A stretch of 36,417 nt of DNA from a virus (lineage: Duplodnaviria > Caudoviricetes). Shown here in pieces: positions 1-36,417 of this stretch. The notes beneath the pieces were generated by a model, which saw only the letters and a program-made list of their open reading frames with translations, ran no database searches and was not told the DNA's origin. How positions within the stretch are numbered: the first letter of the stretch is position 1; each line of letters starts with the position of its first letter. The stretch spans positions 1 to 36,417 of IMG/VR virus record IMGVR_UViG_3300036444_000041, one strand, 5' to 3'. The position numbers and the translations under genes were made by a program.

Positions 1-1956
1 GACATCGACGAGGAGAGCCTCAGTCGACTGAGTGAGGGCGAGCTGCAGGAGTTGCTGCAAGCTCATGAAACCCTCTATCGCGCCCAGTGTCGAGACAGCA
101 TCGGAAGCTATGTCCGCTCGATAGAGCTTCCCGGTGCGCCGCCGGCTCTGTCGGATGCCGACAAGGCTCGCCTCGCCGAGCGCAAAGTTCGCCTCGATCT
201 CACCGTCAAGGATGATCGTGAAGACGAAGGCTTCGACGATGCCGACGACGAGCATCTCTATGGCCACAAGGTCGACGTTGCCGAGCATCACGAGCTGATC
301 CTCGAGGCGATTGTCGGAACCGTTGAGGAGCGCCCTATCGAGGGGCCGCTCGCGAACGGAATGGACGGCGAGATCGCTGACGGCGTGATGATCTTCTGTC
401 CGCCGGGCGCCGCAAAGTCGACATACGCCTCCGTCGCCGCTCCGTCCTACCTGCTCGGGAAATATTCTAACTTCGACATCATCGGCGCGTCGTATGCGAG
501 CGAGCTGGCGAAGCGCTTCGGCCGCCGTGTCCGGCATCTCTGCAAGGACCCCGGCTTCGCGCAGACCTTCGAGACGTCCATCAATGAGGACAATCAGGCG
601 GTCGACCAGTGGTCGCTGAAGAACAGCTCGAGCTATCGCGCCGTGGGCATCATGGGCGGCGTCACGGGCTTCCGCGCGAACGTGCTCATCATCGACGACC
701 CCGTCGCCGGCCGCGAGGAAGCCGACAGCGACATCATCCGCGAGAAGACGTGGCAGGCCTACAAAGACGACTTGTCAACCCGACTGAAGCCGAACGGCAA
801 GGTCGTGCTCATTCAGACGCGCTGGCATGAAGATGATCTCGCCGGCCGCCTCCTCGGTGAGACCTGGGAGGGGAAGTCGGGACTGTGGCGCGGAACCGAT
901 GGCAGGCTGTGGCTCGTGCTCTGCCTCCCCATGGTGTCGATCCACGATGACGACCCTCTGGGACGCGAAAAAGGTGAGATTCTATGGGCTCGACAGGAGG
1001 ATGGCACTGGCTGGTTTACCAAGAAACACGTTGAGCAGGCGAAGGCTCTCGGCGAGCGCACGTGGGGCGCTCTCTATCAGCAGAAGCCATCCGCATCAGA
1101 CGGCAACATCATTCTCCGTAAGTATTGGCGTTGCTGGCCGCACGGGAAGTCGGAGATCGCCAAGGATGCCGCCGACCCGACGAAGGACATCATCGAGACC
1201 GGCGCCTATCGAGACGTGCAGCCTCCTCGCGATCTGCAGCACGTGTTCCTCTGCTACGACACGGCCTTCGAGGATGACGAGGAGAGCGATTACTCGGCGA
1301 TGACGGCCTGGGGCACATTCGAGCGCACCATCAAGGGGCGCAAGGGCGAGGAGGCGAAGCAGCTCAACATCGTGATGCTCGGTGCGTGGCGAGCGAAGAT
1401 TGACGCCGTCGATCTGATCGACGTCATCAAGCAGCACGTGGACCTGTTCAAGCCCGACATCGTGTGCATCGAAAAGCGCGCATCAGGAATCCAGCTTGTG
1501 CAGGAGATGCGGCGCCGACGCTTCAAACACACCTATGGGAACGTTCAGGTCGAAGCATGGTTACCTCCAGGACCGCCGGGCGCAAAAGGAAAGCGACCTC
1601 GCGCATTCCAAACGGCGACGGTGATGGCCGAAGGGTCCGTCTGGTTTATGCCGGGACCGACGACGCTCGCCGTGCTGAAGGAGTGCTCAGCATTTCCGAA
1701 CAGCACCTATAAGGACTGGGTCGATACGGTTACGATGGCGGTGTTGCGCGCACGCAATGGTTTCCAGCTCGCGATCCCGCGCGACGAGCTAGACGAAGAA
1801 GAGGAGGCAGAGCGCGAGGCTGAAGAGCTGAAGCGCAGAAACGCACCCCGCAAACTTTACGGTTCTGTGGGCGGTTATGCTCAAACTGGGAGGTCGGCGA
1901 CGAATGCTTCAAAGCCAGCTCACGGTGTTGCCCGAAGACTATACGGGAGATTGTGA
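1..1956 (+). CDS. terL: Terminase large subunit (5' end runs off the window)
   Basis: Frame is open from base 1. Walker A-like CPPGAAKST, Walker B VLIIDDP, QTRWHEDD motif, and C-terminal RNase H-like nuclease motifs YDTA...DYSA, IEKRASG, DWVDTVT. Lies upstream of the portal. Confidence 0.95.
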   Translation, partial: DIDEESLSRLSEGELQELLQAHETLYRAQCRDSIGSYVRSIELPGAPPALSDADKARLAERKVRLDLTVKDDREDEGFDDADDEHLYGHKVDVAEHHELILEAIVGTVEERPIEGPLANGMDGEIADGVMIFCPPGAAKSTYASVAAPSYLLGKYSNFDIIGASYASELAKRFGRRVRHLCKDPGFAQTFETSINEDNQAVDQWSLKNSSSYRAVGIMGGVTGFRANVLIIDDPVAGREEADSDIIREKTWQAYKDDLSTRLKPNGKVVLIQTRWHEDDLAGRLLGETWEGKSGLWRGTDGRLWLVLCLPMVSIHDDDPLGREKGEILWARQEDGTGWFTKKHVEQAKALGERTWGALYQQKPSASDGNIILRKYWRCWPHGKSEIAKDAADPTKDIIETGAYRDVQPPRDLQHVFLCYDTAFEDDEESDYSAMTAWGTFERTIKGRKGEEAKQLNIVMLGAWRAKIDAVDLIDVIKQHVDLFKPDIVCIEKRASGIQLVQEMRRRRFKHTYGNVQVEAWLPPGPPGAKGKRPRAFQTATVMAEGSVWFMPGPTTLAVLKECSAFPNSTYKDWVDTVTMAVLRARNGFQLAIPRDELDEEEEAEREAEELKRRNAPRKLYGSVGGYAQTGRSATNASKPAHGVARRLYGRL

Positions 1957-1981
1957 CGCAGCCCTTCGCCGGGGATGTGGT

Positions 1982-1999
1982 TGTCTGTTTTTAATTGAC
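1982..1999 (+). promoter_or_regulatory. 18-bp operator/promoter-like motif TGTCTGTTTTTAATTGAC
   Basis: Intergenic. Identical copy on the minus strand at 35035-35052 and 1-mismatch copy at 17144-17161. Ends in TTGAC (-35-like). Confidence 0.55.
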
Positions 2000-2055
2000 G
2001 CCACATTTTCGTTCGTTAACGTGCGACCAGTATTTGTAAAAGGTTAGCGGGGGCA

Positions 2056-2370
2056 GTGATCGTGCATAAAATCGAGCTGTGGCAACTCACAGATATTCGG
2101 CTGTCGACACACGACGACGGCACGATTTGTCTGCTTTCCTGCGTAGGGGATGAGCAAGTAGCTACGGTGGCAGTGCTCAATACGCTGTCGTGCTTGCTAG
2201 GCGTTGAAAAATCTGACGTTTCTGATGTTGACTGCGGGCAGAAGATTTTTCAGAGCCCTGCCCTAATCGGTGCAATTCGTGACATTTTCGAGCAGGTCCT
2301 ACGCGAGGAGCAGATTGCTCGCGAAAGTGTACTTTGTGACCAGAACGCACCTGCAAAAGCGGTAGCCTAA
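2056..2370 (+). CDS. Hypothetical protein
   Basis: 104-aa ORF filling the gap after terL, GTG start with purine-rich upstream sequence. No recognised motif. Confidence 0.55.
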   Translation: MIVHKIELWQLTDIRLSTHDDGTICLLSCVGDEQVATVAVLNTLSCLLGVEKSDVSDVDCGQKIFQSPALIGAIRDIFEQVLREEQIARESVLCDQNAPAKAVA

Positions 2371-2398
2371 ACCCTCGAATTTTCGGGTTGAACGAATA

Positions 2399-2423
2399 TC
2401 GCGTCTGTTTACAACAGACGCGA
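2399..2423. repeat. Perfect 11-bp inverted repeat TCGCGTCTGTT-TAC-AACAGACGCGA
   Basis: Read directly from the sequence. Intergenic if the next gene starts at 2481. Arms contain the GTCTGTT half-site of the 18-bp motif. Confidence 0.8.
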
Positions 2424-2480
2424 GGCCGATCTGTTCAGTGTCCGGCGCTCTCGATTTCCACAAAAGAGAGGGATTGGACG

Positions 2481-3068
2481 ATGTACGGGGGTATCAAGCC
2501 GTCAACTGTGCTTGGTCACGACGAGTTCGCTCGACATGACGCAAGCCAGACTTGGGACGACGCCGGCATTCATGCGGAGTTGGCGGCTGATCTGTTGCGT
2601 TCGAGTGAGGATGCGATCACCGAGGCCGTGACTGCCTTGCGCGACAAGCACAACGCGCTCGAGCAGGAGCTGTCTGCCACGCTACACAGTTACGCCGCGC
2701 ATCAGGTGCGCGATGCGGTCGTCGACTACCTCGGCCAGAGCGAGTTTTACCTCGTGCTGCATGAGGGAGAAATTCACATCATGATCGACGGCTCGAATGA
2801 TCTGGCTGCATTCCAGCCGCTCGTGAAGCTCGATCAGCTCCTGATGCGCGCCAAGACGCAGGCGACGCAGCAGGGCGACATGGACTTCCTCAGCCGCATG
2901 GCTGACCTCACGTCGGCCCTCCCGAACATTCAGCAGAAACTCGCCGAGACGCCGACGCCGATGCCGATCCACGCGAAGCGCGCCTCGCGTGTCCCTGGTC
3001 CGCCTCCTCGCGCTCCCGGTCGCATTCCGGCGAAGGGTGGGGGTGCTCGTGCAGCGGCAGCGCGGTAA
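2481..3068 (+). CDS. Hypothetical protein (helical, basic Pro-rich tail)
   Basis: ATG at 2481 with GAGAGGGA SD, in frame with ORF 2388..3068. Phage-like codon usage. Confidence 0.7.
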   Translation: MYGGIKPSTVLGHDEFARHDASQTWDDAGIHAELAADLLRSSEDAITEAVTALRDKHNALEQELSATLHSYAAHQVRDAVVDYLGQSEFYLVLHEGEIHIMIDGSNDLAAFQPLVKLDQLLMRAKTQATQQGDMDFLSRMADLTSALPNIQQKLAETPTPMPIHAKRASRVPGPPPRAPGRIPAKGGGARAAAAR

Positions 3069-3117
3069 AGCGAAACGCTCGAAAGCCAAGAAAGTCGCGC
3101 CGCGTCCTCCCGAGGAT

Positions 3118-3405
3118 ATGTGGCGCGACGACGGGCTTCTCAGTCTCGCGACAATGCATGCGGCATGCCTTTCTGAGCAGCTCGACGCAGCTTCGCACAT
3201 GCCTGAAATCATGAATGCATCGGTGGGGGCGGCCCTGCTGGCCAACTCCGTGTTTCTCCATGCGCTCGGCTGCGATGATCCTGACTGCAAGGAGTGCTCC
3301 GTGCACTTCCGCAATGTCGATTATCGAAAGCTCGCCCACAAGGTGCTCGACATGCATCTCGACCGAGCCGCCATCATCAATCTCGAAGCCGAAGGTCACG
3401 CCTGA
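3118..3405 (+). CDS. Hypothetical protein with CDDPDCKEC motif
   Basis: ATG at 3118 after GAGG (start uncertain). TGATG coupling to the next ORF. Confidence 0.55.
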   Translation: MWRDDGLLSLATMHAACLSEQLDAASHMPEIMNASVGAALLANSVFLHALGCDDPDCKECSVHFRNVDYRKLAHKVLDMHLDRAAIINLEAEGHA

Positions 3406-3566
3406 TGGTTACCGACTATCTCATCTCGAAGATCGACAAGCAGATCGACAAGTCGCGCACGAATTCCGTCCTCTTCGACAAGACGGACATTCAAGCGCTC
3501 CTCGATGAGGTGAAGCGCAACCGCCTCAAAGACCGAATGGCCAACATGAAGAAGAGGCCGCAGTGA
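3405..3566 (+). CDS. Small hypothetical protein (MVTDYLISK...)
   Basis: TGATG overlap at the start and GTGA overlap at the end. Confidence 0.6.
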   Translation: MVTDYLISKIDKQIDKSRTNSVLFDKTDIQALLDEVKRNRLKDRMANMKKRPQ

Positions 3567-3868
3567 GCGACAATCCTCGCATTTTCCTCGGGGCCAATCG
3601 GCCGCCGAGTGACTGGGTCGACCATAAGACGGATGCCGGTGCTTCGGCGCTATACGGCGCCATGGTGGGGCTCGAGAGCCGCGAGTTCGATGGCAACATG
3701 GCCCTGACGGGAATGACGCTCGACAAGTCCCTCGAGCTGTTTCTGCAGGATGTGGCGGCGCAGGCTGGCATCGAGGCTGCATCCATTTACGCGAGCAGGC
3801 TCATTCAGGGTCTCGAGCGTTTTGTGATCCACAACACTGGCATGAAGACCACTAAAACCAAGAGCTAG
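3563..3868 (+). CDS. Hypothetical protein
   Basis: GTGA coupling with the upstream ORF, GAGG SD, 101 aa. Confidence 0.65.
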   Translation: MSDNPRIFLGANRPPSDWVDHKTDAGASALYGAMVGLESREFDGNMALTGMTLDKSLELFLQDVAAQAGIEAASIYASRLIQGLERFVIHNTGMKTTKTKS

Positions 3869-3901
3869 CGCCCTCGGGCGAATATAGGTAGGTGAACACA
3901 T

Positions 3902-3949
3902 CAAGGTTGTTCCCCCGGTTGTTGTTTCAGACCTGGAGAGACGACCTTG
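3902..3949 (+). promoter_or_regulatory. Hairpin sequestering the portal RBS and TTG start
   Basis: CAAGGTTGTT (3902-3911) pairs with GACGACCTTG (3940-3949) using G-U pairs, and the stem continues through GGAG. Confidence 0.55.
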
Positions 3950-6667
3950 CCGCGCATCCGCTCGCAATCCGTGCCCATGGACTATGACGACTCGTTGAGC
4001 GACGAGGAAGTCTACGAGGGCATGTCGCAGGACGATCTCACCGTCCGCTTCGACAATCCGGATCATCAAGCTCTCGCGTCCACATTCGAGATGGGCGAGG
4101 ACGGCGAGGTCTTCGAGTCGAGCAACGACGACACGCCCTTTGAGAGCGGCGGCGTCGAAAACATCAATCATCAGCAGAACCTCGCCGAAGTGATGAGCGA
4201 GGATTTCCTCGCAACCCTCGGCGACGACATCGTTGAGCGTGTCGAGCGCGACATCACCGAACGCGAACCGTGGCGCCGTCGTTTCGAGCGCGGCCTCGAG
4301 CTGATGGGCCTCGTGCAGTCCGACATCGATGACGGTGCGTTTCCGGGCGCGTCCGACGTCGTCCATCCGCTTCTCGTCGAAGCTGTGACGCACATCTGGG
4401 CGCGCACGCTCGGCGAGCTGTTCCCCGCAGAGGGTCCAGCAAAGTCGAAGGTGCTCGGCGATCAGCGTCAGGACCGCATCGAACGCGGCGAGCGCGTCGC
4501 CGAATACATGAACTATGAGCTGATGGTCGAGGATGAGGACTACATCAACGAGACGTCGCGTCTCTTGTGGTCCGTTCCGCTCCACGGGTGCGCGTTCCGC
4601 AAGACGTTCCGCGATCCGGTGCTCGACCGCAACATCGGCATCTTCGTTCCCGCTGAGGACCTCATCGTCCCGGCCGAGGCGACGGGCCTCAAGACGGCAA
4701 AGCGCTTCACGCACCGTATGCGGAAGTCGCCGAACGACATCCGGCACATGCAGATCGTCGGGTACTATCGCGACATCGAGATCAGCGCGCCGACCGTCGA
4801 GGAGGCGGATGAAATCCGTGACCTCAAAAACGAGGCTGTCGACGTTCAGCCCGATGGCGATGATGAGGACGTCGAGCACGAGATTTTCGAGACGTGCACG
4901 AACCTCAGTCTGCCGGGATACGAGCACACTGACGCGGAGGGGAATCCGACAGGCCTCGAGCTGCCCTATATCGTCAGTGTGGACCGTCACTCCCGACAGG
5001 TGCTCTCGATCTATGCCGGCTGGAAGCAGGGCGACGCTCGCTTCCGCCGCAAACTCTATTTCACGAAGTACAGCTTCGTGCCGGGCTTCGGCTTCTACGA
5101 CTTCGGCCTCTTGCATCTGATCGGCGGCCTGCAGGCTGCGGCGACGGGTGCGCTCCGCGTGCTGCTCGACAGCGCGGCGACAGCGTCCCTTTCCGGCGGC
5201 TTCATGTCGAAGAACGCCAATCTGAAGGGCGAGACCATGGTCGTCTCGCCGGGCGAGTGGCGGCCGGTCGACGCGACGAGCGAGGACCTGCAGAAGGCAT
5301 TTTTCCCGATCCCCGTGAAGGAGCCGTCTCCGGCTCTGTTCCAGCTTCTCGGCCTGCTCATCGAAGGCGCGCAACGCTTCACGGCCACAACCGACATTCA
5401 GACCGGCGGCTCTGACGGCAAGAACGTTGCTGTCGGCACGATCACGCAGCTCCTCGAGCGCGGCGAGAAGGTCATGTCGACCATCCATCGCCTGCATCAC
5501 GGATCGGTCGCCGACGAGCTGCGGCTGCGCTTCGAGCTGTGCTCCGACTACGCCCCTGAAGACGGCTATCCCTACGATGTGGCTGGCGAAGAGCGCTCGG
5601 TTTACGCTGAGGACTTCCAGCCGGGTATCGACATCATCCCGGTGTCAGACCCCAACATCTTCTCATCGAGCCAGCGCGTCGCCATTGCGCAGGCCGTCTA
5701 TGAGGTGTCGGCCGCGAACCCCGACGTCGTGCCGCGCAAGGTCGCCATCAAACGTCTCTTCAAGGCCATGCGGGCGCCCGACGTTGACGAGCTGGTGCCC
5801 GAGGATGCGCCGCCGCAGCCGTATGATCCGGCCGGCGAAATCCAGGCCATCCTTCTCGGCAAGCCGGTTGCCGTGCTCCCCGAGCAGCATCACGAGAGCC
5901 ATCTCAAGGTGCTTTGGGCGTTCATGTCAAACCCGGAGTTTGGCGGCAATCCGCAGGTGCAGGCTCAGGTCGGGCCGGCGGCTATCGCGCTCATCGGACA
6001 GCATCTCGCATTCCAGTGGGCGACGGCAGCGCGCGGCATGGGCGCGCCGGTCGAGTACATGGACCCGCAGTCGGGTCAGATGCAGCCGCCGCAGGTGCCG
6101 CCGGAGCAGATCGCAATGATGCTCGCTCAGATCGCGCCGAACCTCGCGACCGTACCGGGCCTCCCGTCCATCGAGGGCGGCGAAGGTGGCGACGACAAGC
6201 AGGCTGATCTCGAGATCAAGCGCGAGGAGCTGCAGCTCAAGAAGGAAGGTCAAGATCAGGAGCTGGCTCACGACCGCGAGAAGCATCAGCAAGAAATGGC
6301 GATGAGGACCGAGGAGCATGAATTCAAAAAGCAGGAGCTTCAGGCGAAGACCGAGCTGAAAATTCAGGAAGGTCAGATGAAGACCCAGGTCGCCCAGGCC
6401 CAGGCTCAGCAGGACATGGCCCTGCAGGCTCAGCAAGCCGAGCAGCAAGCTCGAATGAATGAGCAGCAGATGGTGGTCGACCAACAGAACATGCAGACGC
6501 AGCAGGCGATGGATCAGCAGCGCATGGCTCACGAAAGCGAGCAGATGCAGCGCGAGGGCGCGCTCCGTGAGCAGGAGAGTGCGCAGGATATGCAACACAA
6601 AGAACAGCAGCATCAGCACGATCAGCAAGTCGGCGCACGCCAAGATCGCAACAGTCACTTGAGGTAG
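3947..6667 (+). CDS. Portal protein (P22-like, long Gln-rich C-terminal coiled coil)
   Basis: 906 aa. Motifs typical of this podovirus portal family (VHPLLVEAV, ELFPAEGP, PGFGFYDFGLLHLIGG, PVSDPNIFS). Located after terL. Confidence 0.92.
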   Translation: MPRIRSQSVPMDYDDSLSDEEVYEGMSQDDLTVRFDNPDHQALASTFEMGEDGEVFESSNDDTPFESGGVENINHQQNLAEVMSEDFLATLGDDIVERVERDITEREPWRRRFERGLELMGLVQSDIDDGAFPGASDVVHPLLVEAVTHIWARTLGELFPAEGPAKSKVLGDQRQDRIERGERVAEYMNYELMVEDEDYINETSRLLWSVPLHGCAFRKTFRDPVLDRNIGIFVPAEDLIVPAEATGLKTAKRFTHRMRKSPNDIRHMQIVGYYRDIEISAPTVEEADEIRDLKNEAVDVQPDGDDEDVEHEIFETCTNLSLPGYEHTDAEGNPTGLELPYIVSVDRHSRQVLSIYAGWKQGDARFRRKLYFTKYSFVPGFGFYDFGLLHLIGGLQAAATGALRVLLDSAATASLSGGFMSKNANLKGETMVVSPGEWRPVDATSEDLQKAFFPIPVKEPSPALFQLLGLLIEGAQRFTATTDIQTGGSDGKNVAVGTITQLLERGEKVMSTIHRLHHGSVADELRLRFELCSDYAPEDGYPYDVAGEERSVYAEDFQPGIDIIPVSDPNIFSSSQRVAIAQAVYEVSAANPDVVPRKVAIKRLFKAMRAPDVDELVPEDAPPQPYDPAGEIQAILLGKPVAVLPEQHHESHLKVLWAFMSNPEFGGNPQVQAQVGPAAIALIGQHLAFQWATAARGMGAPVEYMDPQSGQMQPPQVPPEQIAMMLAQIAPNLATVPGLPSIEGGEGGDDKQADLEIKREELQLKKEGQDQELAHDREKHQQEMAMRTEEHEFKKQELQAKTELKIQEGQMKTQVAQAQAQQDMALQAQQAEQQARMNEQQMVVDQQNMQTQQAMDQQRMAHESEQMQREGALREQESAQDMQHKEQQHQHDQQVGARQDRNSHLR

Positions 6668-6671
6668 GTCA

Positions 6672-8369
6672 ATGTCACCTTTCGAAAGCGTTCCGCAGAC
6701 ACCCGCCCCCGCTCCGGCCCCGGCCGAAGACCCCGGCTGGTTCGGAGGTGAGAGCGCCAGCTCGCAGCTTCAGAAGGCCGCGATGATCGCGCTCGGCCTC
6801 GGCGCGGCCGGTCCGGTGATGAAGGGTATCAGCAAGCTCTCGAGCCCGTTCTCGAAGGTCGCGGCGGGCGGCGCGCTCGGTGCAGGTGCCGGTGCATTGA
6901 TGATGCCGGAGGAAGCTGCCGCCGATCCGGCTGCCGCGAGCGATCCCGACGTCATGATGTTCCAGCAGCTTCAGGGTGACCTCCAGTCCACTCGCGAGAA
7001 GCTCGATCAGCAGACGAACGGCGTGAAGGACCCGACGTCCGGCAAGTGGGTCGTGCGTCCCGGCAAGGGGCCGGACTATGATGACCTCAAGGCGCGCGAG
7101 GGGTCGCTTGACGCACAGCTTCAGGAGATCAGCGCTCGCATCTCAAGCAAGAGCCAATTCCAGCAGGATGAGGCGAAAGCGCAGCGGCTCGCCGATCACC
7201 AGTCAGAAACGAACGCGTGGCGCTTCGGTGGCCTCGGGGCGGGCGCTGCCGGCGGTGCGACGCTCTCGGGTCTCGCTGCGATTCTGTCGCGTGGCCGAGC
7301 CGGAAAGTTTTCGAACGTCGCTGGCAAGATCGGCGAGACGATGAAAACCGTCCCTGAGGGCGAGATGGTCGCCGGCACGAAGGCCGGTGACGAGCTGATG
7401 GGCTTGGTCGACGAGGCGCATACGCTGCGCGGTCAGGCCGCGCCGTTCTCGAAGATCGACGAAGCGCCGAAGTCGGGCATGCTCAGCAAAGCCGAGCCGC
7501 GCTTCAAGCCGGAGACGTCGAAGAGCCAGGGCATGGGCGACACCTTTGAGAAGCCGATGACGTTCGGCGCGGCCGAGTGGGCACTCCCCGGCGCTGGTCT
7601 CGCCGACTTCGCCGGCATGCAGGCGATGAAGCTCACGACCGACGATGAGGATCAGCAGAAGCTTTATGACGATGCTGGGCAGGCCGGGCTCGGTTTTGCA
7701 GCGGGCTCGAAACTCGGTCGCCTCTTGACGAAGCAGGCGACGCCCTGGGCGGCTGCGAGCCAGCTCAAGGGCGGTGAGGCCGCTGCGGTGAAGACCGCCC
7801 GCTCACGGGCCGTCCGCGACACGCAGAACGCTGGTCCGAATTTCCAGAGCAAGGCTCCCGCTGGGTCGGCCGCGCCGACGCCCGCCGTGGCCAATAAGGC
7901 GCCCAACAAGCAGAGCAAGGCTGACCGGATCAGGCTCCTGCAGGATGGTCGCGTCGCGCGCGGCGCGCACAATCAGGCGCTTAGCGATGAGAAGGTCGCT
8001 CAGCGCATCTCAGCGCTCGCAGGAGAGGGCAAGACGGCTCGGCAGGCCAAGGCAGCCATTAAGGCCGAGCTGGGCGTGGAGGTGCCCTTCAGGACGTTTG
8101 ATCGGCATTATCGCCGGGCCGGCGCGGCAGTGAGCAAGAGCGCGCGGGAGGCGAGCGAGCTGTCCATTGCGCGGGCGGTCGCTGAGCAGGGCCAGCGCGG
8201 AGGGTTCGAGATCAGCAAGCTCGCCGGAAATACGTCGTCAGCGGGCTACCGGAGCGCCATCCAGTCGGCCTTGGGTGCCCTGAAGCAGAATCCTGAGTTC
8301 GCGAAGATGTCTGACCAGGACCTCGTGAAGGTCATTCGCCGGACAGCGCGGCAGCTCTCGCGTCAGTAA
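6672..8369 (+). CDS. Ala/Gly-rich hypothetical protein, possibly virion-associated
   Basis: 565 aa directly after the portal with GAGGT SD. Gly/Ala hydrophobic segments and a basic C-terminus. Confidence 0.7.
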   Translation: MSPFESVPQTPAPAPAPAEDPGWFGGESASSQLQKAAMIALGLGAAGPVMKGISKLSSPFSKVAAGGALGAGAGALMMPEEAAADPAAASDPDVMMFQQLQGDLQSTREKLDQQTNGVKDPTSGKWVVRPGKGPDYDDLKAREGSLDAQLQEISARISSKSQFQQDEAKAQRLADHQSETNAWRFGGLGAGAAGGATLSGLAAILSRGRAGKFSNVAGKIGETMKTVPEGEMVAGTKAGDELMGLVDEAHTLRGQAAPFSKIDEAPKSGMLSKAEPRFKPETSKSQGMGDTFEKPMTFGAAEWALPGAGLADFAGMQAMKLTTDDEDQQKLYDDAGQAGLGFAAGSKLGRLLTKQATPWAAASQLKGGEAAAVKTARSRAVRDTQNAGPNFQSKAPAGSAAPTPAVANKAPNKQSKADRIRLLQDGRVARGAHNQALSDEKVAQRISALAGEGKTARQAKAAIKAELGVEVPFRTFDRHYRRAGAAVSKSAREASELSIARAVAEQGQRGGFEISKLAGNTSSAGYRSAIQSALGALKQNPEFAKMSDQDLVKVIRRTARQLSRQ

Positions 8370-8674
8370 GAGAGCCAGATTGTGAGCGGGATGACGAACA
8401 TCAGAGCGAAGCAACCGGCGGTGACGCAGCCGACGATGCGATTCCAGCGTGCATCGGTGAAGGCGCGGCGGATGTTGTCGCGGTAGTCCATCGCGCCGGT
8501 GAAATCGAGTTCTGACATGGCTCGAGCGTAGTTCGCCAGCTCCGCACCCTGCGGCCCCGCGCCCCAGCGTTCGGCTGAGCGCGCGAGCTTTGCGGTCTCG
8601 CTCATGAGCGTGCGCTGAAAGTCGCGCTCGAGCACGGAATCCTGGAAGCGGTCGGGCAATTTTTGATCCATCAA
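8363..8674 (-). CDS. Small membrane protein (C-terminal TM helix)
   Basis: Hydrophobic C-terminus IVGCVTAGCFALMFVIPLTIWLSY. Coupled to the upstream minus-strand ORF. Confidence 0.65.
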   Translation of the reverse strand: MMDQKLPDRFQDSVLERDFQRTLMSETAKLARSAERWGAGPQGAELANYARAMSELDFTGAMDYRDNIRRAFTDARWNRIVGCVTAGCFALMFVIPLTIWLSY

Positions 8675-8976
8675 GCGGCCTTTGGCACCTCAGCCCACAT
8701 AAACCCATTCCAGCGAACGTGACGACGGGCGTCCGAGCCCGCATTCAACACGAGGTAGCGGTTAGGGCCAAGCGATGTCACGCGTTCCCATGCATCTTCG
8801 ATTGCGGCCCGAGGAGTGTCCCCATCCCCGCTCACCATCGTCAGCACACCATCCCCGCCGATCTCGATAGAGCCAAGTGTGACGTACCAGCTTCCCGGCT
8901 TGCGCATGAAGACGGCGCAATCACTGCTTAGCGGCGACAGGCTTTTGAGCGCGGCGAATTTCTGTTCCCAGTCCAT
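8671..8976 (-). CDS. Hypothetical protein
   Basis: ATG with GGGA SD, part of a tightly packed leftward operon. Confidence 0.7.
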   Translation of the reverse strand: MDWEQKFAALKSLSPLSSDCAVFMRKPGSWYVTLGSIEIGGDGVLTMVSGDGDTPRAAIEDAWERVTSLGPNRYLVLNAGSDARRHVRWNGFMWAEVPKAA

Positions 8977-8982
8977 GATTCC

Positions 8983-9174
8983 CTACTTCGCCTTCGGCTT
9001 GCCGAATGATTCGACAAACTTCCCCGTGTCATCGAACAGCTCGACGGTGTCGTAGCCGTGTACAGTGAGTTGGTTGCGCGCGTGCTGCTTCGCTTTTTCG
9101 ACAGTATCAGCACGCCACGGCGCGCTCATGGGCTTGCGCCCCTCTTTCGAGAAAATCAACCTGAAGATCGGCAT
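8983..9174 (-). CDS. Hypothetical protein (MPIFRLIFS...)
   Basis: ATG at 9174 preceded by TAAAGGAAAC, which is the upstream stop plus SD. Confidence 0.65.
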   Translation of the reverse strand: MPIFRLIFSKEGRKPMSAPWRADTVEKAKQHARNQLTVHGYDTVELFDDTGKFVESFGKPKAK

Positions 9175-9188
9175 GACGGGGGTTTCCT

Positions 9189-9416
9189 TTACTCTCGGCC
9201 GCTGTACTGAAATTCGCACGCGGCGGCTATTTTCGGCTGAAGCGCGGACCCGTCCTTTAGGACGCGGCCGAAGTGGTTCGTGACGTACCATCCGCCATCA
9301 GGCTTGCGGTTCGCCGTGTACCACTTCGGAATGCGGATGCTGTTCCGCTCCGGGGTCACTTGATAGTACCCCATGCCGAAACGCTCGATTTTAAATCCGC
9401 GATACGGGTTCTTCAT
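9189..9416 (-). CDS. Hypothetical protein (MKNPYRGF...)
   Basis: ATG at 9416 with GAGG SD, packed between neighbours. Confidence 0.65.
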   Translation of the reverse strand: MKNPYRGFKIERFGMGYYQVTPERNSIRIPKWYTANRKPDGGWYVTNHFGRVLKDGSALQPKIAAACEFQYSGRE

Positions 9417-9427
9417 GATCCCGGGCC

Positions 9428-9574
9428 TCACTTTGAGTTTTCGAGCGCAATCATCCGCGCGTCATAGCCACAGTCGTTGCACTCCCAACCCGTATCAAGC
9501 GACCCACGGCATCGCGGACACTTGTCTTTGGACACCATTTCCTTCTCGTAACTCGTCGTAGGCTGGTCGATCAT
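9428..9574 (-). CDS. Small zinc-ribbon protein
   Basis: CPRC...CNDC (two CxxC). ATG at 9574 after GAGGA. Confidence 0.65.
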   Translation of the reverse strand: MIDQPTTSYEKEMVSKDKCPRCRGSLDTGWECNDCGYDARMIALENSK

Positions 9575-9582
9575 TGCATTCC

Positions 9583-9792
9583 TCACTGAACGTTTAGCCC
9601 GTACTTGGCGGCCCACTTGCGAAGGCCGTCGCTTGAGCGGCCCGTTACTCCGACTGGAGCCGCCTCAGCGAATTCGAGAACAAGTAGCGGCTTCCACTGC
9701 CCCTTAGGGGTCGCCGTCTTGACCATCCGCGCAGCCACTGGGGCTGTGTTGCTGACGATCTTGGCAGCTATGTTCTGCGGAAGGGTCTGCAT
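9583..9792 (-). CDS. Hypothetical protein, first gene of the leftward operon
   Basis: GGAG SD, immediately downstream of the leftward sigma70-like promoter. Confidence 0.65.
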   Translation of the reverse strand: MQTLPQNIAAKIVSNTAPVAARMVKTATPKGQWKPLLVLEFAEAAPVGVTGRSSDGLRKWAAKYGLNVQ

Positions 9793-9819
9793 TGTCCGTC
9801 TCCGTTGTTCGATAAACCC

Positions 9820-9884
9820 AATCTAGCGAGTCTGAACCGCCGTGTCAATACGTGTCTTGACACTTGCATACAAATCTGTACTAT
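9820..9884. promoter_or_regulatory. Back-to-back sigma70-type promoters with a palindromic operator
   Basis: GTGTCAA-N8-TTGACAC (9842-9863). Minus strand: TTGACA (9848-9843)-17-TAGATT (9825-9820). Plus strand: TTGACA (9857-9862)-16-TACTAT (9879-9884). Confidence 0.7.
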
Positions 9885-9892
9885 GTCACTCC

Positions 9893-10063
9893 ATGACCAC
9901 AATGGCCCGACTCAAAAAGATGACTTCGCTTGCGCTCGATCCCGAGTTGCTGGCGAGACTGGATAAGTGGATCGCGTCGCAGGACGTGCGGCCATCGAAA
10001 ACGGCTGTGCACGAGGCTGCGCTTCGGGAATTTCTCGATAAGCGCGAGACTAAGAAGCGCTAG
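9893..10063 (+). CDS. Ribbon-helix-helix (Arc/CopG-like) DNA-binding protein
   Basis: TSLALDPELLARLDKW...SKTAVHEAALREFL fits the RHH pattern. Start at 9893 or 9902, possibly leaderless. Confidence 0.8.
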   Translation: MTTMARLKKMTSLALDPELLARLDKWIASQDVRPSKTAVHEAALREFLDKRETKKR

Positions 10064-10114
10064 CTTAAACTAAGGAAAGTCCTGTGCAGGCAACTTAACT
10101 TTCAGGTTTGCAGA

Positions 10115-10735
10115 ATGAAGAGAGTTAAACAGGACCCTGTCAGCAACAACCGCCTTGTCGGTTATGCCCGCGTCTCCACGGCTGAGCAAAACGTGGATGC
10201 CCAGTTAGAGGCTCTGCGGGCAGCCGGGGTCATGGAAGACAACCTGTATTATGAGACGGGCTCAGCAGTGAAGCGAAGCCGCCCAAAGCTCAATCTTGCT
10301 CTGATGGACGCTCGCGAAGGTGACACCTTCGTCGTCTACAAGCTCGACCGCCTAGGTCGGTCCATGCGTGATCTGCTCACGAAGATGGAAGACCTTGAGA
10401 AGCGGGGAATCAAATTCAAGTCGCTGACTGAGGGCATCGATACGACGACACCCGTTGGCCGTCTCGCCTTCCACATGATCGGAGCACTGGCTCAGTTCGA
10501 GCGTGACTTGATCGTGGAGCGAACCAAATTCGGCGTTGCCGCTGCAAAGCGCCGTGGTGTTCCGATTGGTGCTCCCCGCAAGATGACGCCTGGGAAGGTA
10601 GCAAAAGCCGAAAAGCACCTGAAGGACGGCAAGTCCGTTGCTTGGACCGCTGGCGCGTTGGGCGTCACTCAGCCGACGATCTATGCAAACGTTTCACCGA
10701 AATTGATCCGCAAGTGGAAGCGGAAGAAAACATAA
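10115..10735 (+). CDS. Small serine recombinase (resolvase/invertase family)
   Basis: GYARVST catalytic Ser motif, GDTFVVYKLDRLGRS, FERDLIVERT, C-terminal HTH (KSVAWTAGALGVTQPTIY). Confidence 0.96.
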   Translation: MKRVKQDPVSNNRLVGYARVSTAEQNVDAQLEALRAAGVMEDNLYYETGSAVKRSRPKLNLALMDAREGDTFVVYKLDRLGRSMRDLLTKMEDLEKRGIKFKSLTEGIDTTTPVGRLAFHMIGALAQFERDLIVERTKFGVAAAKRRGVPIGAPRKMTPGKVAKAEKHLKDGKSVAWTAGALGVTQPTIYANVSPKLIRKWKRKKT

Positions 10736-10746
10736 GGAGCGCCGAC

Positions 10747-10983
10747 GTGACCCGTGTAGCCGAGCTGTCCGAAAACTGGCTTGAAGACGAGATTGAAGCG
10801 AGCGTCCCAAAATGCCGTTTCGGGTGTGACGACGCTATCGGCATCTACCACATACCCAAAGGCTGTCACTGCTGGCCTGATCCGGTGCAAGCGCTTTGCA
10901 TTCAGCACTTCATAAAAGCAGAAAGCACGGGACCGATTACCCTCATGATGGCGCTCACGCAGGACGCGCCGTTCTCAAAGTAA
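10747..10983 (+). CDS. Cassette ORF 1, Cys/His-rich hypothetical
   Basis: GTG 6 nt after the junction. CRFGC...CHC...CIQH. Confidence 0.7.
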   Translation: MTRVAELSENWLEDEIEASVPKCRFGCDDAIGIYHIPKGCHCWPDPVQALCIQHFIKAESTGPITLMMALTQDAPFSK

Positions 10984-10993
10984 GGAGCGCCCC

Positions 10994-11281
10994 GTGGCTG
11001 GTTGGAACACTAACGCTCAAGAATTCGCGAACGCGATAGTCGAATTTGAAGCCGCGCTGCCGGGCTTCTGGTGGTCCGTAGGGCAATGCTCCGTTGGCGC
11101 CCACGCGTCGTGCGCGCCGGACGGAAAAGGGTGCCAAGCTGAGTTAGCCGAGAGTGCAAAATTTGGAGAACCGCTTGACAGCGGCTTTCACTGCGACACA
11201 GACGGCGGCTCGCCCGCCGATGCGTTACGCGACGTGATGCAGCAGGCGCTTGAGTATTTGCAGAACTACAAAGCAGCATAA
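10994..11281 (+). CDS. Cassette ORF 2, hypothetical
   Basis: GTG after the junction, stop forms the next junction. Confidence 0.75.
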   Translation: MAGWNTNAQEFANAIVEFEAALPGFWWSVGQCSVGAHASCAPDGKGCQAELAESAKFGEPLDSGFHCDTDGGSPADALRDVMQQALEYLQNYKAA

Positions 11282-11291
11282 GGAGCCCGTC

Positions 11292-11510
11292 GTGACCGTC
11301 ACTCGTGAGGAAGTTTGGGAAGCGCAGGCGGAAGTGAACCGCCTGTATGAAGCCCTTAAAATCGCGCTTGAGAAGCGTGACCGGTTAGTGGCTGCTCGCT
11401 ACCCCAAAGGGAGCCGGACCATTGTAATTCGGGAAGAGCCGGATTGTGCAATATCAGACCTCCGAGCGGAAGAACAGAATCTTTCGAGGGCGTCGGATCA
11501 TTCAAACTAA
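11292..11510 (+). CDS. Cassette ORF 3, hypothetical helical protein
   Basis: GTG after the junction, stop forms the next junction. Confidence 0.65.
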   Translation: MTVTREEVWEAQAEVNRLYEALKIALEKRDRLVAARYPKGSRTIVIREEPDCAISDLRAEEQNLSRASDHSN

Positions 11511-11523
11511 GGAGCACAATGCC

Positions 11524-11694
11524 GTGCCGTTCGGAGACGAAATCGGAGAGATCGCGAAACGCCGCGCCGCAGCGTGCGAGCGACTGGAAAAGGCGCTAGC
11601 GCACAAGACGCGGCTTGAGCTACTGGCCATCATAACCGGATGGATGTCGGTAGAAGATTTAGAGAAGTTAGCAGAATTCCAAGACAGAGAGTAA
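11524..11694 (+). CDS. Cassette ORF 4, hypothetical
   Basis: GTG 8 nt after the junction, stop forms the next junction. Confidence 0.65.
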   Translation: MPFGDEIGEIAKRRAAACERLEKALAHKTRLELLAIITGWMSVEDLEKLAEFQDRE

Positions 11695-11703
11695 GGAGCC
11701 GCC

Positions 11704-11907
11704 ATGCGACGCAGGTTCAAGAGCCTAGAGATGGACGTCGAGTACCGCCGCTTCGCACTCGATGGGAAGGGCGGCGTGTCGCTATCCATTCCAGGTTTCG
11801 CGGACTTCCGTCTGACGATGACGCTTGAGGACGCTGAGACGCTTGGCGACGCGTTGATCGCGTGCGTTCGTGGCGCAGAAAAGAAGTTAGACTCAAATCC
11901 TAGATAA
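11704..11907 (+). CDS. Cassette ORF 5, hypothetical
   Basis: ATG after the junction, stop forms the next junction. Confidence 0.7.
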   Translation: MRRRFKSLEMDVEYRRFALDGKGGVSLSIPGFADFRLTMTLEDAETLGDALIACVRGAEKKLDSNPR

Positions 11908-11918
11908 GGAGCCGTGAC

Positions 11919-12107
11919 GTGTCCGACGAAATGCGATGGATAGTTTCGGGCGTAATTCTGCTTGTGGGGCTTGTGAACTTCCTACTCGCGCTCCAAACGC
12001 GTCGGCGTGTTCTCGATGAGCGCAAGCGAGAATTAAACCGTCGTGACCCACTTGGACGCCCCTATCACGACAACACGTATTCTTGGTCTAGAGAGCATTC
12101 GAGATAA
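11919..12107 (+). CDS. Cassette ORF 6, single-TM membrane protein
   Basis: WIVSGVILLVGLVNFLLAL followed by a basic stretch. Confidence 0.7.
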   Translation: MSDEMRWIVSGVILLVGLVNFLLALQTRRRVLDERKRELNRRDPLGRPYHDNTYSWSREHSR

Positions 12108-12117
12108 AGGAGCCGCT

Positions 12118-12258
12118 ATGCGAATCCATTGGCGCAAGGTGCTTTGGGTTTATCGCTCTGCCGATGACGGATGGTGCGTGTTCATTTTCAAGCGCGGCTA
12201 CCATGTGACGCCGATCTCGAACAATGATCGGCGCGTTCTTCTCGATTTTGATTACTGA
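12118..12258 (+). CDS. Cassette ORF 7, 46-aa hypothetical
   Basis: ATG after the junction. Ends in TGA immediately followed by TAAAGGAGC. Confidence 0.6.
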   Translation: MRIHWRKVLWVYRSADDGWCVFIFKRGYHVTPISNNDRRVLLDFDY

Positions 12259-12272
12259 TAAAGGAGCGGCCG

Positions 12273-12473
12273 ATGGCCATCGACCTGACCGGCGCACGTG
12301 TAGAGAGCAGCTCTTTCTTTGCCTCTCAGTTTCCCGCTGCAATTGAAAGCAACGGAGGCAAGCCGCTATCGGGCGTCGTCCGTCGCGTTACCAAGGGCGG
12401 CCTCTGTGTGGTGAAGTGGAAAAACTATCTCAGCGAGCACACCCTTCACCCTGAACACCTCAAGCGAATTTAA
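12273..12473 (+). CDS. Cassette ORF 8, small beta-rich (possibly SH3-like) hypothetical
   Basis: ATG after the junction. G.RV...GVV.RV....VVKW pattern. Confidence 0.7.
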   Translation: MAIDLTGARVESSSFFASQFPAAIESNGGKPLSGVVRRVTKGGLCVVKWKNYLSEHTLHPEHLKRI

Positions 12474-12482
12474 GGAGCCGCG

Positions 12483-12707
12483 ATGAAACGCCCTTCGGAA
12501 AAAGAGCTTGCTGCTTTCCAGAGAAAAAACCGTCGCCGTCTCGGAACGGGTGCTCAGGCTATCGCTTACGCGATTGACCACGAGGATGACCATTACGACC
12601 GTCTTAATTTTCTGAAGGCGTGGCAGGACGGAAGCCTTGCAGACGACAATACCGAGTGGCCGGAGTACCAGACATGGCTTCGCGGCCAGCGCAAAAAAGC
12701 AGCTTAA
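12483..12707 (+). CDS. Cassette ORF 9, hypothetical
   Basis: ATG after the junction. Ends at the degenerate terminal junction. Confidence 0.7.
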   Translation: MKRPSEKELAAFQRKNRRRLGTGAQAIAYAIDHEDDHYDRLNFLKAWQDGSLADDNTEWPEYQTWLRGQRKKAA

Positions 12708-12813
12708 AAGGAGACAGAAAACGACTTGTCACGCAGGGCGAATACGGTGATGACCGTCCTGCCCACACCACTACCGGGCATCAGCTCCTCCAATTCAGTT
12801 AGAGAGAGGAACG

Positions 12814-13065
12814 ATGCTCACAGACTTCATCGAGGATGTCCTCAAGGACATCGACAAGCAGACGCAGACGCTGATGACTTCACTCATCGCGGCTGACGGA
12901 AATTCTCGGCACGATCTCATTCGCGGTCGCATCACCGGCCTGTCCGATGCGAAAGACGCCATGCAGAAGCTGGCTCGCGAATACAACGCCGTTGAGAACG
13001 TGCAGCCGGTCGAGCAAGTCTCGCAGCGCGTCGCATCGTTCCGCGCGCACCGCAGGGGGCTCTAA
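12814..13065 (+). CDS. Small head-module hypothetical protein
   Basis: GAGGA SD, TAATG-coupled to the GroES-like gene. Confidence 0.75.
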   Translation: MLTDFIEDVLKDIDKQTQTLMTSLIAADGNSRHDLIRGRITGLSDAKDAMQKLAREYNAVENVQPVEQVSQRVASFRAHRRGL

Positions 13066-13493
13066 TGCACCTGCCGGGAAACTCAGAATTCGACGATAAA
13101 ATCGCCCTGGCGGACATTGACAGCCCGCTTCCTCAGGGCATCCCGATGCCTCCGCTCTGGAAGCTCGCGGTCATCCCCGTTCGCCTGCGCAAAATGTCGA
13201 AGGGCGGCATTATCCTCACCGATGACAGCGCCACGGCGGCGCTCTGGCATCATCAGCTCTTCAAGATCGCAGCCATCGGGTCGCAGGTCTACAAGGGCAA
13301 GGCTTACGAAAGCTATGACCTCGCCGAGGATGACTATCCGAAGGTGGGTGAGCTGTGGCTGGTCGATCCGAAGCAGCCGCGTCGTTACGAATTCAGGGGC
13401 ACCACCATCGTCATCATCAACGACGATCAGCTCCTGTCTCGCGTCGACCCGGCAATGACCGAGCACCTGAAGTTCAACGGGCTTGAGCTTTAA
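13065..13493 (+). CDS. GroES-like co-chaperonin
   Basis: P.LWKLAVIP, mobile loop MSKGGIILTD, PKVGE, IINDDQLL. Located in the head module. Confidence 0.85.
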   Translation: MHLPGNSEFDDKIALADIDSPLPQGIPMPPLWKLAVIPVRLRKMSKGGIILTDDSATAALWHHQLFKIAAIGSQVYKGKAYESYDLAEDDYPKVGELWLVDPKQPRRYEFRGTTIVIINDDQLLSRVDPAMTEHLKFNGLEL

Positions 13494-13516
13494 GCGCACC
13501 GAGAGAGGATCGAAGA

Positions 13517-13828
13517 ATGACCGCAGTTGCTTCACACACGAAAGGGCCGGCCGGGCATCAGCATCGCCGTCCTCCGCACAAGGCAATGCTTGTGCCTCGC
13601 TCTGAGATGACCGAGTCCGGAACCATTCGCTGGTTCGATGGCTCGCGTCACTACGGCTTTATCATTCCTGACGATCACGACAGCGCGGACGTGTTCCTGC
13701 ATGAGTCCGTGCTCAAGAAATATCGCATCCGACCGGACCTCGTCGATAAGGACGTTCGCGTCTTCTACAAGGTCCGGATTCAGTCGAACGGGAAGCCTGA
13801 AGCCATCGCTCTAGCGTTGGATCAGTAA
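13517..13828 (+). CDS. Cold-shock domain protein
   Basis: GTIRWFD, RNP1-like HYGFI, RNP2-like DVFLHES. Confidence 0.9.
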   Translation: MTAVASHTKGPAGHQHRRPPHKAMLVPRSEMTESGTIRWFDGSRHYGFIIPDDHDSADVFLHESVLKKYRIRPDLVDKDVRVFYKVRIQSNGKPEAIALALDQ

Positions 13829-13848
13829 CCACGGACTAGGCCTTTGCG

Positions 13849-13894
13849 GTCGTTGTTGTTCCACCTCCGATGTTTCCAGAGGGACAGCAACGAT
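13849..13894 (+). promoter_or_regulatory. Hairpin sequestering the scaffold RBS and start
   Basis: GTCGTTGTTGTTCC (13849-13862) pairs over 14 bp (3 G-U) with GGGACAGCAACGAT (13881-13894). Confidence 0.6.
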
Positions 13895-14930
13895 GCACGG
13901 CGAAGACGAAGAAGATTTTGATGTGGGCTTTGAGCCCGGCGCGCTCGAGGACGATGCTCCCGGCACGCAAGACGCTCCACTCGAGGATGTCGAGACTGAG
14001 CAGGCGCTCGCTGAGGGCATGCCGCCCGACCTCGAAGAGGAAGGCGAAGGCGAAGACGACAACGATGAAGCTGATGCCGGCGACGAGGACACTGCAGCGG
14101 ATGACGCTGCGGCGGACGCGAATGCTCGCCTGCAGGCAGCAGAGGAGCGCGCACTAACCGCTGAGGTGCAGAGCATCCAGCAGGAAGGCCGCGCGGCCAT
14201 CGCCTTTGTCGAGCAGCAGATGAACGCCTCGAAGGTGGCGCTTGATGCTCTCGACGACAAAATCTCGAATGCGACCGCGCTCCTCGCCAAGGCGAAGGAT
14301 GAGGGCGACACCACTGCCGAAATCGCCATCGAGCGCAAGCTGCGCGAGATGTACGAGCTGAAAGACGGCATCGGCAAGGCTCGCGCCGAGATGCCGACGA
14401 AGGATCAGATCATCGCTCATACGAATGAGCAGGTGAATGCCCACGTCAGCAAGGTGCGCTCGACTCGCCCGTCGACTAGCAAGGATGTCGGAGTCGGCAT
14501 TCGCGCGAACGTTCCGCTCGCCGAGAAATGGGCATCATCCAACTCGTGGATGAAGACCAACAAGGCCGCGAACGACTTCGTTGTGAAGGCGTCCGAAGAG
14601 CTGGTCAAAGAGAAGTGGGACATGAACACGCCCGGCTTTTACGCCGAGCTGACGCGCCGCACAGCGCGAGCATTCCCAAATCTCCAGGTTAAGGCGCTCC
14701 AGGCAGCCAAGCGCGCCGCCGGCAAGGCGTCTGTGAAGACACCCGTTGCTCCTGGGCGATCCTCGAGCGGCGGCGCGGTGCGCAAGGCGCCGCCCAACAA
14801 GCTCTCGAAGTACAAGCTCAGCACAGCCGACGTCGCGGCCATGCGCCGTCACAATCTCAATCCGCTCGATCCCCTTGCGCGCCGCGAGTTCGCTCGCAGC
14901 CGCATCGAGAGCGCACGCCGCAACGCCTAA
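13893..14930 (+). CDS. Putative capsid scaffolding protein
   Basis: Acidic disordered N-terminus, central coiled coil, basic C-terminus. Upstream of the capsid genes. Confidence 0.7.
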   Translation: MHGEDEEDFDVGFEPGALEDDAPGTQDAPLEDVETEQALAEGMPPDLEEEGEGEDDNDEADAGDEDTAADDAAADANARLQAAEERALTAEVQSIQQEGRAAIAFVEQQMNASKVALDALDDKISNATALLAKAKDEGDTTAEIAIERKLREMYELKDGIGKARAEMPTKDQIIAHTNEQVNAHVSKVRSTRPSTSKDVGVGIRANVPLAEKWASSNSWMKTNKAANDFVVKASEELVKEKWDMNTPGFYAELTRRTARAFPNLQVKALQAAKRAAGKASVKTPVAPGRSSSGGAVRKAPPNKLSKYKLSTADVAAMRRHNLNPLDPLARREFARSRIESARRNA

Positions 14931-14944
14931 GAGGGAAGTGAACT

Positions 14945-15529
14945 ATGGCACGTGTCTATAGCAAAATCGAACGGGACAGCGGCGGCATCGACGTCATCGA
15001 GCGCAATCGTCCCGCCGTCGTTCGTCAGTCAGTCCATGAGTCTCGCGACGCTGAGGCTGATCGCGGCGAAGTTCGCCTTGACGTACAGCCGAAGAAGTGG
15101 ATCGACGCCACATCGCTCGATGCACCTGAGCCGCGTGTCGGCTTCGTGCAGAAGTGGATCGCAGACGGCTCGGTCAACAACGAACAGCGCGACGCATCGC
15201 ACTGGATGAAGAAGCGGCGTGAAGGCTGGTCGCCTCGCGATCCGTCGACCGTGCCTGCGAGCGAGCGCCTTCTCTATCCGACTGAGAAATCATCTCACGG
15301 TGAGGACATCATTCGTGTCGCGGGGCTCGTGCTCTGCGAGATGCCGAGACAGGTCGCCATGCAGCGTCTTCACGCTGTGCGCGACCGTTCAAACCATCAG
15401 TACGCCAGCGTCCCCGAGTCGCTGCAGGAGCTGAGGTCGAGAGAGAGGATGCCGGGTGTTGGTCCCATCGAGGTAACCGATGGCGAGAATTCACTGCGCG
15501 GGCGCAGGTCCGCGACAATGGTCGACTAA
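14945..15529 (+). CDS. Head-module hypothetical protein
   Basis: LDAPEP..GFVQKWI, REGW.P and GLVLCEMP motifs resemble the gene usually found between scaffold and capsid in such phages. Confidence 0.75.
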   Translation: MARVYSKIERDSGGIDVIERNRPAVVRQSVHESRDAEADRGEVRLDVQPKKWIDATSLDAPEPRVGFVQKWIADGSVNNEQRDASHWMKKRREGWSPRDPSTVPASERLLYPTEKSSHGEDIIRVAGLVLCEMPRQVAMQRLHAVRDRSNHQYASVPESLQELRSRERMPGVGPIEVTDGENSLRGRRSATMVD

Positions 15530-15544
15530 ACGGAGCATCACATC

Positions 15545-16180
15545 ATGAACGCTAACGCACCGTTCGGCTTTCGCCCCGCTCGCCATGTGAGCGCTCTGGG
15601 GCATTCGCTGGGCAAATACACTATCGCCTCCGGCCTCGCCGAGGACATCGCCATCGGCGACCTCGTTAAGTCGGATGGCAACGGCGGCATCCGCAAGGCT
15701 GCTGCAGGAGATGCATTCCTGGGCTCGTTCCAGGGCTACCACATCGATGTTCAGAGCTTGGACGGCGCGAGCTATGCCGGCGCAAGCGATGGCACGATCC
15801 CCTTCGGACAGGTGTGGAAGTCGGGAACGACTTATCCCGCCGGAGCCTCCGTCGTCGCGCTTGTGCACGATGATCCGGGCGAGACCTTCAAGGTGCAGTC
15901 GTCGGTGGCGATCACTGCCGCTGACATCGGCTCGCTCGTCAATCTCGCCGACGCCACGCCGGACCTCTTCATGAAGGCCTCGCGTCAGACCGTCGACAAG
16001 ACGGGAGGTGCGCCCTCGCAGTTCCGCATCGAACGCATCCTGCAAGAGCCGGTGCGCCTCGCTGACGCGAACAACAACACCCTCGGCTTCGGCCTCTCAG
16101 GGACTGGCAACTACGCCATCCTCGAGGTCAAGGCGATGAAACACGAACGTGGCGGTGCCGCCATGGGCGTGGCCGTCTAA
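15545..16180 (+). CDS. Putative capsid decoration/minor capsid protein
   Basis: N-terminal NAPFGFRP, IAIGDLV, VHDDP. Directly before the MCP. Confidence 0.7.
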   Translation: MNANAPFGFRPARHVSALGHSLGKYTIASGLAEDIAIGDLVKSDGNGGIRKAAAGDAFLGSFQGYHIDVQSLDGASYAGASDGTIPFGQVWKSGTTYPAGASVVALVHDDPGETFKVQSSVAITAADIGSLVNLADATPDLFMKASRQTVDKTGGAPSQFRIERILQEPVRLADANNNTLGFGLSGTGNYAILEVKAMKHERGGAAMGVAV

Positions 16181-16219
16181 TCGCAGCCCGGAACAGCACG
16201 AGAAAAGGAGAGCAGTACC

Positions 16220-17137
16220 ATGGTTATGACTCGCGCGCAGTTCAGCCGCGACTTGCAGGACGGCATCAATGCCCATTTCGGCATGGCCTACAAGAAGCAC
16301 GATGAAGAGTGGTCTCAGATTTTCGAAAAGAAGACTGAGGGCAAGCGTGCTTACATCGAGCAGGTTCTTCGCGTTGGTCTCGGTGAGGCTGCCGAGAAGG
16401 GCGAAGGCGGCGTCATTCAGTTCGACGCTGGTGCCGAGGGCTGGGTGAACCGTGTCAACTTCCACACGTTCGCCCTCGCGTTCGCCATCACGGAAGAGGC
16501 CATCGACGACAACTTGTACGCCGACCTCGGTGAGGTCTACGGCAAGGAGCTGGCGAAGGCCCTGCAGCACGCCAAAGAGGTGCGGTGCGCCCGCATCATC
16601 AACGAGGCATTCAACGCCAACTACACCGGCGGCGACGGCAAAGCGCTCTGCGCTCCCGATCACCCTCTGTGGGCTGGCGGCTTCTATTCGAACAAGCTGC
16701 AGACTTCTGCAGACCTGTCCGAAGAGGCGCTCGAGGATGCTCTCATCCAGCTCGGCGGCTACGTCAACGACCGCAATCGCCCGATTGTCGTCAAGGCAAA
16801 GAAGCTCATCCTTCCGCGCCAGCAGGTGTTCCGCGCAGACCGCATCCTGAAGACGGACAAGCGCGTCGGCACGAACCTGAACGACATCAACGCGATCAAG
16901 GCCGGGAAGTACCTGCCCGAAGACTACGTCGTGAACCACTATCTCGTCGATCCTGACGCGTGGTTCATCCAGACTGACGTCGAGCTGGGGCTGCAATACT
17001 TCCAGCGTAAGGGCGTGAAGCGCGGCATGGAGACGGACTTCCGTACCGGCAACATGATGTACAAGGCTCAGGAACGCTGGGGCGCCGGCTGGACTGATCC
17101 TCGCTGCATCCTCGGCTCGGATGGGTCCCCCATTTAA
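16220..17137 (+). CDS. Major capsid protein (HK97 fold, Mu gpT-like)
   Basis: 305 aa. FALAFAITEEAIDDNLY, GGDGKAL...HP, NHYLVDPDAWF, YKAQERWGAGWTDPR. Strong AAGGAG SD. Confidence 0.92.
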   Translation: MVMTRAQFSRDLQDGINAHFGMAYKKHDEEWSQIFEKKTEGKRAYIEQVLRVGLGEAAEKGEGGVIQFDAGAEGWVNRVNFHTFALAFAITEEAIDDNLYADLGEVYGKELAKALQHAKEVRCARIINEAFNANYTGGDGKALCAPDHPLWAGGFYSNKLQTSADLSEEALEDALIQLGGYVNDRNRPIVVKAKKLILPRQQVFRADRILKTDKRVGTNLNDINAIKAGKYLPEDYVVNHYLVDPDAWFIQTDVELGLQYFQRKGVKRGMETDFRTGNMMYKAQERWGAGWTDPRCILGSDGSPI

Positions 17138-17143
17138 GCTGAG

Positions 17144-17161
17144 TGTCTGTTTCTAATTGAC
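17144..17161 (+). promoter_or_regulatory. 18-bp motif copy TGTCTGTTTCTAATTGAC
   Basis: One mismatch to 1982-1999. Lies between the MCP and the next gene. Confidence 0.55.
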
Positions 17162-17174
17162 TGAAGGGCGTGTC

Positions 17175-17900
17175 ATGCAGACGTTGACGCAAGGTGAGCT
17201 GATTGATGAGGCGGCGGAAAATGCCGGTCTCGATCCTTCGGCGCTCACCGCGCGACATCTCGCGAGCATGACACGCTCTTTGTTTCTCGTTTTCACGGCC
17301 ATCGAGAATGAGGGCGCAAAGCCCGAATATCGCGTCGACACGACAACCTTCACGCTGCAGGCCGGCCAGGGCGCCATCATCCTCCCTGAAGACACCGTCG
17401 ACGTCACCGAAGTCGCCTTCGATGATGCTGCGAGTGGCGTCCTGCAGAACATGCCGCTCTCGCGCACGAACCGCAGCACGTGGCTGATGATGCCTGACAC
17501 TCAGATGGCATCTCGCCCCACTGCATACTTCGTCTCGAAATCACTGCCGGCCGAGATGAGCCTCTATGGCCTCCCCGATCCCGGCGGCGTCGCTGATCGA
17601 CGTCTTCTGGTCCTCTATCCGCGCAACGCTCGAGCGGGCGCAAGGGTCACGGTCAATCGGCTCCGATACATCGGCATGCCGTCCAATCTCGCGAGCGACA
17701 TCGACGCGCGCCGCAACTGGATCGATACAATCCAGTTCGGACTGGCTGCGCGCACAGCGCTCAAATTCAACGAAGAAAAATACGACAAGCTTGAGGGCAT
17801 TTTCCAATCGATGCTCGCCAAGCGCATGCAGAGCGAAGACCGCTCACCTACCTTCGTCGGCTTCCGTGGTCACGGCTGGTCACGGAGGCGTCGCCACTAA
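17175..17900 (+). CDS. Putative head-tail adaptor/virion structural protein
   Basis: First gene after the MCP. RPTAYF...LYP pattern of phage adaptor proteins. Confidence 0.65.
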   Translation: MQTLTQGELIDEAAENAGLDPSALTARHLASMTRSLFLVFTAIENEGAKPEYRVDTTTFTLQAGQGAIILPEDTVDVTEVAFDDAASGVLQNMPLSRTNRSTWLMMPDTQMASRPTAYFVSKSLPAEMSLYGLPDPGGVADRRLLVLYPRNARAGARVTVNRLRYIGMPSNLASDIDARRNWIDTIQFGLAARTALKFNEEKYDKLEGIFQSMLAKRMQSEDRSPTFVGFRGHGWSRRRRH

Positions 17901-18208
17901 TGAGCAGAAGCATCCGAAATGGCGTCGCATACGACCAGCGCACCGGCTTCAAGGTGCGAGGTCATCGGCTGCGTGAAGACGGCGAGACCGGCCATCTCAC
18001 GACCGATCCCGACATCAAGCACGAGCAGAGCTACGTCCGCACGCCGACGCCGGACGGAGTGAGCTACCGCCAAGGGCCGGCGCCGCAGCATTCTATTCCG
18101 AGCAACACATATCTGAAGCCGTTCATGGACCCGGTGACGATGAAGCATGTGCCGATGCCGTGCCTGTCGCTCTCCCTGCCGCCGTCCTTCATTACGGGAG
18201 ATGAGTGA
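17900..18208 (+). CDS. Hypothetical virion-module protein
   Basis: TAATG coupling. DQRTGFK...LR motif. Confidence 0.7.
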   Translation: MSRSIRNGVAYDQRTGFKVRGHRLREDGETGHLTTDPDIKHEQSYVRTPTPDGVSYRQGPAPQHSIPSNTYLKPFMDPVTMKHVPMPCLSLSLPPSFITGDE

Positions 18209-18846
18209 TGGGCTACCAGACAACCTTCTCGAGCCTGCGCGCCGAGGTCATCAACATCGTCGACTCCGACAACCCGGAATTCCTGCAATACCTCGACCGC
18301 ATCATCGCTCGCGCGCACGACAACGTGCAGCGCGATCTCGATCTCACGATGTGGCGAACGTTCCCGACGATCACGGTCAACGCTGGCGTCGCGACGTTCC
18401 CGCGAGACCCATCGTGGCTGCGGCTTGTCGGCGGTTACATCATCGCCAGCGGGAAGCCGGTAGAAAAGCGCTCGCTCGATTATCTTCGCGCCTACGGCGA
18501 CGGCCAGGGCGTGCCGAGATGCTTCGCTGAGCGCAATGAGGCGACCTATCAGCTCGCCCCGATTCCGAGCGTAAACACGACGCTCGAGTTGGAAGTGCTG
18601 ACGCGATTGCCGACGCTCAACAACGAAGCTCCGACAAGCTGGATCACCCAAAACGCGGCCGATCTCTTGCTGCTCCAAACGCTCATCGGATCAGAGCTTT
18701 ATCTTCTCGGCACCGAGCGCGTCGTGACGTTCAAGGAGCTGTATCAAATTCAGCTCGCGTCCGCTGTGAGCGAGCTGAAGGGGTCGGCGCGTCCGGAATA
18801 CACGCCTGTACGCGCGGCGCCGAAGCCTAAGCTGGAGGCTGCATAA
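18205..18846 (+). CDS. Putative adaptor/tail tubular protein
   Basis: G.PRCF...LAP.P and SWITQNAADLLL adaptor-like pattern. Position in the module. Confidence 0.65.
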   Translation: MMGYQTTFSSLRAEVINIVDSDNPEFLQYLDRIIARAHDNVQRDLDLTMWRTFPTITVNAGVATFPRDPSWLRLVGGYIIASGKPVEKRSLDYLRAYGDGQGVPRCFAERNEATYQLAPIPSVNTTLELEVLTRLPTLNNEAPTSWITQNAADLLLLQTLIGSELYLLGTERVVTFKELYQIQLASAVSELKGSARPEYTPVRAAPKPKLEAA

Positions 18847-19271
18847 TGATGGTCTTCACGAAGAGCTTCTCGCTCGAGATGTTTCACGGCATCCACGATT
18901 TTCGCACCGACGAAATCCGCATGGCCCTCTACGAGGGTGACGCGCCTCTCGACGCTGACACCACCGAATACACAGTCGACGGCGAAATCGTCGGGACTGG
19001 ATACGACGCGGGTGGCGCTGCCGTCTTCGTCACCGAAGGCTATCCGCAACTCGTCGAGGGATGCGGCGCCGTGCGATTTGATCGCGCGCAATGGCCGTTC
19101 GGCTCGACGTTCAGCTATCGCAAGCTGCTCATCTACAACGCATCGAAAGATGGCCGCGCGATTTTCGTTGCCGACCTTTCCATTGATCGCGGCCCTGAGA
19201 ACGCTTCGCATTTCATTGAGATGCCCCAGTCCGCAAGGCCACTTCTCTTCATGAATAGGGGCGTCGCATGA
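18846..19271 (+). CDS. Tail-associated structural protein
   Basis: SF..E...GIHDF....RMALY, GTGY.AGG, LIYN motifs. TAATG-coupled. Confidence 0.7.
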   Translation: MMVFTKSFSLEMFHGIHDFRTDEIRMALYEGDAPLDADTTEYTVDGEIVGTGYDAGGAAVFVTEGYPQLVEGCGAVRFDRAQWPFGSTFSYRKLLIYNASKDGRAIFVADLSIDRGPENASHFIEMPQSARPLLFMNRGVA

Positions 19272-20506
19272 GCACGATTTCATCGCTGCTAAAAACGGAG
19301 CGGCCTGATGACGGTGAGTATCGCGGCCTCTGGGGTCCGCCGATGCGTGCGATCTTGGACCGTCTCGAGGAGGCGATTGCCGGCACAACGATCATCAACT
19401 CGACCGGCGGCACAGAGATTCTCGACGACGACGCGTCAATCGCCAATGAATCGCGCTCATCGCTGATCTACGTGACCGGCGCGCTCGCATCCGAGTTGAC
19501 GATCATCGTGCCGAACCGCTCGAAAGAGTACGCGGTCATCAACGCCACTTCGAGCGGTGCATTTGGCGTGTACGTGCAGGCGGCAGACGGTGATCCCGTG
19601 GCCGTCTTTCGTGGTCACGGCGCCGTGCTGCGCGCGACGGCAGCAAAGAACGTCTACTTCATCGGCCCGCAGGTGGCCATGGGCACGGGTCGCATTCATG
19701 CGAGCATGATCCCCGATGGGTCCATCGAGGCCGCAAAGCTCGCAAGCGGTGTTCAGGCGAACATCACAGCAGGCGTGCAGGGCGCAGCGAAGACCGGCGA
19801 CGTCAAATTCAAGATGACGAGCGTTGTCGATGCCGGCTGGCTGTGGATGGACGGCAAAACCATCGGAAACGCAGCCTCGGGCGCGACATCGCGAGCCAAC
19901 GCTGACACCTGGGAGCTTTTTCTTCATCTCTACAAGGACCAGGACAATACTCTGCTGCCGATCCAAGCAAGCAACGGCTCGGCGTCCGTTCGCACGACAA
20001 CGGGCACGCCTGACGAGAACGCGCTCACTGACTTCAATCTCAACAAGCGTCTGCCGCTTCCGTTTGCCAACGGCTGCAACTTCGCAGCCCTCGACAATAT
20101 GGGCGGCACATCGCGCAATCTCGTGACTGCAGCCCAAGCCGATGTGCTCGGGGGTCGCGTCGGCGCTGAGACGGTTCCGATCCTTCGGGCGAATTTGCCT
20201 GCCGTTAACATGACCGGCTCTGCGACGGATGTGGCTGATCATCGTCACCATGGCCTCGTTGGCTTGACCGCGTCAGAAAGCGGCGGCAACCCGGTAACCT
20301 CTTCTACGCAAGGAACGCGCGCAGCAGTGTCGGGCGCCAACTCGCAAAACTACGAGGTGAAGGCAACGAACAGTGAAGCAAACGTAGCGCGCACCTCGCT
20401 CGCAGGCGGCCATGGTCACGTAACGAACACGGCTCTCGGCGGTAGCGACACACCTCTCAATAAGATGCCGCCGACGATGTTCGGTTACGTACTGATCAAG
20501 CTGTAA
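19268..20506 (+). CDS. Tail fibre protein with tail-collar-like domain
   Basis: TGDVK...GWLWMDGKTIG, G.RVGAETV....NLP, His-containing HRH/HGH motifs, C-terminal PP......LIKL. Confidence 0.8.
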   Translation: MSTISSLLKTERPDDGEYRGLWGPPMRAILDRLEEAIAGTTIINSTGGTEILDDDASIANESRSSLIYVTGALASELTIIVPNRSKEYAVINATSSGAFGVYVQAADGDPVAVFRGHGAVLRATAAKNVYFIGPQVAMGTGRIHASMIPDGSIEAAKLASGVQANITAGVQGAAKTGDVKFKMTSVVDAGWLWMDGKTIGNAASGATSRANADTWELFLHLYKDQDNTLLPIQASNGSASVRTTTGTPDENALTDFNLNKRLPLPFANGCNFAALDNMGGTSRNLVTAAQADVLGGRVGAETVPILRANLPAVNMTGSATDVADHRHHGLVGLTASESGGNPVTSSTQGTRAAVSGANSQNYEVKATNSEANVARTSLAGGHGHVTNTALGGSDTPLNKMPPTMFGYVLIKL

Positions 20507-20519
20507 CGGGAGACGAGGC

Positions 20520-22031
20520 ATGGCTTTTCGCCCCGTACCGATCACACTGAAGCCCGGCATCGTCCGCAACTCATCTCCTTATGCGGTCAAGGATCGCTAT
20601 TGGGACAGCCAATTCGTGCATTTCTACAAGGACATGCCGAAGCGGTGGGGCGGCTGGGTCAAGCTCACCACCGAACAACTCGATGGGCCGTGTCGCGGAA
20701 CGCTCGCATGGCGAACGAACGACGGCGCTCGATTGATGGCTTTCGGGACGACCGACAAGCTCTGGATTTTGCGCGACGGCGAGCTTTTTGACATCACGCC
20801 CGTTGGCTTCGCGCCCGGCGACGACGCCGCTCTCGGTGATCTTGCCTGGGGCGAGGGCGCCTGGGGCGAAGAAGGCTTCGGAGGCATCAACCCACTCGCA
20901 GCCTATGGCGTCTCTATCCCGCCGACCTGGACGCTCGCCAAGTGGGGTCAGGACCTCCTAGCAGTGCGCGCCGGAGGTCTGCTCTATCATTGGGTTTACG
21001 ATTCCGACATCACGAACATCGCGGAAGTCGTTCCGGATGCACCGTCAATCTGCCTTGGCGTCTTCGTGACTGGCGAGCGCCATGCTGTCGTCTACGGCAC
21101 TGACATCGACCCGGTGCAGCTCAAATGGCCCAATCGCGAAGGCCTGACTGACTGGGTGCCCACAGCGGAGAACACCGCAGGCGATCTCCTTCTCGACGAC
21201 GGCAACCTCTTGCGGGCAACGCTGCCGATCTTCGGCGGCCAGCTCATGCTGACTGACATCTCGGCGTACACGTGGCGCTTCATCGGCGGTGACTTCGTGT
21301 TCTCGAAAGAGCGCGTTGCCGGTAACTGCGGCATCATCGGATCGAACGCCGGCACGGAGTTGAACGGCACCGCGATCTGGATGGGTGCCAACAAATTTTT
21401 CCGCTACAACGGCACGGTGCAGGAAGTCGAGTGTGACGTCCTGAGCTACATCTTCGAGAACATCAACCGCAATCAGGCGTGGAAAGTCTATTGCGGCAAG
21501 AACGACGAGTATAACGAGGTCATTTGGCTCTATCCCGACAAGTCGTCCGAAGAGCCAAATCGATATGTCACTTACGACGGCAAAAACTGGACCATCGGCG
21601 CGCTGTCCCGCACATGCTGGACCGATGAAAGCGTGTTCGTTTCGAAACCCATCGCGACATCGCTGGATGGCACGATCTATCAGCATGAGACAGGAAATAC
21701 GGCAGACGGCCAGCCGCTCACATACCGCCTGAAGACTGGCGACCTCACGTTCTTCAATGAGGAGACGCCGGACGCGAAAGAGCAGTTTACAGCGATCCGA
21801 AAGGTGGTTCTCGACTACCGCGACATCTCTGGAGACCATAGCCTCACAATCGAAACGAGGCGTCGACCTCGCGATGCACCTCGCGTCAAGGGGCCGTATA
21901 ACTTCAGCTCCCTCAACACTGACATCAATCCGCGCGCTCGCGGCATGACGATGGCATTCGAGTTCGCCGGCAGCGGTCCATTCACGATGGGCAACATCGT
22001 TGCGCACGTGAAGCCTGATGGATTTGCGTGA
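20520..22031 (+). CDS. Tail nozzle/head-closure protein (P22 gp10 / tail tubular B-like)
   Basis: 503 aa, beta-rich. WG..LL, NEVIWLYP...NRYVTY, WTIG.L.RT.W motifs. Confidence 0.75.
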   Translation: MAFRPVPITLKPGIVRNSSPYAVKDRYWDSQFVHFYKDMPKRWGGWVKLTTEQLDGPCRGTLAWRTNDGARLMAFGTTDKLWILRDGELFDITPVGFAPGDDAALGDLAWGEGAWGEEGFGGINPLAAYGVSIPPTWTLAKWGQDLLAVRAGGLLYHWVYDSDITNIAEVVPDAPSICLGVFVTGERHAVVYGTDIDPVQLKWPNREGLTDWVPTAENTAGDLLLDDGNLLRATLPIFGGQLMLTDISAYTWRFIGGDFVFSKERVAGNCGIIGSNAGTELNGTAIWMGANKFFRYNGTVQEVECDVLSYIFENINRNQAWKVYCGKNDEYNEVIWLYPDKSSEEPNRYVTYDGKNWTIGALSRTCWTDESVFVSKPIATSLDGTIYQHETGNTADGQPLTYRLKTGDLTFFNEETPDAKEQFTAIRKVVLDYRDISGDHSLTIETRRRPRDAPRVKGPYNFSSLNTDINPRARGMTMAFEFAGSGPFTMGNIVAHVKPDGFA

Positions 22032-23068
22032 TGAAGGCGGGTGGCCTCCATAACCTGCCTCAGGCGCCGCCAACATATAGCGCGGACAACGAGCAGCGAA
22101 CGCGCAGCGCGATCCTGGCGGCCTTCAAGGACGTCGAGCGCGACATCGCCAGTATCGACCGAAGCGGAAGCGGGGGCGGGGGTGACCTTGTCGATGGCGA
22201 CTATGGCGATGTCACCGTCTCAGACGGTGGCGAAACTATTTCCATCAACGACGGGGCTGTAACAGCGGAGAAAATTTCGGACGAAGCGATCTCCGAAACA
22301 AAGATCGCGGACGGAGCGGTGACTAACGCCAAGCTCGCCACAATGATCGAGGCCACAATCAAGGGCAGAAACTCAGGAAGCGGCGACGGCGAGCCTCAGG
22401 ACCTAACAATCGATGAGGTAAGGGAGCTTCTGGGTGGAGCGCCGTTGCCGACGATGCAAGTTTTCAGCTCGTCCGCTACGTGGACCAAGCCGAGCGGCTG
22501 CCGCTTCATCCGAGTCACGGGCGTCGGCCCCGGCGGGGGAGGGGCGGGAGGTAACGCGCCGTCAGGTCAAATCTCTGCGGGAGGCGCTGGTGGCTCTGGA
22601 ACCTGGGCGACGAAATTAATCGATGTTTCGGCGATTGCCTCTGTTGATGTGACCATCGGCGCACGCGGACTCGGCGGCGTCGGGCAAAACAATGGCACCG
22701 ATGGGGGTGACACCTCGTTCGGATCACACTTGATTCTCCCAGGCGGAAAGGCAGGGCAAGCACAAGCTCCGGGCACTTCAGTGGCGGCTTCAAATTTAGC
22801 GGGACATGCCGACCCGGCGACGGGTGCAGATTATCAGATCAGAGGCGCAACTGGCTCTCGAGGATTCCGCCTATCAGGCACGCTTGCGAGCGGAAGCCAG
22901 GGCGGCAGCAATCCTTGGGGAAGTGGCGGCGTCCCAACTGGCATAGGTCTCGGCGGTGTTTCTCCGGTCGGGTACGGCGCTGGCGGCGGTGGCGTCCTTA
23001 GTAATGGCGTCTCACGGGACGGCGCCGCAGGCGGTCTTAGCTTCATGATCGTTGAGGAGTTCTATTAG
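22028..23068 (+). CDS. Tail fibre-like protein with glycine-rich C-terminal domain
   Basis: I.DGAVT.K repeats, then F.SS.TWTKP.G...GGGG and IVEEFY glycine-rich domain. Confidence 0.75.
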   Translation: MMKAGGLHNLPQAPPTYSADNEQRTRSAILAAFKDVERDIASIDRSGSGGGGDLVDGDYGDVTVSDGGETISINDGAVTAEKISDEAISETKIADGAVTNAKLATMIEATIKGRNSGSGDGEPQDLTIDEVRELLGGAPLPTMQVFSSSATWTKPSGCRFIRVTGVGPGGGGAGGNAPSGQISAGGAGGSGTWATKLIDVSAIASVDVTIGARGLGGVGQNNGTDGGDTSFGSHLILPGGKAGQAQAPGTSVAASNLAGHADPATGADYQIRGATGSRGFRLSGTLASGSQGGSNPWGSGGVPTGIGLGGVSPVGYGAGGGGVLSNGVSRDGAAGGLSFMIVEEFY

Positions 23069-23517
23069 TGAACACGCGCAAGCCGATCATCGATGCGACT
23101 GGGTTGGTCGTGAATGTCATCGAGGTCACTGATGACTCCCAATGGAATCCGCCAGAGGGACTTTCTTTCGGTCCCGTAGGTGGCGAGCGAGGAGACGTTT
23201 GGGATGGGGCTTCGTATCGAAAACCGGAGCAAGTAGCTCCTCCGCTAACACAGCAAGATTATTCCGATGCTGTGCAGGCGCACGTTGACAAAGTTGCTCG
23301 CGAAAAAAATTACCGAGATGGCTTTGCCCTAGCGAGCTACGCGAGCAGCTTCGTGAGTGCGTGGGCACTGGAAGCGCAAGCCTTTATCCGGTGGCGAGAT
23401 GCAGTCTGGCTCTTTGTTTATGAAGAGTTCGACAAAGTTTTGCGCGGTGATCGTGAGCAGCCCAGCGTTGAGCAGCTCATTGCCGATCTGCCGATGATCG
23501 AGTGGCCCGAAGCCTGA
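23068..23517 (+). CDS. Putative tail fibre assembly/accessory protein
   Basis: Follows the fibre. VQAHVD..A...Y.D...SY..S...EAQAFI.WRDAVW...LP...WP. Confidence 0.65.
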   Translation: MNTRKPIIDATGLVVNVIEVTDDSQWNPPEGLSFGPVGGERGDVWDGASYRKPEQVAPPLTQQDYSDAVQAHVDKVAREKNYRDGFALASYASSFVSAWALEAQAFIRWRDAVWLFVYEEFDKVLRGDREQPSVEQLIADLPMIEWPEA

Positions 23518-23572
23518 AGACATTCGGAACGAATACGACTACCTGACCAAGATCGATAAAGGAGCGCGTAGA

Positions 23573-24025
23573 ATGTTCGATCCCTCAAAGCTCATGGAGC
23601 TTGTTCAGCAATCGCAAAAGGTCGGCGCTCCTAGCCTTCCGTGGAACAAGGGCGGCGAATCCGGCGGCCTGCCATCAGGCTCCGCAATCGAGCCTTTCGA
23701 CGTCGCGAAATCATTCACTCAGGGCGGTGCCGGAAGCGGCTTCGGTGCCATGGGTGCGAACCTTCAGAACCACCTCGCGACGCAGGGTGGTGAAGATTTC
23801 AAAAACATGATGACCGGCCCTGGAATGGCAGCAGGCGCTCCTCCTCCGGCTCCCGGCGGTGCGCCGGCCCCGCAACCGATGCAACCAAACCCCGCAGCGA
23901 TTGCAGCTTTGCAACCGCAGTCCCCTTTCACGAGCGTATCGAGTAACCCCGGCGGCGCACCCGGCGGGATGCCTGGACAGATGCCGCAGCAGATGCGGCG
24001 CAGCGGCCCGATCTTTAACGGGTAA
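23573..24025 (+). CDS. Gly/Pro/Met-rich low-complexity protein
   Basis: AAGGAG SD, 150 aa. Confidence 0.65.
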   Translation: MFDPSKLMELVQQSQKVGAPSLPWNKGGESGGLPSGSAIEPFDVAKSFTQGGAGSGFGAMGANLQNHLATQGGEDFKNMMTGPGMAAGAPPPAPGGAPAPQPMQPNPAAIAALQPQSPFTSVSSNPGGAPGGMPGQMPQQMRRSGPIFNG

Positions 24026-24050
24026 CGCAAGAGCAAGAGAGAGAAGATCG

Positions 24051-24563
24051 ATGAACAAAATTCGCTTGGCAAATTTTAACGACATCGGCCCGGTTGTCGC
24101 GCTCGGTCAGGAGGCGGTGACGAGCGGGGCCTGGGGTGCGGTGCCTTTCGATCTCGCACACACGATTTGCATGACGACGATGGCTATCAAGCAGGGAATG
24201 GTGATCGTTGCTGAGCATCCTGAGGATGGCGTGATCGGCTTCACGTATCTCCGTATTCAGGATTGGGCCTGGGCGCCGGGGTCGAAGTTTGTCGAGGCAA
24301 TCTGCACGTATGTCGAGCCGAGCCACCGCAGCGAAAAGGCTCGCATCAACGACGATGGGCCGGATGCGATCGTTGCCGCCGCGCTGATCGGAGCTGCGAA
24401 ACTGGCATGCGAGAGCGCTGGCTTGCCGTGCCTGTTCTCGATGGTCTTCGGTGACCACGTCGAGAAGCGCGACCGCTTCATCGAGAGCTGCGGCCTTGAG
24501 TATGCGGGCGGCAATTTCTTGTTTGTTCCCGGCAAAGCGGCATCCGCAAAGGAAGCCGCGTAA
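24051..24563 (+). CDS. GNAT-family acetyltransferase-like protein
   Basis: IRLANFNDI, VIVAE...VIGF, YVEPSHR. Sits before the ejection genes, as in many podoviruses. Confidence 0.75.
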   Translation: MNKIRLANFNDIGPVVALGQEAVTSGAWGAVPFDLAHTICMTTMAIKQGMVIVAEHPEDGVIGFTYLRIQDWAWAPGSKFVEAICTYVEPSHRSEKARINDDGPDAIVAAALIGAAKLACESAGLPCLFSMVFGDHVEKRDRFIESCGLEYAGGNFLFVPGKAASAKEAA

Positions 24564-24580
24564 CATAGCAGGAGTGCTCC

Positions 24581-25921
24581 GTGAGCAAGAGCGGCGGGTC
24601 GTCTACGCAGACTGTTGAGCAGAAGCAGTCGCCTCAGCAGCAGGCGCTGACGAATTCGCTCATGCAGAAGTACATGCCGGGCGGCAAGCTCGTCAGCAAG
24701 GGTAAGGACGGGACCGTCTACCAGGGCGGCACCTTCCAAGATAAGCCCACCTTCTCGCAAGCTCAAATCCAGGCGGCCGGCAACGAGAAAGTTGCCGGCT
24801 TCAATAGCGATCAGCTCCGGGCATTTCAGGAAACGCGTGACAGCGCGTTCTCCCATCGCCCGACGATGGACGCAGCTATCGACGCCACAAAGCAGTCGAT
24901 GACTGGTCCGACTGGACAGAAGCAGACACTCGGCACCGGATGGTCGACCGACGCAAACGGCAACGCCAAATTCGCCGACTTCAACGCCGATACACTTAAC
25001 TCATTCATGAGCCCCTACACGTCCATGGTGACGACGCAGGGGCTTGCTGATCTTGAGCGTCAGCGCCAACAGATGATCAAAGGCAATGGCGACGCCGCTG
25101 CTGCCGCGCAGGCGTTCGGTGGCGGTCGTCATGGTGTTGTCGAGGCGCAGACCAATCGCGGCGTTGCTGACGCCTCTGCTCGCTTCGTTGCCGACACCTA
25201 TGACAAGGGGTATGGCGCGGCGGTCAACCAATACAACACGGCCTTTAACCAGGGTCAGACCGCGCTCGCCTGGAACAAGGGCATCGAAGACGACTTCATG
25301 TCACGCCTGCAGCAGGGCGGTGCGCAGCTCGGCGATCTCGCGAAGCAGGGTCAGGACCTTGACGGCAAGTCCATCGACGCGCTCGCCCAGGTCGGCGCTC
25401 AGCAGCAGAACCAGGATCAGCTCGTAAAAGACACGGGCTATGACTCGCTGATGGATAATTATCTCTGGGCCGCAAAGATGGCCCAGATGATGTCCGGCTT
25501 CCTGCCGGCAGGGTCGACGACGTCGACCGCATCGCAGAACAACGGCGGCTCGATCTGGGGCAGCGTCGGATCGGCCGCGCTCGGCACGATTGGTCAGGCG
25601 CTCATCCCAATGCTTTCCGACGAGCGCGCGAAGAAGGACGTGAAGGACGCCGACACCGACGAGTCGCTCGAGGCGATCCGCAAGCTCAAGCCGGTGAAAT
25701 ACAAGTACACCGACGAGGCGCGCGATCAGTTCGGCGAGGAGATGGCTCCTAGCAACGAGCGCGTCGGCTTCATGGCTCAGGACCTCGAGAGCGCCACGGG
25801 TGAGGCTTCGGGGCCTGACATCGGCGGCTTCAAGAGCGTCGACATCATGCAGCACATGGGCCGCCTCACGCACGCTCTGCAGGCGCTCGCAAATAAGGTC
25901 GACCGTCTGGAGGCGGCTTGA
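24581..25921 (+). CDS. Putative DNA ejection/pilot protein with C-terminal peptidase S74 chaperone domain
   Basis: MSKSGGSST N-terminus, Gln/Ala/Gly-rich body with AFGGGRHGV. C-terminal SDERAKKD...LKPVKYKY...GFMAQDL plus coiled coil. Confidence 0.75.
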   Translation: MSKSGGSSTQTVEQKQSPQQQALTNSLMQKYMPGGKLVSKGKDGTVYQGGTFQDKPTFSQAQIQAAGNEKVAGFNSDQLRAFQETRDSAFSHRPTMDAAIDATKQSMTGPTGQKQTLGTGWSTDANGNAKFADFNADTLNSFMSPYTSMVTTQGLADLERQRQQMIKGNGDAAAAAQAFGGGRHGVVEAQTNRGVADASARFVADTYDKGYGAAVNQYNTAFNQGQTALAWNKGIEDDFMSRLQQGGAQLGDLAKQGQDLDGKSIDALAQVGAQQQNQDQLVKDTGYDSLMDNYLWAAKMAQMMSGFLPAGSTTSTASQNNGGSIWGSVGSAALGTIGQALIPMLSDERAKKDVKDADTDESLEAIRKLKPVKYKYTDEARDQFGEEMAPSNERVGFMAQDLESATGEASGPDIGGFKSVDIMQHMGRLTHALQALANKVDRLEAA

Positions 25922-26790
25922 TGTCGAGGAGCTGGACCCGATCCAATCCGCAGTGGCAAGCGCTCACGCCGTTTCAGCGTGTGGCGGTGATGTCGCTGAT
26001 GGAGAAGGACGGCAAAGGCACGGGGCAGAACGAAGCCGCCGCGATGATCAATCGCGCGCAGAAGGCCGGCCAGGACTACGGCGAGCACGTTTCCGGCCGC
26101 ATCTACCAGCCGACCTTTGAGCCCGCCCAGGAGCGCCGGCTCAATTCCATCCTGAACAGCCCGAGCTTCAACGACCATGTCGCATGGGTCGAGCGGTACG
26201 CTCGAGGTGAGATCGAAGACCCGACCGGTGGCGCTACTCACTTCCTCGCGCCGGAGCGGACGATGCTCGCGCTCGAGCGCAGCAATCCGGCGAAATACAA
26301 AAACTGGGGTCCGCGCGGTGCCAACTGGACCGGCTTCGACCCGAGCACGGGCGCTTATCGCGGCGTCACGCACCGAAATGAAAGTCATGCGTTTCTGGCT
26401 CCTGAGGGCGCCTTCAGCGCCTACAAGGGCACGCCGGGCGCTCAGCCCGTGCAGGTAGCCTCCGCGCCTCAGCAGGGCCTTCCAGGCTCGCCCTCTGGCC
26501 CCGCGCCCGTCCGTTCGGCACCTATCCCGCCACAAGCCCCTCAGAGCGTCGCCCAGGCGCCTCAGGCACCGGCGGCCCCGTTCTCGAGCGCGCCGCCCAC
26601 AACGCCACCGGCGGCGCAGCCTGAGGCCGGAAGCAACCCTCTCAGCGGCATGTTCGCGAGCCTCGCTAAGGGCGGCGAACAACAGCAGCCGAAGCAGGAC
26701 CCGACCAACTATGCGCTGATCCAACGAGTGATGGACGACGAACAGCGTCGCCGCTCCCAGACTTTCGATTTCTCTCAGATGTACGGGTGA
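25918..26790 (+). CDS. Virion-associated cell wall hydrolase (Hydrolase_2/SleB-like) with Pro-rich tail
   Basis: A..INR, YQP and DPTGGATHF motifs. Confidence 0.7.
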   Translation: MMSRSWTRSNPQWQALTPFQRVAVMSLMEKDGKGTGQNEAAAMINRAQKAGQDYGEHVSGRIYQPTFEPAQERRLNSILNSPSFNDHVAWVERYARGEIEDPTGGATHFLAPERTMLALERSNPAKYKNWGPRGANWTGFDPSTGAYRGVTHRNESHAFLAPEGAFSAYKGTPGAQPVQVASAPQQGLPGSPSGPAPVRSAPIPPQAPQSVAQAPQAPAAPFSSAPPTTPPAAQPEAGSNPLSGMFASLAKGGEQQQPKQDPTNYALIQRVMDDEQRRRSQTFDFSQMYG

Positions 26791-26793
26791 CAC

Positions 26794-28551
26794 ATGGCCA
26801 GCCCACTGACGACACTGCTGGAAGCCAACGGCTTCACCCCTGACAGCAACGAGTACAAGATGGCTGTCGCCAACGAGCAGTTCCGCAATACGTGGCGGGA
26901 CAAGATCGAAGGCGGACAGAAGCCGACGCTTGCGCAAGCGGGCCTCGGTGCGCTCATCAACGGCGGCGTTGCTGGCCTCTCTCGAGTGGGCGGCGCCGAT
27001 CATGCCGGCGCGATGAGGACCGTTGCCGATTATGATCCCATTGCCAAGATGCAGGCGCTCAACGCTGAGATGTCGAAGTTCGACATCAACAGCATGAGCC
27101 AGGACCTCGGCGCGGTCGCGGCTGCAAACAAGAAGCGCAGCATCGATGCCATTCTCAATCCGGGTGCTGCATCGCGCGCTCGCCCCGGCACGCCCGACCC
27201 GACGCAGATCAGCGGACCCGGCGCTGCGGCACCCGCCATTCAGCCAGGTACTGGCCCGTCTCCCGGCATGCAGGGGACGCCTTCCGGACCGGCTCCGGCG
27301 CGCGGTGGGGATAATCAGCCCGCAAGCCCGGCTGCAACGGCTCAGCCCGCTCCTGCGGCTCAGCCCGCTCCTGCGGCTCAGCCCGCTCCTGCGGCTCAGC
27401 CCGCTCCTGCGGCTCAGCCCGCTCCTGCGGCTCAGCCCGCTCCTGCGGCTCAGCCCGCTCCTGCGGCTCAGGGTGGCCCTGCGGGACCTGAGCGCGGCGG
27501 CGCCTACCGGCCGCGCTTCACAACGGAACAGGTCACGGCAATCAGCCAGCTCGACCCCGACCTCGCGAAGCGTCTCGAGGAGGCGAACAAATTCGGCCTC
27601 GACGTCTCGAAGCACGATCTCGATCAATCGAAGTTCATCCTCGATCAGCACAAATTCGTTCTGGATAATGATCCTGCGCACAAAGCGAAGATGGCTGAGG
27701 CGAGCGAGCTGGGTACGCAGCGCGCGAAGGCGGGCGCTGAAAAAGAGAAGATGGACAGCGCAGCCGGCGCAGTCGGCAAGATGGTCGACGAGCTGGAGGA
27801 AATTTCGAACGACCCGAATCTCGGCGGCGCAATCGGCCCTCTCGATCAGTATGGCGTCGTGACCAATGCAAAGGGCGCTCTCGGCGCGAAGAGCTATGCG
27901 GTCGGCGCCCGCATCGACATGCTAACGCGCGGCCTCGAGCTGAAGATGACGCGCCTCCTCATGCAGGGGCAGGGTCAGATCACCGAGGGCGAGCGCGCAA
28001 TCGTCCGCGATCACATCGGCAACCTGCGAGCCGCGAAGGATAAGGGCGACTATCAGAACCGCGTGAAGATGCTTCGCGAGGTCATTGGCTGGCAGATGGG
28101 TCGGCCACTACCGAGCGACGCATCGCCCGAGCAGGTTGATCTTGCGCAGAAGCTCGCCGCAGCTCGCCAATCTGATCCTCGCGTCGTCGATCCGGCTGCG
28201 CTCGAGCAGGAGTCCGCGAGCTTCGACAAGGAAAACACCGACTTCACGAACGCACGAAACGTGCTCGACCAAGCTCGCGCGCAGTTGCCTCCGGAGGAGT
28301 ACGCCAAGGTCGAGGCAGCCTTTCAGCAGCGCTTCTCCGGCCTTGAGGGCAAGGCTCCGGAAGCCGCCCCTGCTGAACCGGCTGCACCCGCAGCTCCGGC
28401 GGCCACGGGCGACAACTCTTTGACCGGCGGCAAAGAGCAGCCGTATGCGCCGCATGCTGTTCTGCGCGACTACATTTTCAACCCGATCTCGGATGAGGCG
28501 GCGAAAGCGTATGAGGGCCTGAAGAAGGGCTGGGGCTTCGGGGGTAAATAA
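26794..28551 (+). CDS. Putative internal virion/ejection protein
   Basis: 585 aa, Ala/Gln-rich helical, GQGQITEGER motif. Located in the ejection cluster. Confidence 0.65.
   Translation: MASPLTTLLEANGFTPDSNEYKMAVANEQFRNTWRDKIEGGQKPTLAQAGLGALINGGVAGLSRVGGADHAGAMRTVADYDPIAKMQALNAEMSKFDINSMSQDLGAVAAANKKRSIDAILNPGAASRARPGTPDPTQISGPGAAAPAIQPGTGPSPGMQGTPSGPAPARGGDNQPASPAATAQPAPAAQPAPAAQPAPAAQPAPAAQPAPAAQPAPAAQPAPAAQGGPAGPERGGAYRPRFTTEQVTAISQLDPDLAKRLEEANKFGLDVSKHDLDQSKFILDQHKFVLDNDPAHKAKMAEASELGTQRAKAGAEKEKMDSAAGAVGKMVDELEEISNDPNLGGAIGPLDQYGVVTNAKGALGAKSYAVGARIDMLTRGLELKMTRLLMQGQGQITEGERAIVRDHIGNLRAAKDKGDYQNRVKMLREVIGWQMGRPLPSDASPEQVDLAQKLAAARQSDPRVVDPAALEQESASFDKENTDFTNARNVLDQARAQLPPEEYAKVEAAFQQRFSGLEGKAPEAAPAEPAAPAAPAATGDNSLTGGKEQPYAPHAVLRDYIFNPISDEAAKAYEGLKKGWGFGGK
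27338..27471 (+). repeat. Perfect 18-bp tandem repeat CGGCTCAGCCCGCTCCTG x7.4 (encodes AAQPAP)
   Basis: Seven identical units plus 8 bp, read directly. Confidence 0.95.
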
Positions 28552-31166
28552 TGGCCACGGCCGACGACTTCATCAAGCAGTTCGATAATCTGAAGAGCAC
28601 CGGCGGCCAGGGCGGCGGGCCGATGACCGCCGACGATTTCATTCAGCTCCTCGGCGGATCGAAGCCGACGCCGAAATATGATGGATCGCTTCTGGGCGGC
28701 TTCATGCATTCAGCCGGCCAGGGCGCGACTGCAAACTTCTCCGACGAGATCGCCGGCGCAGTAGGTCTCGATAAAGAGGCCTATCGCGAGCGCCTTGACG
28801 CTTTCGAGCGCGAGCATCCGTGGCTCGACATGGGCGGCAAGGCTCTGGGCGCCATTGGGTCGACTGTCGGCCTGATGTTCACGCCCGGCGGGCAGCCTGC
28901 TGCGGCCGCTCGTGCTGCTGGCTTCGGGGCAAAGGGCTGGAACGCACTCCGTGGCGCTTTCGGTGCAAACAACGCCGCGAAAGCGATCCCCGGTGTCGAT
29001 GCGACCGTCAACATGGCGACGCGCATCCCTGGTCTCAATCGGGCTGCGAATGTCGTCGCCGGCACGAACGCGCGGCGCGGCGGTCTCGCTGCGGCACAAT
29101 ATGGCATCACGTCTCGCGCTGGTGACTATGAGCACGAGTATGACGAGACGAAGGGCATCGTTCCGAACGCGCTCGATAGCGTTGGCGGCAGCATCAGCGA
29201 AGGCTGGGACCCCGCAAAGATCGCCATGGATTACGGCGCTGGTGGTGTGCTGACGAAGGGCCTCAATCGCCTGTTTGGCGGCGCAGCCAACATCTCCGAC
29301 ATTGTCGAGCGCGCCGGCACGCGCAGCGGATCACGAATCCTGGCTGACGCTTCAAAGCATGACGGACTGGGCACCGACGATCTCACAGCCATTCGCGAGA
29401 TGGTTTTTCCGACCGGCAACACCGTTCCGCGCGACGTCGCTGAAGATGCTTTCCGAGCCTACGGGCAAGCGCTCGAAAGCGGCGCTTCGCAGGCGGATGC
29501 CGACAATGCCGCTCGAGCCGTACTACAGAGCTGGGACGCGACGCGCGTCAACCCGCGCACGGGTCAACCCTATGCGCCGGGCAACGCCGCGAGCCGCGTG
29601 CGCTCCTACTTCCGCGACACCATCGGCGAGCATCGCAATCGTTCGCCCATCGATATGCAGCTTCATGAGCTGCTCAAGATGGAGACGGACGGGGCGTCTG
29701 GGCGAGCGCTCCACGATCTCGTGCAGAAGGGCGTCAGCAGTCAGGACCTCGGCACCGGCGCATCGGAGCTGTACGGTCACGCAACGTCGCGTCAGGGCGA
29801 GCTGGGCGCGCGAGCGCGCGAGCTACTCGACTATTATCTCGGCGGCTCCGGCGAAGACGCTGTCGCGATGGTGCAGAACCTCACGCGTCAGATCGAAAAC
29901 AACGAGCGCATCGCCAATTCGCTTTATGGTCCGCTGAAGGATTCCGCAAAGACGAACCCTGAGGTCGGTCAGCATCTGCGAGCTGCAATCGAGCGCGTTC
30001 GTGATCGCCTCGCCGCAGAGCACTCAGGTGAGACGGACGACTTCGCTCGGGCGATCAGTAACAACCTCTCGAAATTCCTCCATCCTGAGGAGGAAGTTGT
30101 CATGGGTTCGATTGATCTGCCAAAGCTGGCATATCCGTCGAGGTCGATCAAAGATGCAGACGGCAATGTCATCGAGCGTGTGCAGGGCGCTCCTGTTCAG
30201 GTGACGCAGGAGCTTGCGGACGGCACGCGCCTTCCGATGACGACGCGCTCCGATCCGGTTACGCAGACCGTGCAGCGCGGCACGCCGAACATGGCCAACT
30301 TCATCGGCAACCGTTCGAACCTCGGTCGCGAGATTGAGAAGCTGAAGGGGTCGCGAGACCCGACGCATGCGGGCCTCAGCAAGCTGAAGCGCTATCTCGA
30401 CGACGAGGTCTTCGGCCTCGCCGATCCGAATGCTGCTGAGGGCACGGCCGGCAACGTCTTTCATCAGTTCCGCGAAATCAACCAGCAGCGCCTCGATGCA
30501 GGAAAGCTCCGAACCGCATTCCAACGCGGCATGGACTTGAAATCTCAGGCGACCGGCGGGAAGTCGCTGCAGGCACTCGCAAAAACGATGCAGGACGCTG
30601 AGCGGATGAACCCCGAGCAGCGCCACATGTTCGTTTCCGGCATCCTGGCGAACCTGAAATCGAAGCTCGAGGTGAAGGGCGACTTTCACGACGTCGCGGC
30701 AGTATTCCGCAACGAGCGCATGCGCAAATTCATGCGCGAGTACATGGGCGAGGAACAGGCCGACTGGTTTATGCGTGAGGTGCAACAGATCGCGACGGCG
30801 ACTCGCACCTACAACATGAGAACCGGATCGCCGACCGGCCGCATCAACGATCACAGCGCAATTGAGCGCTCGCTGCAGAATGTGCGCGCGGTGCTCAACC
30901 TGATGAATATCCCAGGACTTCTGTCGAGCGCGGCCGATTACGTCGGCGACGCGGCGACGCGCGGCATTCGCAATAGCGCGATGGAAGTCGCTGGGACGCC
31001 CACAAGCCGCCCGGCGGCGCTTCTCCAGCATCTCGACGAGCTGGGAACGAACATGCGCGAGCCCGCGCTCGGCGCGCGTGGTCGCGTGATTCAACAGGCC
31101 GGGCCGTTTTCCGCGATCCCTGCGACACAAGGGCTGACCGAAGACTACAAGACCGGGGATTTCTAG
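28551..31166 (+). CDS. Large putative internal virion/ejection protein
   Basis: 871 aa. GQGAT.NFSDEI.G N-terminal motif, Ala/Gly-rich. Last gene before the endolysin. Confidence 0.7.
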   Translation: MATADDFIKQFDNLKSTGGQGGGPMTADDFIQLLGGSKPTPKYDGSLLGGFMHSAGQGATANFSDEIAGAVGLDKEAYRERLDAFEREHPWLDMGGKALGAIGSTVGLMFTPGGQPAAAARAAGFGAKGWNALRGAFGANNAAKAIPGVDATVNMATRIPGLNRAANVVAGTNARRGGLAAAQYGITSRAGDYEHEYDETKGIVPNALDSVGGSISEGWDPAKIAMDYGAGGVLTKGLNRLFGGAANISDIVERAGTRSGSRILADASKHDGLGTDDLTAIREMVFPTGNTVPRDVAEDAFRAYGQALESGASQADADNAARAVLQSWDATRVNPRTGQPYAPGNAASRVRSYFRDTIGEHRNRSPIDMQLHELLKMETDGASGRALHDLVQKGVSSQDLGTGASELYGHATSRQGELGARARELLDYYLGGSGEDAVAMVQNLTRQIENNERIANSLYGPLKDSAKTNPEVGQHLRAAIERVRDRLAAEHSGETDDFARAISNNLSKFLHPEEEVVMGSIDLPKLAYPSRSIKDADGNVIERVQGAPVQVTQELADGTRLPMTTRSDPVTQTVQRGTPNMANFIGNRSNLGREIEKLKGSRDPTHAGLSKLKRYLDDEVFGLADPNAAEGTAGNVFHQFREINQQRLDAGKLRTAFQRGMDLKSQATGGKSLQALAKTMQDAERMNPEQRHMFVSGILANLKSKLEVKGDFHDVAAVFRNERMRKFMREYMGEEQADWFMREVQQIATATRTYNMRTGSPTGRINDHSAIERSLQNVRAVLNLMNIPGLLSSAADYVGDAATRGIRNSAMEVAGTPTSRPAALLQHLDELGTNMREPALGARGRVIQQAGPFSAIPATQGLTEDYKTGDF

Positions 31167-31222
31167 GGTCTCGACAGCTTGTAATTGTCACCGAATACGT
31201 CCAGTGGAAACTGACAGAGCCC

Positions 31223-31900
31223 ATGGACGTTGAGATGATCAAGCCACGCCTGACGCCAGCAGACATCGTTGCCGTTGCGCGCATCGTAAATTGCGACGAG
31301 GCGACGATCAAAGCCGTGATCGATGTTGAGGCGGGCGGCAGCGGCTTCGATGACAAGGGTCGGCCGACAGTCCTTTTCGAGCCGCACATTTTCGAGCGCG
31401 AGTTGAATGCCGCCGGCATCCCCGACAATAGCCCCGTCATTCAAGAGGCGCGGAGGCGCGGCATCTGCTCTCCGGAATGGAACAAGGCTCTCTACGGCAA
31501 GTCAGCGGATGCACGCTGGGACCAGATCGCCGAGGCGATCAAGATCAATCAGGAGCTAGCTCTCAAGAGCGCCTCCTACGGCATCGGGCAGGTTCTCGGC
31601 CAAAATCACAAAATGTGCGGCTACGCGACCGCGACCGCGATGCTCAACGCAATGTGCAAGGGCGAAGCTGACCAGCTCGCCGCAATGATCACTTTCATTC
31701 AGAAACGCGGACTCGCCGACGAGCTTGAGCGCCGCGACTGGGCAGGCTTCGCTCGCGGCTACAACGGGCCGAGCTACCACCTCAACAACTACGACACGAA
31801 ACTCCGGCGCGCTTACGAGAAGCATCGCGCCGATCCGAACGTCTTTTGGACTGGGGCGAGGGCGCGCGTCGCGGCCAACATCGCACACATTGGCTCGTGA
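31223..31900 (+). CDS. Endolysin, N-acetylmuramidase (DUF3380 family)
   Basis: AVIDVEAGGSGF, LFEPHIF, SASYGIGQVLG.NH, FARGYNGP.Y..N.YD.KL. Confidence 0.92.
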   Translation: MDVEMIKPRLTPADIVAVARIVNCDEATIKAVIDVEAGGSGFDDKGRPTVLFEPHIFERELNAAGIPDNSPVIQEARRRGICSPEWNKALYGKSADARWDQIAEAIKINQELALKSASYGIGQVLGQNHKMCGYATATAMLNAMCKGEADQLAAMITFIQKRGLADELERRDWAGFARGYNGPSYHLNNYDTKLRRAYEKHRADPNVFWTGARARVAANIAHIGS

Positions 31901-31914
31901 CGCAGGGAGATGCG

Positions 31915-32412
31915 ATGTCCACTCTGAAGCAATATCTGATCGCAGCGGCGGTCTTTTCGGTGATCTTCGCGCTCATCCTTTTCGTGTGGTGGCACGCTGA
32001 GCAGATCAGCGCCCTCGAGACGACCAACTTCAACGCGGGGAAGGCGCAATGTGAGACAGCCGTCAACGAAGCGACGACGAAAGTGCTGCGCGACGCGGAC
32101 GTGAAACGACAAGAGCGAGAGAGGAAATTCAACGCCGACCTCTTCGAAGCGCGCGAAGCTCAGAAGGCCGCAGAGCAGCGCATCCTCGATCTCAAGAGCG
32201 TCGCGAAGGGACAGCACCTCGAGCTGAATGCCCAGGCCGCCGACCTCCAATGCGTCATTCCGGACGCGACTATCGACACCCTCAATCGCCCGATCAAGCT
32301 CGCACCGGCGGCGCCGCCTCCCGCGCCGACACCGACACCGAAGAAAGCAGCCGTTGCCCCGGCCGCTCCGGTCAAGAGCACCGATCTCCCGTCATTCCTT
32401 CAAGCTAAGTGA
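31915..32412 (+). CDS. Putative inner-membrane spanin (Rz-like)
   Basis: ATG at 31915 after GGAG. N-terminal TM helix, coiled coil, C.IP motif. Follows the endolysin. Confidence 0.7.
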   Translation: MSTLKQYLIAAAVFSVIFALILFVWWHAEQISALETTNFNAGKAQCETAVNEATTKVLRDADVKRQERERKFNADLFEAREAQKAAEQRILDLKSVAKGQHLELNAQAADLQCVIPDATIDTLNRPIKLAPAAPPPAPTPTPKKAAVAPAAPVKSTDLPSFLQAK

Positions 32413-32420
32413 GGCCAATC

Positions 32421-32846
32421 ATGGATCGCCTGCATATCCCCGTGCCTGCCATGTTTGGCGGACTTCTCACCGGCGTGCTCTGCTTCTCCGTGCTCGCTCT
32501 CGTTACAGGCGCGCTCGGCGGCTGCGCAACAGCGGAGGCCGGCAAAACCGTGGCCGTTGCAATCGAGGTTCCGCAAAGCGAGCTGAAGGCGCCTATCCCG
32601 CCTGAGTGTGATCCCTCTGGCCGCAACAAGTTCCCCACCGTTGCGAAAGTTCCCGGCGCGACGCCGGCAAAGAATCTCGCACACGCCTTCACCACGGCGA
32701 AGAGCCGCGACGCGCGCAATCAGGAGCGCGAGCACGTGTGTTTCTGTCAGGCCGTTCGCGATCACGGCTCTGAAGCTGAGAAGAAGGTCAGCGAGAAGGC
32801 CTGCGAGCCCGTGTGGGCGAAGAAAGAGGAGAAGCCGACCTCATGA
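32421..32846 (+). CDS. Lipoprotein, putative outer-membrane spanin
   Basis: Hydrophobic signal ending in lipobox LGGC. Pro/Cys-containing mature part. Confidence 0.6.
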   Translation: MDRLHIPVPAMFGGLLTGVLCFSVLALVTGALGGCATAEAGKTVAVAIEVPQSELKAPIPPECDPSGRNKFPTVAKVPGATPAKNLAHAFTTAKSRDARNQEREHVCFCQAVRDHGSEAEKKVSEKACEPVWAKKEEKPTS

Positions 32847-33172
32847 AGCACCTCTCAATCGCCCTGGTGGCGCTCCTGCTCGCTGGCTGTGGTCACGGCG
32901 GCTATGTCATCGACGACCCGCTGAAGCGCTTCGGCATGGCGAAGGAGGCTGCGGAAGCGAAGCCGCCAAAGCGTCACCCCAAGCCGAAGACGCTCTGCGA
33001 AGGCAAGGACGAGTGCAGCAAGGTCATCGCTCCGCAGGAGAAGTCTGTTCCGGAAGTGCCGGCTGAAGCCTCCCCAGGCGCCATGCATGCGGCTCCGAAG
33101 ATCACCCCTGAGGACGCCCGGCGCGCTCAGGAACACATCGACCAACTCATCGAAATTTTCGAGAAGGGATGA
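32843..33172 (+). CDS. Lipoprotein
   Basis: MKHLSIALVALLLAGC, a canonical signal peptide II. ATGA coupling. Confidence 0.75.
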   Translation: MKHLSIALVALLLAGCGHGGYVIDDPLKRFGMAKEAAEAKPPKRHPKPKTLCEGKDECSKVIAPQEKSVPEVPAEASPGAMHAAPKITPEDARRAQEHIDQLIEIFEKG

Positions 33173-33468
33173 CAATGAAATTTGGAGAAGCGCTCGAGCT
33201 GGCCAAGCAGGGCCATCGCATCGCCCGCACCGGCTGGAACGGCAAGCGCATGTGGGTGTGCTATAGTCCCGGCTCGACGATCACCGACGCATCGCGCGTC
33301 TGGGGCAAAGCGACCCGCGATTGGGCCGAGCAGCAGCTCGCTCGCGGTGAGGAGGTCATTATCCGGCCCTACATGATCATGAAGACTGCTCAGGAGGACC
33401 TGCAAATCGGCTGGCTTGCCTCGCAGTCCGACATGCTCGCCGACGATTGGGTGGACCTCGATGAGTAA
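33169..33468 (+). CDS. tad2: Tad2-like (DUF2829) anti-Thoeris sponge family protein
   Basis: MKFGEALE..KQG.RIAR.GWNGK.M and C-terminal GWLASQSDMLADDW are hallmark motifs of the family. Confidence 0.85.
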   Translation: MTMKFGEALELAKQGHRIARTGWNGKRMWVCYSPGSTITDASRVWGKATRDWAEQQLARGEEVIIRPYMIMKTAQEDLQIGWLASQSDMLADDWVDLDE

Positions 33469-33691
33469 GGTCGATCAAGCTTACGACTATCTGCTGCAAT
33501 TCTTCGCCTACGAGCACCTGCCGCCTCACTTGCAGGCTGTTAGCAAGCAGTTCCATGATCTCGCTCATGCAATGGTCGTGACGCTGCCGGCAAATCCGGA
33601 GCGATCCGCAGGCCTTCGCAGACTCCTCGAGGCGAAAGACTGCGCCGTGCGCGCCGTCATCTTCAAATGGAAAGAGCCCGATGCAGGATAA
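33461..33691 (+). CDS. Small helical-hairpin protein, possible nucleotide-signal sponge
   Basis: QFFAYEHLPPHLQ.VSK.F...ERSAGLRRLLEAKDCAVRA. Overlaps the tad2 stop. Confidence 0.7.
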   Translation: MSKVDQAYDYLLQFFAYEHLPPHLQAVSKQFHDLAHAMVVTLPANPERSAGLRRLLEAKDCAVRAVIFKWKEPDAG

Positions 33692-34193
33692 AACGATTTT
33701 CGTTTCTGTTGGCGATCAACGCGTCTCTGTCGACGGCATTCCGCACGGCTGCGCGGTGAAGGAGAAACCCGAAATTATCGCGCTCCGCTGGACGCCTCCC
33801 GATACTGGCATCATCTACAAGGACGACGGCAGCAGCGAAGCGTTCACGGATTTTTCTGTCATCGAGAAGCACCTCGGCCCGTGGAAGATCGCCGAGGCGA
33901 AGCGGGCCAAAGAAGAAGAGCGCAAAAAGATCGAAGCGGAGAAGCGCGCAAAGGCCGAAGCCGTAGCCGAGCAGGTTGCGCGCGAAGCCGAAGAGCGCGC
34001 CGTCAAAATGCAGCCGATGATCGATGCCATCTACGAGCTGCAAAACACGGATCACGAAGTCATCAAGGCCATGGAAAAGAAGCTCTACGACGAGGGTCTG
34101 CTTCCCCATGACCTTGTGCAGCGGCGCGACGAAGCTCGCCACAGAGTGAAGATCGAACGGCCCAAGTTCTTCAAAACTGAGGAAGGCGGTTAG
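33681..34193 (+). CDS. Hypothetical protein with coiled coil
   Basis: 170 aa, overlapping the upstream gene. Last + strand gene. Confidence 0.7.
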   Translation: MQDKTIFVSVGDQRVSVDGIPHGCAVKEKPEIIALRWTPPDTGIIYKDDGSSEAFTDFSVIEKHLGPWKIAEAKRAKEEERKKIEAEKRAKAEAVAEQVAREAEERAVKMQPMIDAIYELQNTDHEVIKAMEKKLYDEGLLPHDLVQRRDEARHRVKIERPKFFKTEEGG

Positions 34194-34389
34194 CCGCGTC
34201 TTCGACAGCAGCCTTTGCGCTTTCGAGGCGAGCCCAGCTATCCTTCAATCGAGAGCCGTTCACGTAGCCGCGATAAGTGCCTTCCTCCCAGCGGATGTTG
34301 AGCTGGCCAACATCGTGCATCGCGTAGAAGTATCCCTCGCCGTCTACGCGATCACTCCAGCGGACTTTGCTGCGCGCTTCTTCTGCCAT
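34171..34389 (-). CDS. Hypothetical protein
   Basis: ATG at 34389 with purine-rich upstream sequence. Confidence 0.55.
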   Translation of the reverse strand: MAEEARSKVRWSDRVDGEGYFYAMHDVGQLNIRWEEGTYRGYVNGSRLKDSWARLESAKAAVEDAANRLPQF

Positions 34390-34697
34390 TCCTTCTCTCT
34401 CCTCCTGATCTCGCGAGCGAAGGCTTTCAGCCATGCCCGCAGCTCTCGCCTCTTTCCCTCTCGACGCTCCCTCTTGATCCAGGTTTTCAGGATCACAGAC
34501 GCGTTTTGAAGGTGGTAGGTGTGCATCTCACGGATGTGAATCTCTTCGCCTTCACGTGTCAGCCAGACGTCGGTTGCGGTGCGACTTCTAGCTGCTTCGA
34601 GGAGGGCGTCGCGAGCGCGCTCGAGGCGTGCTTCCTGATCAGATATGGGGAGCCCTTCCGGGGCACCACCAATATAACCGCTCTCGTCTGACACCAT
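34344..34697 (-). CDS. Hypothetical protein (W.T.EG..I.I.EM...HL.N motif)
   Basis: 117 aa with a basic helical C-terminus. Confidence 0.65.
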   Translation of the reverse strand: MVSDESGYIGGAPEGLPISDQEARLERARDALLEAARSRTATDVWLTREGEEIHIREMHTYHLQNASVILKTWIKRERREGKRRELRAWLKAFAREIRRREKEWQKKRAAKSAGVIA

Positions 34698-34728
34698 CGG
34701 ATGATCTCCGCGAGCTGCTGATCAAAAC

Positions 34729-35004
34729 TCACTTTTTGCCTCTCTTTTTCGGCGCGACAGCCTTGGGCACAACGCGCTTCACGACAACGTCGACCTCTAC
34801 GACATCGCACGCAGACGCATCTTCTCGGATGCTGAGATTGTCTAGGACGAAGCTCTTGTAGGGACTGACGTTCGCGAGGTGACCGTGCATGTTGCGGATC
34901 GCGAACATAGGCCAGACGCCGGTGCGCAAATCCTGCTGCTCCCCAGCGGGTGTAGACTGGGGAGCAGCTCCTCCGAAAAGGTCGGCCGACGACGTCTTTT
35001 TCAT
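34729..35004 (-). CDS. Hypothetical protein
   Basis: ATG directly downstream of the motif pair at 35007-35052. Confidence 0.6.
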   Translation of the reverse strand: MKKTSSADLFGGAAPQSTPAGEQQDLRTGVWPMFAIRNMHGHLANVSPYKSFVLDNLSIREDASACDVVEVDVVVKRVVPKAVAPKKRGKK

Positions 35005-35006
35005 GC

Positions 35007-35052
35007 TGTCTGTTTATAGGTGACAGCAAAAAGTGTCAATTAAAAACAGACA
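35007..35052. promoter_or_regulatory. Inverted pair of the 18-bp motif overlapping a leftward TTGACA
   Basis: TGTCTGTTTATAGGTGAC (+, 35007-35024, 3 mismatches) and an exact copy on the minus strand (35035-35052). Confidence 0.6.
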
Positions 35053-35055
35053 CAA

Positions 35056-35976
35056 TCAGGCGGTGAGCAGGCGGCTCCACAGCGACGATCTGTGAACGTC
35101 GGCATTCGGCAAGGAGAGCACAAATTGGGTCACACTGGTCCAGCGTCGACCGAAGTTCGTCCCGAGCCCGAAGGTCAGAGCCTGGAAATGCTCCTCCATC
35201 TCGGGAGAGGCTGAGCAAACCTCAGGCGTGCGCCATCCGGGGCGGTTGTCGATTGGCTCCTCGCCGTCATGAAAGATCATCGGCAGGATTTCATCCGATC
35301 CACCGAAGCGGCGGCGGTTTTTGATGTCGTTCTCGAGGTAGACCGTCACCGGCGTTTTGAAGCCGACGCAGGGCAGGGCAGCGTGCAGCCGGCGGGTGAC
35401 GACCATTTCGGCAGTGCGCAGGCGGTCGAGGAGCTTGGCGGCGGCATACCAGCGCTCGACCTGGGACAAGCCCTTGTCGATCTCGGCCGTGACGAATTCA
35501 GCCCGATCCTGAAGCTCTCTGGGGATATGATGTTGAACGCCCTCGGGAACGTCCACAAAGACGACACCTTCACGCTTCGCCGGCTGCTCAAAAAAGCCGC
35601 CCATGAACGTCGTCAGGCACCCAGTGAAGTGAGCAGCGATGCCACGCTGACGTAGCGTGTCGACCGAGTACCGGTCCCGACACCCGATTGAGCCCCGCGA
35701 CCGCCATTCCGCCTCCCAGGTGTCATTCAGCAGCTCAGGGCGGCCGACACAGAAACCGTGGTAGATCGGGCTCAGGCTCGAGCTGGGCACCGCGCGATAG
35801 CGCTTCACGGCGAACCAGGAATTCATAACGACCCGGTGGCGCTCGCTGAGCCGCACCTGATCAAGAGCGTCTCGATTGACGTAGGCGTCGACCGAAGGAA
35901 GCAGAAGCGCAGCAGCCAACGCCTGCACGTCATCCCCGACATTTGGCGTCGAGTACCCAAAGATTGCATTCTTCAT
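35056..35976 (-). CDS. Polysaccharide pyruvyltransferase-like protein
   Basis: NVGDDVQ, IGCRD..S, FTGCLT, VVT.RLHAALPC....TPV motifs. Confidence 0.8.
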   Translation of the reverse strand: MKNAIFGYSTPNVGDDVQALAAALLLPSVDAYVNRDALDQVRLSERHRVVMNSWFAVKRYRAVPSSSLSPIYHGFCVGRPELLNDTWEAEWRSRGSIGCRDRYSVDTLRQRGIAAHFTGCLTTFMGGFFEQPAKREGVVFVDVPEGVQHHIPRELQDRAEFVTAEIDKGLSQVERWYAAAKLLDRLRTAEMVVTRRLHAALPCVGFKTPVTVYLENDIKNRRRFGGSDEILPMIFHDGEEPIDNRPGWRTPEVCSASPEMEEHFQALTFGLGTNFGRRWTSVTQFVLSLPNADVHRSSLWSRLLTA

Positions 35977-36024
35977 AGTGTTACCCCGCGTTTGTCTTCA
36001 ACCTAAAGAGGCGTCGCCCGAGTG

Positions 36025-36417
36025 TCATGCGTGTTCTGACACTGACGTAACAAGGTCCCACCAGCTCGGGTCATCATTGAAGCGGATGACCTGAGCGCCG
36101 GCTTTCACAGCGATGTCGATCATCCCGGCAGTGCCGGCGCCGCCCGGAAAGGCAATCACCCAGGCCGGCTTCATGGTCAGCAGCATGAGGCGGTTGCGAT
36201 AGTGTCCCGCCGGCCTCCCACGCCCCGTCCAGTTCGCCGGAAAGGCCACTCGGTCGATGCCGCGCACTCGAGCCCACTCGTCAGCCAGCCGATCTGCTCC
36301 CAGGGCGTCGCCGTGCGTGAGGAGGCTGATGCCGTGCACACGATGGAAGCTGTCGAGCGCATCGAAAACCCGAGCCTTGTTGTCGTAATTGCGTCCGCCG
36401 CAGACGATGACCTTCAA
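36025..36417 (-). CDS. DUF2493 / YspA-like SLOG family protein
   Basis: VIVCGGRNY, HGDA.GAD.LA..WA, AG..RN..ML, IAFPGG.GT..M. Start lies at the window edge. Confidence 0.88.
   Translation of the reverse strand: MKVIVCGGRNYDNKARVFDALDSFHRVHGISLLTHGDALGADRLADEWARVRGIDRVAFPANWTGRGRPAGHYRNRLMLLTMKPAWVIAFPGGAGTAGMIDIAVKAGAQVIRFNDDPSWWDLVTSVSEHA

Follow-up and report, generated by a model that had tools for sequence, protein, structure and literature searches.

The window analyzed here, a 36,417-nt stretch of viral DNA, carries a small serine recombinase gene followed by nine short ORFs joined by a recurrent stop codon-RBS junction. The question raised by this locus is whether the recombinase captures and shuffles the genes behind it as cassettes, as a sequence-only reading had proposed.

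Nine single-gene units are joined by a recurrent junction

A motif scan of the window found all nine junctions claimed by that reading where it had placed them, with TAAGGAGC at 10733, 10981, 11279, 11508, 11692, 11905, and 12471 and TAAAGGAGC at 12105 and 12259. The degenerate terminal copy reported at 12705 is present as TAAAAGGAGA, and the scan returned the single copy outside the array that had been listed at 23557. TAA(A)GGAGC is absent from the minus strand of the window. The seven TAAGGAGC copies compare with an expected 0.36 ± 0.59, and 0/100 shuffles contained at least seven. The motif had been held distinct from the genome-wide RBS; it is confined to the array apart from the one outside copy, and the 45 other listed gene starts of the window are varied or overlapping, as described. 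Plain RBS bias was rejected. The units are co-oriented and hold one ORF each, of 46 to 95 aa, which agrees with the earlier description.

10733..10740, plus strand: recombinase-end junction, stop plus AGGAG; core GAG at 10737-10739
10740..10987, plus strand: cassette 1, 248 nt; ORF 10747-10983, 78 aa; no family match
10988..11285, plus strand: cassette 2, 298 nt; ORF 10994-11281, 95 aa; box TTTGCAGAAC at 11257-11266
11286..11514, plus strand: cassette 3, 229 nt; ORF 11292-11510, 72 aa
11515..11698, plus strand: cassette 4, 184 nt; ORF 11524-11694, 56 aa; box TTAGCAGAAT at 11668-11677
11699..11911, plus strand: cassette 5, 213 nt; ORF 11704-11907, 67 aa
11912..12112, plus strand: cassette 6, 201 nt; ORF 11919-12107, 62 aa; N-terminal hydrophobic stretch
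12113..12266, plus strand: cassette 7, 154 nt; ORF 12118-12258, 46 aa; ends in TGA, then TAA
12267..12477, plus strand: cassette 8, 211 nt; ORF 12273-12473, 66 aa
12478..12713, plus strand: cassette 9, 236 nt; ORF 12483-12707, 74 aa; terminal junction TAAAAGGAG at 12705-12713

The stop-to-next-start gap in the array is 9-14 nt, and the 25 longest of the 184 listed inverted repeats include none linked to a junction. For cassette 4 the GTG at 11524 was taken as the start, since initiation at the nearer ATG would give a frame of 26 aa. Of the nine ORFs, only ORF 2 recurs in the other fetched loci. Its 64% homologue lies in another recombinase-linked small-gene array (L181), and the spread of their differences over the three codon positions (29/20/60 in 92 codons) indicates that the ORF is under purifying selection. 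The ESM Atlas returned unnamed viral clusters at 0.90 for this ORF, with recognition below threshold. The homologue search with the cassette 9 ORF returned itself alone, and PADLOC matched 0/16 window proteins.

The recombinase is an intact resolvase/invertase family member

The recombinase gene and the region upstream of it contain the following features.

9820..9848, minus strand: leftward sigma70-like promoter, TTGACA-17-TAGATT, consensus match
9857..9884, plus strand: rightward sigma70-like promoter, TTGACA-16-TACTAT, consensus match
9893..10063, plus strand: ribbon-helix-helix (RHH)-like repressor gene, 56 aa, apparently leaderless
10107..10116, plus strand: box TTTGCAGAAT, directly before the recombinase start; motif as in the cassette-end box
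10115..10735, plus strand: small serine recombinase, 206 aa; catalytic Ser21 (codon 10175-10177); C-terminal HTH plus extra helix

The recombinase scores 148 bits against PF00239 (cut-off 23), and its N-terminal catalytic domain carries the Y-x-R-x-S and D-R-x-x-R motifs. Residues Y17, R19, S21, D78, R79, and R82 are invariant, and the catalytic residues are kept throughout a 40-row alignment. The nearest PDB sequence is Gin (E 8.5e-40). The AlphaFold model (pLDDT 92.5; helices 113-147, 159-170, 175-182, and 186-192) has a long E helix and a C-terminal HTH, and Foldseek matched it to Tn3/gamma-delta resolvase (E 1.7e-14). These results identify the protein as an intact small serine recombinase of the resolvase/invertase family. 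The gene lies mid-genome between the portal and head genes, and the tail fibre genes are 9 kb away.

The rightward promoter is predicted to transcribe the RHH gene, the recombinase, and the array as a single operon. It is the one plus-strand consensus match upstream, and promoter prediction gave none within the array; all units are co-oriented behind this one predicted promoter. The leftward promoter serves a divergent small-gene operon (9792->8363) whose starts overlap or vary and do not use the junction. A divergent promoter pair of the TTGAC..GTCAA type was matched upstream of the recombinase in 30/45 loci. The RHH-like gene (phrog_18157, E 0.0012; PF01402, E 0.008, below cut-off) is missing from the same place in most relatives. 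A matrix whose training set left out the window gives box TTTGCAGAAT a score of 11.5 bits, and this box is likely a recombinase operator.

The junction follows one branch of recombinases

The evidence is comparative and comes from metagenome assemblies, with loci fetched by protein motif independently of the junction. No circle, joint, or recombinase-dependent event was seen in this material; three DNA sequencing runs and no RNA run were listed, and the assembled contigs of the three, two of which may be the source of the window, gave neither joints nor variants, which speaks neither for nor against shuffling. In a quick tree of 134 rows, a stop codon followed by 0-3 nt and GGAG was found at the gene end in 41/44 distinct recombinases of one branch and in 2/90 outside it. 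In a careful tree of 63 chosen rows, 36/37 members of the branch carry the junction (support 85/82); this tree labels L194 negative, although L194 matches the junction rule. L009, L064, and L217 have the junction though they fall outside the main branch, and the monophyly of the branch has moderate support. An order-wide search of 401 genomes found the junction in 1/29 ordinary resolvases and 0 new members among the 30 loci returned. The 2 kb downstream of the recombinase contains a mean of 5.0 junctions (24 loci) compared to 1.4 in 76 other resolvase loci, and within the same 19 loci the array side has 5.3 and the divergent left operon 1.3 (p 0.0007).

Branch loci followed far enough usually run into short-gene arrays, with 201 called ORFs in 193 families. 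Behind homologues of the recombinase lie arrays whose junctions are of this kind and whose content differs, as the capture model anticipated, and mini-genes recur elsewhere, with four cassette families common to different arrays at different ranks. Pfam gave no match for 138/146 array genes; the matches include methylases, QueD, and Lar, and the cargo likely consists of host-takeover and counter-defence genes. Rfam returned a single tRNA from 15 loci and nothing else.

Other searches for carriers returned little. A narrow triple-junction pattern scan of viral contigs, made with one spacing, gave 3 matches and no array, and single-protein locus searches (recombinase, GroES-like, major capsid) recovered a single further record, which did not differ from the window over the parts compared. 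Alignment-based viral scans over 10 and 12 of 64 parts yielded, among the matches listed, mostly Gin/Pin-like genes, which were used as controls. INPHARED matched 341 records, all at <60% identity and the best 40 of 341 at ≤50%, and of the two records opened one is an ordinary region of overlapping genes and the other is unannotated; no cultured carrier of the array was identified.

Arrays differ by whole GAG-to-GAG units

Variable gene content had been expected, and near-identical recombinases do differ by whole genes at the junction. Two such pairs differ by exactly two genes, and both change at the recombinase-end junction, equivalent to 10733..10740 in the window. L102 (rec-A-B-C) and L130 (rec-C) have 3 mismatches in 600 nt of the recombinase and 330 nt extra, and unit C is identical over 121 nt. 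The recombinases of L125 (rec-A-B-C) and L126 (rec-C) agree at every position of 600 nt; the extra DNA amounts to 493 nt, and the common core is only GAG; unit C of L125 extends just 16 nt before the contig end. Four exact duplicate units of 235, 62, 121, and 131 nt occur within arrays, core-bounded and with 0-1 mismatch. The 62-nt unit is non-coding, and 3/4 duplicates have one copy at rank 1. Assembly from mixed populations could also account for these within-array copies. The common core is AGGAG or only GAG at 5/6 unit starts in the indel pairs and duplicates, and one duplicate start reads AGGAA in one copy and AGGAG in the other.

The unit of change runs from just after one GAG through the next GAG and comprises spacer, start codon, ORF, stop, A-rich tail, and AGGAG. 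Gains, losses, and duplications among relatives coincide exactly with units of this form. This definition revises the 8-9 nt junction that had been proposed as the core site. The C after AGGAG holds for 9/9 window junctions compared to 19/55 other plus-strand AGGAG in the window, but is present at only 53% of 162 cassette junctions and 59% of 39 recombinase-end junctions across the family; it is part of the downstream unit. Likewise, the TGA at 12256 is followed by TAA as reported, but TAA is not part of the core, since TAG, TGA, and upstream stops occur in the family. TAA and the following C were rejected as invariant core. The core shrinks to the shared GAG, and the whole site is likely longer than 8-9 nt and includes a box about 30 nt upstream.

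A degenerate box lies upstream of the core

This second, degenerate box lies within the ends of unrelated ORFs. In a leave-one-locus-out analysis it scored a mean of 2.14 bits with 42% of sites >3 bits, whereas seven control offsets gave means near 0 and 6-11% of sites above that score. In the logo, the GGAG columns are imposed by the junction caller. Unrelated ORFs also have ~30-nt tails in common (30 pairs, 5 in the control). The 31 stop+GGAG junctions outside called arrays are above background too (mean 1.20, p 0.023). No mirror box was found right of the GAG core in the junctions examined.

The box is located at the recombinase gene end or in the recombinase promoter region according to subclade. 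A subclade-B matrix built from cassette ends only scored >5 bits at the recombinase end in 17/26 B loci and 0/14 A loci, whereas the cassette-end matrix scored >7 bits upstream of the recombinase in 10/14 subclade-A and 2/26 subclade-B loci. Boxes lie upstream of several recombinases, some as inverted pairs. In the window's own subclade the recombinase ends have the box in 0/14 cases, and only 2/10 window junctions score >5 bits. At cassette ends the A box gave no sign of subclade specificity, doing no better on its own subclade (12/59 junctions >5 bits) than on subclade B (13/92, p 0.59).

Proposed mechanism and alternative explanations

The arrays differ by whole genes cut at the junction, and the recombinase therefore likely collects and shuffles genes. 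We consider it probable, from the comparison of these loci, that this is an integron-like cassette system in which a resolvase-type enzyme crosses over within the Shine-Dalgarno sequence. The comparative tests support capture and shuffling by such an enzyme; catalysis, circles, and direction are inferred. The recombinase would insert or excise single-gene cassettes by crossover at the GAG core in the RBS after its own stop, with its gene end (10733..10740) acting as an attI-like entry site. The last ~30 nt of each cassette, with the box at -31..-29, a ~18-nt spacer, and AGGAG, would be the attC-like site. Strand exchange would occur over 2 bp, GA or AG, as in other serine recombinases; GA is favoured because the GGAG, CGAG, GGAC, and GGAA variants have only GA in common. 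An excised cassette would be a small circle lacking a promoter, and it would become the first unit if reinserted at the recombinase end. A crossover inside the Shine-Dalgarno sequence would rebuild stop, RBS, and start at each join, so that a new cassette is translatable at once. The asymmetric core would permit deletion and insertion but no inversion. More tentatively, the locus may represent a second, independently evolved integron class, in which a resolvase-type enzyme targeting Shine-Dalgarno sequences lifts small genes and small RNAs from ordinary phage operons, adds a ~30-nt tail, and feeds a cassette pool common to unrelated phages.

Another enzyme could instead shuffle real cassettes, be it a phage annealase of the Erf/RecT kind or a trans-acting recombinase from host or phage, with the serine recombinase as passenger, regulator, or resolver of the locus. 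Erf-like and RecE-like genes do flank L094, L150 has seven cassettes behind an enzyme in which Phe replaces the catalytic Ser, subclade-A recombinase ends lack the box, and the main array of L181 is divergent from its recombinase. Homology-dependent annealing is generally held to need far more than 3 nt, and the common core is just 3 nt in two cases. The recombinase is also the fixed first gene in 41/44 cases while both flanks vary, and the box tracks the recombinase gene end or promoter region by subclade. Shuffling by another enzyme is thus unlikely. Neither does it seem at all probable that the motif is a translation-control signal, a strong stop plus RBS for re-initiation comparable to the start-associated sequences (SAS) of mycobacteriophages, with turnover reflecting selection on random illegitimate recombination that keeps genes whole. 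AGGAG is the Shine-Dalgarno core, an RBS must survive any insertion, and the SAS repeat 5'-GGGATAGGAGCCC likewise conserves bases that do not pair and lies 3-7 bp before starts (PMC3203893). Selection leaves unexplained the exact core-ended duplicates and indels, including the non-coding unit, as well as the box within unrelated coding ends, the common tails, and the restriction to one recombinase branch. A cultured-phage resolvase locus from INPHARED lies in an ordinary small-gene region and shows overlapping junctions.

It is most improbable that the enzyme is a prophage integrase or a Gin-like invertase to whose activity the array is unrelated. A resolvase-like enzyme integrates phiRSM (PMC4471427), Gin is the nearest PDB sequence, and the 44.8-kb provirus record (74% complete) has no tyrosine integrase (PF00589). 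The prophage integrase was rejected on the mid-genome position of the gene and the separate tyrosine integrase near the recombinase in five relatives. The invertase was rejected since every core has the same orientation on one strand, and an inverted site pair or flanking tail-fibre segment is absent; no two inverted ~26-bp sites of the Gin/Cin/Hin type occur among the listed inverted repeats at 8300-13100.

Comparison with known systems

Capture by the recombinase, the preferred reading, resembles integrons, including phage-borne ones (PMC9892861), in several respects: a recombinase beside an entry site, an array of promoterless co-oriented single ORFs that each end in a site of their own, gains or losses next to the recombinase, huge cassette diversity, and lineage-specific site families. 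The word 'serine' does not occur in the main text of that paper on phage-borne integrons. By membership, the window system is not an integron: integrons use IntI tyrosine recombinases, whereas the window has a PF00239 serine recombinase, and its 9-14 nt intervals are too short for the attC hairpin that follows each integron ORF. The recombinase is here the first gene of the array operon, and the site lies within coding ends and the RBS. The 44.8-kb record has no tyrosine integrase, and the repeats listed include neither junction-linked attC-like repeats nor a paired inverted site, which bears out the statement that neither an integron nor a Gin/Cin arrangement is present.

Gin and Tn3/gamma-delta resolvase have the fold, domain order, and catalytic residues of the window enzyme. 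Unlike their loci, the window has no inverted gix/hix-type pair, invertible segment, or two-armed crossover site around the core, and each array has many degenerate direct sites. Tn3-type res combines a two-armed crossover site I with accessory sites beside the gene; here several recombinases have boxes upstream, some as inverted pairs, and no mirror box was found right of the GAG core. SCC-like tRNA-anchored arrays also stack units of one gene each that a serine recombinase moves, but there the enzymes are large serine recombinases, the targets are tRNA genes or rlmH, the sites span 30-110 nt, and the arrays lie on bacterial chromosomes. IS607-family serine transposases recombine at a GG dinucleotide, show little further target preference, and bind motifs that lie 20-60 bp from the crossover on one side, which offers a precedent for a one-sided box (PMC6188088). 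In IS607 TnpA the DNA-binding domain is N-terminal and the enzyme mobilizes the element that carries it, whereas the window enzyme has an N-terminal catalytic domain and a C-terminal HTH, and its gene stays put. The 13-bp SAS of cluster K phages is likewise an AGGAG-containing repeat before starts of non-structural genes with bases conserved beyond rRNA pairing, but it is dispersed over the right arm, kept with gene families, and suggested to have a translational role, with no recombinase link in the available text of PMC3203893; the window motif is confined to one array and its neighbours change at the motif. The phiRSM integrase is a resolvase-like small serine recombinase for phage integration and excision, but has one 13-bp attP/attB per whole genome and, in the available text of PMC4471427, no cassette array. 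A literature search, mainly of open-access main texts, found no description of this cassette system, which does not prove its absence from print.

Discussion

To our knowledge, the IntI tyrosine recombinases are the only enzyme family behind integron cassette capture. If confirmed, the system described here would be a convergent form of cassette capture by a resolvase-type serine recombinase, with a site concealed in the stop codon and RBS of each gene. An enzyme of 200 aa that acts at a 2-3-bp core and leaves translation signals intact could serve in operon building and shuffling. The arrays mark a pool of tiny, mostly unannotated genes that are candidate host-takeover and counter-defence factors, and confirmation would provide a concrete, testable mechanism for an old puzzle, the frequent, precise swapping of small accessory phage genes at gene boundaries.

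A small serine recombinase heads a nine-gene array

The window carries terminase, portal, capsid, tail and lysis genes and is a podovirus-like prophage stretch. The recombinase and its array lie in an insert that separates the head genes from the portal region and has a GC content of 0.55-0.57 per kb vs 0.61 for the window overall. Within the insert, a divergent promoter pair separates a leftward small-gene operon from an RHH-like gene, the recombinase and nine short ORFs.

Features of the window
6672-8369 (+): 565-aa ORF directly after portal; no match in PHROG, Pfam or PADLOC
8363-9792 (-): six small leftward ORFs, junctions overlapping or varied; no family match
10115-10735 (+): 206-aa recombinase, followed by the array
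13065-13828 (+): among the head genes, a 142-aa gene that is GroES-like by eye (no library match) and a cold-shock-domain gene (phrog_729)
23557: sole copy of TAAAGGAGC outside the array, between two virion-region genes; no upstream box (score -3.3)
27338-27471: 7.4 perfect tandem copies of an 18-nt repeat, within a 585-aa ORF (26794-28551)

The leftward ORFs are an ordinary accessory operon driven by the divergent promoter, and the outside TAAAGGAGC is likely an ordinary ribosome-binding site (RBS). TAAGGAGC occurs 7 times in the window against an expectation of 0.36. Rechecking the window sequence reproduced all junction coordinates and ORF sizes of the sequence-only reading, along with its case of an ORF that ends in TGA and still precedes a TAA. 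Gene starts elsewhere in the window vary or overlap, as it had claimed. None of the nine array ORFs scored above threshold in PHROG, Pfam or PADLOC, the PHROG and Pfam queries for ORFs 4 and 6 having two additional upstream codons. ORF 2 differs from a 64% homologue mainly at third codon positions, which identifies it as a genuine gene. ORF 9 has no homologue except itself.

The 206-aa protein matches PF00239 at 148 bits, and its nearest solved sequence is Gin. A confident model has a catalytic domain, a long E helix, an HTH and an additional C-terminal helix, with Tn3/gamma-delta resolvases as the best folds. These features place the protein among the small serine recombinases (resolvase/invertase family). 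Identity is 50-78% across the best 120 database relatives, which are mostly metagenomic; 111 carry a GVxx[DEN]N motif unseen in the ordinary resolvases compared. The recombinase gene itself has no clear RBS, which would hold its level low.

The junction is concentrated in one recombinase branch

Comparison loci (79 + 13 viral, 49 metagenome, 33 genome) were retrieved with protein similarity or a back-translated protein motif as the query, the junction playing no part in their selection. The junction rule at the end of the recombinase gene was stop + 0-3 nt + GGAG. In a quick tree of 134 distinct complete recombinases, 41/44 rows of one branch (SH-aLRT 96) follow the rule, compared with 2/90 outside it. 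Two of the three exceptions have replaced C-termini. The third, locus L172, has a box, an 18-nt spacer and a GGGAC variant at the recombinase end with no array after it, and looks like an empty site or platform. A careful tree of 63 chosen rows gave 36/37 (support 85/82), with subclade B fully supported (100/100) and subclade A, which includes the window, weaker (84/92). Among ordinary resolvases obtained by searching one order across 401 genomes, only 1/29 follows the rule. The next 2 kb hold a mean of 5.0 junction motifs in 24 family loci (including L009, which falls outside the branch) vs 1.4 in 76 others. Where both flanks are available (19 loci), junctions average 5.3 on the array strand vs 1.3 on the divergent left operon.

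The longest array has at least 21 units in 5 kb, and the shortest only a few. A scan of 68/95 flank ORFs shows diverse phage genes on the flanks and, at five loci, a separate tyrosine integrase. Named carriers are metagenome-assembled genomes labelled Beijerinckiaceae, Pseudorhodoplanes, Hyphomicrobium, Bryobacteraceae and Demequinaceae, into which phage contigs may have been misbinned. The best 40 of 341 INPHARED matches, all at 50% identity or less, yielded no cultured carrier.

Arrays change by whole units

Junction calling across 44 loci yielded 201 ORFs with a median length of 65 aa, including some truncated at contig ends and a few from outside arrays. They fall into 193 families, four of which recur in different arrays at differing ranks. 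Two pairs of loci with near-identical recombinases diverge directly after the junction. L102 reads rec-A-B-C and L130 rec-C, with 330 nt extra and C identical along 121 nt; L125 likewise reads rec-A-B-C and L126 rec-C, with 493 nt extra, the L125 contig stopping after 16 nt of C. The remaining non-same-sequence pairs above 70% identity also have unrelated DNA past the junction. Four units (235, 62, 121 and 131 nt) are duplicated within an array with 0-1 mismatch, and in 3/4 one copy is at rank 1.

The letters shared to the left of six unit starts are AGGAG (three), GAG (two) or none (one, AGGAA vs AGGAG), and 0-2 are shared to the right of unit ends. These limits indicate that crossover would be confined to GAG. 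The spacer is part of the incoming unit, including the C after AGGAG; the proposal that this C is a fixed junction base fails across the family, where it is found in 53% of 162 cassette junctions. The core variants ACGAG, GGGAC and AGGAA have only GA in common, which favours a putative 2-bp core of GA rather than AG.

In L102, L130, L106 and L115, identity between close relatives also breaks off ~135 nt before the catalytic Tyr codon, where the first leftward gene has its RBS and start codon, so variable gene sets lie on either side of the promoter-recombinase block.

A degenerate box precedes the core

A position-free motif search covering 32 nt ahead of the core turned up a degenerate box; 53/81 confident calls fall at -31 to -29, and the log-likelihood is 122 vs 50-64 in three control sets. 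The box holds up under leave-one-locus-out testing. The subclade B box is TTGTTCGCAA-like and exceeds 5 bits at 33/92 cassette ends vs 11/368 controls and 4/59 subclade A ends; it lies at equal distance in 17/26 recombinase ends, none used in training. The TTTGCAGAAT-like box of subclade A is weaker (12/59 vs 6/236 controls) and not specific against subclade B ends. It is missing at 14/14 recombinase ends and present upstream of 10/14 recombinase genes, including that of the window at 10107. Clear copies in the window belong to cassettes 2 and 4 only. Stop + GGAG junctions outside the called arrays have intermediate scores, which weakens the box contrast.

Tails of ~30 nt, starting at the left edge of the box, recur on ORFs that are unrelated to one another (30 pairs, compared with 5 in an upstream control). 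Such tails, ending in GAG, occur at cassette ends of L106, L115, L130, L137, L006 and L183. By analogy they resemble lineage-specific attC families, and they may record how cassettes are made.

A probable recombinase-driven cassette system

Directly observed are the architecture, the limits of the units, their duplication, their gain or loss next to the recombinase, and the box statistics. All evidence is comparative, from assemblies, and the assembled contigs of three sequencing runs showed no circle or joint. A cassette system driven by the recombinase is a probable reading of these comparisons, in which every join would restore stop, AGGAG, spacer and start. Two loci count against the recombinase driving it. 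L150 (the same locus as L239) has the catalytic motif YARVFT, Ser to Phe, and still has a 7-cassette array; either the array is frozen or the substitution is a sequencing error. L181 (2515-6629) encodes a related recombinase that differs in its C-terminal part, and small-gene arrays lie on both sides, the main one divergent from the recombinase with TAGGGAC/TAGGAG junctions. Its array contains tRNA-Met(CAT), the locus carries a homologue of window ORF 2, and it is possibly a sister system.

Integrons are defined by a tyrosine integrase and an attC hairpin (PMC9892861). The array system would work like an integron yet is not one by this definition: its enzyme is a serine recombinase, and the 9-14 nt between stop and start in the window leave no room for an attC hairpin. 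The enzyme belongs to the resolvase/invertase family, but the array system lacks invertase site geometry, and no mirror box stands to the right of the GAG core as in a two-armed res site; boxes, some in inverted pairs, do occur upstream of several recombinases. Enzymes of this type can integrate and excise, as phiRSM shows (PMC4471427). The cluster K start-associated sequences (PMC3203893) resemble the junction alone. A literature search of incomplete coverage returned no description of such a system.

Array cargo

Two loci have units that lack a clear ORF. In L094 a 62-nt hairpin is duplicated (5560-5621, z -3.8). In L183 a 121-nt unit is duplicated (1670-1790, z -1.7), and a structured unit of 129 nt has a tRNA-like beginning (3237-3365, z -2.9). 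Rfam and ARAGORN made no call in these loci, and the units are possibly small-RNA cassettes. The Pfam test covered 146 of 150 complete ORFs of at least 40 aa (leaving aside two long genes from outside the arrays and the two shortest ORFs) and gave matches in 8: two methylases, QueD, DUF3850, HTH, Pam3 gp59, HNH and Lar. These matches suggest that the cargo may have counter-defence roles.
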